Under the pieces are notes generated by a model that was given only the letters and a program-made list of their open reading frames with translations, did no database searches and was not told the DNA's origin. The position numbers and the translations under genes are program-made. A DNA stretch of 64,000 nt, taken from positions 62,001 through 126,000 of the IMG/VR virus record IMGVR_UViG_3300017991_005548; one strand, written 5' to 3'. Below are positions 1 through 64,000 of this stretch, piece after piece. Positions within the stretch are counted from its first letter, which is position 1; the number at the start of each line of letters is the position of its first letter.

Positions 1-600
1 GCTTTCATCTGGACTTTGGACCATTAGGTAGTAATTGCCCCAAGGAATGTCATCATCATCAAATACCCACTCTACAGGACATTCATCCTTTAGTTTAATT
101 TCAGCATATGTTTTTCTATTAACCTCAACAGTACGGAATCCTTCATCAAGAATAACACTTTCGCATACTCTGGTTGCTTCATAGCATTCAGCCCTGATCC
201 CAAGAGCATTCGCTTTCAGTCTAACGTTAATATCTCTTGAAATAACTATACACTCATTCTCTGGCTCTTGAGCCTTCATAATATCTGCAATATGAAGTAC
301 ATGAAAATCGACATCCTTCTCCTTTCTATAGGTTCCTAAGTTGCCATTATAAATAACTCTTATTTGACCTTCCCTATCATCTCCTAATCTAACCCCTTTT
401 CTTAAATCCCCCAATTCTCTGAATTTGTCGAGTGATCTAGAAACTTGACGGGAGTTTCGCCCTAACGCCCCATTGTCTCTTTTGAATGTGTCTAGCTCTT
501 CAATCACTCCGATTGGAATAATCACAGTATGTTCCTCAAAACTGAATATCGCTTCAGGATCTTGCAACAGAACATTTGTGTCAATAACGAAATTTTTCAT
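1..600 (-). CDS. phoH: PhoH-family protein (PIN domain + PhoH ATPase), runs off the window edge
   Basis: Manual translation from ATG at 600 (RBS AGGAGG): MKNFVIDTNVLLQDPEAIFSFEEHTVIIPIGVIEELDTFKR...SRDINVRLKANALGI, the PIN N-terminus typical of PhoH2/YlaK; not in the ORF track because truncated. Confidence 0.85.
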   Translation of the reverse strand, partial: MKNFVIDTNVLLQDPEAIFSFEEHTVIIPIGVIEELDTFKRDNGALGRNSRQVSRSLDKFRELGDLRKGVRLGDDREGQIRVIYNGNLGTYRKEKDVDFHVLHIADIMKAQEPENECIVISRDINVRLKANALGIRAECYEATRVCESVILDEGFRTVEVNRKTYAEIKLKDECPVEWVFDDDDIPWGNYYLMVQSPDES

Positions 601-618
601 TATTCCTCCTTTATGGAT

Positions 619-981
619 TTATTTTGGCGTGTTCTTCTTTTTCTCTTCTTTCTGGGAAGCCTTCACTTCATCCATAGAAGAGTAAACTTTTGTGACTTTG
701 CCAAAAACTTTTTTGGTCCAACCATTGATTCGACCATGATTGTTTCCAATTAAACAACCACGTTTATCGTTTTTAGCTTTAACTAGGTGAGTATATAGGT
801 TCCCTCGAACCTTGCAGTATACCATATCCCCGACTTCGGTATCCTGCCATGTGGTGGGTACAAGCTTTACTGGTTGCTTGCTTTTGATGAGTGGAGTCAT
901 GCTGTTTCCAGGTTCTCGACTGATGATCGACTCCCCTTCCAACAACTTATTGACTTTCCAATTATGCATCCATTCTTCCAT
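619..981 (-). CDS. S24/S26 peptidase-like small protein
   Basis: GNSMTPLI motif followed by GDMVYCKV...YTHLV. Confidence 0.5.
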   Translation of the reverse strand: MEEWMHNWKVNKLLEGESIISREPGNSMTPLIKSKQPVKLVPTTWQDTEVGDMVYCKVRGNLYTHLVKAKNDKRGCLIGNNHGRINGWTKKVFGKVTKVYSSMDEVKASQKEEKKKNTPK

Positions 982-1092
982 TCAGTGACTTTTGTTGGTC
1001 ATTAATTCAATAATGATCCGACCTTTTCCTACCGACACTATTTTAGGAAAATAAAATCAACATTTAAATCACTGTTCTACAACAAAATAGAA

Positions 1093-1296
1093 CTAAGAAT
1101 CCTTCTTCTCCTGTTCCCTTTGTTTCTTTGCATATGCTAAACGTTTATTCCAAGCCTTTCTTCTTCTTTCGCAAGCTTCACAAGGCTTTATGCCAAACGT
1201 CTTTGTAATTTTGGCGAATGTATCTCCGAAACCTTCAGAAGGTTGAGACCAAATCTTTTTTGTCCTATTCCAAAACCATTTTATCCACTTAATCAT
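1093..1296 (-). CDS. small hypothetical phage protein (GDT...GIKPCxxC motif)
   Basis: ORF track; overlaps upstream ORF by 4 nt. Confidence 0.55.
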   Translation of the reverse strand: MIKWIKWFWNRTKKIWSQPSEGFGDTFAKITKTFGIKPCEACERRRKAWNKRLAYAKKQREQEKKDS

Positions 1297-1763
1297 AACT
1301 TCAAAAACCTCGAAAATAATTCCCTTGCCTTAGGGTCTTTTACAATCTCCAAACCGTGATCTATTATCATCCCATTCGGTCTATGTTTATTTCTGTCAAG
1401 TAAGTGAATAGCCCTTTCTGGACCCAAGAATTTGCAACCAACGATATAAGCAGTAGCAGAGCTTCTGGAAATGCCAGCCCAACAATGAACCATAAGATTT
1501 TTTGGGTTAACTTCTTTTACCCACTGAATAATCTCCTCAACATCCTCTTTCTTTGGAGAATGGTATCCCCAATCGTCATATCTCTTATATGGAACATCAT
1601 CCATATATTTGATCAGGATGTCTTTAGCATGCTTTTCTAAACCATTCAGTGGATGGTTATCCATTCTGTACTTACAATCCCTTAAAGAAATTACATGCCA
1701 TCTTTTAGAGTGTTGCTTCAACTCTTTTGCGGCTTCTTCTGCACTGAAAATTTGAATGTTCAT
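1293..1763 (-). CDS. protein-tyrosine/dual-specificity phosphatase family protein
   Basis: Catalytic HCxxGxxRS motif (HCWAGISRS). Confidence 0.8.
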   Translation of the reverse strand: MNIQIFSAEEAAKELKQHSKRWHVISLRDCKYRMDNHPLNGLEKHAKDILIKYMDDVPYKRYDDWGYHSPKKEDVEEIIQWVKEVNPKNLMVHCWAGISRSSATAYIVGCKFLGPERAIHLLDRNKHRPNGMIIDHGLEIVKDPKARELFSRFLKL

Positions 1764-1799
1764 AATTACTTCCCTTATACTTAATTATACAAAGGCTTT

Positions 1800-2711
1800 T
1801 TGCCACTTTTACTTGAACAAAAACAAAAACGGCTTACTAATATGGATCTAATAGACTTCGGTTCTGGACACCCAAAACATTCAAAGTTTTTTGAATACTT
1901 TATCTCACAAACAGAGAATATTAAAATCAAACGATATCTAAGTATCGGTTCTTATAACCCAAAGAAACTCATTGATAAAAAAGTAGGATACTTTCAATTC
2001 AGAATCAATGAAGTGCTATGCTCCATGGATAATGGAGATTTCATAAACATAGATCTCGACACCCTTAGAGAACTTAATACCGAAATACTTTTTATCTCTC
2101 AAATAAGAAAAGATCAGAAAGAACAGCTATATGAGCTTAACAGAAATTATGGGTATCGAATATATCCATTCATCCTGATACCGAGATATCACAAAACGAT
2201 ATATCCCATTTTTGCAAAATATGCTAAAGAATACACATACATGCTATCCAAAAACAAAAAATATGTAGCCCATATGAGATATGGACTCAGACATAGGTGG
2301 CATAGAACTCCTTGGGTTCGATTTACTAATCAACATAACACCCATTTTCCTCGCGAAAAACTAATAGGAGAACCTTTCTTCCAAAGATTATGTGACTGCG
2401 ATTGGGGAGTCAGTCTAAAAGGCTCTGGTGATGATTACAAATGTATGAGAGAAACTGAGTTTGCAAACTTTGGCATACCAATGGCCCTAAACTTCGAACC
2501 ATATTATCCTTTCAAATTTGAAAAAAACGTTCACTATAAATTGCTACATAAGCCAGAAGACCTCCAGGACTTAATTTACTCAGAATACTCTGAGCTTTAT
2601 AAATTCTCACAAGCGTCTAAAAAACTTGGAGAAAAATACTTCTCCCCACAAGGTTGTCTTGGATTAATGAAGTCTCTTTTGAATCAAAAGAAGTACAACA
2701 TAGAATTTTAA
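1800..2711 (+). CDS. putative glycosyltransferase-like protein
   Basis: C-terminal WGVSLKGSG..KCMRETEF..FGIP segment resembles GT-B donor-binding halves; inference. Confidence 0.4.
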   Translation: MPLLLEQKQKRLTNMDLIDFGSGHPKHSKFFEYFISQTENIKIKRYLSIGSYNPKKLIDKKVGYFQFRINEVLCSMDNGDFINIDLDTLRELNTEILFISQIRKDQKEQLYELNRNYGYRIYPFILIPRYHKTIYPIFAKYAKEYTYMLSKNKKYVAHMRYGLRHRWHRTPWVRFTNQHNTHFPREKLIGEPFFQRLCDCDWGVSLKGSGDDYKCMRETEFANFGIPMALNFEPYYPFKFEKNVHYKLLHKPEDLQDLIYSEYSELYKFSQASKKLGEKYFSPQGCLGLMKSLLNQKKYNIEF

Positions 2712-2712
2712 T

Positions 2713-2789
2713 TGGTGGCAACGAGAGGAGTCGAACCTCCGACGCTCTGCTCTTCAGGCAGACGCTCTTCCACACTGAGCTACGTTGCC
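2713..2789 (-). tRNA. tRNA-Phe(GAA)
   Basis: Cloverleaf, anticodon arm TCTGC-CTGAAGA-GCAGA, encoded CCA. Confidence 0.95.
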
Positions 2790-2792
2790 ATT

Positions 2793-2868
2793 TGGTGGGA
2801 TGCCTCGGTATCGAACCGAGTTCTCTGGTTTTTCAGACCAGCGCAATGACCTCACCTGCTCACATCCC
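2793..2868 (-). tRNA. tRNA-Phe(GAA), atypical D arm
   Basis: Anticodon arm CTGGT-CTGAAAA-ACCAG, T loop TTCGATA, CCA. Confidence 0.85.
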
Positions 2869-2871
2869 AAT

Positions 2872-2935
2872 AAAAAACCCCGACCAGAAGTCGGGGCCAA
2901 AATACACGAAAAAAACCCCGACGAATGTCGAGGTT
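2872..2935 (-). terminator. two tandem intrinsic terminators of the Phe attenuator
   Basis: AACCTCGAC-ATTC-GTCGGGGTT+U run (2909-2935) and CCCCGAC-TTCTG-GTCGGGG+U6 (2872-2896). Confidence 0.85.
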
Positions 2936-2973
2936 AAAAAGATCTAAACAACACTTTGATCTAACTACCTCGA

Positions 2974-3018
2974 CTAGAGGTGGCTAAAAAATCGAAAGAT
3001 GTTGTTTAAGTTGTTCAT
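2974..3018 (-). CDS. Phe attenuator leader peptide MNNLNNIFRFFSHL
   Basis: 14 codons, three TTT codons, RBS AAGGA, between promoter and terminators upstream of two tRNA-Phe genes. Confidence 0.8.
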   Translation of the reverse strand: MNNLNNIFRFFSHL

Positions 3019-3043
3019 AATGTAAAATCCTTTTGTTGCCCCT

Positions 3044-3071
3044 ATTATAGGGTATCATCCATGCTTTTCAA
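3044..3071 (-). promoter_or_regulatory. sigma70-like promoter of the tRNA-Phe operon
   Basis: TTGAAA-N16-TATAAT. Confidence 0.8.
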
Positions 3072-3086
3072 GTCAGAACTGCAAAA

Positions 3087-3338
3087 TTAATCCAATTCAA
3101 GCATATCAATAAGATCAGCCTTACTTCTATATCCTGCAAACTTCAACTGAGGATCATCCACAAAAGACATAGGAACGGCCATAATGCCGAGTCTTTGAGC
3201 TTCTTTGAGGTTATCTGGATCTTCAGTCGGCTTAAGCTCTACTTTTACTTCTGGGTACTCTTCTACCAGTTTGTCAAGCTCTTTCTTGAGTCTCTTACAT
3301 GGGATACAGTGCTCTCCTGTAAAAACTGTTACTTTCAT
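3087..3338 (-). CDS. thioredoxin/glutaredoxin-like protein
   Basis: CIPC redox motif, cis-Pro motif AVP, 83 aa. Confidence 0.8.
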   Translation of the reverse strand: MKVTVFTGEHCIPCKRLKKELDKLVEEYPEVKVELKPTEDPDNLKEAQRLGIMAVPMSFVDDPQLKFAGYRSKADLIDMLELD

Positions 3339-3350
3339 TTTCTTTCTCCT

Positions 3351-4133
3351 TTAGGTTAAAAAATCTTTGTCAACGTAATGCACCATGAACTTACATACAG
3401 TATCGATAAGTTCATCAGGCATTCTTTTAAAACATTCGTTCACAAACTCATCTGGAACGTTTTTGTAATATGCATGAGCAATTGAGCCAGCCATAGCCGC
3501 AATGGTATCGCTGTCTCCACCCATCATTACTGCTTCTCTTATTGTACTCTCAAAATCCTCAGAATACAAGAAAGCGTATACAGCTTGCGGAACTGTCTCC
3601 TGGCAACTACAATTAAATCCTAGATGCTCAGAGGTCAAAATAAGGTCCGTTCTGTATCCAAACGACTCTACTGCTTCTCTAATTTCTTGCTTTGTCCCTC
3701 CATGCCAAGCTATGAATGTTGCCAAAGCAATTGCTTGAGCACCTTTAACTCCCTCTTCATGATTATGAGTCGCATCAGCACTCTTTTTGGCCTCTGCTAG
3801 AACATCCTTTTTAGATCTGCAATAGAAAGCAACAGGGCTAACTCTCATCGCAGACCCATTGCCATAACTATTATACCCTTCTTCTTGCTCACTTAAAGCC
3901 CACTCTTTGAAAGCACTACCATACCCTCTATCTTTGTAATTTCTATAGTATTCACGAATAGATTGTGAATAGTTTCCTGAATTCATCAAAACATCTGCTA
4001 CTGCGCAGGTTAGAACAGTATCGTCAGTAAAAATACACTTCTTGTTGAATAGAAGAAAATTTTTGGTTTTGGGGTGTCTTTTTGGGCCTTCCCAACGAGA
4101 GCCTATTATGTCTCCTAAAATCGCGCCTATCAC
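3351..4133 (-). CDS. ADP-ribosylglycohydrolase (DraG/ARH family)
   Basis: GAILGDIIGS, FTDDT, SYGNGSAMR, GGDSDTIAAMAG motifs; probable GTG start at 4133 coupled (GTGA) to upstream stop. Confidence 0.9.
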   Translation of the reverse strand: MIGAILGDIIGSRWEGPKRHPKTKNFLLFNKKCIFTDDTVLTCAVADVLMNSGNYSQSIREYYRNYKDRGYGSAFKEWALSEQEEGYNSYGNGSAMRVSPVAFYCRSKKDVLAEAKKSADATHNHEEGVKGAQAIALATFIAWHGGTKQEIREAVESFGYRTDLILTSEHLGFNCSCQETVPQAVYAFLYSEDFESTIREAVMMGGDSDTIAAMAGSIAHAYYKNVPDEFVNECFKRMPDELIDTVCKFMVHYVDKDFLT

Positions 4134-5149
4134 AATCTTTCTCCTTTTACTCTTTCCTTTTCGTACCCTAACCAAACTTTCCAACTTTTCCAGCCTCTAT
4201 CTTTATAAGTCCTATCTGGCACACTTGGTAAACAAACAGGTCTAGTATTTTCTTTCCAATATAAACACCATTCTGTTTTGCTTCTTATTCCCAATTTATG
4301 AACGAATTTTTCTGCTTCTTTATAAGGCATAAACCCACTTTTTGCAACTTTTATACTCCCCAAATCATAAAATTTGTTCTTTTTCCTTATTAAAAATAAA
4401 TTCGAAGGAGTGTTATACATATATTCTCTTAAAAGTATCGAACTGTTCTTAGCCACCCTAACTCTATAATACTTCTCTTTTAAACTTCTAACATTCCCCC
4501 TAAAACCATTTATATTTTCTTTTAATTTTAATAACAAACCATATGAGAACTTCTCACTTCCACTAGTAAGAGATGATTCTATGGAGTTCCTAGATATAGA
4601 TACATTACCGTCTCCGTCCCATAGCCCTCGTATAAAATCTGGCAGAAATTCTTCTGGAACATTAGGCATTTCACATGTCAGGCTTTTTCTCTCAGTTCCA
4701 CCTATTTTTTTAATTGATTCAACTAAATTTCTACAATAAATGTTCAAATGACAATATTTGCTTCTTGTCTCTTTAATGGGTCCATCAAAACCCATCGTTT
4801 TTGCGATTAACTCTAATAGATATTTATCTTTATTACTTTGCGTAATTGAAAACAAACTTTCATAAATACACCCATCTGCCCACCAAAAACCCAAAATATA
4901 CGCCATATCATGAGTCCATATCTCAAAGAAATCCTCATTTATCGAATATTTATCTCTTTTATAGGACATCTTTTTATACCCCATCCAATCCATGTACGAA
5001 ACCCATTCCGACTTATATACTTGATGAGGACTGCGAGGAATGAATGGAGGTCTGTTGTTTTTACACCAATCTTCCCATTCTGACTGCTTTTTAAGACCTA
5101 ATTGACGTACATATTGTCTTGCTTCTTCAAATAACAGGAATTTACTCAT
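4130..5149 (-). mobile_element. free-standing LAGLIDADG homing endonuclease with terminal integrase-repeat-like domains
   Basis: YILGFWWADG and FIRGLWDGDG motifs; N- and C-terminal F/YxEA(R/E)xxVxxLG...EW repeats. Confidence 0.85.
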
Positions 5150-5178
5150 TTCTTACTCTCCTTAAATGTTTTCGTCAT

Positions 5179-5247
5179 TTAATTCAAATAATTATGCACT
5201 TTATCCTGCGATTGACCCAACATTTTTCCGATGATTGCTCCGATCAT
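5179..5247 (-). pseudogene. relic 5' end of the ARH gene (MIGAIIG...)
   Basis: RBS AAGGA + ATG ATC GGA GCA ATC ATC GGA matches ARH N-terminus VIGAILG; ORF then diverges and stops after 22 codons. Confidence 0.6.
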
Positions 5248-5274
5248 AGTCTTTGTCCTTGTATTAAATCGATA

Positions 5275-5619
5275 TTACCAAGCGGCTTTTATTGTATGAT
5301 TTCCCTCGGCATCATATGTGATTTGTTGCCAATAACCAGATGAGTCTGTATGGAGAATAATCCTACCCAAAACATCGTATGACCAATACTGCCATGCTCC
5401 ATTATAGAAATCAATCCTTACGCATTGTTTCTTATCATTATATGATCTTCTGTGCCATTCCCCTTTGGAATTATTGTAGGCTATCCAAAGCCCTGCTTTA
5501 TCATACTCTTTGGTTTCCCAAACTCCATTATCATGGACATCTCGTATGATTTGCCCCCCATCTTTCGTTCTTGTTACAAATGAAGGCATGTTGTTACCTC
5601 TTTCGTAAAGGCGTTGCAC
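5275..5619 (-). CDS. hypothetical protein with short YD-like repeats
   Basis: Repeats EYDKAG / SYNDKK / SYDVLG / TYDAEG. Confidence 0.6.
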   Translation of the reverse strand: MQRLYERGNNMPSFVTRTKDGGQIIRDVHDNGVWETKEYDKAGLWIAYNNSKGEWHRRSYNDKKQCVRIDFYNGAWQYWSYDVLGRIILHTDSSGYWQQITYDAEGNHTIKAAW

Positions 5620-5651
5620 ATCATTATTCTAAAAGCCGAATAGGGAATCCT

Positions 5652-6755
5652 TTATCGGTGATCAGCCATCTCTTTCAGAATTCTTGAGAACCAAAGTTTT
5701 CTTGAAAATTCCCAAGCTTCATTTTGGGTTTCTTCGTTCTCATCTTTAACAGAAAAAGAACCCATTGGTATCCTTGCGGCTCCTGCACCCATTTTTCCGC
5801 CACCATGTTCTTTCCCAAAAATCTTTTTACAGATCTTATCAACATCAATGGCCAGTCCGCTACTTCTAACACTGACTTCCAGGTTATCTCCGACAATAGC
5901 AACAATAAAAGAAGTGTCAATACCCTCGACTCTAGCTCTTTCTTCAGCTATACTTGGAAGGGCATCTCTTTTTGCAGGGGTTATGTAACCAATTCCTCCA
6001 AGAAACACTCCATTCTCTGAAATAGCATGTCCGTCATGGTCCAATCTTTTTCTAAGATCAAAATGATATGGTGGAATTGGATAGTTGATGATTTTAGCAA
6101 GCATTTTTTGATCTGTAACAACAATCAAGCTCTTATACGCATCAAAATCGAGATCTGTAACGACATCTGTAACTAAATCGCACGTATCTGTCTTAATGCC
6201 AATTAACAATGCTGTTGCAACATTAGAATCTTCTTCTGACATTTTGTCGAACTCTATTTTAGCCTGCATCATGTATTCCCATACAATCGTGGAAGCAGAG
6301 CCGACACTTCTAATGTCTTTTAATTTTGCCTTCTTTGTATCACCTTTATGATGATCAATAACCAAAGTGTAGACTGCATTGGGTATTGCGCTCCTTTCTG
6401 GAATGGTATCTACACAAACATATATGTCGGCAAAATTCTCAACATCTTCAGGAGTTTGAAGTTCCCCCTCAACCTCATCAACATGCGTTAACTGAAGATT
6501 AAGAACATTAATCATAGTTTTGTTTTGGGGATGGGAAATCTCTCCACTATAAATCAAAGAAACTCTAGCTTCTGGAAGCCAACTTCTGATAAGTCTTTTG
6601 AGTCCATATGCAGATCCGATACAGTCTGGGTCTGGACAGGAATGCATTGTTATTGCAATATGAAGTTGATGATTTGCCTCAAAAACCTCAAAAAGTTCAT
6701 CTTTGAACTGATCTGCAATATGGTCAACATTCTTTACTTCTTCTTTTTCATCCAT
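5652..6755 (-). CDS. DHH/DHHA1 family phosphoesterase (NrnA-like)
   Basis: HxxPDPD, DHH, GIKTDT, SVRS, GGG motifs. Confidence 0.9.
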   Translation of the reverse strand: MDEKEEVKNVDHIADQFKDELFEVFEANHQLHIAITMHSCPDPDCIGSAYGLKRLIRSWLPEARVSLIYSGEISHPQNKTMINVLNLQLTHVDEVEGELQTPEDVENFADIYVCVDTIPERSAIPNAVYTLVIDHHKGDTKKAKLKDIRSVGSASTIVWEYMMQAKIEFDKMSEEDSNVATALLIGIKTDTCDLVTDVVTDLDFDAYKSLIVVTDQKMLAKIINYPIPPYHFDLRKRLDHDGHAISENGVFLGGIGYITPAKRDALPSIAEERARVEGIDTSFIVAIVGDNLEVSVRSSGLAIDVDKICKKIFGKEHGGGKMGAGAARIPMGSFSVKDENEETQNEAWEFSRKLWFSRILKEMADHR

Positions 6756-6827
6756 CTTCTTCTCCTTAATAAATAGAAAACGACTCCTACATTGGTTAAT
6801 ATAGGAGTCGTTTAGGATAAGTCAAGC

Positions 6828-7025
6828 TCAGGAAACAACTAAATTTTCAGATTCTTCTGACTCGTTTTCAGCCAGTAAATTCTCTTTACACTCTTCGCAA
6901 ATTCCATGCGACAGCATAATTAGTCGATCCTCTACATAATGATCCACTTCATGCGTAGAAATGCTGATAGTTTTTCTGCACCAAGCGCATCCAACTACAA
7001 TCGTTTGTAAGTATATGTCTTTCAT
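6828..7025 (-). CDS. small Cys-rich hypothetical protein
   Basis: CAWC...SHGICEEC. Confidence 0.6.
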   Translation of the reverse strand: MKDIYLQTIVVGCAWCRKTISISTHEVDHYVEDRLIMLSHGICEECKENLLAENESEESENLVVS

Positions 7026-7071
7026 TTTTATTCCTACACATAGTGGGGTTAGTTTTCTTCCATTAGGGTAT

Positions 7072-7099
7072 ATTATACTACATATTCTGAGGAAGTCAA
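7072..7099 (-). promoter_or_regulatory. sigma70-like promoter
   Basis: TTGACT-N16-TATAAT. Confidence 0.7.
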
Positions 7100-7130
7100 G
7101 TTAAGAAACTTATTTTTTTATAAGTTCGGC

Positions 7131-7158
7131 TTGACTTTGGCCAGAAAAGCCTTATACT
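7131..7158 (+). promoter_or_regulatory. divergent sigma70-like promoter
   Basis: TTGACT-N16-TATACT. Confidence 0.65.
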
Positions 7159-7222
7159 AAATATTAAGTAATTGTTAACTTGATTAACAATCAGTTTGGA
7201 AAATTTCTAAAGGATGTGAAAA

Positions 7223-7315
7223 ATGAAACGTTTAGAAGACATGTTCATGACCATGATGGAGAAGTCAACAGAGATCATTATCTTTGCTATCTTCTTGTTA
7301 ATCATCTTGGCTTAA
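7223..7315 (+). CDS. 30-aa putative membrane peptide
   Basis: MKRLEDMFMTMMEKSTEIIIFAIFLLIILA, RBS AAGGA, downstream of 7131 promoter. Confidence 0.45.
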   Translation: MKRLEDMFMTMMEKSTEIIIFAIFLLIILA

Positions 7316-7331
7316 TACCACTCATCAGATT

Positions 7332-7409
7332 TGGTCGGGATAGCTGGATTCGAACCAGCGACTCCTTGACCCCCAGTCAAGTGCTCTAACCAGGCTGAGC
7401 TACATCCCG
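7332..7409 (-). tRNA. tRNA-Pro(GGG)
   Basis: Cloverleaf, loop CTGGGGG, CCA. Confidence 0.95.
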
Positions 7410-7451
7410 ACAATTATTCCGACACTTATCCCGACATTTTGTCGGGATTCA

Positions 7452-7574
7452 GAAAAACGCCAGTGTATTGCTCATTTATACTACCTCACAAAGTTTAGAA
7501 TGCTGAATAGAACCTTATTCAAGTTCACTTTTAATAGTACTGTATGGGTGGGATTCGAACCCACATCTCTGGCT
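7452..7574 (-). ncRNA. circularly permuted tRNA-like RNA 1
   Basis: 3' half (GCCAG, AGAT, T arm GTGGG-TTCGAAT-CCCAC, CCATACA; 7540-7574) precedes 5' half (TGTGAGG, D arm, CTGGC; 7452-7490); linker holds the CAGCA element. Confidence 0.7.
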
Positions 7575-7650
7575 TGGTATCCCCAACGGGAATTGAACCC
7601 GTATCTGTTGGTTGAGAACCAACTATCCTAGACCGTTAGACGATGGGGAC
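7575..7650 (-). tRNA. tRNA-Glu(CTC)
   Basis: Loop TTCTCAA, CCA. Confidence 0.95.
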
Positions 7651-7657
7651 ATTAAAA

Positions 7658-7785
7658 ATGAGTCGGAAGGAATCGAACCTTCATTCCCTGGTTGATTTAT
7701 TAAACATCAAATAGTTGCTGGAACGAAACTTATACAGTTTCACTTGGTTTTATGTCCAGGAGTTCTACCATTAAACTACGACCCA
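7658..7785 (-). ncRNA. tRNA-like gene with CAGCAA element inside the anticodon arm
   Basis: Acceptor TGGGTCG/CGACTCA, D and T arms intact, stem CCTGG/CCAGG enclosing ~60 nt; no CCA. Confidence 0.7.
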
Positions 7786-7805
7786 AGTTGTATCTCTAAT
7801 GAGAT

Positions 7806-7882
7806 TGGTCGGGTATGCAGGATTCGAACCTGCGATCTCATCATCCCAAATGATGCGCCTTACCAGACTAGGCTAATACCCG
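7806..7882 (-). tRNA. tRNA-Pro(TGG)
   Basis: Loop TTTGGGA, CCA. Confidence 0.95.
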
Positions 7883-8055
7883 ATACAGAAGTGTTTTATC
7901 CTGTTAAACTATCCCCAACAAGATCGTACTTTAAGTCATCTGACACTAACTCATTTCTGACCCCAGAATATATTTTATTGTTTTGAATGTCAGTTCGTAA
8001 CAACTACTTTACACTCTTAAGCCGAGGCTGGGACTCGAACCCAGATCTCTCCTTT
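7883..8055 (-). ncRNA. circularly permuted tRNA-like RNA 2
   Basis: 3' half (AGGAG, AGAT, CTGGG-TTCGAGT-CCCAG, CCTCGGC; 8020-8055) precedes 5' half (GTTGGGG, D arm, CTTCT; 7883-7919) with ~100-nt linker. Confidence 0.7.
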
Positions 8056-8146
8056 TGGTGACGCAGACGGGATTCGAACCCGCAAAGGAATCTCTTCCTA
8101 CCAGATTGAAAGTCTGGTTACTTCAGGCCAATTTGTATACTGCGCC
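8056..8146 (-). tRNA. tRNA-Glu(TTC) with long variable arm
   Basis: CCAGA-CTTTCAA-TCTGG; V arm AGGAA-GAGA-TTCCT; CCA. Confidence 0.85.
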
Positions 8147-8152
8147 ATTTTT

Positions 8153-8273
8153 TAGTCAGGACGGCTGGATTCGAACCAACTCCTTTAGCTCCTCAAGCTA
8201 AAATAAATATTGCTGTAGCGAACCTTATTGTCAAGTTCATGTTTATAACGTGCTACCATTACACTACGTCCTG
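8153..8273 (-). ncRNA. tRNA-like gene (C1-G72 body, GAG anticodon) with CAGCAA element between D and anticodon arms
   Basis: CAGGACG/CGTCCTG acceptor, 47-nt insert after D arm, TTAGC-TTGAGGA-GCTAA, ends A-CTA. Confidence 0.7.
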
Positions 8274-8318
8274 ATGGTCTGACCCTCAAAAATCATAAGT
8301 CTGATTCTCGAAAAGTCA

Positions 8319-8397
8319 TGGTCTGGATGGTAGGATTCGAACCTACGCTACTCCTCAGTCCAAGTGAGGCGGGATGACCAGACTTCCCCACATCCAG
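8319..8397 (-). tRNA. tRNA-Pro(TGG)
   Basis: CCTCA-CTTGGAC-TGAGG, CCA. Confidence 0.95.
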
Positions 8398-8427
8398 ATT
8401 AAGTCTTCTAAATTTTCAAAGATCATT

Positions 8428-8503
8428 TGGTGACCCCAGTGGGAATCGAACCCAACCTTCCCAGGATGAAAACCTGGTGTCCTAGCCGATAGACGATGGG
8501 GCC
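8428..8503 (-). tRNA. tRNA-Glu(TTC)
   Basis: CCAGG-TTTTCAT-CCTGG, CCA. Confidence 0.95.
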
Positions 8504-8512
8504 ATGGACAAT

Positions 8513-8578
8513 AAAAAAGCCCTCCTAACGCAAGCTAAGAGGGCACAAAAAAAGCCCTCCCGCTCATGGCAGAAGGGC
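8513..8578 (-). terminator. two tandem intrinsic terminators of the Glu/Pro attenuator
   Basis: GCCCT...AGGGC+U7 (8547-8578) and GCCCTC...GAGGGC+U6 (8513-8544). Confidence 0.8.
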
Positions 8579-8600
8579 CAAAATCATAGTTATGATCTAA

Positions 8601-8678
8601 CTACAGATCGGCTGACCTCCTGCCAAAGGCTGGCGGTTCTTCTCGTTCTGGTTCTCGAATGTACATGTAGTTGTTCAT
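8601..8678 (-). CDS. Glu/Pro attenuator leader peptide MNNYMYIREPEREEPPAFGRRSADL
   Basis: 25 codons with GAA x4 and CCA/CCG x3; RBS AAAGGA. Confidence 0.8.
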   Translation of the reverse strand: MNNYMYIREPEREEPPAFGRRSADL

Positions 8679-8703
8679 AACAAATTTTCCTTTCGTTACC
8701 CCC

Positions 8704-8731
8704 ATTATAAACCATCCTAGAGACTTTTCAA
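8704..8731 (-). promoter_or_regulatory. promoter of the Glu/Pro tRNA operon
   Basis: TTGAAA-N16-TATAAT. Confidence 0.8.
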
Positions 8732-8815
8732 GTCGAATTTGAAAATTTTTAGCAAAGTAATAAAAATAAAACGATTATGGCGACTTCCATATATACTGGA
8801 TTACACCAGAAACAA

Positions 8816-9076
8816 CTAGTCTTGCTTAGAAATTGTCTCAACATCTATATAATTCTTCCCCGTTAAAATCCAATTCTTCACTAACTTTTGCAAACATCTT
8901 GAGCAAAGAGCCGCTTCCTCATCTTTGACATCAAAATTATTCAAAGAGATCTGAATACAGACTTTCTTCCCCTTATTGTCCATCTCTATAGTAAACTCTT
9001 GGTCACCAAGTACCCCCGTTTCTGGAGTTACTTGGCAACCACAAGAGTCACATAGATATTCTATCTTAATCGCCAT
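8816..9076 (-). CDS. hypothetical protein with CxxC pairs
   Basis: CDSC...CSRC. Confidence 0.6.
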   Translation of the reverse strand: MAIKIEYLCDSCGCQVTPETGVLGDQEFTIEMDNKGKKVCIQISLNNFDVKDEEAALCSRCLQKLVKNWILTGKNYIDVETISKQD

Positions 9077-9594
9077 TACTTCTGAAAAACTCTTGCTCTT
9101 TTGGCATGAGATTGTCTAGCGGCAACCATTCGTGGATCATCATCAGCCAAACTCAATCCTTGTTCTGCTCCCAAAAGGAAAGAGTCAACGACTTCACGGG
9201 CCAATTTATGATTTTCTCCCCATTCTGGGTTTGTGGCAAATAGAAGGTCAATACCATTCAAAAGAGCCAAAGAGCCTGCTAAGGCCAAAGGGCGTTCGTT
9301 TGGCTTAATTTTACCCTCTGCAACGGCTTTATCGAGGTAATCCTCAACAACAGGGAAAAGAACCTGGGTATAGGTTGCTCCTTGAGAGGTATCAGCGGTT
9401 ACACCTTTGATAACTCCAATAACTTCTTTTACAACTGCCATTTCTTCTGGAGTTGGGTCGTCATAAGCAACCCAGGTTACTGAGGCACCTAAACCTGCGT
9501 TCAGAGCTACTACTTTTGCTTGGCTTGGTGTACAACCAGTTAATGGGATCATCAACATGGCTACGATTGCGGTGAAAAACATACTTCTTTTCAT
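9076..9594 (-). CDS. putative lipoprotein
   Basis: Signal peptide with lipobox LTGC. Confidence 0.65.
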   Translation of the reverse strand: MKRSMFFTAIVAMLMIPLTGCTPSQAKVVALNAGLGASVTWVAYDDPTPEEMAVVKEVIGVIKGVTADTSQGATYTQVLFPVVEDYLDKAVAEGKIKPNERPLALAGSLALLNGIDLLFATNPEWGENHKLAREVVDSFLLGAEQGLSLADDDPRMVAARQSHAKRARVFQK

Positions 9595-10112
9595 TTCAAG
9601 TTCTCCTTATTTTTGGTTAATTTTACTGAAATAAATCTTGGTTCATCTTTTCTACTAGTGACAGTCGCAAAATCAGAGCATTTTTCTACAATTTCGTCCA
9701 TTTTGCTCTTCGCAACATTAATATTTACTCTACGTCTGATCTTCATGGTGAAATGAAGTTCATGGCCATGATCAATAAACTCTTGAGCGTGTTTCATTTT
9801 ATGCTCAACATCATGATCGTCAATCGAAGGAGTAAAACGTATCTCCTTCATCTCATGTTTTTGATCTTTTTGTTGCTTCTTTTGTTTTTTACCTTTTTGA
9901 TATTTCCACTTACCGTAATCAATCAACTTACATAATGGGTTGTTCTTCTCGGTTTCCCCAGAGAAACAAACTAGGTCTAAACCTTTGTCCTGAGCTATCT
10001 CAATAGCATCAAGTGTTTTGATTTCTCTGTGAAATTTGTTATTTTCATCAACCAAATCAAGAATGACGAAGCTTTTGCTGTCAACGACCAAGAACGGTTC
10101 CATGGACTTCAA
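9591..10112 (-). CDS. infC: translation initiation factor IF-3
   Basis: AQDKGLDLV...CKLIDYGKWKYQ...KEIRFTPSIDDHD signature. Confidence 0.9.
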   Translation of the reverse strand: MKSMEPFLVVDSKSFVILDLVDENNKFHREIKTLDAIEIAQDKGLDLVCFSGETEKNNPLCKLIDYGKWKYQKGKKQKKQQKDQKHEMKEIRFTPSIDDHDVEHKMKHAQEFIDHGHELHFTMKIRRRVNINVAKSKMDEIVEKCSDFATVTSRKDEPRFISVKLTKNKENLK

Positions 10113-10123
10113 TGGTGTCCCTC

Positions 10124-10381
10124 CTATTTTGTGTAGTAATCTTTCATTTCTTTGATTAAGACTTCCAATTTCTCCTGATAAGCCTTCATTTCGACTATGT
10201 TGTTCCTCAGAAGAACGGCGTTGCCTTTATCTAAATACAACCTATCACCCTCTTTTTCAAACGCTGGTTGCGTTAAAACAGGTTTCTCAGGCATAACCCA
10301 TGCTTTACCAACTGGATTCGTATGATGACATCCAGTGAAGACAAACAAACTAAAACATGCTATTAAGATCGTCTTGTACAT
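10124..10381 (-). CDS. small lipoprotein (possible o-spanin)
   Basis: Lipobox FTGC, Pro-containing N-region, coiled C-terminus; overlaps upstream ORF. Confidence 0.5.
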   Translation of the reverse strand: MYKTILIACFSLFVFTGCHHTNPVGKAWVMPEKPVLTQPAFEKEGDRLYLDKGNAVLLRNNIVEMKAYQEKLEVLIKEMKDYYTK

Positions 10382-10568
10382 CGTCTAAATCCTCACTCTC
10401 TTTCTGCTCTTCCTTCTCTTCATCAATTTTATCATATTCTTCTTTCAGTGTCTCTTGAATTTCCTGGGCCTGAGCTTCTTGCTCTTCTTTCTCTTCCTTC
10501 TTCTTAGTAAAGAAGTAATCGAGAATAGTTTTGATAAGATCCCATAAACTCGTTCCTTTTTTACCCAT
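10350..10568 (-). CDS. acidic coiled-coil small protein
   Basis: ORF track, RBS GGAGG. Confidence 0.5.
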   Translation of the reverse strand: MGKKGTSLWDLIKTILDYFFTKKKEEKEEQEAQAQEIQETLKEEYDKIDEEKEEQKESEDLDDVQDDLNSMF

Positions 10569-10618
10569 GATATAGTCCCTCCAAATAGTTCTACCAGACT
10601 CTTTCTGAAAAATTGTTT

Positions 10619-10984
10619 TTAATCCTCTGCATTTTCCGACAATTTATTCACCTGAAGAACTACAGTATGTCTAGGTCTCCACCCAACAGTTTTTGCCGCC
10701 AGAATAGCTGATTTAGCTTTCACTTCAACTATTTGATCAGTTCTTTTATTTCTAATAACATAAGAGGTATCTATTTCATCCTTCTTATTATCGTATTTGC
10801 TTTTCTTCATGGCTTTGAATTCTTTGGCCCCTACGTGGACTTCAGGTTCCTTATCGACCTTTTTCGTAGCGTCAAGCAAATCGTTTTTTCTGAGAGAGTC
10901 AACAAGTTTTTTCGATACATTCTTATCCATCGGTATAAGCCTCAAAATTAAGATCTTCAAAGCAGAAGCCAAGAAGGGGTTCAA
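10619..10984 (-). CDS. hypothetical protein
   Basis: ORF track, in - strand gene run. Confidence 0.55.
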   Translation of the reverse strand: MNPFLASALKILILRLIPMDKNVSKKLVDSLRKNDLLDATKKVDKEPEVHVGAKEFKAMKKSKYDNKKDEIDTSYVIRNKRTDQIVEVKAKSAILAAKTVGWRPRHTVVLQVNKLSENAED

Positions 10985-11348
10985 TTAGCTCATCCAGAGG
11001 AACATTATTTTTTCTAGCTTTTTCTCTGATGTTATGAGCAAACATATTAGCGGACTCAACGAAGTTTTTTAATTCTTCGATATTATTGGATTCCAAAGTG
11101 CCAATCCATGTTGCTATTGGCTGATTGCAGGAACATTTGATTACACAACTTCCATGAACATGATCTACTTCCAATTCAAGGAACTCAAACTCAGTGCAAT
11201 CTTCTAAATGTTGTTTAATATCTTCTTCGAAACTCATGAGAATTGAACTTTTTTCTTTGAAATAATAGACTTTGTGCAAAAATGTATTTATATCGATAAT
11301 CCCTTCTGCACGTAATTTAATAAGACGATCTAATTCTTTAGAGTCCAT
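10923..11348 (-). CDS. hypothetical protein
   Basis: ORF track. Confidence 0.5.
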   Translation of the reverse strand: MDSKELDRLIKLRAEGIIDINTFLHKVYYFKEKSSILMSFEEDIKQHLEDCTEFEFLELEVDHVHGSCVIKCSCNQPIATWIGTLESNNIEELKNFVESANMFAHNIREKARKNNVPLDELIEPLLGFCFEDLNFEAYTDG

Positions 11349-11370
11349 TATAGCTGTTTTGAAAATGTTT

Positions 11371-11712
11371 TCAAGTTTCGTTGCTTCTTACCCATTCAGG
11401 CACTTCGCCTTCTTCCCAACGGATAGCTCTGTCCAAATCTTCTTGAGTGGGCATCAGAATATTGTTTGATATCATATAATTCTGCCAATCTTCCCCAAAC
11501 TGTTCTCGGCATAAAGCTTGACCCCAATCAAACAACTCTCCTGAAATTGAGTAAACGGTATTCCCATGTTTCTCATTCATTCTCTTGACCCATTCAAAAA
11601 CACCTAATACTACTTGTTTTTGCTGTTCTTCGAGACTCATTTGATCTACTGCTTCTTCTACTACCTCATTTGATTCTTGAGTAATGTCCATTTTTTCCTC
11701 AATGGTTTTCAA
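11371..11712 (-). CDS. hypothetical protein
   Basis: ORF track. Confidence 0.6.
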   Translation of the reverse strand: MKTIEEKMDITQESNEVVEEAVDQMSLEEQQKQVVLGVFEWVKRMNEKHGNTVYSISGELFDWGQALCREQFGEDWQNYMISNNILMPTQEDLDRAIRWEEGEVPEWVRSNET

Positions 11713-11749
11713 ATCAATTTGTTTTTTATTATACAGTCGATTTTCTCCA

Positions 11750-11853
11750 AAACAGTTTTTAAACGGTTTTAAACTGTTTATAAATGCAATTTCAGGTCGG
11801 TTGGTAAGTGTACACTCCCCCTATAGCAGGAAGGAGGAGTAATACACTTACCA
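11750..11853. repeat. palindromic AT-rich repeats plus long inverted repeat
   Basis: AAACAGTTTTTAAACGGTTTTAAACTGTTT; TGGTAAGTGTA (11802-11812)/TACACTTACCA (11843-11853). Confidence 0.6.
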
Positions 11854-11876
11854 GAGGCAGTTTATAACTGCAATTT

Positions 11877-12133
11877 CCAGTATAGGCAGTTTCATGTCAC
11901 GATAGTGTTGAGGACTGGATTACCTCGGGTAGGTTAGCGGTCACCACTACACTATACTCCCAGAATAAAATTCTCTAACGGTCGGCTTAAAGCTCGGTCA
12001 CTTTTCGTTTTAGCGCCATATTCATTGCTTCCTGGGCTTTACCCGTCTCGGAACCCAGCCCCTAGCCAACTAACCTAGAATAGTCAATCTGACTGGGGTA
12101 CAGCGCCCTACCGTATCAATCCATTTCGGTAGG
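11877..12133 (-). ncRNA. candidate structured ncRNA
   Basis: ORF-free, GC-enriched; helices CCTACCG/CGGTAGG, TAGGTTAGT/GCTAACCTA, CTGGG/CCCAG. Confidence 0.4.
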
Positions 12134-12175
12134 ATTTTGAATATTTCTGCTGATTTTAGTCTGGTAGTATTTTAG

Positions 12176-12601
12176 TTATTCAGTTTCTTTGAATAAAAAT
12201 TTATGTTCAGAAAAGTATTCGTTAATACAACAACATGTTTTTGGATGTTTGTTGTTCCCATTTCCATGATGAGTCATGATTTTTTTATCATCAAGTAAAT
12301 ATATCCATTCGGCCCAGTACCCATCACTATCGTCATATCTTATTACTCTTCCTAAATCATCATACTTGTACTCTTCCCAAAGCTGATCCCCATTTTTGTC
12401 AATATCGCTGTTCCATCTGGTTAATAAGCCTTTTGTGTAATGCTTTTCATCCCATGAACCATCGTCATAATCAGTCCTGACAACGCATGCATGAGTTGTC
12501 ATCTCGGCCCCTTGGAAGTTTACTCGGATCTCTTTGCCGCACCTCTTGCAAATTTTGGCATAATAGCTCTGGACCTTTCCATTGGGCAGTATTTCACCCA
12601 T
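12176..12601 (-). CDS. hypothetical protein, N-terminal CxxC and YD-like repeats
   Basis: CKRC; YKYDDLGRVIRYDDSDGYW, similar to ORF 5275-5619. Confidence 0.6.
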   Translation of the reverse strand: MGEILPNGKVQSYYAKICKRCGKEIRVNFQGAEMTTHACVVRTDYDDGSWDEKHYTKGLLTRWNSDIDKNGDQLWEEYKYDDLGRVIRYDDSDGYWAEWIYLLDDKKIMTHHGNGNNKHPKTCCCINEYFSEHKFLFKETE

Positions 12602-12609
12602 AATTTACC

Positions 12610-13545
12610 TCACTCAAACAGTGGATCTTTAAATTCACAAACTCTTCCATCATGATAGAAAACTCTGTCATATGGATGGACTTCTTGTCCCCAGAGATGT
12701 CTCAGTACTTCTAATGTATAGCTTCCCTGACAGCATTTCAAGTCAAAATTTCCGTCAGGGTATCTTTTTACAAAAGCACAGGATGATTTCATCTTAATTG
12801 GCTCAATCACAAAGTCTTGAACTCTTGTCTTTATCTCGTAACCATTTACGTTACAATTTTCCAGTATTTTTCGCATATCTTGTACTGGCATCGGAATAAG
12901 ATGGTCTGATTGACGTAAAATAAGCTCATCGGAAGAGATCATACTAAGATCATAGTTGGCGTTATGGACTGTCAGATGACCCCAAACAGCCCACATGATC
13001 TTTTTAGTGATGGTTTGTTGCTTTTTTGGGGACAAATTGCCGAAAATTATCTGTCGAATCTTTTTTGATTTCTTGAAGTATTCTAAATCTGTAAAATTCG
13101 AGACGAATTCGTCATAACTATCACAATTTTGAACTAACTCAGGGAAAGTCATCCGAAAAGTTTGAAAATTTGCCGAAACCAGGTCTACAGAGACCATTTG
13201 CTTCCCTACATTGTCATGTTTATAGACACATTTATCTGGAACTTTGCGGTTCAAACTAGTTTGGTGGATCGCATGGTCCTCATCTGTAACAAAATCCTGA
13301 TATTTACTGTGATCTTTGACTGAATCAATGATACTTTCGCGAGTGGCCTTCATATATGCCAAGAAATCGCCCTCATTTCCAAATCGAGCCAATGCCTCAC
13401 CAAGCATATCAACTTTACATAAAGTTTCATACTGCCTATTCAGGGCAAGTATCTGGTGTTCGAAATAGGGGTCTTGCACCACAGAAATAGGAAGACTGTA
13501 GTCTTTGACGAAACTGCGTCTTAGTGAATGAGACCAGTTTTTCAT
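12610..13545 (-). CDS. hypothetical protein with polymerase-palm-like motifs
   Basis: VDLVSANF, KKIRQIIFG, SSDEL resemble motifs A/B/C; inference. Confidence 0.35.
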   Translation of the reverse strand: MKNWSHSLRRSFVKDYSLPISVVQDPYFEHQILALNRQYETLCKVDMLGEALARFGNEGDFLAYMKATRESIIDSVKDHSKYQDFVTDEDHAIHQTSLNRKVPDKCVYKHDNVGKQMVSVDLVSANFQTFRMTFPELVQNCDSYDEFVSNFTDLEYFKKSKKIRQIIFGNLSPKKQQTITKKIMWAVWGHLTVHNANYDLSMISSDELILRQSDHLIPMPVQDMRKILENCNVNGYEIKTRVQDFVIEPIKMKSSCAFVKRYPDGNFDLKCCQGSYTLEVLRHLWGQEVHPYDRVFYHDGRVCEFKDPLFE

Positions 13546-13571
13546 TGTGTTGCTCCGATAAAATCAGATGA

Positions 13572-14009
13572 TTAGTCGAACAGATCTTGTAAAAAGCCTT
13601 TCTCAGGTATATCTTCAGGGTTCTTCTTGGCCCTGGTCATACCGTTGTTTATTACTGTACTGTTTAATCTAACGACCTTTTCTCGTTTGTCAAGGTCTTT
13701 TATCTTAACAAAGTAACTTTTTGCATTTCCAAGTCTGTAGAGCTTACCTAAATCCATTACATCTTCAAAATCACAGTATTTGACTTCTTGAATCTTGTTT
13801 AGATCACTTTGGGAGAAGAGGAAACATCTTTCATTCTCATCATATTTGTTCTCAACCCAAAGTGCATAGTAGAATTCGCTTTCTACAGCTTTTTTGTTTT
13901 TATTAGGCAGTTTCACCATTTTTCCGTGAACTGCATTGGCATTTCTAAAGAGTCCCATAATAGCCTCCATTGTTTTAATCAATGGATTTATTCTGGAAAA
14001 CTTTTTCAA
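13572..14009 (-). CDS. hypothetical protein
   Basis: ORF track. Confidence 0.55.
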   Translation of the reverse strand: MKKFSRINPLIKTMEAIMGLFRNANAVHGKMVKLPNKNKKAVESEFYYALWVENKYDENERCFLFSQSDLNKIQEVKYCDFEDVMDLGKLYRLGNAKSYFVKIKDLDKREKVVRLNSTVINNGMTRAKKNPEDIPEKGFLQDLFD

Positions 14010-14018
14010 CTACCTTTA

Positions 14019-14360
14019 TTAGTCAGCCAAAACAACCAGCATGTGGTCATCATCAAAAATCTCAACATTATCTATGACAATATAGTGAGTATCTTGTTTG
14101 ATAAACTCTTCTAATAATTGAGAAGCGATGTGATGTAGTCCATCGTCAGTAATGAAATAGGAAAATTCCTGTATTGATCTCACTACATCAATTTCATCTG
14201 AGAATTGGATGAGAATTTGGAATAATTTCGGGACATCTTCATGAGAGATGTCGAATTCTTGAGTGAGATTTTTCGTTCTGACCCATTTTAGGAACTCAAC
14301 TTTGAAATTTTCGTCCCTTTTGTGTTTAAGTATGGTGACATGAGGCATTTTACCACTCAA
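14019..14360 (-). CDS. hypothetical protein
   Basis: ORF track. Confidence 0.5.
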   Translation of the reverse strand: MSGKMPHVTILKHKRDENFKVEFLKWVRTKNLTQEFDISHEDVPKLFQILIQFSDEIDVVRSIQEFSYFITDDGLHHIASQLLEEFIKQDTHYIVIDNVEIFDDDHMLVVLAD

Positions 14361-14898
14361 TCGCTTTCGTAAACTTAACGTTGGTCTCTGATTTCAGTCT
14401 TTTCCGTAGTTTTGAAAAATCTTCTCTGCCAGTCCCAGGTCTTCTTTCATAATGATATTCCACAAACATCAAATCGACATAATGAATTGATCCTTCGTTT
14501 AGCATATGGTAGAGGATATCGTATTCAGCACCCTCTATATCCATTTTTACGACAATGTAGTCATCTGGAGAGAAATTATCTTTAATCCATTTGTCAAAAT
14601 CGATACACTCAATAGTTCGTTTCTTCTCTCTTCTTGGTTTACTTGGGTTAGGAAAGACACTATTGGCCTGACCATATACCCTTCCGCTTGCATAAAAAGA
14701 AATTTCGCCATCAAAAGTCCATAGTGCTTTATTAAAGAAGGTAATATTCTTCTTTTTCATCTCTTCATCGTGATTATCTGGCATTTTATTTGGGTCAAAT
14801 GCAAAGAATTCAAAAGAGTCATCGTATTCTGGCCTTTTTTTAAAAAGCCTAATACCTTTACCTCTATAATATCCACAATCTATAAAAATTTTTCTCAT
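14350..14898 (-). CDS. FkbM-family methyltransferase
   Basis: IFIDCGYYRG, FDPN, VKMDIEGAEY. Confidence 0.8.
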   Translation of the reverse strand: MRKIFIDCGYYRGKGIRLFKKRPEYDDSFEFFAFDPNKMPDNHDEEMKKKNITFFNKALWTFDGEISFYASGRVYGQANSVFPNPSKPRREKKRTIECIDFDKWIKDNFSPDDYIVVKMDIEGAEYDILYHMLNEGSIHYVDLMFVEYHYERRPGTGREDFSKLRKRLKSETNVKFTKAIEW

Positions 14899-16304
14899 TG
14901 TTTCACCTCTACCTCATTATACAAAAGGTCTTTATATGCCCTCAAAAGCTTCAGTTTATTTTCTTTGCCTATTGTCCAGTTTGCATGAAACGTTTTTATT
15001 GGGTAATCGGGCAAAGGTATTTTACCTCCATCATAATGAACTTCATTTGTGACTCTCCATACGGAAAAATACTCTTTGGGAAGCTGACAGATTTTAAATT
15101 TAGTCTTCATTTTTTTTCGAAAAGTTCTCAAAGCATTATCCATGTTATCTTGGTCATCTCTACTGGAATCATAAACCTGTTCATAGTAATCAAAGAAACT
15201 CCGAACTCTATCGGTAACTCTTGCGGCGAACAAACCAGTACAATGTATGTAGTTAGAATCCATTTGAAACACCATATCACTACCCGTTAAATGTTTTTCA
15301 ATATCTTTGCGAATACTATTGAGAAATAGTACATCTACGTCTGAAAACAATACATAATCATTTTTTGATGACCTGAACTCTTCTATTATTTTTGAAGCTT
15401 TTAGCCGAGTAACATCAAACCACCCAGATTTATAATAGTCACCACATGAACCTTTTTGATCTATTTCAACAAATTTTAAGTCATATTCATTCGCCAGGAA
15501 TTTATCGAACGATGGTTTGAAGAAATTTTTATAATAATCTAAATGTGATTTTGATGCAACGGCGAATAATATAGGTTTTATTATCTCTCCATCTGAGGTC
15601 CTCCTAAAAACGATCCTATGACGGTCCAAGATGCCCTGAGTTCTATACTTTTTGCCACAAATATCCTCTTTAATCAATGCCGCTGGCCCTTTATACGAAT
15701 CGCTCAGCCCTCTATAGTTTCTTATATTGGAAGCATGATGGTGTATGGCTTTAATATGTGGGTAACCGTTTTTCATTTCTAAACCAGCGAACTGCGCCTC
15801 ATATGCAAAGGAACTTTCGCAGTTTCCTTTACCAAGAAGAAAGTCACAATCGAATTTTATCATGGGAGTCTTAAAAGCCCATGCGTCATGAGAATATCTA
15901 GGGTCAACTCGGAAAAGTGAACCTTCTGGAGTTCGATAGTTTTTGGGGCTGGAAATTTTACCGTTTTTTAACATGTCATGTCTAGTGATAACAACAATCA
16001 GATTATTCCAATCCATTTTTTCAAGAAAGTTTAGTGATTGATCAAAGAAGATGTCATTATTTGCTAACAGGAAGATGTCATTTGTACCCATTTCGTTAGC
16101 GAACTTGATAGCATCAGAATATTGCAACCTTTGGCCTATAATTATTTGACATATCTTGTCTGAGCTAAAGGAATATTTTGTTTCATTTAGCAAATATATC
16201 TTTGATATAAATGGATTATCAACATTTCGTTGCAATGTCTCGTCAATTTCTTTTTGACGATCAGGATCTTTATCCACATAGTATTGGCAAATGAGATTAA
16301 TCAT
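14895..16304 (-). CDS. two-domain glycosyltransferase-like protein (C-terminal nucleotide-diphospho-sugar transferase)
   Basis: LANNDIFFD in N-domain; LFSDVDVLF...FQMD...CTGLF...DDQ in C-domain. Confidence 0.65.
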   Translation of the reverse strand: MINLICQYYVDKDPDRQKEIDETLQRNVDNPFISKIYLLNETKYSFSSDKICQIIIGQRLQYSDAIKFANEMGTNDIFLLANNDIFFDQSLNFLEKMDWNNLIVVITRHDMLKNGKISSPKNYRTPEGSLFRVDPRYSHDAWAFKTPMIKFDCDFLLGKGNCESSFAYEAQFAGLEMKNGYPHIKAIHHHASNIRNYRGLSDSYKGPAALIKEDICGKKYRTQGILDRHRIVFRRTSDGEIIKPILFAVASKSHLDYYKNFFKPSFDKFLANEYDLKFVEIDQKGSCGDYYKSGWFDVTRLKASKIIEEFRSSKNDYVLFSDVDVLFLNSIRKDIEKHLTGSDMVFQMDSNYIHCTGLFAARVTDRVRSFFDYYEQVYDSSRDDQDNMDNALRTFRKKMKTKFKICQLPKEYFSVWRVTNEVHYDGGKIPLPDYPIKTFHANWTIGKENKLKLLRAYKDLLYNEVEVKQ

Positions 16305-16406
16305 ACGTTTTTATTCAAAACTGGATGCAGTTCTTCCTATTGTGTTTGGTAGGGTTTCCGGTTTTGGGAAGAGAATTATTTGTGAGGATTAAATAGAGTT
16401 TGAATT

Positions 16407-17366
16407 ATGGCAGATAAAATATTTGATGATTATCATGGACCATCTATTAAAATAAATGGAGTTTGCTATAAGTGGATAGGCGAAACAACTGCTTCAAAGA
16501 ATGCAGAACCATCTGATATTGGTGGTTTTTATGATTCCTGTTTAGAATGTAATTTAGAATCAAGTTCTTCAAGTTCTGAGGGTCCACCTGCGCAACGGTC
16601 AGTAAGGCTTGGACCGTCGCAAACTGGCTGGGGTGGTTATCTGGGATACTCAGGAGGGATTATTTCCCCATATGACGAGCCAGACGATTTGAGCGGCCAG
16701 CAGGTTGCATATTCTATTTGGCTTAAGGTTGATGGAGGGGTTGGGTATGTAATGAGTGAGTTCGACAGTAGCTCTAATTTTGTCAATGGGATATACGGTG
16801 CTGGTAACGGTTGGGGGCCGAGATGGGCATGGCCAGGAAATCTTGATAGCGGTATTGGCGGAATCGCTGATAATCTGCCAGGGAACTGGAAACACGTTTT
16901 CTGTGGGTTTTTGCCAGACCAACCCCCAGATGTAGACAACAACGCACGAAAAGTCTATCTATGGGAAGATGGTGTCCGAAAAACCCGACCTGCACATCAG
17001 TATTTTGGGGATGACCAACCTGAAGCCGCCAACTCCTACTTGGGAAATTGGGGAGGAAAAGTGATAGCGTGTTGTTTTGGTGTTTGGAAGTTCGCCACTC
17101 AATTGACACTGTCTGAGATGGATGACATGGCGAGTTATCTCCGAAACAGTGGTGACGCTTTCTTATATGAGGACATGGTTTCAGATGGCGGTTCAGATTT
17201 ACATCTAACTGATTTAGTCCACTTTTACAATCTGAATGAGTATAGTGATGGAAGTACTGCGGTAACAAGAGAAGATAAGGTTGGAAACAAAGATTATATT
17301 GCATATGAGGGAGGTGGGTCTATAGAAGGCTATCCAGTATCTTCAACCGACTTCCCATCATCTTAA
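16407..17366 (+). CDS. repeat-family protein 1 (shared Cys N-domain, Ser linker, LamG-like C-domain)
   Basis: IFDDYxGPSIKINGVCYK...C..C.ESSSS N-terminus; YSIWLK...WKHV...W C-domain. Confidence 0.65.
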   Translation: MADKIFDDYHGPSIKINGVCYKWIGETTASKNAEPSDIGGFYDSCLECNLESSSSSSEGPPAQRSVRLGPSQTGWGGYLGYSGGIISPYDEPDDLSGQQVAYSIWLKVDGGVGYVMSEFDSSSNFVNGIYGAGNGWGPRWAWPGNLDSGIGGIADNLPGNWKHVFCGFLPDQPPDVDNNARKVYLWEDGVRKTRPAHQYFGDDQPEAANSYLGNWGGKVIACCFGVWKFATQLTLSEMDDMASYLRNSGDAFLYEDMVSDGGSDLHLTDLVHFYNLNEYSDGSTAVTREDKVGNKDYIAYEGGGSIEGYPVSSTDFPSS

Positions 17367-17376
17367 GGAGTAAATC

Positions 17377-18690
17377 ATGGCAAACAGAATATTTGACGAT
17401 TATCAGGGACCATCTGTAAAAGTAAATGGTGTCTGTTATAAATTTATAGGAGAAACAACTTCTTCTGTAAATTCATACCCAACTCAAATCCAAGGAACTT
17501 TTGACTCTTGCCTAGAGTGTGCTTTAGAAAGTTCATCTTCTGAAAGTACTGTATCTTCGTCTTCAGAATCATTTGATAATGTAAGTACATCTTCAGAATC
17601 AATCAACAATAATTCATCTTCAAGTTCATATATTTGTGAGAACGCAGAAGTTAATCAAGTTGTTCCAGCTTTTAATCAAATAACAATTACACCTCCAACT
17701 TTATGGAGTTCTCAGTTCCCAACAGGTAAAGTTTGTGTTGATGAAACTCATGAAGGAAATTATGAAAACCATGGTGCAGTTGATTTAATCACTTTTGATA
17801 ATGAGGGAGCGGCAAGTACTTTTTCTTCTGGACAATCCATTCAAGTGTGTGAGGGACCATGCCCTCCTGTTTCCAGTAGTTCAAGTTCTGAAGGATATTC
17901 TGAATCAAGTTCTTCAAGTTATGTTCCACCTGATTTAACAGGAAGGTCGATATATGTGGGCAACGGCAACTCTCTTACCCAATTAGATCCAGTTGTTGGA
18001 GATCTTTTGGAAGATCCAGCTACTCAAGGAAATCAAATCGTCTGGGGTGGATGGTTCCAAGGGTTACAGGGTTCAAGTGGAGCATATTGGTTTTGGATAG
18101 AGAATGAATGGAGATTAGGAAAAGATGTCGCTGGAAACTCTCAATCATATGTTCGTTTAAATGGAGAGTGGCAATGGTCAAGACCTGCAAGTGGCCCCGC
18201 AAGAGGTGGTTGGCAACACTTAATGTGGTCATGGACCCCTTATTCCAATGAAGATGGTGGAATAGCTCAATATGCTTCTTATTGGAATGGGCTTGCATGG
18301 ACCCCATATAGAACTTTTAATGGAACTTTCTCATTCACGAATCCTGGTGGAGGAACAATATTCTATGATACAGAACCCAATTTTGGGATAAGGGCTACTG
18401 GTGTAGGAGTTTGGTCATTTCCTTATGAAAGTCAAATGACCAGAGCACAGATAGCCTCTTGGTGTACTAGTATGAAAAACGATTATACAACTATAAATTA
18501 CTATAATATGAATGAAGCAACTTACAAGAAAAGCAATATTATTCATTTTTGGAATTTTAACGAACCTAGTGATGGAAGTTCTCCAGTAACAAGATATGAT
18601 GTTGTAGGAGAAAAACATTGGACAGATAATGACAATGGTAGTGGATATGTAACTAGTGCTACAGTAATCCCAACAGAAGTTCCATCTTAA
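17377..18690 (+). CDS. repeat-family protein 2 (LamG-like C-domain)
   Basis: Same N-domain; GGWF...WQHLMWSW...HFWNFNE. Confidence 0.65.
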   Translation: MANRIFDDYQGPSVKVNGVCYKFIGETTSSVNSYPTQIQGTFDSCLECALESSSSESTVSSSSESFDNVSTSSESINNNSSSSSYICENAEVNQVVPAFNQITITPPTLWSSQFPTGKVCVDETHEGNYENHGAVDLITFDNEGAASTFSSGQSIQVCEGPCPPVSSSSSSEGYSESSSSSYVPPDLTGRSIYVGNGNSLTQLDPVVGDLLEDPATQGNQIVWGGWFQGLQGSSGAYWFWIENEWRLGKDVAGNSQSYVRLNGEWQWSRPASGPARGGWQHLMWSWTPYSNEDGGIAQYASYWNGLAWTPYRTFNGTFSFTNPGGGTIFYDTEPNFGIRATGVGVWSFPYESQMTRAQIASWCTSMKNDYTTINYYNMNEATYKKSNIIHFWNFNEPSDGSSPVTRYDVVGEKHWTDNDNGSGYVTSATVIPTEVPS

Positions 18691-18700
18691 GGGGTAAATT

Positions 18701-20044
18701 ATGGCTAACAGAATATTTGATGACTATCAAGGAGCATCCGTTAAAATAAACGGCATTTGCTACAAATTTATAGGGGAAACTACACGTTCTGTAAATTCTC
18801 AACCTCAAGAAATTGAAGAAACTTATGATAGTTGTTTAGCTTGTGCTATTGAGTCAAGTTCATCAGAAAGTACTCAGTCTTCCAGTTCAGAATCAATTGG
18901 AAATACTAGTTCATCTTCTGAATCATTTGGTAATGAGTCATCTTCAAGCTCTCAACCATGTGTTGATTGCGAGATATCTATTATTTCAATTGCGGGGAAT
19001 AAATTGTGGATTTCTCCTCCAACAATTTTTATCTCTGGAACGATCCCCTCACCTAGCCCAGTTTGTGTTGATGATATTTATGAAGCAAATTATAGAAACA
19101 TGGGAAATGAAGATGAGATTGAATTTGTAGGTGCTGGAGTGGCGAGTAAATTTTCTGTTGGACAAATTATTGAAGTTTGCGAAGGTAATTGTGTTGGAAC
19201 TAGTTCTTCAAGCTCTGAAGGATATTCTGAATCAAGTTCTTCAAGTTATGAGCCACCTGCACAACGTAGCGTCAATGTTGTAAGAACGGATGGCTCTACA
19301 GTCAATCGTGGCAGGATTATATATGATGGTGGACCACTCGCATCACCGACAGAACATTGGACACAGCAAGGAACGCAGAAGATCTATTCAATATGGTCTC
19401 GCTGGACTTACGTATCCAATGTTTGGAACTACACAGAAAGCGGCTCAGCCCCTTTAGTCAATTTTGGGACTGGAAACTTCTCAGCCCGTCAGATGCGCGT
19501 TGGCTTAGCCAACCTTACGATGTATAACTCAGTAAGGATAAGTGGTGATAATAGTTTCCAGTGGTATCATGCTCTTTATGCATGGACACCAATAGGCGTT
19601 TGGCATGATGACTACATGTTGGCCTACCGTGATGGCAATGTAGGCTTCAAGTTCCCAGACAGCAGAAATACAGAACTTACATCTCCTGCCGCTACTACGT
19701 GTATATTGGGGGCAGGAGGAGGACCTAGTCACTACTGTTGTATGGGCATGTGGGACTTTCCATATGGTGATCACCTTTCTAAGGCAGAAGTTCAGGCTTT
19801 AGCTGTTTACCTTTATAATGGCGGCACTGCATTACAATATGAGAATCTGAGTGATGTTCCAGCGTATTTAGACAACATGACACATTTCTGGAATTTAAAT
19901 GAGTATTCTGATGGCACATCGCCTGTGACTTACGAAGATAAAGTTGGAAATGCCGACTTCATAGGTGACCTATCGCCAGCATCCCCTGAGTATGGCCCCT
20001 TTAGCACCTACCCGATATCAACAACAGACTTCCCATCATCTTAA
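18701..20044 (+). CDS. repeat-family protein 3 (LamG-like C-domain)
   Basis: Same N-domain; YSIWSR...WYHALYAW...HFWNLNE. Confidence 0.65.
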   Translation: MANRIFDDYQGASVKINGICYKFIGETTRSVNSQPQEIEETYDSCLACAIESSSSESTQSSSSESIGNTSSSSESFGNESSSSSQPCVDCEISIISIAGNKLWISPPTIFISGTIPSPSPVCVDDIYEANYRNMGNEDEIEFVGAGVASKFSVGQIIEVCEGNCVGTSSSSSEGYSESSSSSYEPPAQRSVNVVRTDGSTVNRGRIIYDGGPLASPTEHWTQQGTQKIYSIWSRWTYVSNVWNYTESGSAPLVNFGTGNFSARQMRVGLANLTMYNSVRISGDNSFQWYHALYAWTPIGVWHDDYMLAYRDGNVGFKFPDSRNTELTSPAATTCILGAGGGPSHYCCMGMWDFPYGDHLSKAEVQALAVYLYNGGTALQYENLSDVPAYLDNMTHFWNLNEYSDGTSPVTYEDKVGNADFIGDLSPASPEYGPFSTYPISTTDFPSS

Positions 20045-20073
20045 GGAATAAATTATGACAAAAGGAATAAATT

Positions 20074-20766
20074 ATGGCTAACAAAATATTTGATGATTAC
20101 CAAGGGCCATCTATTAAAATAAATGGAGTGTGCTACAAGTTTATAGGTGAAACTACAGAACCCTTCGACTCTAACCCAAGTGAAATTGAAGGAGAATTTG
20201 ACTCATGCCTTGCTTGTGCTTTAGAATCTAGTTCTTCAAATTCATCTGAAAGTATAGGTAACTTTTCAACATCAAGTTCAAGTAGCTCAAGCGAAGTGCC
20301 TGTTGTTCTTGGAAATGGAGAAACAGTAGATGTTGATGAAGTCCTTGGTGCAGGACATTATGGAAGGGTTCAAATCACTTATACTGGAGATCCTACTCCA
20401 CCCAACGCCGCTGGTGTTGTGACAGTAAACAATGTCAGCTACAACATAGCCAATGAAGATCCTGATTTTGCTTGGGATTACGACGATGCACAAAATGGTA
20501 GGCATGTGTTCACAGTTATTGGAGAGACTATCCACAGAACGGCTGATGGTAAAGAGTTTTCGGTAACTTGGGATGGTACTGGTAGTATAATCTTTACGGT
20601 AGATGTTGAAGACATTAACAAGTCAAGCAGTAGCTCAAGTTCTTCAAGTTTTGATGATTTTAAAGCGTGGAATGATTTCGCTACTGATGGGCCAAAACCT
20701 AAGACTTGGGCAGACATGAGTAATAGTGGTGACTATCCAAGAACCTGGTCTGAACTACAAAGTTAA
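20074..20766 (+). CDS. repeat-family protein 4
   Basis: Same N-domain, different C-domain. Confidence 0.6.
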   Translation: MANKIFDDYQGPSIKINGVCYKFIGETTEPFDSNPSEIEGEFDSCLACALESSSSNSSESIGNFSTSSSSSSSEVPVVLGNGETVDVDEVLGAGHYGRVQITYTGDPTPPNAAGVVTVNNVSYNIANEDPDFAWDYDDAQNGRHVFTVIGETIHRTADGKEFSVTWDGTGSIIFTVDVEDINKSSSSSSSSSFDDFKAWNDFATDGPKPKTWADMSNSGDYPRTWSELQS

Positions 20767-20775
20767 GGAGTAAAA

Positions 20776-21480
20776 ATGGCACAAATATTAGATACAGATT
20801 ATGTTGGTGATAGTTTAGATAAACTATTATTGAATTCAAATACAACAGTAAATTTAACAAGTTCTCAAACTGCTACTCAAATACAAGCTGAGATTAATGC
20901 ACAACCTAAGAATTTGAATGGTTACGACCTGACATTTCAGTTTGCAGATGGGACTTATGCGCTGGATGCGGCATTGACGTTTAAGGGATTCCATGGTGGG
21001 ACATTTAAAATATATGGTAATGCTTCTGATAATAGTCTATCAACTTCGAAATCGGTTGATTTAACTTTCAACAACAACACTAGCGGGATAATTGTGGACT
21101 CATGTTCGCGAGTAGAAATCTACTACTGTGATATCAGTCATAACACAGATGTTAATACAACATATGGTGTGCATGCTACAGATATCCCAGATATATATGT
21201 CAGGTATTGTTACATTCATGGGAACAGCAATGTTCGTGGCTCAAATGCTCAGTTTTTACGATCACTCGGCGTATTTCGTGATAACTATGTCAGCAACGTT
21301 CAGTATGCCTTATTTGTAGCAAATTCAGCAACAATATACTGTCAAAATTGTGACGATACTGGAACTCAGCCTGCGTATGGTTTGTATTCAGTCGGAGCTT
21401 CAACAATTGGAAAAAACGGTACTCAACCATCTGGAAGCACCGCCAATGAAAGTTCTGCATCTGGCGGCGTAATCCGATAA
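20776..21480 (+). CDS. beta-helix-like paralog 1 (possible fiber/depolymerase module)
   Basis: DYVGDSLDKLLLN...QPKNLNG..LTFQFADGTY...GFHGG...DDTGTQP...GGVIR. Confidence 0.6.
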   Translation: MAQILDTDYVGDSLDKLLLNSNTTVNLTSSQTATQIQAEINAQPKNLNGYDLTFQFADGTYALDAALTFKGFHGGTFKIYGNASDNSLSTSKSVDLTFNNNTSGIIVDSCSRVEIYYCDISHNTDVNTTYGVHATDIPDIYVRYCYIHGNSNVRGSNAQFLRSLGVFRDNYVSNVQYALFVANSATIYCQNCDDTGTQPAYGLYSVGASTIGKNGTQPSGSTANESSASGGVIR

Positions 21481-21498
21481 ATAAGGAGATTTTTTCAA

Positions 21499-22200
21499 AT
21501 GGCAGTTATACAAGATAGTGATTATGTTGGAGATTCATTGGGGAAGTTGTTGTTAAATGAGAATACTACAGTAAATCTCAATTCTTCAATGAGTGCTAGT
21601 GAAATTCAGGGGTTAATTGATGGTCAGCCTAAGAATTTGAATGGATTTAATTTAAATTTTCAATTTGGTGATGGAACATATACGTTGGATAGTCAGCTTT
21701 TATTTACTGGATTTTTTGGAGGAACTGTTCGTGCATATGGTAACTCATCTGACAATTCTTTGAGTACCAGTAAGAATGTAGTGCTTAACTTCAACAGCAA
21801 TTCAGAAGGTGTTATTGCAAGTAAATGTATGGATTTTGATGTTCGATATATGGAAATCTCAGTACAATCAAGTTCCAATTTTCGCAGATGCACTTATGGG
21901 ATTGCTTGTCCTAGATTCAATGTTTTGTATTGTTATTTGCGAGGGAATTCTACATCTTTAGGTGCCTCAATATATGTAAGTCATGGCACATCATATACTT
22001 CAGGCAACTATGTGTCGAATATCCAGAATGGTATTTATGCGGGTTGGTGTTCGAAAATTGGCAGTGATGGGAATGATGATACAGGTACTCAACCAGCATA
22101 TGGGTTGTATGCTCTTGGTGGTGGTGTTATAGCAAAAAATGGGACACAGCCTTCAGGTAGCACAAATGAAGGAACAGCAACTGGTGGGGAGATTCGATAA
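21499..22200 (+). CDS. beta-helix-like paralog 2
   Basis: Same conserved termini. Confidence 0.6.
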   Translation: MAVIQDSDYVGDSLGKLLLNENTTVNLNSSMSASEIQGLIDGQPKNLNGFNLNFQFGDGTYTLDSQLLFTGFFGGTVRAYGNSSDNSLSTSKNVVLNFNSNSEGVIASKCMDFDVRYMEISVQSSSNFRRCTYGIACPRFNVLYCYLRGNSTSLGASIYVSHGTSYTSGNYVSNIQNGIYAGWCSKIGSDGNDDTGTQPAYGLYALGGGVIAKNGTQPSGSTNEGTATGGEIR

Positions 22201-22898
22201 TGGCTACAATTTCAGAAAGTGATTATGTAGGGGATTCGTTAAGTAAGTTGCTCTTAAATGAGAATACAACAGTAAATTTAAATAGTTCGATGAGTGCTAC
22301 TCAAATACAAGCAGAGATAGATGCTCAACCTAAGAATTTGAATGGTTTTGATTTAACGTTCAAGTTTGCGGATGGTACATACACGCTGGCTTCTGGTTTG
22401 ACTTTTAGCGGATTTCATGGGGGGCAAACACTCATCAACGGAAATGCTTCTGACAATACCCTGTCTACCACCAAATCTGTATTTTTGGATGCAGATGGTG
22501 CTACTGGGGAGAATGCTATTACAGTTGAAGAGTGTGACCTCGTTTACATCCAGTACTTAAAAATAGAATTTGATAGTGCTACTGGTAGGGGCGTTAGGCT
22601 AAGGTCTTCGAATTTCTATGTTGATGCGTGTTACATTTTAGGAGATAGCACATCAAATGGTGAATGCATACAGGCTGATTATGGCGCAGGAGCGGTAAGG
22701 CGTTGCTATTTAAGTAACGCGGAAAATGGAATCAGGGCAACTTATGGATCTTGTGGATCAATTGACAACGATGATACAGGTACGGCTCCAGCATACGGTT
22801 TATATGCCTTGTATGGAGCAACGATTGGGAAAAGTGGTACGCAACCCTCTGGATCGACTGCAAACGAGCAAGCTTTCGGTGGCGGCGCAATCCGATAA
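22200..22898 (+). CDS. beta-helix-like paralog 3
   Basis: Same conserved termini. Confidence 0.6.
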   Translation: MATISESDYVGDSLSKLLLNENTTVNLNSSMSATQIQAEIDAQPKNLNGFDLTFKFADGTYTLASGLTFSGFHGGQTLINGNASDNTLSTTKSVFLDADGATGENAITVEECDLVYIQYLKIEFDSATGRGVRLRSSNFYVDACYILGDSTSNGECIQADYGAGAVRRCYLSNAENGIRATYGSCGSIDNDDTGTAPAYGLYALYGATIGKSGTQPSGSTANEQAFGGGAIR

Positions 22899-22916
22899 AT
22901 TTAAGGAGATTTTCAA

Positions 22917-23024
22917 ATGGCACAAATATTAGATACAGATTATGTAGGTGATAGTTTAGACAAATTGTTATTGAATCCGAATACAACAGTAAAAGGAACA
23001 GCAACTGGAGGAGTAATAAGATAA
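22917..23024 (+). pseudogene. internally deleted beta-helix paralog (35 aa)
   Basis: MAQILDTDYVGDSLDKLLLNPNTTV fused in frame to KGTATGGVIR; RBS AAGGAG kept. Confidence 0.7.
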
Positions 23025-23746
23025 TGGGTGGACCAAATATTCAAACAAGCGATTATGTAGGTGATAGTCTTGATAAGTTGATCCTTTCAAATAACAAGAC
23101 TGTCAATCTCGACAACTCAATGAGTACAAGTGAGATTCTGGCGTTAGTGAATGATCAACCTCGCAATCTTAATGGCTACACTCTGACGTTTCAGTTTGCA
23201 GATGGCACCTACAATTTGAGCAATACATTGGACTTCCGAGGGTTTCATGGCGGAACTTTGTATATCCATGGGAATACAAGTGAAACTGATGCAACCGTTA
23301 AGCATACTACTCAGCAAGTCCATCTTAATGGCGCTTCAGTTGATGGGAATGTCATATTTGTATTTAGTTGTCAAAGTTACATCCAGATAAGGAATTTGAA
23401 GGTAACAGTTAAGGATTACAACAATGCAGGTGGGATCGTTGTACAAGGCTGTTGTCAAATTTTCATCCAATACAATTATGTTGTTGGTAGTGGGAAGTCA
23501 AATGCGAGGGCGGCAATTAGAGTTGATACATCGATTGGTGGAGTTTATTCGAATTATGTGAGCAATATTCCTTATGGGATTGATTGTAATTTCGGAAAAA
23601 TTTATTCTTATGACAATGATGACACTGGGACTCAACCTAACTATGGGCTGTTAGCTGGCTCTGGTGCAACAATTGGAAAAGGAAGTACTCAACCAACTGG
23701 TTCAATATCCAATGAAACAACAGGAAATGGAGCAGTGATAAGATAA
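23024..23746 (+). CDS. beta-helix-like paralog 4
   Basis: Same conserved termini. Confidence 0.6.
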   Translation: MGGPNIQTSDYVGDSLDKLILSNNKTVNLDNSMSTSEILALVNDQPRNLNGYTLTFQFADGTYNLSNTLDFRGFHGGTLYIHGNTSETDATVKHTTQQVHLNGASVDGNVIFVFSCQSYIQIRNLKVTVKDYNNAGGIVVQGCCQIFIQYNYVVGSGKSNARAAIRVDTSIGGVYSNYVSNIPYGIDCNFGKIYSYDNDDTGTQPNYGLLAGSGATIGKGSTQPTGSISNETTGNGAVIR

Positions 23747-23856
23747 TGACACAGATATTAGATACAGATTACGTTGGTGATAGTTTAGATAAGTTGTTAT
23801 TGAATTCAAATACAACAGTCAATTTAACATTAAAAGCAAAAAGGGAAAAGACATGA
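23746..23856 (+). pseudogene. truncated beta-helix paralog (36 aa)
   Basis: MTQILDTDYVGDSLDKLLLNSNTTVNLT then unrelated tail. Confidence 0.65.
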
Positions 23857-24041
23857 ATACATTTATAGCACGAAAGGATAACGGTGATAAAATTTCCTTC
23901 TTAGAAGGAAATTTTAAACTTGGTGGATTAAATCCAGAATATGAAGCAAAGTATTGTGATTGTGATGAGAACACAACCAATACTTCGGAAATCGCAGATT
24001 GGGACACCGCTTTGGATGTGTCATATGTAATTGATGAATAA
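23853..24041 (+). CDS. hypothetical protein
   Basis: ORF track, ATGA-coupled. Confidence 0.4.
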   Translation: MNTFIARKDNGDKISFLEGNFKLGGLNPEYEAKYCDCDENTTNTSEIADWDTALDVSYVIDE

Positions 24042-24233
24042 GAAGGAGAGACAATAAAATGGGCGCTTTTATTATTTGTTTATTGTTAATTGGTCTCCTA
24101 ATACTAATTTGTAATTTATTAACACCAAAACTCATTGTTGTTACAAAAGCGGCAAAACTAGAAAGACGTTTTAATAATTATAGGCAAATTATTTTTCTTT
24201 TAGAGATAGAAGATAATTAATTAGGAATAAATT

Positions 24234-25706
24234 ATGGTAAACAGAATATTTGACGATTATCAAGGACCATCCATTAAAATAAATGGAGTCTGTTATAAAT
24301 GGGCTGGGGAAACAACTGAACCCTTTAATTCTCACCCCAGTGAAATTGAAGGAACTTTTGATACTTGCTTGGAATGTGCAATAGAAAGTTCTTCAAGTTT
24401 GTCTTCTGAATCTGAGTCCTCTGAATCAATTAATAACTTTAGCTCTTCTTCTGAATCAATTGAAAATACTTCATCAAGTGAATCAATTGCATGTCAAGAA
24501 GGAGATATCCAATTTGTGCTAAGTCAAGCAAACGCATTACAATTCTCTCCCCCAGTATTTCAAGGAGCCATTGACGAAGGAATTGTTTGTATTGATGGAA
24601 TTCGAGAGGGAACTTACACAAACTATGGGCAGGAAGATCTTATTGTTTTGAGTGACCCAGGAGCTTATGTGAATTATACTGCTGGACAAACTGTTGAAGT
24701 TTGTGAAGGGCAATGTCCTCAAGTTTCAAGTTCTTCAAGTTCTGAAGCATATAGTTCAGAGAGTTCAAGTAGTTCGTTCCCTGAAGGTATATTCTTAAAA
24801 ATGGAATACGATGCAAGTACGAGTCTTACAACACAGCTTCGATTCGATAATGTAATTGATTACGGAGATGCTATTATATATTGGGGAGATGGAGATACTA
24901 CTGATATTAGTGGTACTGGGAACGGTACAGAAAACCATGTTTATGATTCTAGTGGAACCTATGAGGTTAAAATAAGTGCTACTGGCAATTTTTGGTTAGG
25001 ACAATCTACCACTACTTCATATCGAACAGGGTATAAAAAAATTACCCAATGGGGAGATGTAAAATGGTCCAGATGTGATTTCTCCTTTGCCAACCTTCCA
25101 GACCTAGAGGTGACAGCAACAGATTATCCTGATTTATCAAATGTAACAGATGTTAGATATATGCTTGCTGGTTGTACGAATATGGTTGGAGACCAGCATG
25201 ACTGGGCATGGGATATGACAGGAGTAACTGATTTAAGCCACATGTTTCAGAATTCTCTTGCTTTTAACGGCACTGTTCAAAACTTTAGCAACATGGGAGA
25301 TGCAGAGAACCTGTCGTTCATGTTTGTGGGGAATGGCAGAAGTAATCCTGGTTCGTTCAATCAACCGATTGGAGTTTGGGATACATCTAGTGTAACAGAT
25401 ATAACTCAAATGTTACAATATCAGCCTGATTTTGATCAGGATTTATCAAACTGGGATGTTAGTAACGTGACAGATACTGCTCAATTTATGGAGAATTTTG
25501 GTGTTGAAGAGTTATCAAATGCAAACTATAACGCACTTCTGATTTCATGGGGTGGACAATCATTAATCTCTCATGGCGATACTATTTCTTTTGGAAAAAG
25601 TAAGTATACAGATGACAGCGGAGATTGCCCAAGTTGTCCTATTACAACAGGCAGAAGTGCTATAGCGGCGGCATGGGGTACATTACGAGATGGTGGGTCT
25701 GTTTAA
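24234..25706 (+). CDS. repeat-family protein 5 with PKD-like and BspA/DUF285-like repeats
   Basis: Shared N-domain; IYWGDG...HVYDSSGTYEV; FNQPIGVWDTSSVTD...FDQDLSNWDVSNVT. Confidence 0.7.
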   Translation: MVNRIFDDYQGPSIKINGVCYKWAGETTEPFNSHPSEIEGTFDTCLECAIESSSSLSSESESSESINNFSSSSESIENTSSSESIACQEGDIQFVLSQANALQFSPPVFQGAIDEGIVCIDGIREGTYTNYGQEDLIVLSDPGAYVNYTAGQTVEVCEGQCPQVSSSSSSEAYSSESSSSSFPEGIFLKMEYDASTSLTTQLRFDNVIDYGDAIIYWGDGDTTDISGTGNGTENHVYDSSGTYEVKISATGNFWLGQSTTTSYRTGYKKITQWGDVKWSRCDFSFANLPDLEVTATDYPDLSNVTDVRYMLAGCTNMVGDQHDWAWDMTGVTDLSHMFQNSLAFNGTVQNFSNMGDAENLSFMFVGNGRSNPGSFNQPIGVWDTSSVTDITQMLQYQPDFDQDLSNWDVSNVTDTAQFMENFGVEELSNANYNALLISWGGQSLISHGDTISFGKSKYTDDSGDCPSCPITTGRSAIAAAWGTLRDGGSV

Positions 25707-25716
25707 GGAGTAAATT

Positions 25717-26307
25717 ATGGCTAACAGAATATTTGATGATTATCAAGGAGCATCCGTTAAAATAAACGGTATTTGCTATAAATTTATTGGAGAAACAACA
25801 AGACCATTTGATTCTCATCCAAGTGAAATTGAAGGAACTTTTGATACTTGTTTGGCATGTGCTGTTGAAAGTTCATCTTCAGAAAGTACCCAGTCTTCCA
25901 GTTCTGAATCAATTAATAACTTTAGCTCTTCTTCTGAATCAATTGAAAATACTTCATCAAGTGAATCAATTGCATGTCAAGAAGGAGATATCCAATTTGT
26001 GCTAAGTCAAGCAAACGCTTTGCAATTTTCTCCCCCAGTATTTTTCGGAGTTATTCCAGAAGGAACCGTTTGTGTTGATGGGGTACATGAAGGAACTTAT
26101 ACAAATTATGGTGGAGAAGATTTAATTGTTTTTAGTGATTCAGGAGCTTATCAAAGCTATACTGATGGACAAACCATTGAAGTTTGTGAAGGGGTTTGTT
26201 TGCCACAAGCAGTTTATAAGTATAGCAATCTACAACTGAATGTATCACCAAACACATATAGATATACTCCAGTTATAATTGAGTCAAGTTCATCAAGTTC
26301 AGGATAA
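25717..26307 (+). CDS. repeat-family protein 6
   Basis: Shared N-domain; ~110 bp near-identical to protein 5 (24421-24535 vs 25904-26018). Confidence 0.6.
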   Translation: MANRIFDDYQGASVKINGICYKFIGETTRPFDSHPSEIEGTFDTCLACAVESSSSESTQSSSSESINNFSSSSESIENTSSSESIACQEGDIQFVLSQANALQFSPPVFFGVIPEGTVCVDGVHEGTYTNYGGEDLIVFSDSGAYQSYTDGQTIEVCEGVCLPQAVYKYSNLQLNVSPNTYRYTPVIIESSSSSSG

Positions 26308-26322
26308 ATTTTAGGAGGATTT

Positions 26323-26805
26323 ATGGATTTATATTTTTTACAAGACCAAGGAGACGCTTTGGTTTATAATGACGGAATTGCATATGAGTTTGTTGAGCAA
26401 ACAGTTCAAGTCCCAAATGCAAGTGGAGCGCAAGTTATTGAAGGAAACATCTCTTCATTTAATTTCAGCATTGCTGACGCACAATTAAAAACAGCTTACA
26501 CTGCTGGTGAACATGCTTTGGCTTTTTATGTTGATGAAAATAAAATTGAAGTTGACATGCCCCTTGCCAACACTTGGTATACTTTCCCCGATGTTCCAGT
26601 TGCAGGAGTTATTCGGGTTTGGCAAACGGGAGCATTTTACCCAAACATAAAAATTAATGGTATTGATCAGGCCGTTAACGCAGGAACAAGCAAAGCTAGT
26701 GCAATGCCATACAATGTTGCTGTTGGAGATGTAATCGAAATACGAGAACCAACTACTAGTGGAAACACTGGGTACGGATATATATTGCCATTTGTTTATC
26801 CATAA
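26323..26805 (+). CDS. hypothetical beta-rich protein
   Basis: ORF track, RBS AGGAGG. Confidence 0.55.
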   Translation: MDLYFLQDQGDALVYNDGIAYEFVEQTVQVPNASGAQVIEGNISSFNFSIADAQLKTAYTAGEHALAFYVDENKIEVDMPLANTWYTFPDVPVAGVIRVWQTGAFYPNIKINGIDQAVNAGTSKASAMPYNVAVGDVIEIREPTTSGNTGYGYILPFVYP

Positions 26806-26826
26806 ATTGGGCGCAAGGATTGAATT

Positions 26827-26856
26827 AAAAAAGGGTGGACTAAGTCCACCCTTTAA
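26827..26856. terminator. probable bidirectional terminator
   Basis: AAAAAAGGGTGGAC-TAA-GTCCACCCTTT between convergent genes. Confidence 0.75.
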
Positions 26857-26864
26857 CATTTACT

Positions 26865-27194
26865 TCATTCAGTTAGTACAGGGATCTTCTTCGGTTTGCC
26901 CCTACTAGACTTCGGCAAACTAATTTTAAGAACTCCATTGTCTAAAGCACTTTTTATCTTACTTACCGCAACATCATTTGGAAGTCTGAAGGATAAATCT
27001 TTTTTGCCATAAGCTCTCTTCCTATATCCACCTTCTTTATCTCGTTCCCAAGAAATGTCCAAATAATTGTCCTTTGCATAAACCTCTACTTTGTCCTTCT
27101 CGACACCTGGCATATCAACTCTTACTTCATAGCTTTCATCATTTGTCCAAGTGTCATACTCAACGTCTCTGTTAAAAAAGAAATCAGAATACAT
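26865..27194 (-). CDS. small heat shock protein (Hsp20)
   Basis: DMPGVEK...LSFRLP...ALDNGVLKISLPK. Confidence 0.85.
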   Translation of the reverse strand: MYSDFFFNRDVEYDTWTNDESYEVRVDMPGVEKDKVEVYAKDNYLDISWERDKEGGYRKRAYGKKDLSFRLPNDVAVSKIKSALDNGVLKISLPKSSRGKPKKIPVLTE

Positions 27195-27324
27195 AACTTG
27201 TTCCTCCTTTAGTTAGTTTGTTATGCAATTTTACTAAAAAGCAAAACACATGCCAACTCTATTTAAGCAGGAATCTAGGTAAGAAAAGGGACAGTTTGAC
27301 ACATATAAGTGAGACAAATGGGCG

Positions 27325-27352
27325 CAAAAAAGCGCCATCCTAAAATGGCGCT
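27325..27352 (-). terminator. terminator of the Arg-to-His tRNA operon
   Basis: AGCGCCAT-TTTAGG-ATGGCGCT + U run. Confidence 0.75.
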
Positions 27353-27358
27353 TGAGTT

Positions 27359-27450
27359 TGGGCGCAAGGACGGAATTCGAATCCGTAGGGGAGATTACCT
27401 CCAACAGGGTCACAACCTGTCACGCTAAGCCAATTACGTTCTACCTTGCG
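27359..27450 (-). tRNA. tRNA-His(GTG) with long variable arm
   Basis: ACAGG-TTGTGAC-CCTGT; V arm GGAG-GTAAT-CTCC; C73, CCA. Confidence 0.8.
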
Positions 27451-27451
27451 A

Positions 27452-27527
27452 TGGGCTACTCGACGGATCTTGAAACCGCAACCTCCAGGGCCACAACCTA
27501 GCGCTCTGCCTTTGAGCTACGAGTAGC
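27452..27527 (-). tRNA. tRNA-His(GTG)
   Basis: G-1:C73, loop TTGTGGC, CCA. Confidence 0.9.
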
Positions 27528-27538
27528 ATCAAATTGGT

Positions 27539-28210
27539 CTATCCCAACCATTTGTCTCTTTTAAATCCACCTATTTCTTGAATGCCTCCCATAATTTTTT
27601 GTTTTATTTCAACGCTGTGTAATCTTACTGTGCAAATTCCGTATTTTAGTTTACCCTGAAATTCGCTAGATTTAAAATAACATTTTCTCAAATTTTCTTT
27701 CGTCAAACTAAGTGCATTAAGCCAAAATTCAACAATCTCTTGTTCAGAAACTCCATTGTTTGTATAGGCATTTATAGAAAGAGCAAATCTTTTTTCTTCA
27801 AACTCAAAGTGTTCTCTAAGGAACTTCATAAAAAGAATCATCATGTCAATATCGCTATTGCAGAATGTCACTCCTTTATTGGATTCTTTTGTTCCTTCTG
27901 CCCAATAAAGAATACAGCCAACCCGAAAACTTTCAGATATTTTAGCAAGTGCTCTTCCATCAGTTTGCCACTTCCTTCTTTTTCTTCTGAATTTTTCCGA
28001 ATATTTCTCCTGTTTACCAAAATAACCACCTTTTCTTGTTTTTGTCCTGTGCCGCAATTTTAGGTTTTCTATTTGTTCTTTCGTTAGTTGAATATCTCGA
28101 ACCCATAAACTAACAGACGATTGAGACACATCTAGAATCTTGGCTATTTTCTTTATAGATTGTCCACTTTTTCTTAGTTCTCTTGCTTTGTTTCTTTCGA
28201 CTTTTTTCAT
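27539..28210 (-). mobile_element. HTH + LAGLIDADG-like putative homing endonuclease inside tRNA operon
   Basis: N-terminal HTH (GQSIKKIAKILDVSQSSVSLW), LYWAEG, FCNSD; likely start MKK at 28210. Confidence 0.6.
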
Positions 28211-28268
28211 TTTCGAACCCCCATAGTTATATGTGATATAACATATTATACAGCAAGTTCGAACTTTT

Positions 28269-28343
28269 TGGTAGCAGTATCGGGACTTGAACCCGAACGG
28301 CACTCCTTATGAAAGAGTCGCACTACCATTATGCTATACTGCT
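28269..28343 (-). tRNA. tRNA-Met or Ile2 (CAT)
   Basis: ACTCT-TTCATAA-GGAGT, CCA. Confidence 0.85.
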
Positions 28344-28397
28344 ATGAAAGTCTTGGGCTAACCATTGCCCAACCTAGCGTCATTTATCGTATCCAAT

Positions 28398-28472
28398 TGG
28401 CGGTGATAAGGGGAATCGAACCCCTGTCCTCTGGGCGACAACCAGAAATCCTAGCCATTAAACGATATCACC
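28398..28472 (-). tRNA. tRNA-Asp(GTC)
   Basis: Loop TTGTCGC, G73, CCA. Confidence 0.95.
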
Positions 28473-28478
28473 GATAAG

Positions 28479-28552
28479 CGGAACCGAAGGGACTCGAACC
28501 CTCAATCTCCTGATCGACAGTCAGGGGCACTAACCAATTGCGCTACGGCTCC
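28479..28552 (-). tRNA. tRNA-Asp(GTC), no encoded CCA
   Basis: Loop CTGTCGA, G73. Confidence 0.9.
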
Positions 28553-28670
28553 ATAAAACTGAAAGCTCTAAAGTTTTCGTTAGTCTTTTTGCTTTCGCTC
28601 ATACTCCTATACTCTTTATTGTCCAATCCAGTTGTCAATTGGCTCTAAGGAACGATACGAACTTTCAGTT

Positions 28671-28747
28671 TGGTGACGACAGTTGGACTTGAACCAACGC
28701 TCTCCAGTGTGTCGAACTGGCGATTTATCCATCTAATCTATGCCGTC
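28671..28747 (-). tRNA. tRNA-Val(GAC)
   Basis: CCAGT-TCGACAC-ACTGG (C33), CCA. Confidence 0.85.
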
Positions 28748-28751
28748 AATT

Positions 28752-28829
28752 TGGTTCTGCGAGAGGGACTTGAACCCCCGACCTCCTCCTTATCAGGGAG
28801 GCGCTACTTACCATCTGAGCTACCGCAGA
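28752..28829 (-). tRNA. tRNA-Ile(GAT)
   Basis: Loop CTGATAA, CCA. Confidence 0.9.
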
Positions 28830-28834
28830 ATCAT

Positions 28835-28925
28835 TGGTGGGAGTAGCAGGACTTGAACCTGCGTTTACCTTTCGGCCTCCTGTGTATCAGACAGGCGCTC
28901 TAACCAAATACTGAGCTATACTCCC
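28835..28925 (-). tRNA. tRNA-Ile(GAT) with long variable arm
   Basis: Loop CTGATAC; V arm GCC-GAAA-GGT; CCA. Confidence 0.85.
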
Positions 28926-28985
28926 ATAACATTCTTTTTGCATTGTAACATCATCAATGTTATCGTGCAAATTTGATGTTACAAT

Positions 28986-29060
28986 TGGCAGGGACGAAAG
29001 GATTTGAACCCTTACCGCATGGTTTTGGAGACCAGCAGGCTACCATTACAACACGCCCCT
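28986..29060 (-). tRNA. tRNA-Trp(CCA)
   Basis: Loop CTCCAAA, CCA. Confidence 0.95.
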
Positions 29061-29065
29061 GTTAG

Positions 29066-29141
29066 TGGTACTCCTACCAGAACTCGAACCTGGATCTTCG
29101 ACTTCGAAGGCCGTTATTCTAATCCATTGAACTATAGGAGC
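29066..29141 (-). tRNA. tRNA-Arg(TCG)
   Basis: Loop CTTCGAA, CCA. Confidence 0.9.
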
Positions 29142-29175
29142 ATCTACATATAAATTTTCAAAGAACTCTAATTCT

Positions 29176-29252
29176 TGGTACACCCAGCAGGATTTGAACC
29201 TGCAACCTCCTGGTTCGTAGCCAGACGCTCTATCCAATTGAGCTATGAGTGC
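29176..29252 (-). tRNA. tRNA-Arg(ACG)
   Basis: Loop CTACGAA, CCA. Confidence 0.95.
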
Positions 29253-29257
29253 AACTT

Positions 29258-29334
29258 TGGTACTCCTGGCGGGACTCGAACCCACATAGACCTGTTTAGA
29301 AGACAGGTGCCTGATCCAGTTAGACTACAGGAGC
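29258..29334 (-). tRNA. tRNA-Arg(TCT)
   Basis: Loop CTTCTAA, CCA. Confidence 0.95.
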
Positions 29335-29342
29335 ATCTAAAA

Positions 29343-29498
29343 TTATTTCAACTTTTCTTTCGCTTTTTTCAAATCCTCAATTAACTGTTTCTTTGAGTAG
29401 TTTCTGCCTACCCAAACTAATTCATACATTTTCTCGTCTTTTTGATTCTGAACACTGTTCAGAACTCGTTCTAAAATCTCTTGTGCTGTTTCTTTCAT
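29343..29498 (-). CDS. 51-aa hypothetical protein within tRNA operon
   Basis: MKETAQEILERVLNSVQ...LKKAKEKLK, manual translation. Confidence 0.4.
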   Translation of the reverse strand: MKETAQEILERVLNSVQNQKDEKMYELVWVGRNYSKKQLIEDLKKAKEKLK

Positions 29499-29501
29499 TT
29501 T

Positions 29502-29576
29502 TGGCCTCTCCTATAGGACTCGAACCTATATCTGCGGTTTAGGAAACCGATATTCTATCCCTTGAACTAAGGAGAG
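29502..29576 (-). tRNA. tRNA-Arg(CCT)
   Basis: Loop TTCCTAA, CCA. Confidence 0.9.
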
Positions 29577-29584
29577 TCAGGCAC

Positions 29585-29617
29585 AAAAAAAGCCCAAGCT
29601 CCTTAGAGCCTGGGCTT
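29585..29617 (-). terminator. attenuator terminator of the Arg-led tRNA operon
   Basis: AAGCCCAGGCTC-TAAG-GAGCTTGGGCTT + U run. Confidence 0.85.
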
Positions 29618-29635
29618 CGTAAATCTGCTTATCTA

Positions 29636-29716
29636 TCAGAACATGCGATAGCGCAGATCAGAAGCCCTGTGGCTCCAATCGCGTCTAATAATATGCATGT
29701 CTCTAACAACGTTCAT
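29636..29716 (-). CDS. multi-amino-acid attenuator leader peptide MNVVRDMHIIRRDWSHRASDLRYRMF
   Basis: 26 codons; RBS AAGGA; residues 3-14 are only V,R,D,M,H,I,W. Confidence 0.8.
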   Translation of the reverse strand: MNVVRDMHIIRRDWSHRASDLRYRMF

Positions 29717-29813
29717 TTTTCTTAAATCCTTATTCGATTTAGTTTTTCAACTTACCCTCATTAGTCACATTTGATTTGAGTTTTTCTCAGATCTGTACCA
29801 AGAAGTTATTATC

Positions 29814-29841
29814 ATTATAAGCCTTATTCAGAGTATTTCAA
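29814..29841 (-). promoter_or_regulatory. promoter of the Arg-led tRNA operon
   Basis: TTGAAA-N16-TATAAT. Confidence 0.8.
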
Positions 29842-29867
29842 GTCGTCTTTGAAGATTTTCTTGAATT

Positions 29868-30383
29868 TTATCTGAGGGTATCGTACAAGTCCTCATACCT
29901 AGCTCTCCACCAGTAAGCTTTAGGTACATTGCCAATGCAGAAATAATCCCCTGCATCCTTGGCCTTTAAATAAAAATTATGTGCTTCCTCATATAAGCCA
30001 AAGATCCTGGCAGAACGAATAATCCTGGTAATTCTAAGTAAGTTATGGTTGAACTCTTTACACCAAACCCTTTGTTTATCTTTGTCATCAACATCCAGGC
30101 CATAGAAATCGAGCATACGTTCAACAGCATTGGTCATATTCTCTGTGATTTCTGGGATATCTCTGCATTCTTCCACTATCATTGGGTTAATAACTGGATA
30201 TGTCATTGCCCAATTAGATGTTTCGTGCAAAGGGAAGATCCATTGAACCTGATCATGACACTTTTCCATTTCTTCATCACTACAATAAAGAATGTCCTCA
30301 TAAATCCTTCCTTTGTAATCAGCGTGATTGCCTGACAAGAATTTTACAATCCAATCTTTATCTGTAATGATCATTTTAGTCAC
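29868..30383 (-). CDS. OGFr N-terminal-like domain protein
   Basis: MEKCHDQVQWIFPLHETS and HNLLRITRIIRS motifs. Confidence 0.75.
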   Translation of the reverse strand: MTKMIITDKDWIVKFLSGNHADYKGRIYEDILYCSDEEMEKCHDQVQWIFPLHETSNWAMTYPVINPMIVEECRDIPEITENMTNAVERMLDFYGLDVDDKDKQRVWCKEFNHNLLRITRIIRSARIFGLYEEAHNFYLKAKDAGDYFCIGNVPKAYWWRARYEDLYDTLR

Positions 30384-30415
30384 ATTTGATCCAGGTTTTT
30401 CCTAGATCTGTACTG

Positions 30416-31207
30416 TTAGAAAAGACCCAAGGCTCTCCCCTGATCCCTGAAAGCAATTTCGATAACAAGTGAGAACCCTTCTGGAACCAAATATTGCTTG
30501 ATTACTTGTTTCTCACATTCTTCGCTCATATCCTGTTCTATTCCCATTTGACCTTCAAGAACTTTTACAGCCACATTGAATGCTTCATATTCAAATTCCA
30601 CAATATCAACTTCTCCTTCAAGATCTCGAAGAAGCGCCTGACCTTCATTCAAACCAATCATCTCATAGAAATAGATCATAGCTTTATAAAGTTCATGTAA
30701 TTTATCTGACTCACGCATCTGATCGTGAATCTCAAATGATATATTGTCCAAAGCCTCTCTACATTCTACAAGTTTCTTGAAGTCTTCGTCTTCAAAAGCA
30801 TCGTTAAGATTTCCACTTGCCATGATCTCTGCGATCTTATCTCCAGAAACATATTCGTCGTCGTCAGGAATAGCTCGATACAAATCTTGTAGAAGTTTGA
30901 TGTTTTCCATTTTTTCTCCACTATTTTCATCAATAACAAGCTCAATTCTGAATTCGCGCTCTTTATTGTCGATAAAGTGAGATACATTTTCGATCAACCA
31001 AGTTAAAACTTCTTCTGCGGCTTTATCAGCATCTACATTTTTACTTAGTTCATGGATTTCTTGAAGGGTCTTTTTCTCGAATGTCATTTTGACTTCTTCA
31101 AATTCGAATTTACCTTCAGCAAGGTTTTGGAATGCTTCAATAATTTTCTCTTCATCACTCATTTTATTTCTCCTTAGTAAACCATCTACATTGGTGTAAT
31201 TTTTCAC
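30416..31207 (-). CDS. acidic hypothetical protein
   Basis: ORF track. Confidence 0.6.
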   Translation of the reverse strand: MKNYTNVDGLLRRNKMSDEEKIIEAFQNLAEGKFEFEEVKMTFEKKTLQEIHELSKNVDADKAAEEVLTWLIENVSHFIDNKEREFRIELVIDENSGEKMENIKLLQDLYRAIPDDDEYVSGDKIAEIMASGNLNDAFEDEDFKKLVECREALDNISFEIHDQMRESDKLHELYKAMIYFYEMIGLNEGQALLRDLEGEVDIVEFEYEAFNVAVKVLEGQMGIEQDMSEECEKQVIKQYLVPEGFSLVIEIAFRDQGRALGLF

Positions 31208-31622
31208 TACATTTGGGACATTGGATTCCTTTTTGGATAGCTTCTTGGAAATTTAGCATACTGGAACCAGTAGTTGGGCATTTTTTTGGAAGTCCAGCCT
31301 TTTTGATTGCTTCATCTAAAGAATCTAAATCGTCTAAGAACACATCATATTGCCATAGACATTCTGCACCAATACTCCAGAGATTTACTCTATAGCATTT
31401 GGTTTTGATTCCTTCCTTGTTCGGGAAAGTAATTAGGGCGTATTCTCTGCCAGTGTTTTTGAGTTCCTGGATTTGTTGTTTTAGCTCAGGAAGTTCTTTA
31501 ATACGTTCAGAGTTAATAATATCATCAATATCCCCCATAGGCCAGGGGGCAGTAATAGTGAAACCAGTCCCACAGTATTCGCAGTCGTCGTTTCTACAGG
31601 TAAAATCGCATCCAGCAGGCAT
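31164..31622 (-). CDS. Cys-rich hypothetical protein
   Basis: C..C motifs at both ends. Confidence 0.55.
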   Translation of the reverse strand: MPAGCDFTCRNDDCEYCGTGFTITAPWPMGDIDDIINSERIKELPELKQQIQELKNTGREYALITFPNKEGIKTKCYRVNLWSIGAECLWQYDVFLDDLDSLDEAIKKAGLPKKCPTTGSSMLNFQEAIQKGIQCPKCSEKLHQCRWFTKEK

Positions 31623-31655
31623 AATATAACCTCTTTTGTTTTTAGAGATTATACA

Positions 31656-31943
31656 TTATTTTTTCTTGTTATTCTTCCTTTGCTCTTTCTTCTGTGCTTC
31701 AAGGGCCTTGCGATCCCTTTCGTACATCTCTTGCCTGTTCTGAATTCTTTTATTTCTTGCTTCAATTCGTTTCTTGCGTTGCTGAACTCTTTCTTGTCTT
31801 AGACGAATACGTTTTTGTCGAGGAGTCATCCCTTCAAGCTCTTTCTCAAGCCTCTCTTTTTCACGTTTCTCAATAATACGTCTACGTCTTTCAGCGACTT
31901 CTTGTTTGAATTTTGCTTTACTTCTTTTACATTTACATCCCAT
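31656..31943 (-). CDS. basic Arg/Lys-rich small protein
   Basis: ORF track. Confidence 0.5.
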   Translation of the reverse strand: MGCKCKRSKAKFKQEVAERRRRIIEKREKERLEKELEGMTPRQKRIRLRQERVQQRKKRIEARNKRIQNRQEMYERDRKALEAQKKEQRKNNKKK

Positions 31944-32022
31944 TTCTCAGTCTTCCAAGTTAGAACCGATATATATTTCTTCTTGAAATTATACCTGATT
32001 TCCTTGCAAATTTGTAGTGGGA

Positions 32023-32280
32023 TTACCGATTTTCAAAATGTTCTTCAATTTTTTTATTCTGTTCGGTAGCGTACTCATTATAAGCCTTTATTCCAATCTC
32101 AAGCTTGGTAGCATACTTGACCATGGACTCAAAGTCTTTCTTGTCCAGAGCAGGGCTTAAAACGGGCCTATCAGGCATCGGGATTATTGGATACCTCTGA
32201 TTTATCATCGTCGTGTGATGACACCCCGTTAGAACCGTCAATCCAATCGTCAAGATTAACATCATCTTTATCCACTGCAT
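32023..32280 (-). CDS. small lipoprotein (possible o-spanin)
   Basis: Lipobox LTGC-HHT as in ORF 10124-10381; Pro-rich then coiled. Confidence 0.5.
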   Translation of the reverse strand: MQWIKMMLILTIGLTVLTGCHHTTMINQRYPIIPMPDRPVLSPALDKKDFESMVKYATKLEIGIKAYNEYATEQNKKIEEHFENR

Positions 32281-32497
32281 TTTGGGCCTCCTGGATTCTT
32301 CTTTCTAGTTCGATTGCTTTTTTCATGCTCTGTAACACTTCTTCCATTGCTTCAATGTCAGAGCCTTCGGCATGGTCAAGTTTATTGGCAATCATCTTCA
32401 GAAGAGATTTGATGATCTCAAGTGCAGTAGTTGCCAATAGCATTTCTGTTCCTGTAAAACGTGCAGACATAATTGATCTCCTTCGTTGCAGAAACAT
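32171..32497 (-). CDS. hypothetical protein
   Basis: ORF track; likely start MSARF. Confidence 0.45.
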   Translation of the reverse strand: MFLQRRRSIMSARFTGTEMLLATTALEIIKSLLKMIANKLDHAEGSDIEAMEEVLQSMKKAIELERRIQEAQNAVDKDDVNLDDWIDGSNGVSSHDDDKSEVSNNPDA

Positions 32498-32563
32498 TAT
32501 TCTATATAGAAAAAGAAAAACCCTAGAGCGGGGAACTCTAGGGCTTTTCAGGTGGGCCGAATC

Positions 32564-33997
32564 TTAGACGGTGACCCCTTCTGGGACTACGATTTCATAC
32601 TTCTCGATTGCTCGATCAAGTACTGCCATTGGCGAGAAATCAGTGCCTCCGAGAACTGCGCCTAAGATTGAAGGACTGAAGCCACTTACAAGAGCAACAT
32701 TCTCATGCGTACCTCTTGCAGGACTTCCTGCATATCCAGCAGTATTCCAATATACAATCTTTGGACGACTGTATCCATTTGCTTCCCACTCTTCCATGCA
32801 TCTTTCAATAGTGGTCTTATCGCAGTTACTAGCGCCAGAGCACCAGCCTCCACCATTATCGAACTGCATGTCTGAAATGATCAACAGACAGTTTGGAATC
32901 TGTTCATCAGTTACGTTGAACATCTTTGCAGAGTTCAGGATCTGATCAAGAGCCGCCTTGACGTTCGTTGATCCACAATATCCTTCTCTTCTGCAACGCT
33001 GAATTCCCTGAACAAAAGTCTTTCCCTTCCAATCGACAAGGTGACTGTCGTTTGAGAATGGAATGAACTTCCTGTAGAAAGGGTTATCCTTTCCAACCCT
33101 GTCAGAGCAGTACAATCCCAAACTGGTTGAGATATCAATAGCTCTGATAGAACCAGAGACAGTAACTCCCATAGATCCAGAGAAGTCACAAATTGGCATG
33201 ATTCTCATGTTGCAGTCTTCCATGAAGTTTGGAAGAGCTTCAAACTGAGCATTTGCCAACTTACCATCCTTGTTAGCAGTACGAAGAACGTCATGTGGGA
33301 ACAAAGCACTTGCGTTAACCTTGTTGTCAGAGTCCTCGTCAGTCAAAGACTCTCTCCACTGATCGTATCTTGCAGGATCATGCTTCAAGAATGCGTTAGC
33401 AGATCTTGCCATTGCGACAGAAGGAACAGTGTTGTAGTCAATGTCATGCCAGTCGCCTGAGCACATTGCAGTCTCTACAACATTAGTGTACTCAGCCAAG
33501 TGCTTTCTGAATACCTTTGGAGACATTCCGAGAGCCTTTCTAAGCTTTGCGAAAACAACCTTGTTCTTCTTCTCTCTTGGTGCCCACTTGCAAGCAAGAC
33601 CATGCTTATCAGCAATAGCTCTTGCCCAGTACTGGATTGCAGTATCTTCGCAAGGAGTATCGATACATGCAGTCAAGTCATCCCAACGTCCAGTCTCTGG
33701 AATAAGATGAATATTGACAGTAATCCACTCAGGATGCTTCTCAGCCATCCACTTCAATACAGAACGGAATCCGCTTCTGTTACCTGCTCCACCTCTAGCA
33801 TCACGAAGCCAGAAAGCAAGCTTTGCGGCACGAAGTTGATCGGACTTGAACGCAGGCTTAAACAAGTTCAGAGCACCTGCCTCCGAACCGTAGTAGCTAC
33901 CACGCTTCTCGAAAAGTGATCCTGCCTTGGAGAAGAACTCCAAAAGTGCGTTTCCAGTTGAGTCATACAGAAAGTCGTTGTTGTGTCCTCTTGCCAT
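32564..33997 (-). CDS. TROVE-like/DUF2828 family protein with vWA domain
   Basis: FWLRDARGGAG.R..FR, GRWDDL, KWAPRE, DFSGSM MIDAS, ISDMQFD, IVYWN. Confidence 0.8.
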   Translation of the reverse strand: MARGHNNDFLYDSTGNALLEFFSKAGSLFEKRGSYYGSEAGALNLFKPAFKSDQLRAAKLAFWLRDARGGAGNRSGFRSVLKWMAEKHPEWITVNIHLIPETGRWDDLTACIDTPCEDTAIQYWARAIADKHGLACKWAPREKKNKVVFAKLRKALGMSPKVFRKHLAEYTNVVETAMCSGDWHDIDYNTVPSVAMARSANAFLKHDPARYDQWRESLTDEDSDNKVNASALFPHDVLRTANKDGKLANAQFEALPNFMEDCNMRIMPICDFSGSMGVTVSGSIRAIDISTSLGLYCSDRVGKDNPFYRKFIPFSNDSHLVDWKGKTFVQGIQRCRREGYCGSTNVKAALDQILNSAKMFNVTDEQIPNCLLIISDMQFDNGGGWCSGASNCDKTTIERCMEEWEANGYSRPKIVYWNTAGYAGSPARGTHENVALVSGFSPSILGAVLGGTDFSPMAVLDRAIEKYEIVVPEGVTV

Positions 33998-34028
33998 CGT
34001 ACCATCCTCCTATTGTTGGTTTTGTGTC

Positions 34029-34094
34029 AAAAAAAAGACCAGTCAAACTTGGTTCCGAGTCCCATCTCGCGTATGGAACAAAGTCTAACTGGTC
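34029..34094 (-). terminator. long terminator-like hairpin just upstream of the TROVE-like gene
   Basis: GACCAGTTAGACTT/AAGTTTGACTGGTC + U8. Confidence 0.7.
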
Positions 34095-34111
34095 AAAGTT
34101 AAAAATCGGAA

Positions 34112-34459
34112 CAGGTTAGCAATTTTGGTTTTCATTTCAAGTGAAAGTTTTGGTTGCTGTAACTAACCTTCTATCCTAAATTAAAAATTTGAACAGACTG
34201 ACTTGTTTTTTTTAGCATAAAAAATTTTGAGTTGCTGAATGCAGTCTTATATCAAATTGTTTTTCTAAATTTTCCTTTTTCTTGTTTTCAAAGAAACAAG
34301 TGAAACAGCTTGGGTTTTCCATCCTTTATTTCAGACCTCGATGAATTTGGGTCCTCAAATTTATTTTTAAAACCCTCTCGACTGGGTTCTCGTTTTATTT
34401 CTGTCAGGGCGACTCTGACGCTCGTTTTATCGTGTTTTTTGGTTGCAGTAACCAAGCTT
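34112..34459 (-). ncRNA. structured leader with three CAGCAA elements and anticodon-loop mimics
   Basis: AAG-N8-C(A/T)GCAA at 34154-70, 34232-48, 34443-59, each closed by a helix+CTG; TTTCA-CTTGAAA-TGAAA and T6-ATGCTAA-A6 hairpins. Confidence 0.7.
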
Positions 34460-34477
34460 TATTCAGTTGTTGGTTCC

Positions 34478-34505
34478 ATTATAAGGATTACGAAAAACTT
34501 TTCAA
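34478..34505 (-). promoter_or_regulatory. promoter of TROVE leader
   Basis: TTGAAA-N16-TATAAT. Confidence 0.8.
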
Positions 34506-34534
34506 GTCGGTTTTGAATATTTTTTTTGAATTTT

Positions 34535-35407
34535 TTATTTTTCGATTTCGAACGGTGGATCTCCGAATAGGATTCTGGAGTATTCAAGCATCCTTTTATC
34601 AAGTGTAAGAACTTTCATTAAATGCTTTTTTGCCTTTTCTTCCTTGAAACTCCTTTCCCATCTATCAAGTGTCTTTAGATTTTGGCCCCTTTTTTTGTTC
34701 TCAAAAGTGCTACCACCACCATATTGGGTAATAACATTGAGTCTCCTGTCAGTGAACTCAACATCTAATTGTTTACAGATATTTTTCCTGTAATCAATGT
34801 CAACAAACCATTGGTCATATATAATAGGAATGAAGTTTTCAGGGATATGATTTGTGATCCCTAGAAACTCTTCCGCATAACCTATCCAAAGAGATGAAAA
34901 CGTTTTGGGGCCATTTATGCGGTGCCTCAGACTTCTCCAGAAGAATGCGCTTGTTATATGATTCCAAGGAGATCTTAGGATAAAGATAAAGAAGCTTTTA
35001 GGGCTAATTGAGCGTAAGTTCTCATATTCAGGGTTAGTTTGCTTCAATCTTTCTAAAAGACCCTTTTCTTCATCTTTGTAAAACTTATCGTAGATCCTGG
35101 CAAAGGATTCTGGAGATGAATTTTCTGATCCAAGAACGATAGCCTGTCTTTTATCCCTGTAATGATAGTCAAGAACTTCGATATCGCTCTTCTTTTTTTC
35201 ACCTTTAGCAAAGTGTTGGTATCTCCACTTTCTTCCTGGAGGGTTATGGTTAATTTTAAATGACGAGTTCGATGGCTTACAACAACTCAAATTATTTTTG
35301 TAGATAGCATGATCAAAAGTTCCTAAAAGCCAAGAGCTAATTCCATGTTGTCCACATCTATTCATGCCACAAACATGAATGGTTTTTTCAGTCAGATATT
35401 CTGTCAT
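34535..35407 (-). CDS. sulfotransferase-like protein
   Basis: GMNRCGQHGI (5'-PSB-like) and ILRSPWNHITS (3'-PB-like) segments; inference. Confidence 0.5.
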   Translation of the reverse strand: MTEYLTEKTIHVCGMNRCGQHGISSWLLGTFDHAIYKNNLSCCKPSNSSFKINHNPPGRKWRYQHFAKGEKKKSDIEVLDYHYRDKRQAIVLGSENSSPESFARIYDKFYKDEEKGLLERLKQTNPEYENLRSISPKSFFIFILRSPWNHITSAFFWRSLRHRINGPKTFSSLWIGYAEEFLGITNHIPENFIPIIYDQWFVDIDYRKNICKQLDVEFTDRRLNVITQYGGGSTFENKKRGQNLKTLDRWERSFKEEKAKKHLMKVLTLDKRMLEYSRILFGDPPFEIEK

Positions 35408-35409
35408 TC

Positions 35410-35997
35410 TTAGCCCTCTACTATAGATATCTTTGCTACTCTGTCAGGCTGTGTTAACGCCATTCCAATCTTACCCCTGGAATCATAAATGATTCCAATG
35501 TACTCAGCATCTTCTAATGCGTAGATCTCTTTCTGTGGAATTTTATCACTCCAAAAAATCCTAGCACCCTCAAATGATCCTACCGAAGTCACTCCATCAA
35601 TGATCTCCAGATCCCAGCTAAAGAACTTTCCTGAGGGATCTACTTCTTTTTTAATGAACATACCCATCATTGGGTTCATGATGATAGCTTTCGGGTCTTC
35701 TAAAAGCTTACAAAGCTCATACACACCTTGTATAGTAAAGCCTCCGACAGATAAAGCATGTTTCTTTGGTAAAATACTTGCTTCTAGTAAAAGAAAAAAT
35801 AGTTCATCTTCTTTTTCTTGTCCGACTTGCTCTAAAGGAGGGATCAAAGCGGAATCTCTGCCAGTTACATGATCAACAGTATGATCAGGCATCATTAGAT
35901 ATCCACCAAGCTCTCTGTTTATTTCATAAACTGGATGAAGTCCACCTAAGTCATCATTAATTAATAGGATTCTTGCAAGGTTGTTTAATTTTTTCAT
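35410..35997 (-). CDS. hypothetical protein
   Basis: ORF track. Confidence 0.55.
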   Translation of the reverse strand: MKKLNNLARILLINDDLGGLHPVYEINRELGGYLMMPDHTVDHVTGRDSALIPPLEQVGQEKEDELFFLLLEASILPKKHALSVGGFTIQGVYELCKLLEDPKAIIMNPMMGMFIKKEVDPSGKFFSWDLEIIDGVTSVGSFEGARIFWSDKIPQKEIYALEDAEYIGIIYDSRGKIGMALTQPDRVAKISIVEG

Positions 35998-36011
35998 TAT
36001 TTTCCTCCACT

Positions 36012-36040
36012 AAAAAAGCCCCCGAATTTAATCAGGGGCT
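36012..36040 (-). terminator. intrinsic terminator
   Basis: AGCCCC...GGGGCT + U6. Confidence 0.6.
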
Positions 36041-36045
36041 TGAGT

Positions 36046-36537
36046 TTAACATCTCTTGTCTGCGGCCCAGGTTGCGGCCCATGAGTGAGGCTTGTGTTCG
36101 CAGTGGAACCCTTGAGCGGCAACCATACCAACCAACTCTGGTAGGTATTTTGAGCTTTTGTACTTAAGATTTGGATTAACATCCAAGTGAATGGTGATGA
36201 TCTTCGCAGGGTCAATCTTACCATTTAGGAACCATCCTACCTCAAGAGACCTAAAGGCTTCAATCATCAATCTCTGTCTCAAATTACTGATTCTCTCAGT
36301 TCTTTCTGAAGATAGGATTGCGCATCCACCTAATCCAAGGGTATATGCTACGAGGCAAGTAGTAAAGGTGCAGTACTTTTTGCCTTTTCTGGAATAGTTC
36401 TGGCTATCTGTACCAATGTAGAACTCCGCATTGGGATGTTCTCCCATAAAGTCTATCACTTCGATAGCTGTCCTATCCCCAAACCTTTTCCACTTCCAGT
36501 TAATAAAAGGCGTGTACTTCCCCTCGTAGAATCCCAT
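36046..36537 (-). CDS. RNase H-like YkuK (DUF458) family protein
   Basis: IGTDSQ...IHLDVN...KP.SWAA..AAD. Confidence 0.75.
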   Translation of the reverse strand: MGFYEGKYTPFINWKWKRFGDRTAIEVIDFMGEHPNAEFYIGTDSQNYSRKGKKYCTFTTCLVAYTLGLGGCAILSSERTERISNLRQRLMIEAFRSLEVGWFLNGKIDPAKIITIHLDVNPNLKYKSSKYLPELVGMVAAQGFHCEHKPHSWAATWAADKRC

Positions 36538-36554
36538 AATATGTCTCTCCTATT

Positions 36555-36872
36555 CTATGGTATGATGATCCCTCCTTTTCTTTTGTCGTTAGGAGTGACT
36601 ATCGTACTCTGTTGTTCTTTCAATTTTTCGATAGCTTCTTGTTGAGCCTCGTCTCTCAACCGATCATACTCTTCTTCAGCGAATTTCTGAAAATCTTCGA
36701 AGCACTGCTCAAGAGTATACCCTTCTGGGAATTCAAAGTTTTGTGGATCTCCCCCATATGGAGTTGGAATGATGAACATCCCGATGAACTGAGGTTCACC
36801 TTCTCCAACGGGGAATTTGCCAACTAACTGCTTCCCGTCGTCGTCCACGAATTGTTTAATTTCGTAGATCAT
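36555..36872 (-). CDS. hypothetical protein
   Basis: ORF track. Confidence 0.55.
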   Translation of the reverse strand: MIYEIKQFVDDDGKQLVGKFPVGEGEPQFIGMFIIPTPYGGDPQNFEFPEGYTLEQCFEDFQKFAEEEYDRLRDEAQQEAIEKLKEQQSTIVTPNDKRKGGIIIP

Positions 36873-37222
36873 ACCCCAATCCCCAGAGTCTCTTCAAGAT
36901 CCATGACAACGTCTCCACTGTCATTCCAGGAATTGACGACTTTGCTCTGGATGTTTCTCAGAGCAGGCAACGGAAGGTTCTCAATGTTGACCATATGAGG
37001 AACAACCATTACCTTAACCCCAGTTACTCCTTCGAAAAGTTCGTTTACCGTTTCGGCAACTCTTTCCATGTCGGACTTTGTTGCTGGAGTCTTTTCATTG
37101 CCAACCGTGACAATCAAAAGAGATCCGTCTTCGACATTTGGGAACACCTGGGTTTTGAGTGTTTCCAGATCTCGATCCATCTGTCCACTCGTTTCTTTTT
37201 TTACAGTCTCTTTCTTTGACAT
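36869..37222 (-). CDS. hypothetical protein
   Basis: ORF track, RBS AAGGAG. Confidence 0.55.
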   Translation of the reverse strand: MSKKETVKKETSGQMDRDLETLKTQVFPNVEDGSLLIVTVGNEKTPATKSDMERVAETVNELFEGVTGVKVMVVPHMVNIENLPLPALRNIQSKVVNSWNDSGDVVMDLEETLGIGV

Positions 37223-37263
37223 TGTCTTGCTCCTTAGTTAGACTTAAGAACGATGATATTTAT

Positions 37264-37291
37264 AGTATAGACCGAAAAAACAATAAATCAA
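37264..37291 (-). promoter_or_regulatory. sigma70-like promoter
   Basis: TTGATT-N16-TATACT. Confidence 0.55.
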
Positions 37292-37773
37292 GGGCGAGTA
37301 TGCAAAATAACTTGTTCGATCAACCTTTCTATGGAAGTTTCTGGCAACCTTCTCCTTTCCTTTTTATAAAGAAAATCAAGGTATCTCGTTTTTGGTGCAT
37401 TATCTGGACGACCATAAAAGAAGTTCTCAGATCCTACATGTAACCCAAATTCAACATTGGTTGTAAACGCTGGCATTGTTTTAAGTTCTCTAGGAACCCA
37501 CGCAAGTATGGCTCCAAATTCTCGACAATGCGCTAAAGCCCTATATTCCCAATAAACTTGTTTGTGATAGTCAAAGGTGTCATCACCCTCTTTTTCTCGT
37601 GGTTCAGGGACATAGAGAACTCCATCGAATTCATGCTGTTTAAAAATATCGATAGCATTTGGCCTCCATGACTGCACATCAATGCTTCTTGGAGATGGCC
37701 CGACTAAAAACACAGGTTTTGATATACCTCTGATATCCTCTTGAATTGGTTCTCTTGCATAAACTACTTTCAT
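37288..37773 (-). CDS. nucleoside 2-deoxyribosyltransferase-like protein
   Basis: VFLVGP..R...SWR; QV.WE; AWVPR...TTNVEFG. Confidence 0.75.
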   Translation of the reverse strand: MKVVYAREPIQEDIRGISKPVFLVGPSPRSIDVQSWRPNAIDIFKQHEFDGVLYVPEPREKEGDDTFDYHKQVYWEYRALAHCREFGAILAWVPRELKTMPAFTTNVEFGLHVGSENFFYGRPDNAPKTRYLDFLYKKERRRLPETSIERLIEQVILHTRP

Positions 37774-38093
37774 TGTATCTCTCCTTTATTCTTACACTCC
37801 ATGTTTTTAACAGTGAAGATTTCATATCTAATGCTAAGGATGATGTTAAACTGGCTACAAACGTCTATTAATTCTTCATCCATTGGAAAGTCAGGAATTT
37901 CTTCCCCTTCTGGCAATGCACTTATCCAATCTTCTGCTTTTTTGACCCATTCATTCGCCATATGTAAGTTTGTAAATGTTCCCACTTTCCAAGTAGTGAA
38001 GCTATTAGTACCAGAAACGGTGCCCTCAACAAGATAGACATTATTAACGTCTTCAAGATTATGGTGACTTAATAGAGTGGGTTTAATTTTCAT
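37770..38093 (-). CDS. hypothetical protein
   Basis: ORF track. Confidence 0.5.
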   Translation of the reverse strand: MKIKPTLLSHHNLEDVNNVYLVEGTVSGTNSFTTWKVGTFTNLHMANEWVKKAEDWISALPEGEEIPDFPMDEELIDVCSQFNIILSIRYEIFTVKNMECKNKGEIQ

Positions 38094-38121
38094 TGTAATA
38101 CTCTAAATTTTATTGCAAAAC

Positions 38122-38327
38122 TCCAAGCTCATAGGCAGGATTCTGTTTAATATTTTCCATCATTTATCTATTGGCATCAACCCGACCATTATAGAGTAGC
38201 TCACCCTCTAGGTCTGTTTGAATTGCAACCTCGGTAGTGCAAACGAATCTCTTCTCCTACCTTAAGCTAAGTTGTCCTGACCTTCCTCTCATGAGCATTA
38301 CCTCGTAGAGCGATGGATCGGCTTGAA
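38122..38327 (-). ncRNA. rnpB: minimal RNase P RNA
   Basis: CR-I GAGGAAGGTCAGGA (38275-88), CR-IV AGATAAAT (38162-69), CR-V ACAGAATCCTGCCTA (38132-46); P4 AGGTCAGGA/TCCTGCCT, P1 TCAAGC/GCTTGG, P2 TCCATCG/TGATGGA. Confidence 0.85.
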
Positions 38328-38333
38328 AATGTT

Positions 38334-38765
38334 TTATCCTGGCCAAGGCCAAGACATAGTTAAGTGTATTGAATACATAAATCCGCCACCATCCTTAACG
38401 GCGGAATATATAAAGGGGAAAGGCTTCTTTTTAATGTCTGCGATGGCTTCCTCAAGATAAGCGATAACCTCTTCCTCAGCCTTATTATCTCCAAGTTCTT
38501 TCCGCTTTTCGTGCCAACGAATCTGATCCCTATTTGGAACAATCCGAATAAACATGTCAGCAGGAATCCTGTCCTCATTACTACAGAACTCAGTCTTAAC
38601 CCCAATTTTCTTTTCGTTGGCTTTCTTAATAAAATCTAGGATTTCTGCTTCAGTCATCTCCATAACTTCAGACATCCCAAAATCTTCTTCTGGAATGCCA
38701 AGTGACTCTAGGATATGGACATCCTCTGCAATTGCGTGAAAAACGACTTTCATTGATGGCTCCAA
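38334..38765 (-). CDS. hypothetical protein
   Basis: ORF track. Confidence 0.55.
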   Translation of the reverse strand: MEPSMKVVFHAIAEDVHILESLGIPEEDFGMSEVMEMTEAEILDFIKKANEKKIGVKTEFCSNEDRIPADMFIRIVPNRDQIRWHEKRKELGDNKAEEEVIAYLEEAIADIKKKPFPFIYSAVKDGGGFMYSIHLTMSWPWPG

Positions 38766-39155
38766 TTATTTCTGTTTTCTACCAAGCAGTTTTTTAGTCT
38801 TCTTTTCCAAATCGTTGAGTTCAGAGAGCATTTTATCTCTTTCTTTACCTTTTTTGTTGGCTCTAACCTCACGTTTCATCCTACGGATTTCAGCAAGTGC
38901 TGATTTGAGTCTGTCTTCATTGGTTTTTTCTTCAGGCTCTTCGTCAAGAGCTTCGTCTATATCATCCAAAAATTTATCAATGATATGTTCAGTATCTCCT
39001 GCCTTGTTAGCCCACTGTATAACGAGTTCTGTTGCAGTGAAGTTGAATTCATCCATAATTCCATCTATGCCAAACTCGTTGTAAGTTTCTTCTATGTTTT
39101 GGGCAATTTTCGGAGAGCATTCGTTTTTGATCAAGAATTTATATAAGCTTTTCAT
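38766..39155 (-). CDS. hypothetical protein
   Basis: ORF track. Confidence 0.55.
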   Translation of the reverse strand: MKSLYKFLIKNECSPKIAQNIEETYNEFGIDGIMDEFNFTATELVIQWANKAGDTEHIIDKFLDDIDEALDEEPEEKTNEDRLKSALAEIRRMKREVRANKKGKERDKMLSELNDLEKKTKKLLGRKQK

Positions 39156-39607
39156 CTGTTTTGCTCAATGTATTTTTTCTTGTATCTCAGTGCTACTTCG
39201 CGAGTAGTAGGAATTATTTCCCTGTTCCCTTCATTCTTTAATTTCTTGTATCCTGTTCCCCATCCCTCTTCTGCGAGGCCACATTCTCTGCAAGATCTAA
39301 AAGGAGGTCTATGAGAATGATAATCACTGCTTTTCGCTTCAGCTTCTAAAACTAATTCATGAGGACATTTGTCCATATAAGCTTCTTCAGCTTTTATTCT
39401 GAGTTCAGTCAAGGATTTTAATCTGCGTCCCACTTGGTCAATTTTGTCTTGGACTTGTTGAATGAGAGCCTTTTCAACTGCACCATCACTGATTGCTTCT
39501 TGAACAGTCGATCCTAAGTCTGCAATACTTTGGATTTCTTCTGCTTCTTCGTCTTCGCACCACATTGGGTCAGGATCTGTATCAATCATTTCATTATTTA
39601 TGGACAT
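39152..39607 (-). CDS. hypothetical protein with Zn-finger-like motif
   Basis: CPH...CRECG. Confidence 0.55.
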   Translation of the reverse strand: MSINNEMIDTDPDPMWCEDEEAEEIQSIADLGSTVQEAISDGAVEKALIQQVQDKIDQVGRRLKSLTELRIKAEEAYMDKCPHELVLEAEAKSSDYHSHRPPFRSCRECGLAEEGWGTGYKKLKNEGNREIIPTTREVALRYKKKYIEQNR

Positions 39608-39637
39608 AGTCTACCTCATCGATTGTTGGTTAGACTT

Positions 39638-39729
39638 TGGCGGAAGGAGAGGGATTTGAACCCTCGTGCCCCTTTCAGGACCAACCGCTTTCCAGGCGGT
39701 GACGATTAACCAGACTCCGTCATCCTTCC
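39638..39729 (-). tRNA. tRNA-Ser(GGA)
   Basis: Loop CTGGAAA, long V arm, G73 CCA. Confidence 0.95.
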
Positions 39730-39735
39730 ATATTT

Positions 39736-39993
39736 TTATTTTTCATCTTGGGTTTTCGTTTCCCCTACTTTGATCAGATGTCTTGGGTTAACTAAAACAA
39801 GATAATTTTTAAGTACACAATATCCATTATCCAACATATACTCAATTTCATACATGGTGTTTATACTCATACTCCAAATACCTGCACCATGCCAGTCTTG
39901 ATATTTTTGGGGGCGTTTAACAACATCCCCAATTTTCAAGCCGTTAGGATTGCAAACATCTGCCAGTTCAAGATCCGTTCTTTTCATCTTCAA
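39736..39993 (-). CDS. hypothetical protein
   Basis: ORF track. Confidence 0.5.
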   Translation of the reverse strand: MKMKRTDLELADVCNPNGLKIGDVVKRPQKYQDWHGAGIWSMSINTMYEIEYMLDNGYCVLKNYLVLVNPRHLIKVGETKTQDEK

Positions 39994-40246
39994 GTTCCTT
40001 GTTGATGAAATTCTTTAACACTGCATTGAACCCAATAGAGACAAGTTCTGAAAGCTCGTCCTCTGTTAAATCATGGGTTCTGACCCCCTCAATATTTTCT
40101 GATGCTTTTACAGCAACAACAGGAAGTCCACTCTCTTTTATTAAATCTTTTAGTGCAATAAGTATTAACGTATCGATCTCTCCTTCAGTAAGATCGATCT
40201 TAAATGGTTCGCCTGCTTCAAGTTTTTCTGGTTCAAGAATTTTCAT
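39968..40246 (-). CDS. hypothetical protein
   Basis: ORF track. Confidence 0.5.
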   Translation of the reverse strand: MKILEPEKLEAGEPFKIDLTEGEIDTLILIALKDLIKESGLPVVAVKASENIEGVRTHDLTEDELSELVSIGFNAVLKNFINKELEDEKNGS

Positions 40247-40473
40247 CGTTTAATTACCTTCTCAGGCATTTCATCTCTTTTGTTCACAACCATGTACTTC
40301 CCATTGCCCTCAAAAATAACAGAAAGACCGCCATTTATTAGCTTAGCTGTTTCGCATTTGATCATTTCTGCCCCATCTTTTCTTTTGATCATCTCCCCAA
40401 CATACTCTTCCTGTACTTTTTGATTGATAAAATCTGTTAGATTCATATATCTACCTTTTATTTGGCTCTTCAA
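40243..40473 (-). CDS. hypothetical protein
   Basis: ORF track. Confidence 0.45.
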   Translation of the reverse strand: MKSQIKGRYMNLTDFINQKVQEEYVGEMIKRKDGAEMIKCETAKLINGGLSVIFEGNGKYMVVNKRDEMPEKVIKR

Positions 40474-40678
40474 TCACCATTATACAGCCAAGATTAGTAT
40501 CAAAGTAACTAAGTCCATATTCTTCCAGAACTTCTAGGACCAGTTCCCTCATTTTAAGGGAATTTCCTGTAACAACCTCAAAAGGAGGGTCATAATTAAA
40601 AATATGAGAGTCAAGTAAAGACCGAACATCTTGATGCTTAACCCCATGTAAATCTAACTTCATTTTCCGTGTAACCAA
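40451..40678 (-). CDS. Smr-domain-like small protein
   Basis: LDLHG...VVTGNS motif. Confidence 0.6.
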   Translation of the reverse strand: MVTRKMKLDLHGVKHQDVRSLLDSHIFNYDPPFEVVTGNSLKMRELVLEVLEEYGLSYFDTNLGCIMVIEEPNKR

Positions 40679-41325
40679 CCCTTCCGATTATGAGTCTCTT
40701 TCATTTGAACCTCTTCGGAAGGGACATAAAGACAGTGGTCCTGGATATATCGTTGAACTTCTTCGTCCAAATATGGCAAAAAGTCTGATCTGCCATGTTT
40801 TTTGAAGTGATCTCTTGCCATAGTAGACGAACATTCGGTAATTTTGTCTTCTACGTCCAAGAAAAGATGGGGAGGATTCTTATACCATCGATATTTCTTC
40901 TTCAATTCGATTCCACTTCTTGTTACAACAACAAATTTGGCAATTTCCCGTAATTTTTTGAAATTATGCCAGTTAATGAAGTTGTTTACGTTGTCAGCAC
41001 CAATGATAAAACTGATATCAACATCAAGTTGTGGGTCTTTGAGGAGGGTTTGGACTAATTCGAAGGTCGAACCACTCAGTTCATGTCTAATTTCGTAATC
41101 AAATACATGAAGTTTCGGATTTTTTCTGCAAGCGATAGCGCACATCCTGAGTCTGTGTAAATTAAGCTCTAAATTCTTACCAAATCGATGTTTATTGCAA
41201 GGCAAGAGCCAAACTTCATCAAATTTTCCTTTTTCAAGGACAAATTCAGCTACTTGTATATGAGCAAGTGTTGGGGGATTGAAAGCCCCGCCAAGAATGG
41301 CAATTTTAGTCATAGTTTTCTCCAA
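40660..41325 (-). CDS. nadD: nicotinate/nicotinamide mononucleotide adenylyltransferase
   Basis: GGAFNPPTLAH, FIIGADN...W, CSSTMAR. Confidence 0.9.
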   Translation of the reverse strand: MEKTMTKIAILGGAFNPPTLAHIQVAEFVLEKGKFDEVWLLPCNKHRFGKNLELNLHRLRMCAIACRKNPKLHVFDYEIRHELSGSTFELVQTLLKDPQLDVDISFIIGADNVNNFINWHNFKKLREIAKFVVVTRSGIELKKKYRWYKNPPHLFLDVEDKITECSSTMARDHFKKHGRSDFLPYLDEEVQRYIQDHCLYVPSEEVQMKETHNRKGWLHGK

Positions 41326-41331
41326 TGATTT

Positions 41332-41419
41332 TGGCGGAAGAGGTGGGATTCGAACCCACGGATGCTCTCACATCAACGGTTTTCAAGACCGCCGCCTTCG
41401 ACCTCTCAGCCACTCTTCC
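41332..41419 (-). tRNA. tRNA-Ser(TGA)
   Basis: Loop CTTGAAA, long V arm, CCA. Confidence 0.95.
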
Positions 41420-41428
41420 AAATTTTGA

Positions 41429-41562
41429 TGGACAAGACGGGATTCGAACCCGCAAATCGAGATGCCTCACCCATTGCTTAGGAGAAAAATAACTCCTGCC
41501 CATGGTAGCGACATTACTCTTAAGACCAGAGCCTCAACTTTGCCAATTTAAGTTACTTGCCC
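41429..41562 (-). ncRNA. tRNA-like RNA with branched ~75-nt insert replacing the anticodon loop
   Basis: GGGCAAG/CTTGTCC acceptor, D arm, T arm GCGGG-TTCGAAT-CCCGT; two inserted hairpins; no CCA. Confidence 0.65.
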
Positions 41563-41576
41563 GTCTTGTCAAATTT

Positions 41577-41698
41577 TGGCGGATGAGGTAGGATTCGAAC
41601 CTACACTGTAGCGGTTTCTGTTTTTTGGTTGCTGAAGAGAACCTTTTTGTCAAGTTCATTTTTTGGACCGCCGTCTCTGCCAGTTGGACTACTCATCC
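41577..41698 (-). ncRNA. tRNA-like gene with CAGCAA element in the anticodon loop
   Basis: GGATGAG/CTCATCC-GCCA; stem GCGGT/ACCGC encloses 51 nt. Confidence 0.75.
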
Positions 41699-41709
41699 AT
41701 ATTTATAGT

Positions 41710-41737
41710 AATATAGCCTTAAAATAAGAGATTGCAA
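41710..41737 (-). promoter_or_regulatory. internal promoter
   Basis: TTGCAA-N16-TATATT. Confidence 0.55.
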
Positions 41738-41756
41738 GTTAAATATAAAGAAAAAT

Positions 41757-41843
41757 TGGAGGAAGATTGAGGGTTCGAACCCCATCCCTTTCGGAACCAT
41801 CTGTTTTCGAAACAGTGACAGGAGCCATCCTGCATAATCTTCC
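41757..41843 (-). tRNA. tRNA-Ser(CGA)
   Basis: Loop TTCGAAA, long V arm, CCA (U73). Confidence 0.85.
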
Positions 41844-41851
41844 ATAGAAAT

Positions 41852-41941
41852 TGGCGGAAGGGGAGGGATTCGAACCCTCGGACCCCTTGCGGGGTCGCAG
41901 GTTTAGCAAACCTGTACTTTCGGCCACTCAGTCACCCTTCC
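41852..41941 (-). tRNA. tRNA-Ser(GCT)
   Basis: Loop TTGCTAA, long V arm, CCA. Confidence 0.95.
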
Positions 41942-41951
41942 ATAGGGGGCA

Positions 41952-42689
41952 TTATACCCCAAAAATCAATAATTCAAAATCGCCATTCTCATGTTCTACG
42001 ATTGCAGAGCAATGCTCTACCCAATCTCCGCAGTTATAGTAGTCAATCCCATCAATTTTTTTGATTATAGGAGAATGAACATGACCACATATAACTCCAT
42101 CGCAATGATTCTCTTTGGCATACTCTGAAAGGAGACCTTCAAACTCTCCAACATAAGTAACAGCTTTTTTAAAATTTTCCCTGGCAAACTTTGATAAACG
42201 AACTCTTTTCACTCCGAACATCCTTAAACATCTTGCCAGGAACTCATTCATTGAAACAAGAGTGTCATAACCCCAACTTCCAACCTTTGAGATCATGACT
42301 CCAATTCTTGAAAAAAGAATGAAATCAAACTTATCTCCATGAGTGATGTAATACTTCTTTCCAAAACTGTGATAATATGTTTCTTTACAAATTTCCAGGT
42401 TCGGATAATGAAAACTGTCCAAAAGTTCCATCATACCATGATCATGATTTCCTAAAACATAATGGACGTTACAGTGTTTTGACATTTTTAGAAGTCTTCT
42501 AATGACTTCTGTTTGGTTTTTATCCCATTTAGTTCTGTCTAATCTCCAAAGATCAAAGATATCTCCGATAAGATATAAATTGTCACATTCAGTCTCTTTT
42601 AGGAATTTAAGTAGTTCTTTAGATTTGCATCCAACACTGGCCATGTGGCAGTCTGAGATGAATACTGCTCGGTACTTAGTTTTACTCAT
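41952..42689 (-). CDS. LpxH-like calcineurin-type metallophosphoesterase
   Basis: FISDCH, GDIFD, GNHD, THGD, GHVH, NCGDW; likely start MSKTK at 42689. Confidence 0.85.
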   Translation of the reverse strand: MSKTKYRAVFISDCHMASVGCKSKELLKFLKETECDNLYLIGDIFDLWRLDRTKWDKNQTEVIRRLLKMSKHCNVHYVLGNHDHGMMELLDSFHYPNLEICKETYYHSFGKKYYITHGDKFDFILFSRIGVMISKVGSWGYDTLVSMNEFLARCLRMFGVKRVRLSKFARENFKKAVTYVGEFEGLLSEYAKENHCDGVICGHVHSPIIKKIDGIDYYNCGDWVEHCSAIVEHENGDFELLIFGV

Positions 42690-42777
42690 ATTTTTCCTCC
42701 TATAAGTAGTAAGGAATAATACTGAGAAAACAGGATAAAACCTACTCAATAATGAGTTGTTAACCAAGTATTAATAT

Positions 42778-42868
42778 TGGCAGAGGGAGTGGGACTCGAA
42801 CCCACAAACCGCATTTCTACAGCTTACATGATTTCAAATCAAGCTCTTCATCCAGCCAGATTCCCTCC
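42778..42868 (-). tRNA. tRNA-Ser(TGA), divergent
   Basis: CTTGA-TTTGAAA-TCATG, long V arm, G73 CCA. Confidence 0.75.
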
Positions 42869-42874
42869 ATTGAT

Positions 42875-42960
42875 TGGTAGCTAGGAGGGGGGTCGAACCC
42901 CTACGCCTTTCGGCATTAGTTTCTAAGACTAACATGTCTACCAAGTTCCATCACCTAGCC
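42875..42960 (-). tRNA. tRNA-Leu(TAG)
   Basis: Loop CTTAGAA, long V arm, CCA. Confidence 0.95.
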
Positions 42961-42965
42961 ATCTT

Positions 42966-43042
42966 TGGTAGCCTCGCTGGGAGTCGAACCCAGAACATAC
43001 AGTTTCTAAGACTGCCCTCTCTGCCAATTGGAGTACGAGACC
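42966..43042 (-). tRNA. tRNA-Leu(TAG), short variable arm
   Basis: Loop CTTAGAA, 5-nt V region, CCA. Confidence 0.85.
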
Positions 43043-43050
43043 ATTAAATT

Positions 43051-43136
43051 TGGCGGAAGGTAGGAGATTCGAACTCCTATGCCCGTGAGGACGACAGTTT
43101 AGCAAACTGCTGGCTTACCATTCGCCACAACCTTCC
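43051..43136 (-). tRNA. tRNA-Ser(GCT)
   Basis: Loop TTGCTAA, CCA. Confidence 0.9.
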
Positions 43137-43138
43137 AT

Positions 43139-43225
43139 TGGTAGCCAGGGAGGGCCTCGAACCCTTACTCCCTTTCGGGAACTGGATTTTGAATCCAGCG
43201 CGTCTGCCAATTTCACCACCTGGCC
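43139..43225 (-). tRNA. tRNA-Leu(CAA)
   Basis: Loop TTCAAAA, long V arm, CCA. Confidence 0.95.
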
Positions 43226-43236
43226 AATAAATTTAA

Positions 43237-43304
43237 TGGAGCTAATGAGATTCGAACTCATCCCCCTGCCTCTATGGGCAGTTCGGCTACCGTCTAGTAA
43301 CCCC
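43237..43304 (-). ncRNA. degenerate tRNA-like RNA with G3:U70 acceptor
   Basis: GGGGTTA/TAGCTCC-A, T arm ATGAG-TTCGAAT-CTCAT, 6-nt loop CATAGA, poor D arm. Confidence 0.5.
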
Positions 43305-43336
43305 AATTGGTTGCGTATAAACATATAAACAATATT

Positions 43337-43424
43337 TGGTAGTCTCGGGGAGATTCGAACTCCCACCTCCTTCGCGGAGACAACGACCTCAACGTTGCGT
43401 GTCTGCCAGTTCCACCACGAGACC
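43337..43424 (-). tRNA. tRNA-Leu(GAG)
   Basis: Loop TTGAGGT, long V arm, CCA. Confidence 0.95.
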
Positions 43425-43494
43425 ATTATAAGTGGCCATAACTGACGAATTAACCCCAGTTTTGGCCGTTTATTCGTAATATATTACGAATTAT

Positions 43495-43570
43495 TGGTAG
43501 CCCTGGTCGGATTCGAACCGACACTTTACGGATTTTAAGTCCGCTCCCTCTGCCGTTGGAGTACAGGGCC
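43495..43570 (-). tRNA. tRNA-Leu(TAA), short variable arm
   Basis: Loop CTTAAAA, CCA. Confidence 0.85.
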
Positions 43571-43645
43571 ATTTTTAACTGTTTTTCTCGTTATAGTGGA
43601 AAATATAACTGTTTTTCCAGTTTTGTAACTGTTTTTCCAGTAAAA

Positions 43646-43737
43646 TGGTGAGCAGGGAGGGATTCGAACCCCCAATGTTTACCCAAAGGGGACAGATTTA
43701 CAGTCTGCCGCAACACCACCATCGTTGCCGCCTACCC
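43646..43737 (-). tRNA. tRNA-Tyr(GTA)
   Basis: Loop CTGTAAA, long V arm, CCA. Confidence 0.9.
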
Positions 43738-43741
43738 ATTT

Positions 43742-43829
43742 TGGTCCTGGTGGTAGGTAACGATCCTACTTGATGCGCAATGATGATAGTTTTACAGACT
43801 ACCCCGTCTCCTTAACGGTCTACACCAGG
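43742..43829 (-). tRNA. tRNA-Tyr(GTA), atypical T loop
   Basis: Loop CTGTAAA; T loop ATCGTTA; CCA. Confidence 0.75.
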
Positions 43830-43940
43830 ATAAAAAGGTGACTTAAGTCACCTAATGCCTCTGGGTCAGACTTACCAATACCGTCATATTGGGTCCGATA
43901 GCCCAGTAAGGACTTTAAGCGTCTGGTTTTCCCCAGACCC

Positions 43941-44028
43941 TGGAGCGCGGTGAGGGATTCGAACCCTCGCGGACATAAGTCCCATCAGTTTTGCAGACTG
44001 TGCCATTAAACCACTCTGGCAACCGCGC
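43941..44028 (-). tRNA. tRNA-Cys(GCA) with long variable arm
   Basis: Loop CTGCAAA; V arm GGAC-TTAT-GTCC; U73 CCA. Confidence 0.85.
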
Positions 44029-44034
44029 ATATTA

Positions 44035-44105
44035 AGCACGATGTCGGAATCGAACCGACTTCTGCGGGTTTGCAATCCGCCGCCTCACCATCTGGCTCAT
44101 CGTGC
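44035..44105 (-). tRNA. tRNA-Cys(GCA), no encoded CCA
   Basis: Loop TTGCAAA, U73. Confidence 0.9.
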
Positions 44106-44141
44106 ATGGCAATAAAATTTCAAAGATCTCTTGATGTTTTA

Positions 44142-44213
44142 AATATTCCCGTTCGGTAACATTCGAAACACTCTGAAGTTCAAAACCTTAGAATATTACC
44201 GCTCGGTAACATT
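44142..44213. repeat. pair of 22-bp palindromes 50 bp apart
   Basis: AATATT(C/A)CCG(TT/CT)CGGTAACATT at ~44142-44163 and ~44192-44213. Confidence 0.65.
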
Positions 44214-44233
44214 TTGGCTATCAATTAAGCCAT

Positions 44234-44266
44234 AAAAAAACCCCGTTCGGAAAACCGAACGGGGTT
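44234..44266 (-). terminator. attenuator terminator of the Cys/Tyr/Leu/Ser tRNA operon
   Basis: AACCCCGTTCGG-TTTT-CCGAACGGGGTT + U run. Confidence 0.9.
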
Positions 44267-44284
44267 GAAAACCGAGTTAAGAAC

Positions 44285-44362
44285 TTACGTTCTCTGGACG
44301 CACAACCCCGTCCATCTCAAACTGAGATATGATGAACATAGGCTGAGCGATAAAGATTTCAT
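44285..44362 (-). CDS. Ser/Leu/Cys/Tyr attenuator leader peptide MKSLSLSLCSSYLSLRWTGLCVQRT
   Basis: 25 codons; residues 3-15 are only S,L,C,Y; RBS AGGA. Confidence 0.8.
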   Translation of the reverse strand: MKSLSLSLCSSYLSLRWTGLCVQRT

Positions 44363-44401
44363 TATAAGTTCTTTCCTGTTAAAAATTCAAATTACAACCC
44401 T

Positions 44402-44429
44402 ATTATAAACTGGATCTGAAGCTTTTCAA
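44402..44429 (-). promoter_or_regulatory. promoter of the Cys/Tyr/Leu/Ser tRNA operon
   Basis: TTGAAA-N16-TATAAT. Confidence 0.8.
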
Positions 44430-44731
44430 GTTGAAAACGCAATTATTTCAAATTTTTCTTTTTCTTTCAGCCATTCGTACTCATGAAGGTAAGGGTTATC
44501 GTAGAAAATAATTGGATACTTTCCACCACCAGTACATATTGGGACAACATTATAGGATAGCCATTCAGTCGCCTCTTCAAAATCCATCCCTTCTCCCATG
44601 AACTTCTGCAACATAAGTTCATAAGAATAAATAAGTTCATCTCTTATGGTGATGCCAACAACACAATTGTCCAAATCATCTAGTTTAATGGTCCCATCAT
44701 CACATTCTTCCAATATTTTTTGAATATCCAT
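44426..44731 (-). CDS. hypothetical phage protein
   Basis: ORF track. Confidence 0.55.
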   Translation of the reverse strand: MDIQKILEECDDGTIKLDDLDNCVVGITIRDELIYSYELMLQKFMGEGMDFEEATEWLSYNVVPICTGGGKYPIIFYDNPYLHEYEWLKEKEKFEIIAFST

Positions 44732-44986
44732 TTATGGGCCAACCCAAATAATTCCAATGTTTTTACCAACAGTTACTTTTAATTTAACCATATTATTGCC
44801 GATTGCAACGATTCTGTTGAATTTGTAGGTAATAATCTCTCTGGCTTGGATCATGGAGTTACATACGCCTGTTGAAACGGTAAAACAGGTATCAGGACAT
44901 TCTATGCTTGCTTGAATGCCACGGGGATGAATATTCTCAAATATTATGTGAGCTTCTTCTCCACAAACTGGGCATTTCATACTCAT
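44732..44986 (-). CDS. small Zn-ribbon protein (Lar-like)
   Basis: KCPVCG...IECPDTC. Confidence 0.45.
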   Translation of the reverse strand: MSMKCPVCGEEAHIIFENIHPRGIQASIECPDTCFTVSTGVCNSMIQAREIITYKFNRIVAIGNNMVKLKVTVGKNIGIIWVGP

Positions 44987-44991
44987 GGCAC

Positions 44992-45106
44992 AAAAAAAGT
45001 GCGATACATCTCAACATCAACAACTCGAAATAATCGTACAGGCCGCTAAACCTAACAACTACGCCCCATGGTAGCTAGAATCGCCAACGTTAAAACATAC
45101 CGCACT
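44992..45106 (-). ncRNA. G-U-rich long-stem RNA with multiloop, ending in U run
   Basis: AGTGCGGTATGTTTTAACGTTGGCGA pairs with TTGTTGATGTTGAGATGTATCGCACT; inner hairpins. Confidence 0.5.
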
Positions 45107-45110
45107 AAAG

Positions 45111-45710
45111 CTATTTTATCTTACCTTTCATGATTTTCTTGGCGATATCCAAAATATTCTCGTCAATGGGGAATACATCTTTTTTCTGGTCGATCTGACC
45201 AAGATGATCTTCAAGTTCATCACTTTCGAACTCATCATCTTCAGGAATTACTCCAAAATGCTCTGGAAGAAGTTTCCTTAACAAATCAGTGCTAATCATA
45301 ATATCCATGTTTTCCAACACAGAGATAATTATGGCATCAATGAACCCTACTCTACTGATCGCATCAATAATTCCGTCTGAAACTGACGACAACATGATAT
45401 TAACGTTGATTACTTCATCCCCTATTTCAGGATCATAATGCAAGTCAATATAAATACCGCTCAAGAATCGGTCTCCAGCCCTCCAAGTATTTACCATAGT
45501 TTTGTATACTTCTACCATATTTGGTGCGTGTGGGTCATCTTCGTTCACTTCCAAAACATAATTAATGGATTGGGCAACTTCATCAGATACTGGGAAAAAC
45601 AATATGCAATTGTTCTGAATCTCTGAAGCTAAAGGCAATACGAGTCCCCCAGAACTATCTTCGTTGATCTGTGATTGATCAACGCATGGCATTACGTGGA
45701 ATCTGTTCAT
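45111..45710 (-). CDS. DUF151 (bifunctional nuclease)-like protein
   Basis: Overall pattern resembles DUF151; inference. Confidence 0.4.
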   Translation of the reverse strand: MNRFHVMPCVDQSQINEDSSGGLVLPLASEIQNNCILFFPVSDEVAQSINYVLEVNEDDPHAPNMVEVYKTMVNTWRAGDRFLSGIYIDLHYDPEIGDEVINVNIMLSSVSDGIIDAISRVGFIDAIIISVLENMDIMISTDLLRKLLPEHFGVIPEDDEFESDELEDHLGQIDQKKDVFPIDENILDIAKKIMKGKIK

Positions 45711-45745
45711 GTGAAAACCTCAAAATCTTGATACCTTATTATACA

Positions 45746-46000
45746 TTATCTTCTGCAAATTGGTAGCTGAACATACAATTGATTTGAAGAAGGCTGTTCT
45801 GTTGTGTTACCTGGGTTACCCCGAAAATGTTTTCCAGCATATCTGTAAACAGGTTGTTGCCAATACTGAGGTTGATTGATGTAATATGGATGAGTGTAGA
45901 ACTTCAACCAATATGCTGGTCCAGTACTGTCTAATTGGATCAACGGAGGTGGATATCCGCTAAATCTATACTGATACTTGTCTTTATCGTATTCTGTCAT
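45746..46000 (-). CDS. hypothetical protein
   Basis: ORF track. Confidence 0.45.
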   Translation of the reverse strand: MTEYDKDKYQYRFSGYPPPLIQLDSTGPAYWLKFYTHPYYINQPQYWQQPVYRYAGKHFRGNPGNTTEQPSSNQLYVQLPICRR

Positions 46001-46257
46001 ATGATATCCAAAGTGTTTTGGGTTCTTTTGGCGACAGTTCCGTATTTGGAACCGTATCGAGTGGCAGAGAAACGATAATAATCTTTAATCTTCTGCTGAT
46101 AATCTTCGTCAAAAGAATTGATGTCAACCCTACCTTCTAACACATTAACTGCATCAATTCGGAGTTGTTGGACATCGGGAGGAACCCCAAGTACATCATC
46201 ACCTATCTGCTCAGGCCCAATAGGTTCTTGGGGATACAGTTGATTTTGATTCGCCAT
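45997..46257 (-). CDS. hypothetical protein
   Basis: ORF track. Confidence 0.45.
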
Positions 46258-47269
46258 ATGCCTCTCTCAAAGCTTTTACCAAGCCTTCCCTTTTATCTTT
46301 ACCAATATACTTCGAGGGAATCTGAGGCAATACCTTCACAAAAATAGTCCCACCATTCAAGAAGTCAACTTTGATCTCATAGAATTTTTCAGTGTCCCAA
46401 TCTGACTTTAGTTGAAACGTGACATCCTTCTTCTTGAACAGTTTAACGGTAATGTTTTCTTCAGCTAAAATCTTATCAATTGTAACTTGAACAGATAGAA
46501 AAAGATCCGATCCTTTCTGAACAACCCCATCTTGCTCAGAAGGATAATTAACAACAACGTAATGAGACCCAGTATAAGTAGAGTCATCCGACTGATAAAT
46601 CGTATTTCCCTTGTCTTTGAGTCTCATACTGGCATTATGATTGATGTTTGGGGGGATCTGTATTCTCGTTTTTGAACGAGTTTGCATGTAGCCAACTCCT
46701 TTGCATTTCTCGCAAGGCTTGAATCTTTTTCCACTTCCACCACAGGCTCCACAAATGTTTATATATTGGAACCCAGGTTGATTTACGTGTTGTTGCCCTT
46801 GACCATTACAAGTAGGGCAAACAATTTCTTTTCCAAGAAATGCCCCAGTTGTTTTGCAAGCATCGCAAGCAACAACCTGTTGTATAGTGTGGTTTTTCTT
46901 ACAACCAAATATCGCTTCTGCTAGAGTAATGCTAATAGATGATCTCGAATCTGGATTGATCCGTTTTCTGGAAGGCTGATTGCTTCGTTGTCCCCCAAAG
47001 AAGTCTTTGAAAACACTCCAAGTTCTTGAAGTCCCAGAATGCGGATGTGGTTGTTGATTTCCTATCGTACCAAACCTGTCATATTGAGCTTTCTTTTGGG
47101 CATCCGAAAGGACTTCGTAAGCTAAAGAGATCTCTTTAAACTTCTCTTCTTTTGCCTCATCGCCAGCATTTTTATCAGGATGGTATTCCTTAGCTAATTT
47201 TCGATAAGCTTTCTTAATCTCATCCTGTGAAGCTTCTCGCCCCACCCCTAATACTTCATATGGATTCAT
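46211..47269 (-). CDS. dnaJ: DnaJ chaperone
   Basis: J domain HPDKN and CxxCxGxG repeats. Confidence 0.92.
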
Positions 47270-49578
47270 CTGGAACGCTTTCTCTTTCTTTTTCTAATGA
47301 CAATGTCGCCACTTTTATCAGCAGTTATAGTCAGAGTATAACTGTACTGATCGATATCCTCAATTTCAAGGATTGTGTCTGCAACAAGTGGCTCAACTTG
47401 TTTTGAAATAATTCGATCAAGTGACATGGCATTCATACCATGTTCAGAGTCATGATATTTAACAATAGCTTCAGCTATCTTCGCCCCAATCTTAATACTA
47501 ATGTATTTGTGATTAACGCGCTGAGCGAATTCTGTAAGTCTCATTTCTACAATGTCTTGAAGATTCTCTTTCGTCAGTTCCACAAATGGTACGAAGGCAT
47601 CGACACGATTAACGAATTCTTCACCATAAGATTTCTTACAGAAGTCAATTAAACGAGTTCTCTCATTTTCCACAAGGCTTTTTTTACCTTTTGAATTAAA
47701 ACCCATGGAAGCTGACTTAGAAATATTCAAACCGAAGTTACCTGTCATGATGAAGAAGATATTTTTGCAGTCAACCTTTTCACCTACTGCACTAGTAATG
47801 GTTCCTTCTGACATAACTTGTAAAAACAGCCTCATGACTTGTGGATGAGCTTTCTCAATTTCATCGAGCAGTAGGATGCAATAAGGTCTTCTTTTGATTT
47901 TGTCAACTACAACATCAACATCCTTGAAACCCACATATCCTGGTGGACTCCCAATTATTTTGCTAATTGAGTGTTTTTCAGAGTATTCTGACATATCAAT
48001 CTTAATCAGATTTTTCTCGCTTCCAAAAATTGCTTGAGATAACTGTTTGGCGGTATAAGTTTTCCCTGTTCCACTTTGCCCTCCAAAAGTAAGAACTCCA
48101 ATGGGTCTGTCAGGGTTTCTAACTCCGCTATAAGCATTTCTAAGTACCCTACAAACGCTTGTAACGGCTTCTTCTTGTCCAATTACTCTTTTCTTCAGAA
48201 ATTCCTCAGTCTTTTTAATTCTTTCATGTGTATCCCACATGATAACTTCTAAAGGAACTCCGCATTGTTTACTGATGACTTTGGCAACATCATCTGAGGT
48301 AATTATGGGAGTGTGTTCGTCATTTTCCGACCAAGCGTTTTGAGCACATGCAGTATCCATACAGTCAATTGCTTTATCTGGGAAGTATTTGGTTGGTCTG
48401 TATCGTTTGGTCAGATTGATAATGGAGTCAATAGCATCGTTTGAGATCGTGCATTCATGATACTTTTCAAAACGATCTTTGATTCCCATCAAGATTTTTT
48501 TGACATCTTCATCTGATGGTTCATCAATATTGACAACTCCAAAGCGTCTTGATAATGCCCCATCGTCAACAAAATGTTTTTTATATTCTTGATGAGTTGT
48601 GGCCCCAATACACTTCAACTTCCTTGCAAGAGCAGGTTTAAGAATGTTTGCGGCATCCATAGCGGAGCCAGCACCTCCTGCACCTACAATCGTATGAATT
48701 TCATCAATAAACAGAATGACATCTGGATCATCTTCAACGGCCTTGATTAGATCCTGTATCCTTTTTTCAAAATCTCCACGATATTTTGTCCCTGCAACCA
48801 TTCCTGCCATATTGAGGGAATAAATCCTACACCCTCTGAGTTTGGGAGGGACAGCATTACTGATGATTCTTTGAGCGATGCCCTCAACAATAGCAGTCTT
48901 CCCGACTCCAGCTTCACCAACTAAAATTGGATTTGATTTTGTTCTTCTGCAAAGGATTGTAATTGTTTCTTCGATTTCTGAATCTCTTGAAATTATCGGA
49001 TCAAATTCTCCGTTGTTTGCCAACTCTGTCATATCAGTGCAGTATTGGTCAATAATAGAGTCTTTGGTCTTTTTCTTCGAACTTCTTGAAGTTTTAACTG
49101 TGCTTTTGTGAGATTTGCTACTTAAGATCTCTTCAATGCAACTCTTGAACTCCTTGCATTCTTTGGAAATGATTCTCTTAAGATTCAGGTGAAGATCCAT
49201 GATAGATATGAACAGATGTCCAAGTCCAACGATTTTGTGGCCATTATCGCGAGATAACTTATCTGCCGCTTTGCACACTTCAACGATTTCTTTTGAAATA
49301 TTAATTTCGTCAAAGGTAACCCCAGAGTCCCCACTCTCATTTTCCTTTTGTCTATTGGAAAGGAGTCTCTTAAACTTCTTAACGCAAGTGTCTAAATCAA
49401 CTCCATGCTCGTGCAACGCTAATGTTACAACGTTTTCTCCAGTGAGCAATGTTCCAATCAAGAATGACTCTGGATATAGGCAATCCACATGAGCATCAAT
49501 ACTTGCGGCTTTAGCAAATACGATCATGTGTAGAACATCGTTACTAAACCTGTCATACATCTTCTGGTTTTCTGACAT
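47266..49578 (-). CDS. Clp/Hsp100 ATPase (ClpA/B/C class)
   Basis: Clp N-domain, [35 protein letters not shown]. Confidence 0.95.
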
Positions 49579-49596
49579 ATCTTAATCCTTTCTAAT

Positions 49597-49803
49597 TTAG
49601 GAGCAAAAAACTTCCTCTTCTTCTTCAAAACGTAAAAAACTTAACACTTCATCAAGATCATCTCCAGACAATTCCTGGTAGATCTTTGCGATACCATTAA
49701 TCTCATCATCAGACAGGTCGGGATAACGAGACAACGCCAACTTCCCCTTCTTGTTCATGCTAATCAGGGGTCTTCCTTTTTTATCTCTTATTTCGAATGA
49801 CAT
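49597..49803 (-). CDS. hypothetical protein
   Basis: ORF track, RBS GGAGG. Confidence 0.55.
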   Translation of the reverse strand: MSFEIRDKKGRPLISMNKKGKLALSRYPDLSDDEINGIAKIYQELSGDDLDEVLSFLRFEEEEEVFCS

Positions 49804-49828
49804 AGCTACCTCCTAAAATGTCTACCTT

Positions 49829-49856
49829 AATATACTCAGGTTTCTACTCAAGTCAA
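49829..49856 (-). promoter_or_regulatory. sigma70-like promoter
   Basis: TTGACT-N16-TATATT. Confidence 0.65.
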
Positions 49857-49872
49857 GCTAAGGTAGCTAATA

Positions 49873-50991
49873 TTATTCGATGTCTACAAAATTGACAATT
49901 GGGTTGTAATCTTCGGGCATATACTCGTCTTCAGCGAGAGCCACTAATTTCCTCAAACTGTCCTTAATAACCTTTTTGTCTCGTTCGCCTTTATACTTGC
50001 TGACTTCGTTATCCAATTCTTCTAGAGTCTTCTTGATTTCTTCGTCATTATAAAAATTCAAATTGTTAATATGCTTGATCATCTTTTTGATTTTTCTGAC
50101 ATGCATCTTATTCACATCTCTGTCATGACGTTGTAGAACTTTGTAAGTATTATCTGCCAACTCAGCGATTTGATGCCTCAAGAAAGAAACCGTGGAATCT
50201 AGGAACGAATCTACTAGTTCTTTCTTTTTGTCTTGATATTCTTGAGCAACAACTTGCTTCATTTCAAGTTCCAAACGGTGGTCAAGAGCTTTTTGCTCAC
50301 TGTCTCTTGCAATCTGTTCGGCCTTAGCGATATCACTCTGAATAAAGGATGGTAACGGGATGGACAGAAATGTAACTTCATACTTGAATGAAGCCACTAT
50401 TTTTTCTCTGTCGGGGATTTTATCTATGATTCTTGAAGTGAAACTTTCAGTAAACGATACTGGAGGGGATTTGTCATCATCTGGATACAAACGTTTCCAG
50501 ACTTCATGAGCCATACCCTCATAGTCTTGTTTTACTTCTTCAATAATTGAATCGTATCGCATCCCTATGCTTTTGGCAAGATCTAAGAACTCATCTCGGA
50601 GATCATCACTTTCTGCTTTCCAGTTCTTGAAGGCAGAATATGGGACGAATTTTCCCCAAACAGTGTTGAAGCTATGTGATGTCAGGGTTTGTCTGGCTCG
50701 TCTTTCAACTGATGCGATTTCAGCAAGAACACTTGGAGGTAAAAGCTTCTCATGCCCTAGATCGATATAGTTGAGCATGAAATCTTTGTGATCTGAATTG
50801 TTAAAATCAATACCAAGTTCTTCATATTTTAGACGACTAATTGCTCTCCATCTGGAAAGGGTCAGTTTGACAATGACTCCTTGTTCCATTAAAGCAAGTG
50901 CCCAATCGTCCCTGAACTGTTTGATTTCAACTTCCTGTCCATTAATTTCCATCTTCAGGTTCCTTAGTGCAATTCTTCCTAAAGAACTCAA
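49873..50991 (-). CDS. helical hypothetical protein (DUF3150-like)
   Basis: 372 aa ORF; family call is inference. Confidence 0.45.
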   Translation of the reverse strand: MSSLGRIALRNLKMEINGQEVEIKQFRDDWALALMEQGVIVKLTLSRWRAISRLKYEELGIDFNNSDHKDFMLNYIDLGHEKLLPPSVLAEIASVERRARQTLTSHSFNTVWGKFVPYSAFKNWKAESDDLRDEFLDLAKSIGMRYDSIIEEVKQDYEGMAHEVWKRLYPDDDKSPPVSFTESFTSRIIDKIPDREKIVASFKYEVTFLSIPLPSFIQSDIAKAEQIARDSEQKALDHRLELEMKQVVAQEYQDKKKELVDSFLDSTVSFLRHQIAELADNTYKVLQRHDRDVNKMHVRKIKKMIKHINNLNFYNDEEIKKTLEELDNEVSKYKGERDKKVIKDSLRKLVALAEDEYMPEDYNPIVNFVDIE

Positions 50992-51658
50992 CTAATCGTT
51001 CTGGACAGAATTGATTTACTGTTGCTCTGGTGTCAATCCCTGGCAACCCCGCATATTTCCTAAGGAAATTATACATAAGTCTGTCATCATTGTATTCTTC
51101 AGTGTTTCGATAGAGACATGCCGCAGATACTCCATACTTTCTTTTAAAGATCATACAGTTGTTGTCAACCATCTTGTATGGAGTTTTTGCATCCTCTCCA
51201 ACACTCTCGAACTCATCAATGCCAATACATTCATATTGGTCGTCTGAAGTCGTTGTCCAGATCCTTCGTCTGCAAAACCCCCATTCTTTCCCACCAAGGA
51301 CTTCCATAATGTTGTCAACATGGTCAGCATCCCACATTGCGTCATCATCTAGGAAAGTAACCCATTCAGTGTTAGCAATCATCAAGCCAACAGCCCTTAA
51401 TGCAGATCCAGCGGCCTTCGAGTTGATAAGATTGTCCTTAATCACAATACTATTTACAGAATAATTCGCTCCTTCTCGTTCCATGTCATATGGAGACCTA
51501 ACTTTCCCCGCATCATTTGGGAACAGGAATTCATCTTCTCTCTTATTGTCCCACAACAGAAGATGTTTTATGGGAATAACCGATTTCTGGTTCTGCACTG
51601 ATTGCATTGTAAGCTTAAGACTGTCTCTGCCTGTTGTCGGTGTAATTACAGTGATCAT
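50942..51658 (-). CDS. glycosyltransferase family 2 protein
   Basis: ITVITPT.GR, WVTFLDDD. Confidence 0.8.
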   Translation of the reverse strand: MITVITPTTGRDSLKLTMQSVQNQKSVIPIKHLLLWDNKREDEFLFPNDAGKVRSPYDMEREGANYSVNSIVIKDNLINSKAAGSALRAVGLMIANTEWVTFLDDDAMWDADHVDNIMEVLGGKEWGFCRRRIWTTTSDDQYECIGIDEFESVGEDAKTPYKMVDNNCMIFKRKYGVSAACLYRNTEEYNDDRLMYNFLRKYAGLPGIDTRATVNQFCPERLVEFFRKNCTKEPEDGN

Positions 51659-52491
51659 AGTTGTCCTCCTAAATCAAAACCCGCTTCTGGCAAATCCAGA
51701 ACGTTTGGCATTTCTGGCATTTCTGACATTTCTGGGTTCATTAACTCTTGTTGAGGTCCGTTGTCTTCTGGAACGCTCTTTGGCACCTTTTTCTGAACAA
51801 CAACTTCAAAATTCCAAAGAGCATGAGATTTTTCACCATAATGTCTCAGAACAATACTGGTGTCTGCGAAAATCTGCCCCCCGATATCTCTCCATCTTTG
51901 GCAAAAGCTCCAATCTTCAGAGAGATATTTCTTCTTTTCTCCATCTTTGAGATGCAAAGTCTGGAGCATTGGGATGTAAAGGCCGTAAATCTTCTTGTCT
52001 GACATATTGTCATCGCCATCATAGATTAGGTCTGGGTATGCATCGATCATTTTCTCAACTGCGCTTCTGTGCAAGCACCAACATCCGCTAGACATCCAAA
52101 GCATTGGAAGTAAGCCCTGATCGAAGTTTGGTTGTCTATTCCTGTCCATCGGAACAGATGAACAAATCGTTTCTTCATCATTCTTCAACGCATACAGTCC
52201 ACCAACAAACTTTGCTTCATGAGAAACAAGTTTGGTAAAAATGTTATTGCTGGAGAATTTGTTAATGATTTCTAAGTCAGAATCAATAGAAATGAAATAG
52301 TCACACTCCTCATATTCATGCATAAATGCGCTAAGATGTACGTTCCTGACTCTAGAAATCATTGAGTCGTTTTCACTGTAATAAATCTGTATGTCATGCT
52401 CTTTACAACTATGGATGGCGCTATATAAGCTTTGCATCATTTTTAGGTGAGGTCTGCCCAAGACAGGGACGGATACCAAAATCTTTGCCAT
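51655..52491 (-). CDS. GT-A fold glycosyltransferase-like protein
   Basis: FISIDSD, SEDWSFCQRW...ADTSIVLRHYG. Confidence 0.75.
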   Translation of the reverse strand: MAKILVSVPVLGRPHLKMMQSLYSAIHSCKEHDIQIYYSENDSMISRVRNVHLSAFMHEYEECDYFISIDSDLEIINKFSSNNIFTKLVSHEAKFVGGLYALKNDEETICSSVPMDRNRQPNFDQGLLPMLWMSSGCWCLHRSAVEKMIDAYPDLIYDGDDNMSDKKIYGLYIPMLQTLHLKDGEKKKYLSEDWSFCQRWRDIGGQIFADTSIVLRHYGEKSHALWNFEVVVQKKVPKSVPEDNGPQQELMNPEMSEMPEMPNVLDLPEAGFDLGGQL

Positions 52492-53027
52492 TATTGATTC
52501 TCCTTGTACTCAATATAATCTAAAGTTTTTTGAAGTAGCTCTTTTGTATTATCAAGGTTATTATACACGATGATTTGAGGAGGAGGGGCCATAGCCGCAA
52601 TCATTTTCTTTTTAGCCTTAATATCGTTCTCATCAATGCATTTTGACCCAATCGTACCATAAACAATTCTATGGATACCTTTTTGTAAAATCATCCGAAG
52701 GCATCTGTGGCAAGGTTCTCCAGTTACATATATCGTGGAGCTACCCAAATCAGAATAACTGCCATGATAATTAATCAAACAGTTTTCTTCTGCATGAATC
52801 ATATACCAGTACTTATCTGGGCGTTTGGATAAATCTTCGTCACTAAAAGTACCACCTTTTAATGGGCCGTTGTATCCAATTGACAAAAGTCTGTGATCGT
52901 AAGAGACTAAGCAGGCTCCATGAACAGTACTTTTATCAACAGATCTTTGGGCGACAGTAAGTGCCAATGCCATATAGTAATCGTCCCAATTTGGTTTCGT
53001 CTCTTCGCCACCTTGCCATTTACCCAT
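52491..53027 (-). CDS. dCMP deaminase
   Basis: GYNG, HAEEN, PCHRC. Confidence 0.92.
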   Translation of the reverse strand: MGKWQGGEETKPNWDDYYMALALTVAQRSVDKSTVHGACLVSYDHRLLSIGYNGPLKGGTFSDEDLSKRPDKYWYMIHAEENCLINYHGSYSDLGSSTIYVTGEPCHRCLRMILQKGIHRIVYGTIGSKCIDENDIKAKKKMIAAMAPPPQIIVYNNLDNTKELLQKTLDYIEYKENQ

Positions 53028-53577
53028 TTTTCAATCTCCCAAACGCTTCATAGCCTATTTTTTGTACAGTTTGATAATTCTGATTTTCCAAAGCTTCGTT
53101 TAATCTTCTATAAGCTTTTGAAACCCATACTTTATGTTTGTGAAAGTCTTTTCTCAATAACATTCTGCATTGATTTGAGACCAGGATGTTCTCATTTTCA
53201 ATTTGTCTTTCGAAATTGATCTTTTTCGAAACGTTTTTCATCCCCTGAAGGATTAAGTCATCCACATCTTTGATGTTATAGTACTTGCAAAGATAGTTGA
53301 TCGCTTCCATCTGATTTCTTAAACCAAAGAAGTCGATGCAAAAGTGGATAATTGTTCCTTTCTTCTGACAGCCAAAACAATGATATAGCCAAACTCCGTC
53401 TATGTTATTTACATGGAAGGAAGGTTTAGTCTCGTAATGGTCTGGCAATGGACACTCACAAACTGCGCCCATTTCATCTCGGTTCCACTTGAGATCTAAT
53501 CCAGATTCAGTTTCAATGAATTCTGGAAGATCGCAAGTTTTTACGAGATGTTCTCTTAGATACCTTAGATCACTCAT
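53020..53577 (-). CDS. DNA primase zinc-binding (CHC2) domain protein
   Basis: CPLPDH.E..PSF...YHCFGC...G..I.F. Confidence 0.8.
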   Translation of the reverse strand: MSDLRYLREHLVKTCDLPEFIETESGLDLKWNRDEMGAVCECPLPDHYETKPSFHVNNIDGVWLYHCFGCQKKGTIIHFCIDFFGLRNQMEAINYLCKYYNIKDVDDLILQGMKNVSKKINFERQIENENILVSNQCRMLLRKDFHKHKVWVSKAYRRLNEALENQNYQTVQKIGYEAFGRLKNG

Positions 53578-55238
53578 TCGATGCCTAGTAGTTCTTCAAG
53601 TTCAGAGTCTGCGTCAATGATATCCTGCAATGCTTGTCCTCCATCAGATGAAGACTCATCAGGGAAAATAATGTTATCATCGTCATCGTCCCCAAGATAG
53701 ATCTGATCTTCCAGTTTCTCTTCATTAATCAATTCGTCTTCGCTGACATCACTATTGAATAGAATTTCATCAACTCCTTGGACCTGTCCTGGCTCAAAAA
53801 CTGGATCTGACACTCTACCAAGACGACCATCGAAATCAAGAACCATCGTTCTTTTTGATTCATCATCTCTGGCCTTAGTTCCAAAGACAAACATTTTGGT
53901 TGGTGGGGAGTCGCTGTTCAAAACAGCACTTAAAGCATTGTCGGCATCAGCACTGATCATATTCGAACCTGAAAGGTCTTCAGTATGAACGGCAACATCC
54001 GCATCATCTGTGCCTGTTGCTTTGTCAGATTTGTTTCTAATGTCCTTAGTGGCCGCTTTTTTGATCTGTACAGCAGATATGGTAACATAATCGTTAACTC
54101 TTCCATAAGCCTGAAGTCTTGAAGATGTATAAGCATCATCAAGATCAGGTCTGCCCTGAGTTCTTGTTTCGTTACCAATAACGCCAAGATAGTCAACAAT
54201 CAAAGTGTCAATCTTTTCGCCTTTGGCTTTCAGTTCGGCCTTAACTTCTTCGATCTTACTGATAATCTTAGACAATTTGGTTTGCTGAGCCATCTGAATG
54301 ACGTGGAAGTTAGGTTTAATCTTATCCACAAGGTCCATGGCCGCTTCTTTCAAACGGAAATAGGACTCATCATTCAAACCTTTCTCCCCTTTTCCACCTA
54401 CTTTGATTCTATTGTAGTCAGTTAAAGCATGTAGGGCCAAAAGTCTGGTGAATAATGGGATGGCTTTCTTCTCCATGGAAACATAAACAACATTGTACCC
54501 TGCCTTGGCCATATTAAAGCCAATGTTGAACATTAATGTTGTTTTTCCACCATTAACCATACCGCTAATGATAGTATAGGTCCCATATTCAAATCCATGA
54601 TAAATGTTATCAATGGCCATCAGACCTGTTGGAATAGTGGGGAGACTTTCTGGATCTTCTCTTCGTTTTTCGATATACTCTAGAGTATGTTTCATCCCTT
54701 CTTCGAAGTCCATTATGAGACTGTATGGATCTGGGTCCATGTTCTCAATCTTCAGAAAGGACTCCTGAACCTCTTTTACAAGGTCAACCTGATTGTTGGT
54801 AGCCTTAACGATTTTTTCAAGATTCTCGTTAATGATTTTAAATGCTTGCCACTGGATAAATCTGTTGTTGATGTTAGTCTTCAACAATTCATAATCTTCA
54901 AGATCTACATCTCTGTGGTAAACGTCATCCCAATAGATCCTAGCGGCCCCTTTGTCCTCATCAGTCAGTTCCTTTTTACCATAATGACTCATACCATCCA
55001 TTATGGACTCCATAGCCGTTCTGGTTAGAACTGCACCATGCTTACCGTAATACGACTTGATTACCTCAAACAGGAATCTTGGCTGATCATGCCAAAAATG
55101 CCCTTCTGGTCCACCTCTAAATCCACAAGACATTGCGTCCATGAGGATCTTTTTGTCCTTCAAAAGAAGGCATAGAAATCTTGGCTCTTCTTTAAGAGCT
55201 TGGCGCTTCAGCGCCTCGTTTTTAATCCGTTCTATCAT
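53574..55238 (-). CDS. DnaB-like replicative helicase
   Basis: GMVNGGKT, SMEK, IVDYLG, AVQ. Confidence 0.88.
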   Translation of the reverse strand: MIERIKNEALKRQALKEEPRFLCLLLKDKKILMDAMSCGFRGGPEGHFWHDQPRFLFEVIKSYYGKHGAVLTRTAMESIMDGMSHYGKKELTDEDKGAARIYWDDVYHRDVDLEDYELLKTNINNRFIQWQAFKIINENLEKIVKATNNQVDLVKEVQESFLKIENMDPDPYSLIMDFEEGMKHTLEYIEKRREDPESLPTIPTGLMAIDNIYHGFEYGTYTIISGMVNGGKTTLMFNIGFNMAKAGYNVVYVSMEKKAIPLFTRLLALHALTDYNRIKVGGKGEKGLNDESYFRLKEAAMDLVDKIKPNFHVIQMAQQTKLSKIISKIEEVKAELKAKGEKIDTLIVDYLGVIGNETRTQGRPDLDDAYTSSRLQAYGRVNDYVTISAVQIKKAATKDIRNKSDKATGTDDADVAVHTEDLSGSNMISADADNALSAVLNSDSPPTKMFVFGTKARDDESKRTMVLDFDGRLGRVSDPVFEPGQVQGVDEILFNSDVSEDELINEEKLEDQIYLGDDDDDNIIFPDESSSDGGQALQDIIDADSELEELLGIE

Positions 55239-55936
55239 TTCACCCTAACCCTAAATACATTCTCATCATTTCGAATATCTGCATGAGACAACATAGCAAG
55301 ATATGATCCGCAATGATCCTCCTTGATAGCGTTCTCCTGATTAGTTAACTGTCCAGCCAAAGGAACTGTAAAAGTAATAATCGTTGGCTTGGAATAATCG
55401 TCGCGATATTCTAACAATTGATCAAAGAAAACCCCCGCATCAGTCAGATACATGCTAAATCTTTTGTGATAAAATTCACTCAGAAAAAGTATCTGCTCTT
55501 CCTTGACCTTTTTGACTAAGTCATTTCTGTTCTCAAATCCAGCCCCTTTCAGTGTTTGGAACTGACCCGCAAGATTAGAACAGTTATAGGTGTTGCCATG
55601 CTTGTCACATGCGATCATTCTAAATAAGATAGCGAATGCCGCTTTTTTTCTTGCATGAGAGTCGTGCAGACTTCCACCATCAATAATAACAAATGGTTTT
55701 TTGAATAGAACCTTTGGGTTCTTGTAAACGGTCTCAGCAAATTTATTGACATCCTTATGGTATTTGTCGCACAGCAAGTCCCTAAATTCATCTTGCTTAA
55801 CTCTGAGGTATTTATCGGGGATACCTGCCCGTTTACCTCTTTGGAGGATTGCCCTCGCCTGGACGAACATTCTCCTTCTCTTTTCCATTTCGTCCTGGTA
55901 ATCTTCTAATGTCTTGTCACCCATCTTATACTCCAC
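55235..55936 (-). CDS. DnaC-like helicase loader (degenerate)
   Basis: N-terminal AGIPDKY, position next to helicase, R....KPTIIT. Confidence 0.45.
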   Translation of the reverse strand: MEYKMGDKTLEDYQDEMEKRRRMFVQARAILQRGKRAGIPDKYLRVKQDEFRDLLCDKYHKDVNKFAETVYKNPKVLFKKPFVIIDGGSLHDSHARKKAAFAILFRMIACDKHGNTYNCSNLAGQFQTLKGAGFENRNDLVKKVKEEQILFLSEFYHKRFSMYLTDAGVFFDQLLEYRDDYSKPTIITFTVPLAGQLTNQENAIKEDHCGSYLAMLSHADIRNDENVFRVRVK

Positions 55937-57149
55937 AACCTATGTATCTGGAATTATAATCACTATATGTCTCCTGAAGAGACTTCAGTGAAGTCTTGTC
56001 TTTGCTTTTAGAGTTATGGCCTTTAAGTTTCGATTCTGCAAAGAAAAGAATCCATGACTTCAGAAATTCTTCGTCATGTCCAGACCCCTTAATCGTATCC
56101 AAGATAACCCCCGCATGACGTACTTCCACTCGATATTCATGGAACTGCGCGTCACCGTATTTTGATTTTACAACACTTCTATAAAACTGGACAAGTGATT
56201 TAGAGTCTTTCATCGGCTCTAAAGACTTGAATGTTTCGAATTTTGCTTCTACGTTTTTCTGGGGAACTCTCTTTCTCTGTTTAGTTTCCTTCACCAGATT
56301 GTCATCTTTTGGTGAGAGGTTTGCCTCAAGTTCTTTATGTTCTTCTCTGGTATTTTTTTTAGGAACCAACTTATTATAAACACCTAATGGCAAACGATCA
56401 TAAAAATGCTCATCTTCTTCCAAACCTTCATAGGCGTTCATTTTGGAAATTCTGCTGTTCAGTCCATTTAGATATTCTTTATACCCAACGCTTTCATTCC
56501 ATCTTTCTAACTTAGCCTGAACATCAGGATGCATTTTCCCAACCATTCGATCAACGAATTGGCAAAACGATTTGCGAACATCATGGATCGATGACTTATC
56601 TCCACTTTCAGAAAGGATTTTGAGCATACTCATGACCATGTTTTTGGTAGGGGCGATGATTTTTCTGATAGTTTTCGGAGTAACTACTCCTTCAGTATTG
56701 TAAAATTTCCATAAACCAATGTCCCTCTCAAGAATGAACATATAGTTTCTTGGAAAGCCACATTTCCAAACATAGAAAATGTTGTTCTCATCAAGTTCAT
56801 TGATTCGTTTGACAATATTACCAACATCTTTATTTGCCTCTTTCCCTTCCATCCTGTATTTCACTGGATGACAGTTCTCCAGAAGCAGAACAGGATTGAC
56901 AGGTATGTTTGTGTAAATCCTTCTTTCTTCTGACGCATCATAATATTTTGAATCTTTCTTGTAGTACATTTTATTAGATATGATCTGATCAAAGATGACC
57001 AAAGAAAGTTTCGTTAAGGTGGCGGGATATAAGCCAGCGTAACAACTCAGAAGATTCAAATTACATAGCTTGTAATTATTCTGATGTTCTGTTAGCTTAT
57101 TTCTCGCTTCGTTTTTCGCTTTTGTAGCCATAGGAGCCTCATCTTGCAA
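55926..57149 (-). CDS. hypothetical protein (possible replication initiator)
   Basis: Position in replication block only. Confidence 0.45.
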   Translation of the reverse strand: MQDEAPMATKAKNEARNKLTEHQNNYKLCNLNLLSCYAGLYPATLTKLSLVIFDQIISNKMYYKKDSKYYDASEERRIYTNIPVNPVLLLENCHPVKYRMEGKEANKDVGNIVKRINELDENNIFYVWKCGFPRNYMFILERDIGLWKFYNTEGVVTPKTIRKIIAPTKNMVMSMLKILSESGDKSSIHDVRKSFCQFVDRMVGKMHPDVQAKLERWNESVGYKEYLNGLNSRISKMNAYEGLEEDEHFYDRLPLGVYNKLVPKKNTREEHKELEANLSPKDDNLVKETKQRKRVPQKNVEAKFETFKSLEPMKDSKSLVQFYRSVVKSKYGDAQFHEYRVEVRHAGVILDTIKGSGHDEEFLKSWILFFAESKLKGHNSKSKDKTSLKSLQETYSDYNSRYIGCGV

Positions 57150-58479
57150 TAATAAGGTACTCTACCCCACGTTCCACATATTTGTGTCCATCATCCAAGT
57201 AGTTCTCGAAGAAATGGTTGGCATCAACTTTATTCTTGCCTTTTCTGTACTGGTAGGTAATCGGAACCTCTATTACTTTTATGTCTGTTTTTCCAGCATT
57301 CCTGATGGTCGATGTGATAGTGTCAATATCTGCATATGAAGAGTCATTGTAGCTTAAAATCCATGTTTTGAATTTCAGACATAGACTCAATAAATACTCA
57401 AACTCGGCCTGATATCCCTTCTTGTTTGAGAACCTTTTTGAACCTTTCTGTATGTGCTCTAAGTCTTCCAACTTTTCCTCATATAAATATTCTTCCAAGA
57501 ACCTGTATAAGGTGGAGTAGTCGCTACTAGCCCCACCATAAGGGGGATCTAAGTAAATCAGATCTGCATTAATAATCCCCCCTTCTAATAATTCTACAAC
57601 ATCCGAATTGAAAACCAAGCTTTCTCCAGAAGAAAGAACAGAATTAAATTTCCCCAACTGTATGTCAATGTCGGTAATTTCCTTCCCTTTGTTCTTGTCA
57701 TGCTTTAGTCTATGTTCTAGATCCGCAATGGTTTGCCCCTGATAATACCTACCGCCAAGGAAGCAATGTCGGTTGATATGATTTTCCATAGCCATCAAAG
57801 AAAATGCGCCTTTGTATTTCTCGCACATTTCGTTCATTGCGGCTTCAAACATAATCTCATTATTGTCATCCCGTCTCTTTCTGGTGGTATCTCTCCATTT
57901 CTCGGTCCAGAATGATTTTCCAACTTGATGGGTGGACCTTAATTTCTTCAGATCTTTGCCATAGACAGAGAAATTACTGTTTGGGATGCTTGCCAAAGTC
58001 GCTTTGTTAAGAAGATCAATCCCGCAGTAAAACTTCTGTCCACATAATATCTCTACATTCCTTCGATAGCGATCAAGGAATCGACATTCTTTCTCTGTAA
58101 AGAACTTGCCTTTATAGTTGTCGAGAACAAACGTTCTGCAACCTTCTGGTTGGTTTTGGCATAAGAATCGGATGTCGTCTTTGGTAACGGGCATAGTGGC
58201 GTTTTCCAAAAGACAAACTGCTGTAATGGACGAAGAAGTTAAAAGATCATTGCAGATAACTTTCTTCCCCATAGCTTTGAAAAGAAGAGATACCATAGCG
58301 CTCCCGCTGAAAGCATCGAACGCGCTGTCGAATTCAATACCTTCACTTTCTATGGTATCCCAAATATGTAACAGGAGCCTTCTCTTGCTTCCAACGTAAT
58401 TACTTGGGAGAGAAGAGATGTTTTTGACAATAGATTTTTTATCCCTGTCATTCTGCAACACTGCGAAAAAATCATCCAT
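57139..58479 (-). CDS. DNA adenine methyltransferase (D12 class)
   Basis: NYVGSKR, FDAFSGS, NDL, LIYLDPPY. Confidence 0.9.
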   Translation of the reverse strand: MDDFFAVLQNDRDKKSIVKNISSLPSNYVGSKRRLLLHIWDTIESEGIEFDSAFDAFSGSAMVSLLFKAMGKKVICNDLLTSSSITAVCLLENATMPVTKDDIRFLCQNQPEGCRTFVLDNYKGKFFTEKECRFLDRYRRNVEILCGQKFYCGIDLLNKATLASIPNSNFSVYGKDLKKLRSTHQVGKSFWTEKWRDTTRKRRDDNNEIMFEAAMNEMCEKYKGAFSLMAMENHINRHCFLGGRYYQGQTIADLEHRLKHDKNKGKEITDIDIQLGKFNSVLSSGESLVFNSDVVELLEGGIINADLIYLDPPYGGASSDYSTLYRFLEEYLYEEKLEDLEHIQKGSKRFSNKKGYQAEFEYLLSLCLKFKTWILSYNDSSYADIDTITSTIRNAGKTDIKVIEVPITYQYRKGKNKVDANHFFENYLDDGHKYVERGVEYLIIAR

Positions 58480-58511
58480 GAAACGCCTCGTAAAATAATG
58501 TACTTCATTGT

Positions 58512-58539
58512 ATTATACTCTGGGATCTTGGAAAAACAA
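58512..58539 (-). promoter_or_regulatory. sigma70-like promoter
   Basis: TTGTTT-N16-TATAAT. Confidence 0.5.
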
Positions 58540-58546
58540 GAAAGAC

Positions 58547-60097
58547 TTAGATATCAAAGATGGTAAAATTCTTACCTGTATCCATGATCTCATCTATTTC
58601 CCCCAATATATAGTCATCGCCAGCGGAATTAATGAGATTAAATCTCTCTTCAGCTTTCAGGAGTTTCTTCACCTTATTATTCTGTTTGGTAAGAAATCTG
58701 GCTTTGTGGTTATAAGTAACAACAATAGATTTGTCTCTGGGATTTGCAGAACCTCTATCTGGTCTGAGAGTCCTGCCAACTCTTTGATAGACTCTGGTTG
58801 CAGATGCACCACCTCCAGCAAGCAAAGCGGCATCAAGTGTAGGAATGTCCAAACCCTCATCTGCAAGAGTAGTTGCAATCATGCACATGATATTTTTATC
58901 TCGCAGATCTTGGATACATTGTCTACGTTTTTTCCCTGTCATCTTCCCAGTTACAAATGGAGTATTTGGGATAAGTTTCTTCAATGCCTCTCCATGATGA
59001 TAATGCTTAACAAGAATTAACGTACTGAGATCTCTGCTGATAAGATGATTGGCTGTCCTGGCTACATGAGCATGAAAAGCATCATTCTTTGTTACACATT
59101 TTGAATAAACGGACGAGAATGTTGATGGTACACTATCATGATGAATGGGATCAAATAATATATATGGAGTGAGAAGATATCCATGGTCAATTAGGTATGA
59201 TGCGCTAATGTCAACAATCTTCTTGCCAAATAAGCCCTGTAAGACGATCTCTGCGTTATCTTCCCTATAAGGGGTAGCCGTACCGCCAAAGCGCCAGTAA
59301 GCGTTTGGAGAGGCCCCTATAACGTCTCTACAGATCTTTGAACTGGCATGATGACTTTCATCAAGGTATAAGCCCTTTGTGGCTCCTAGAAGCTTTCTAA
59401 TGGCTTTATTTTTATCATGTGAGAGAATATCGTTGTCATCCCATACATCTTCATTATCAAACATATAGTCGCTGATCTTAAAAACGTCCTCTTCATGAAG
59501 ACTTCTGACCACAGATTGAATCGTACAAACATTTATATCTTTGATATCAAAATTTCCTGCACCAATTCTTCCGATTGGAACGTTCAGAGTGGAAGATAGG
59601 GTGTCGTAAGCCTGATCAAGCAAATCTCTTGTTAGAACGTAGAACATAAATGGAGCAGTTTTGATTTCGCCAATAAGCTGAGACACCATCATAGTTTTTC
59701 CGCCACCTGTAGCGACTTTAAGTATCCCTCTAGTTCTACTCAAAGCTCTGCTAATAGTGAAATCCTGATAGTCTCTTTGTTCAAAACATTTAGGGGGTTG
59801 GAATTCAAGGAATGGGATGTTCTTTTCAGGAGCAGACCTAATGTCGTCCTTTTTATGAGGAATGTTGTATTTATTCAATACATTTATCACTAGAGACAAC
59901 ATTCCCGTAAGGAATGACTGTCCTTTATTTTTGTGATAAAACCTTATACGGCCATCCCATTTCTTATCTTGATAAGATTTAGCGAATGGAGCGGCAGGAG
60001 AGAAGTACGAAAGATGTCTATGAAGTTCATCTTGTACGTAGTCTGGTAAATGTCCCACAATTTTCGAATTTGCATTTCCGATCAGTATTTTTACCAT
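58547..60097 (-). CDS. SF2 DEAD/DEAH helicase (UvsW-like)
   Basis: ATGGGKT, DESH, TATP, EGLDIP, QRVGR. Confidence 0.9.
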   Translation of the reverse strand: MVKILIGNANSKIVGHLPDYVQDELHRHLSYFSPAAPFAKSYQDKKWDGRIRFYHKNKGQSFLTGMLSLVINVLNKYNIPHKKDDIRSAPEKNIPFLEFQPPKCFEQRDYQDFTISRALSRTRGILKVATGGGKTMMVSQLIGEIKTAPFMFYVLTRDLLDQAYDTLSSTLNVPIGRIGAGNFDIKDINVCTIQSVVRSLHEEDVFKISDYMFDNEDVWDDNDILSHDKNKAIRKLLGATKGLYLDESHHASSKICRDVIGASPNAYWRFGGTATPYREDNAEIVLQGLFGKKIVDISASYLIDHGYLLTPYILFDPIHHDSVPSTFSSVYSKCVTKNDAFHAHVARTANHLISRDLSTLILVKHYHHGEALKKLIPNTPFVTGKMTGKKRRQCIQDLRDKNIMCMIATTLADEGLDIPTLDAALLAGGGASATRVYQRVGRTLRPDRGSANPRDKSIVVTYNHKARFLTKQNNKVKKLLKAEERFNLINSAGDDYILGEIDEIMDTGKNFTIFDI

Positions 60098-60110
60098 TGA
60101 AAGTCATCTT

Positions 60111-60323
60111 TTATTTATCTATTCTGCAAATTCTACCAACACAATTGCAACCTGAAGGTTTCTCTTCTGGAGGGTTGTCAACCAAAACAACAACCATAGC
60201 CCCTTCGCATTTAGGACAGATTGTTGAGGTGTTGTCTACATGTCCGCACATAGCACATTTCTTCATTGAACTGATAACAGTTGGTCTGGTTGGTTCGGAA
60301 TGTCCTCTTTTAATCATACTCAT
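60111..60323 (-). CDS. small Zn-ribbon protein
   Basis: CAMC...CPKC. Confidence 0.5.
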   Translation of the reverse strand: MSMIKRGHSEPTRPTVISSMKKCAMCGHVDNTSTICPKCEGAMVVVLVDNPPEEKPSGCNCVGRICRIDK

Positions 60324-60754
60324 AGTGAATTTTCCTTTAAAAACTTTTCCACTATGTTATTATACCCAAGTTTATACATTTCTTCCTCCACAACAGGATC
60401 TTTTGTAGGTATTTTACCATCGCTGATGTAATCTGTCAACTCATCCAGAGATTTCTCAATGGCTTTCTGAAAGTAGACAGTATTCATGATCCCACATTTT
60501 TTACAGTAGTATTCAACAGCGATATCACCAAAGTTCCTGGCATTCAGGCAAACAGATATTTGTCGGACCCCATTCTCTTTGATTCTCTTTCTACAGGTTG
60601 GGCATTTTACTAGCGCCCAATCTGGAATCCCCATTCCCTCTGACATTTTTTGATGGAAATCAAGAAGCCCATCCCTCATGTCCTTCTCTTCATAAAAATT
60701 ACTTTCCATCTTCCTGTTTTTCGGCCCCGTTTTGAGTTTCTTCAGTTTCCCCAC
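60320..60754 (-). CDS. Zn-ribbon hypothetical protein
   Basis: CPTC...CKKC. Confidence 0.55.
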   Translation of the reverse strand: MGKLKKLKTGPKNRKMESNFYEEKDMRDGLLDFHQKMSEGMGIPDWALVKCPTCRKRIKENGVRQISVCLNARNFGDIAVEYYCKKCGIMNTVYFQKAIEKSLDELTDYISDGKIPTKDPVVEEEMYKLGYNNIVEKFLKENSL

Positions 60755-60941
60755 TGTTTTCTTCTACTTGCACTTGCGCTTCTTTGATCAACCTCTCTTT
60801 CTCTCGTTTGAGATTGGCGAGAACTCTACCCAAGTCTCTATAAGCAAGCACTTCCTGCCCATTAAGCAGTTTGCTGTCGATTTTCTCAACATCTCTTATC
60901 AGAGAGTCAAGAACGTTAACATTTTTCCATAAATCACTCAT
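60699..60941 (-). CDS. hypothetical protein
   Basis: ORF track. Confidence 0.5.
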   Translation of the reverse strand: MSDLWKNVNVLDSLIRDVEKIDSKLLNGQEVLAYRDLGRVLANLKREKERLIKEAQVQVEENSGETEETQNGAEKQEDGK

Positions 60942-62952
60942 TTTTTTGTCCCTCCAGTTCTTCTATGACACTGTCAATAATATCTTTGAAAAGTATCGCA
61001 ATGTTGTAGTTCTCAGGTGTTACCTGTCCTCCGACTTTATCTCTGATCATTTCGTCAATAGAGATTCCTGACTTCAGTTCGAACTTAATTTGCTCACTAT
61101 GAGCTTGTCTTTCATCCTTATCTGTAAGATACAGATACCAATACTTATCACGATCAGTGTCTTTAAGCTTTGGATCTTTATTATACTGATTTTCGTGCTC
61201 TGGATTTGTAATTGAGAACAAATTATGCGCATATTCATGAACCAGAGTAGAAGCCTGTTCCGCAGGAGAGGGCATGTCAACCGTATCAATTGCGATCAAT
61301 GGAGGATTAACAAAGATGCCCTTGGCAATCTCATATGGAGCTTCGATTTCAGACTTCTTAAACGACTCTGCGCTCATGAATCCCCCTTTGATTCCCTGAC
61401 CAAACAACATCTCAACAGGGCCAACAACAACGTTCAGATTCTCAAATGAAACTTCCCTTTCTTTAGCCAATGGCTCAAGAAGTTCACAAGCATCATAATA
61501 ATCTTTTAGATCCCTAAGATGAAAAGAGTCTCCATCTCCAATCCTGATACTTCTGGAGTTATGATCACTACGAAATTGAGGTTTATCTTTCCCCTCTGGA
61601 ACTTCAGTTTCGTTGAAGTATCTGACTTTTGCCAATTGTGTAAGACGATCTTTATCACCTTTCACCATATTGACATAAGAATGATCATCTGACTTGATGT
61701 CAATCGTATTGGTATAACGATTGTATCTCGTAATGAGTGGGATGGTTACTGGATGGAAGAACTTCCTCCAGATTTCTTCTCTAACATAGACAGGAGTCTC
61801 GATAATAACAAACTTAGTTTTGGTATTATAATCAATGACTCTGAACCATGGGATCTGTCTATCTGCACTTAATTTTCCATTTCGAATCATAGATGAAATA
61901 TTAATAGGGAATTTATCATCGGTTTTAAATGACACATAGTATGGTGTCTTCGCAGGGTTCTCATGCCCATCCTCTTCAAATGAATAAGCAATCTTCATCA
62001 ACTCATTGGCAGACCCGATAAGCTGATGGAAGTTCCCGACATTTTTAATGAAGATGTTGCTGATCTCTTCAAAGGTCCAACCAAGTTTCAAAAACCTTTT
62101 GATAGCAAAAAGAAAAGCGTCTCTATGTGCTTGTGGTGCATCTTCGGCATAATCGCCAAAAACAGAAGGGTCAAAGAAGTATTCCCGATAACCATTCAGG
62201 ATATGCCATTCCTTTTCTGGGGCTGATGGTTGAGGATCGCTACCGATATTAATTAAAATAAAGGGAGCCTTCTGAGAGAGAAGATTCTCAGGCTTATCCC
62301 GCTTACGTCCATCAATGTCTATCTCTTCATAAAAATTAATCCCTTTGGTATCATGTGGAGAGACATAGCCCCCAAGAACAGTACCTTCTCGATCATCCTG
62401 GGTTCTCATTTTTAAGTGGGGAGGGAGGGCCTTCGCAACAGATGGCATACGATTGAGATTAACCTCAATGATTGGAATCCTGTCAACGTTTTCTCCACCA
62501 AGATCTTTATGGATTAGATCCTTGATATTTTTGAAGCCATCAAGATACCGTACTCTTAAAGATGAGAAGGGCGATCCATAAATGATAGGTTCTTTTGAGT
62601 AAGTTCCAAAAGTCTCAACGACCTTATCTTTGATCTTGTCAAAGAGTTCTTCAAACTGATAGTTAGTGAAATAATCTTTGTTGATAACATAGAACCTTCC
62701 AGAGTCGATATCATAACAGACCTGTAGAAGGTGTTTGGCATCGAATCCCTTGAACTGCTCCTTAAGAAGCTCCAAGGCGGTTTTTGCATTCATGCTGACA
62801 GGAGCACGAAAAATTCTGGATTTGTGGTTTTTAGTTGGTAATGACGCAAAATAACTAACGATTTGGTTTCTTAGATTCGAGGTAGTCTGTTGCTTCGATG
62901 TCATATTCAATTCTCGCTTTGAACTCGCCCAAATTCCACGAATCTGGATCAA
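60934..62952 (-). CDS. large hypothetical protein with C-terminal HExxH zincin-like motif
   Basis: TLVHEYAH followed by downstream E..A. Confidence 0.55.
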   Translation of the reverse strand: MIQIRGIWASSKRELNMTSKQQTTSNLRNQIVSYFASLPTKNHKSRIFRAPVSMNAKTALELLKEQFKGFDAKHLLQVCYDIDSGRFYVINKDYFTNYQFEELFDKIKDKVVETFGTYSKEPIIYGSPFSSLRVRYLDGFKNIKDLIHKDLGGENVDRIPIIEVNLNRMPSVAKALPPHLKMRTQDDREGTVLGGYVSPHDTKGINFYEEIDIDGRKRDKPENLLSQKAPFILINIGSDPQPSAPEKEWHILNGYREYFFDPSVFGDYAEDAPQAHRDAFLFAIKRFLKLGWTFEEISNIFIKNVGNFHQLIGSANELMKIAYSFEEDGHENPAKTPYYVSFKTDDKFPINISSMIRNGKLSADRQIPWFRVIDYNTKTKFVIIETPVYVREEIWRKFFHPVTIPLITRYNRYTNTIDIKSDDHSYVNMVKGDKDRLTQLAKVRYFNETEVPEGKDKPQFRSDHNSRSIRIGDGDSFHLRDLKDYYDACELLEPLAKEREVSFENLNVVVGPVEMLFGQGIKGGFMSAESFKKSEIEAPYEIAKGIFVNPPLIAIDTVDMPSPAEQASTLVHEYAHNLFSITNPEHENQYNKDPKLKDTDRDKYWYLYLTDKDERQAHSEQIKFELKSGISIDEMIRDKVGGQVTPENYNIAILFKDIIDSVIEELEGQKNE

Positions 62953-64000
62953 CGGGTTCGTATGTTTTGCCGTTAAGTATCAACTTATAGTTGAATATTG
63001 CTATCGTTGTTGGCCAACTCTTTCCATTGTACTGATTACACATTCCAAGACCATGAATCCAAGCGGAAGCTTCTGGTTCGTTGTATCCCTGGTCCATTAA
63101 ACCTGAGAATCCAACAGCATAACAGCCGAATCGGATTGATGGATAATGTATATGCCCAATAAATGTGTTATGACCTAACGATCTTGACGCTTTCTCCAAT
63201 TTGTTTCCATTTTGGTTGTAAAAGGTCATGTCGCCATGTATGAACTTGGCGCTACCTATTTCCAGTACATTCTTAAGATAAGTTATCTCGTATCCAGAAT
63301 TTGTCAAGTCGCAAATGAACTCAACATTGAGAATTGAGTTCAATTGAGGGTATTTTTTTATGAAATCCTGGGCAAATCGCTCATGGTTACCTGTAATCGC
63401 ATGGCGTTCCTTTGCCCATTTTGCCATTCGTTTCATAATATAGCTGGTTCTTGCCCCTTCGTTCAAATAATCACCAAAAATTACATGTCCTTTGTCCAGA
63501 TCATGGTGGTTAATTGCCTTGGCATCAAAAAAGTCTCCAACATTAACTAATACATCTGGTTTGTAATCTTTACATACTTGTTCCTGGAGATCAAGCACAT
63601 TAGCGTCATGACTTGGAGCATGCATGTCAGCCGTCACAAAAATCTTTTTACTTGGTTCATGTACGCCTTTTGAAGAAATGATTTTGTCGAAATACGAAGT
63701 GTAGTATTCGCCATTTATTTGCTGAACCAAACATGGTACAACAGTATGATCCCCATCTTCATTTACATGAACAATCAGAATCCCCTGATTCCAAATCTCA
63801 TATTTATGCTTTTGCTTTCTATACTTAGAAAACCCATCATGATAGGCGACTTTCACAGTCCTTCTGTCTTGAAAGTCAATCTGTTTGATAGTTCTAATTA
63901 TGTGTTTCTCGCATAATGATCCAGGAGACATGAAGAAATGGGAAGATCCATCAGATGCGGCTTTAGAAACAACCTCTTGTCGATGACAGTTCACAATCAT
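62855..64000 (-). CDS. calcineurin-like metallophosphoesterase domain protein, 5' end outside window
   Basis: ADMH, GDFFD, GNHE, HGD, GHIH. Confidence 0.8.
   Translation of the reverse strand: MIVNCHRQEVVSKAASDGSSHFFMSPGSLCEKHIIRTIKQIDFQDRRTVKVAYHDGFSKYRKQKHKYEIWNQGILIVHVNEDGDHTVVPCLVQQINGEYYTSYFDKIISSKGVHEPSKKIFVTADMHAPSHDANVLDLQEQVCKDYKPDVLVNVGDFFDAKAINHHDLDKGHVIFGDYLNEGARTSYIMKRMAKWAKERHAITGNHERFAQDFIKKYPQLNSILNVEFICDLTNSGYEITYLKNVLEIGSAKFIHGDMTFYNQNGNKLEKASRSLGHNTFIGHIHYPSIRFGCYAVGFSGLMDQGYNEPEASAWIHGLGMCNQYNGKSWPTTIAIFNYKLILNGKTYEPVDPDSWNLGEFKARIEYDIEATDYLESKKPNR

Follow-up and report, generated by a model that had tools for sequence, protein, structure and literature searches.

Leader ORFs with candidate codon-sensing attenuators precede the tRNA clusters of a huge phage

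Why phages carry tRNA genes, and how they deploy them, has been debated for decades, with codon compensation, replacement of degraded host tRNAs and escape from tRNA-cleaving defences all proposed (PMC10264068, PMC11464382). In ribosome-mediated (leader-peptide) transcription attenuation, the position of a ribosome on a short leader ORF decides between a terminator and a competing antiterminator. The multivalent leaders of enterobacterial amino-acid operons are the closest described systems, and thrL (Thr and Ile) and ilvL of ilvGMEDA (Ile, Val and Leu) appear to carry runs of codons for several amino acids in this arrangement. The leu operon leader, which probably carries four rare CUA codons, suggests that codon choice, and not only amino-acid identity, can set sensitivity. 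Attenuators also control aminoacyl-tRNA synthetase genes, as for the His leader before hisS (PMC2965389) and probably the pheM leader of pheST, so that a component of the translation apparatus is regulated by stalling at its cognate codons. T-box riboswitches likewise link the state of a tRNA to read-through by terminator-antiterminator competition, but bind uncharged tRNA directly and have no ORF.

Here we describe leaders of this general design in front of tRNA clusters in a huge phage genome of ~525 kb, from analysis of a 64,000-nucleotide stretch of that genome (hereafter, the window). In contrast to thrL and ilvL, the genes downstream are tRNAs rather than biosynthetic enzymes, up to seven amino acids and about ten codon types are packed into one run, and the element belongs to a phage. 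Whereas the output of the pheST and hisS attenuators is a synthetase that recharges tRNA, here it is the tRNA itself, so that the product would directly relieve the stall. The leu leader appears to repeat one codon, whereas these leaders spread their codons across isoacceptor classes. At the gathering threshold of Rfam only tRNAs matched, with no match to curated leader families (Leu, Thr, His and Trp leaders, and others) or to the T-box model; hits below threshold were driven by the terminator hairpin, the best being PyrR at 28.9 bits against a gathering score of 54. We know of no leader-peptide attenuator whose regulated genes are tRNAs, and no description of one, in phages or in cells, was found in the open-access papers and preprints searched, although this is not proof of absence.

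The Ser/Leu/Cys/Tyr leader and its sister loci

The original prediction, of an attenuator whose leader reads Ser, Leu, Cys and Tyr codons mirroring the downstream tRNAs, is confirmed at the sequence level, and all of its parts lie on the minus strand:

44402..44430 (-), sigma-70-type promoter, cTTGAAA-N16-TATAAT (11 of 12 matches)
44371..44377 (-), SD-like AGGAAAG, 11 nt before the ATG
44285..44362 (-), leader ORF of 25 codons plus a stop
44318..44356 (-), regulatory run, codons 3-15, S L S L S L C S S Y L S L
44328..44349 (-), region 1, the part of the run that pairs with region 2 in the minimum-energy fold of the free leader
44303..44314 (-), region 2, the antiterminator arm TGGACGGGGTTG (codons 17-20), complementary to the 5' arm of the terminator
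44239..44266 (-), regions 3 and 4, intrinsic terminator hairpin (12 bp, TTTT loop), followed by a T tail reaching 44234
44142..44213 (-), spacer between the terminator and the first tRNA, with two 22-nt near-palindromic repeats (44213..44192 and 44163..44142)
39638..44105 (-), array of 14 tRNA genes for Cys, Tyr, Leu and Ser, with interspersed ORFs (including a metallophosphoesterase, 42767..41952) and two tRNA-like genes with insertions

The ORF begins M K, continues with the run (codons TCT TTA TCG CTC AGC CTA TGT TCA TCA TAT CTC AGT TTG; 5 different Ser codons and 4 different Leu codons) and ends R W T G L C V Q R T and a stop. A run of 13 of 13 residues from the set {S, L, C, Y} has P = 2e-9 against the amino-acid usage of this genome. 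The downstream tRNAs are those originally listed, namely Cys-GCA x2, Tyr-GTA x2, Leu-TAA/GAG/CAA/TAG(x2) and Ser-GCT(x2)/CGA/TGA/GGA, and all 10 of these anticodon species are sampled by the run. GACGGGGTTG (44312..44303) is complementary to CAACCCCGTT (44267..44258), which forms the 5' side of the 12-bp, 8-GC terminator hairpin (-22.7 kcal/mol, z = -5.1). Region 2 and the terminator's 5' arm form 12 contiguous pairs including G-U (shuffle P = 0.003), and a transcript ending before the 3' arm folds into the antiterminator. The full leader folds with the run paired to the antiterminator arm, plus the terminator (MFE -57.2 kcal/mol, z = -6.3), although the role of the pairing between regions 1 and 2 is inferred. 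A second promoter-like site (44390..44361), whose -10 element overlaps the ATG, is not conserved in the other leaders and was taken as chance. The spacer repeats (AATGTTACCGAGCGGTAATATT and a variant with 2 mismatches) together fold into a long hairpin (z = -4) and are absent from relatives; they could be a processing site, a protein-binding site or a remnant of an insertion.

This locus is not an isolated case. The promoter is one of six near-identical copies in the window, against 0.05 expected, always on the minus strand, and four of these precede the four tRNA clusters of the window. Each of the four is followed by a short ORF and one or two terminators just before the first tRNA. The three sister loci are:

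29590..29842 (-), promoter 29842..29814, leader ORF 29716..29636 (M N V V R D M H I I R R D W S H R ...) and terminator 29617..29590, preceding tRNAs Arg x4, Trp, Ile x2, Val, Asp x2, Met and His (29576..27452)
8519..8732 (-), promoter 8732..8704, leader ORF 8678..8601 (core E P E R E E P P) and tandem terminators 8579..8553 and 8544..8519, preceding tRNAs Glu x3 and Pro x3 (8503..7332)
2877..3072 (-), promoter 3072..3044, leader ORF 3018..2974 (core F R F F) and tandem terminators 2935..2914 and 2897..2877, preceding tRNA-Phe x2 (2868..2713)

A promoter-pattern scan of IMG/VR recovered two more clusters of the same genome outside the window, whose leaders served as an out-of-sample test. The leader before Val-TAC, Ala-TGC, Ala-GGC and Ile-TAT contains I A I A V V A V A V V A, and that before Thr x3 and Lys x3 contains T T K T T K T T K T T K K. 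The cluster or clusters for Gly, Asn and Gln, if they exist, were not found. The best segments match in 3/4 residues (Phe), 7/8 (Glu/Pro; P = 7e-7), 14/15 (Arg/Trp/Ile/Val/Asp/Met/His; P = 6e-7), 13/13 (Ser/Leu/Cys/Tyr), 12/12 (Val/Ala/Ile) and 13/13 (Thr/Lys), with P from 4e-4 (Phe) to 2e-12 (Thr/Lys). Four of the six leaders score highest against the amino-acid set of their own cluster, whereas in the Phe and Glu/Pro leaders the own set only ties with that of another cluster. An AAGGA/GGAG-type motif lies 9-12 nt upstream of the ATG in all six leaders. In the Phe and Glu/Pro leaders, the 3' arm of the first terminator is complementary to the 5' arm of the second, an arrangement that could relay an antitermination decision through both and is conserved in the relatives L023 and L026 (L numbers denote retrieved loci). 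The Thr/Lys leader is itself preceded by another short ORF (M N N A H K L Q L N E D K E F; L010 3843-3890, minus strand), which begins ATG AAC AAT, similar to the start of the other leaders, and may reflect a two-ORF leader or a relic.

Equilibrium folding with a masked ribosome footprint always favours the terminator, so a switch would have to be kinetic, as in the trp operon. We therefore used a co-transcriptional model, asking whether the terminator's 5' arm is already paired upstream at the moment it has just been made, with a ribosome footprint masked at each codon in turn. In all six leaders the arm is mostly paired while the A site is on the run and becomes free once the ribosome moves beyond it. 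The modelled state without a ribosome is intermediate (0.45) in the focal leader.

Conservation and covariation in metagenomic relatives

No cultured phage is close. Megablast and blastn of the locus against deposited phages gave no match, tblastn with the ClpB-like protein and a helicase gave identities of at most about 44%, and blastn of a whole tRNA cluster gave only generic tRNA hits. DnaJ and metallophosphoesterase anchors in IMG/VR returned only the same phage or distant loci without tRNAs. In contrast, a DHH phosphoesterase lying between two of the clusters has many metagenomic homologues, whose contigs keep the gene order and carry conserved Glu/Pro and Phe leaders. A 199-aa protein lies just upstream of the focal leader, and an alignment of its homologues, used to scan JGI metagenomes, returned 71 loci. 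The same alignment found nothing in bacterial and archaeal genomes, giving no clue to the host.

All 32 loci with a Cys-first tRNA cluster have a Ser/Leu/Cys/Tyr-rich ORF of 25-32 codons upstream, comprising 28 distinct peptides in which composition is conserved but residue order is not (neighbouring protein 30-59% identical in these relatives); an SD-like motif is present in 20 of 28. In all 24 leaders with a strict terminator, the longest complement of the terminator's 5' arm starts between 2 codons before and 2 codons after the end of the run, with a median length of 9.5 bp and shuffle P below 0.05 in 17 of 24. Compensatory changes occur in all three strands; for example, the relative L091 has AGTGGGCT / AGCCCACT / GGTGGGCT where most others have AACGGGCT / AGCCCGTT / AACGGGCT. 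On a 15-sequence alignment, the terminator is 97.5% paired, with 7 pairs changed on both sides and 0 of 500 shuffles reaching the observed covariation score, and the antiterminator is 82% paired, with 6 pairs changed on both sides and 5 of 500 shuffles reaching the observed score. The modelled switch appears in 20 of 23 relatives, although in several the model predicts the antiterminator also when no ribosome is present or when one sits at the stop codon, and the no-ribosome state is intermediate in relatives (0.66 on average), so the basal state is uncertain. In about nine loci (L052, L054, L055, L058, L073, L074, L078, L097) one or more protein-coding genes lie between the terminator and tRNA-Cys; the first encodes about 130 aa with a conserved N-terminus of the form M K I R x G F x S N S S S x S F and is therefore under the same attenuator.

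The original prediction also held that codon diversity points to isoacceptor-level rather than amino-acid sensing alone. For the focal leader this diversity is not significant on its own, with P of about 0.10 for covering all eight Ser/Leu anticodon classes and about 0.09 for using at least 9 distinct codons. It becomes significant only across the 28 homologous leaders, which cover a mean of 7.54 of 8 classes against 5.61 expected, with 16 leaders covering all eight. TCC is used 26 times against 5 for TCT and CTC 25 times against 9 for CTT, compared with a background fraction of 0.20 for the C-ending codon in both cases (P = 6e-14 and 2e-11), whereas AGY, TGY and TAY follow the background. These leaders are related by descent, so the P values overstate independence. 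C-ending codons in four-codon boxes may be read only by the G34 isoacceptor, by inference from cmo5U34 tRNAs in enterobacteria, and would then poll it exclusively. Ile and Val tRNAs are split between two clusters, and the leaders use ATT/GTT before Ile-GAT/Val-GAC and ATA/GTA before Ile-TAT/Val-TAC. The relative L102 lacks Val-GAC and also the GTT GTT doublet, and has exactly one codon for each of its three Arg isoacceptors. In the relative L023 (13537-13697), the Phe cluster begins with a tRNA called Ser-AGA by ARAGORN, and that relative's Phe leader alone has a TCT codon within the run (F S R F F S), a single case that may show a leader tracking tRNA content. Matching is nevertheless imperfect: Arg-TCG, Glu-CTC and Pro-GGG are unsampled in their own leaders, two GTC codons sit in the Val-TAC leader, some clusters with no detected Tyr tRNA keep Tyr codons, and across loci tRNA gene presence does not predict codon use (permutation P = 0.2). 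A CGA codon also sits inside the Phe run (window 2990-3000), where 'CGA TTT TTT AGC' is conserved at the nucleotide level in four diverged phages (including L022, L023 and L026), and two CGA codons flank and interrupt the Glu/Pro run (window 8640-8660). CGA, the codon of Arg-TCG, the one Arg isoacceptor not sampled in the Arg leader, may be a deliberately slow codon or a structural constraint.

A local version of the matching test found no leaders matched to tRNAs in a T5-like phage or in Stenotrophomonas phage CM1 (best P about 1e-3 to 1e-4), whose tRNA clusters, interspersed with small ORFs, are also not sorted by amino acid. It found three in an unrelated 635-kb uncultured huge phage record, LR745206 (LR745206.1 368284-408398, reverse complement, starting at 20699, 1696 and 761 on the minus strand of this segment). 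One has 23 of 24 run residues from the amino-acid set of the 19 tRNAs downstream, one precedes Pro and Asp tRNAs, and one is Gln-rich and precedes three Gln tRNAs; two of the three show the same placement of region 2. These leaders sit behind a different conserved promoter-like motif (GGTAGA..GAAACTT..TATCTATATTTGTA), so the design is not tied to one promoter type.

Proposed feedback on tRNA supply and alternative readings

We interpret these elements, with high confidence but on computational evidence alone, as ribosome-mediated attenuators that gate phage tRNA operons. In the proposed mechanism, transcription starts at the strong promoter and a ribosome begins to translate the 25-codon leader. 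If every Ser, Leu, Cys and Tyr codon in the run is decoded promptly, the ribosome moves onto codons 16-25 and covers region 2 while RNA polymerase makes the terminator, and transcription stops before tRNA-Cys. If any one codon waits for its aminoacyl-tRNA, the ribosome stalls upstream, region 2 stays free and pairs with the terminator's 5' arm as soon as it is made, and polymerase reads into the 14 tRNA genes. In this scheme the run samples a codon for each downstream anticodon species and therefore behaves as an OR gate over about ten tRNA species, and because the output is those same tRNAs, the loop is a negative feedback on decoding capacity. Translation of the ORF, kinetic operation of the switch in a host whose coupling of transcription and translation is unknown, and tRNA shortage (a poorly matched host pool, host tRNA decay or anticodon-nuclease defence) rather than amino-acid starvation as the signal are inferred.

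An attenuator of the same kind could instead sense only amino-acid supply, with incidental codon diversity. The non-significant diversity of the focal leader, the lack of a cross-locus association and the unsampled isoacceptors favour this view, but we consider it unlikely given the even class coverage and C-ending preference across the 28 leaders and the cluster-specific Ile and Val codons; moreover, making more tRNA is a poor answer to amino-acid starvation. Isoacceptor-level sampling is thus supported by comparative codon statistics but remains an inference. Inverted logic, in which stalling favours termination, or a leader that mainly sets transcript timing or processing, draws some support from the ambiguous no-ribosome state and the extra structured spacer of the focal phage. 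This is very unlikely, because the arm competing with the terminator lies just downstream of the run, where a ribosome held on the run leaves it free and one that has passed the run masks it. Short ORFs and terminators are common and no Rfam family matches, but a chance ORF with an ordinary operon-end terminator, or a leader peptide or RNA acting in trans instead, is contradicted by the comparative data: whole-peptide P values for the six leaders multiply to about 1e-23, composition rather than sequence is conserved in 28 relatives, the terminator lies between a promoter and the tRNA genes, and the antiterminator pairing covaries. A trans role is not excluded as an additional function.

More tentatively, and with somewhat less than even likelihood, huge phages may run their tRNA arrays as closed-loop homeostats that resolve single isoacceptors, each amino-acid-sorted operon being gated by a leader that polls one codon per encoded tRNA species, so that loss of any one species switches on its replacement, in at least two phage lineages with different promoter types. 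A demand-sensing switch in front of each tRNA operon would show that the phage measures decoding capacity codon by codon and supplies tRNAs only when needed, and would explain why these genomes sort their tRNA genes by amino acid. It would extend leader-peptide attenuation to RNA genes whose product directly relieves the stall, and to viruses, and would offer natural, compact, multi-input sensors of isoacceptor availability that are easy to find by computation.

Other features were also noted in the window and in relatives. Rfam calls three extra tRNA-like genes of 119-134 nt (7658-7785, 41429-41562 and 41580-41698, minus strand) that ARAGORN misses by default; with the intron option, ARAGORN places 42-57-nt insertions at the anticodon loop, and they could be intron-containing or interrupted tRNAs inside the attenuator-controlled arrays. 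One insertion carries the TCAGCAACCAAAAA motif also seen near 34150-34450. The sixth promoter copy (34506..34478, within 33997-34506, minus strand) drives about 450 nt with no convincing ORF, repeated ...CAGCAACCAAAA-like motifs and a terminator-like end, just upstream of a DUF2828/DUF7788 gene (33997..32564; PHROG name 'RNA-binding protein'), and may be a structured non-coding RNA partner of that protein. Another copy (11347-11375, minus strand) has a -10 element overlapping an ATG (TATAATGG) that opens a longer ORF, possibly a leaderless mRNA. In relatives (L022-L030, L102-L103), the syntenic neighbourhood is rich in genes for translation and RNA repair, including an IF3 homologue, RtcB, a Thg1-like protein, PhoH fused to a PIN domain, NADAR and ADP-ribosylglycohydrolase, and a 90-aa protein with the Phe-tRNA-synthetase N-terminal domain lies right after tRNA-Phe.
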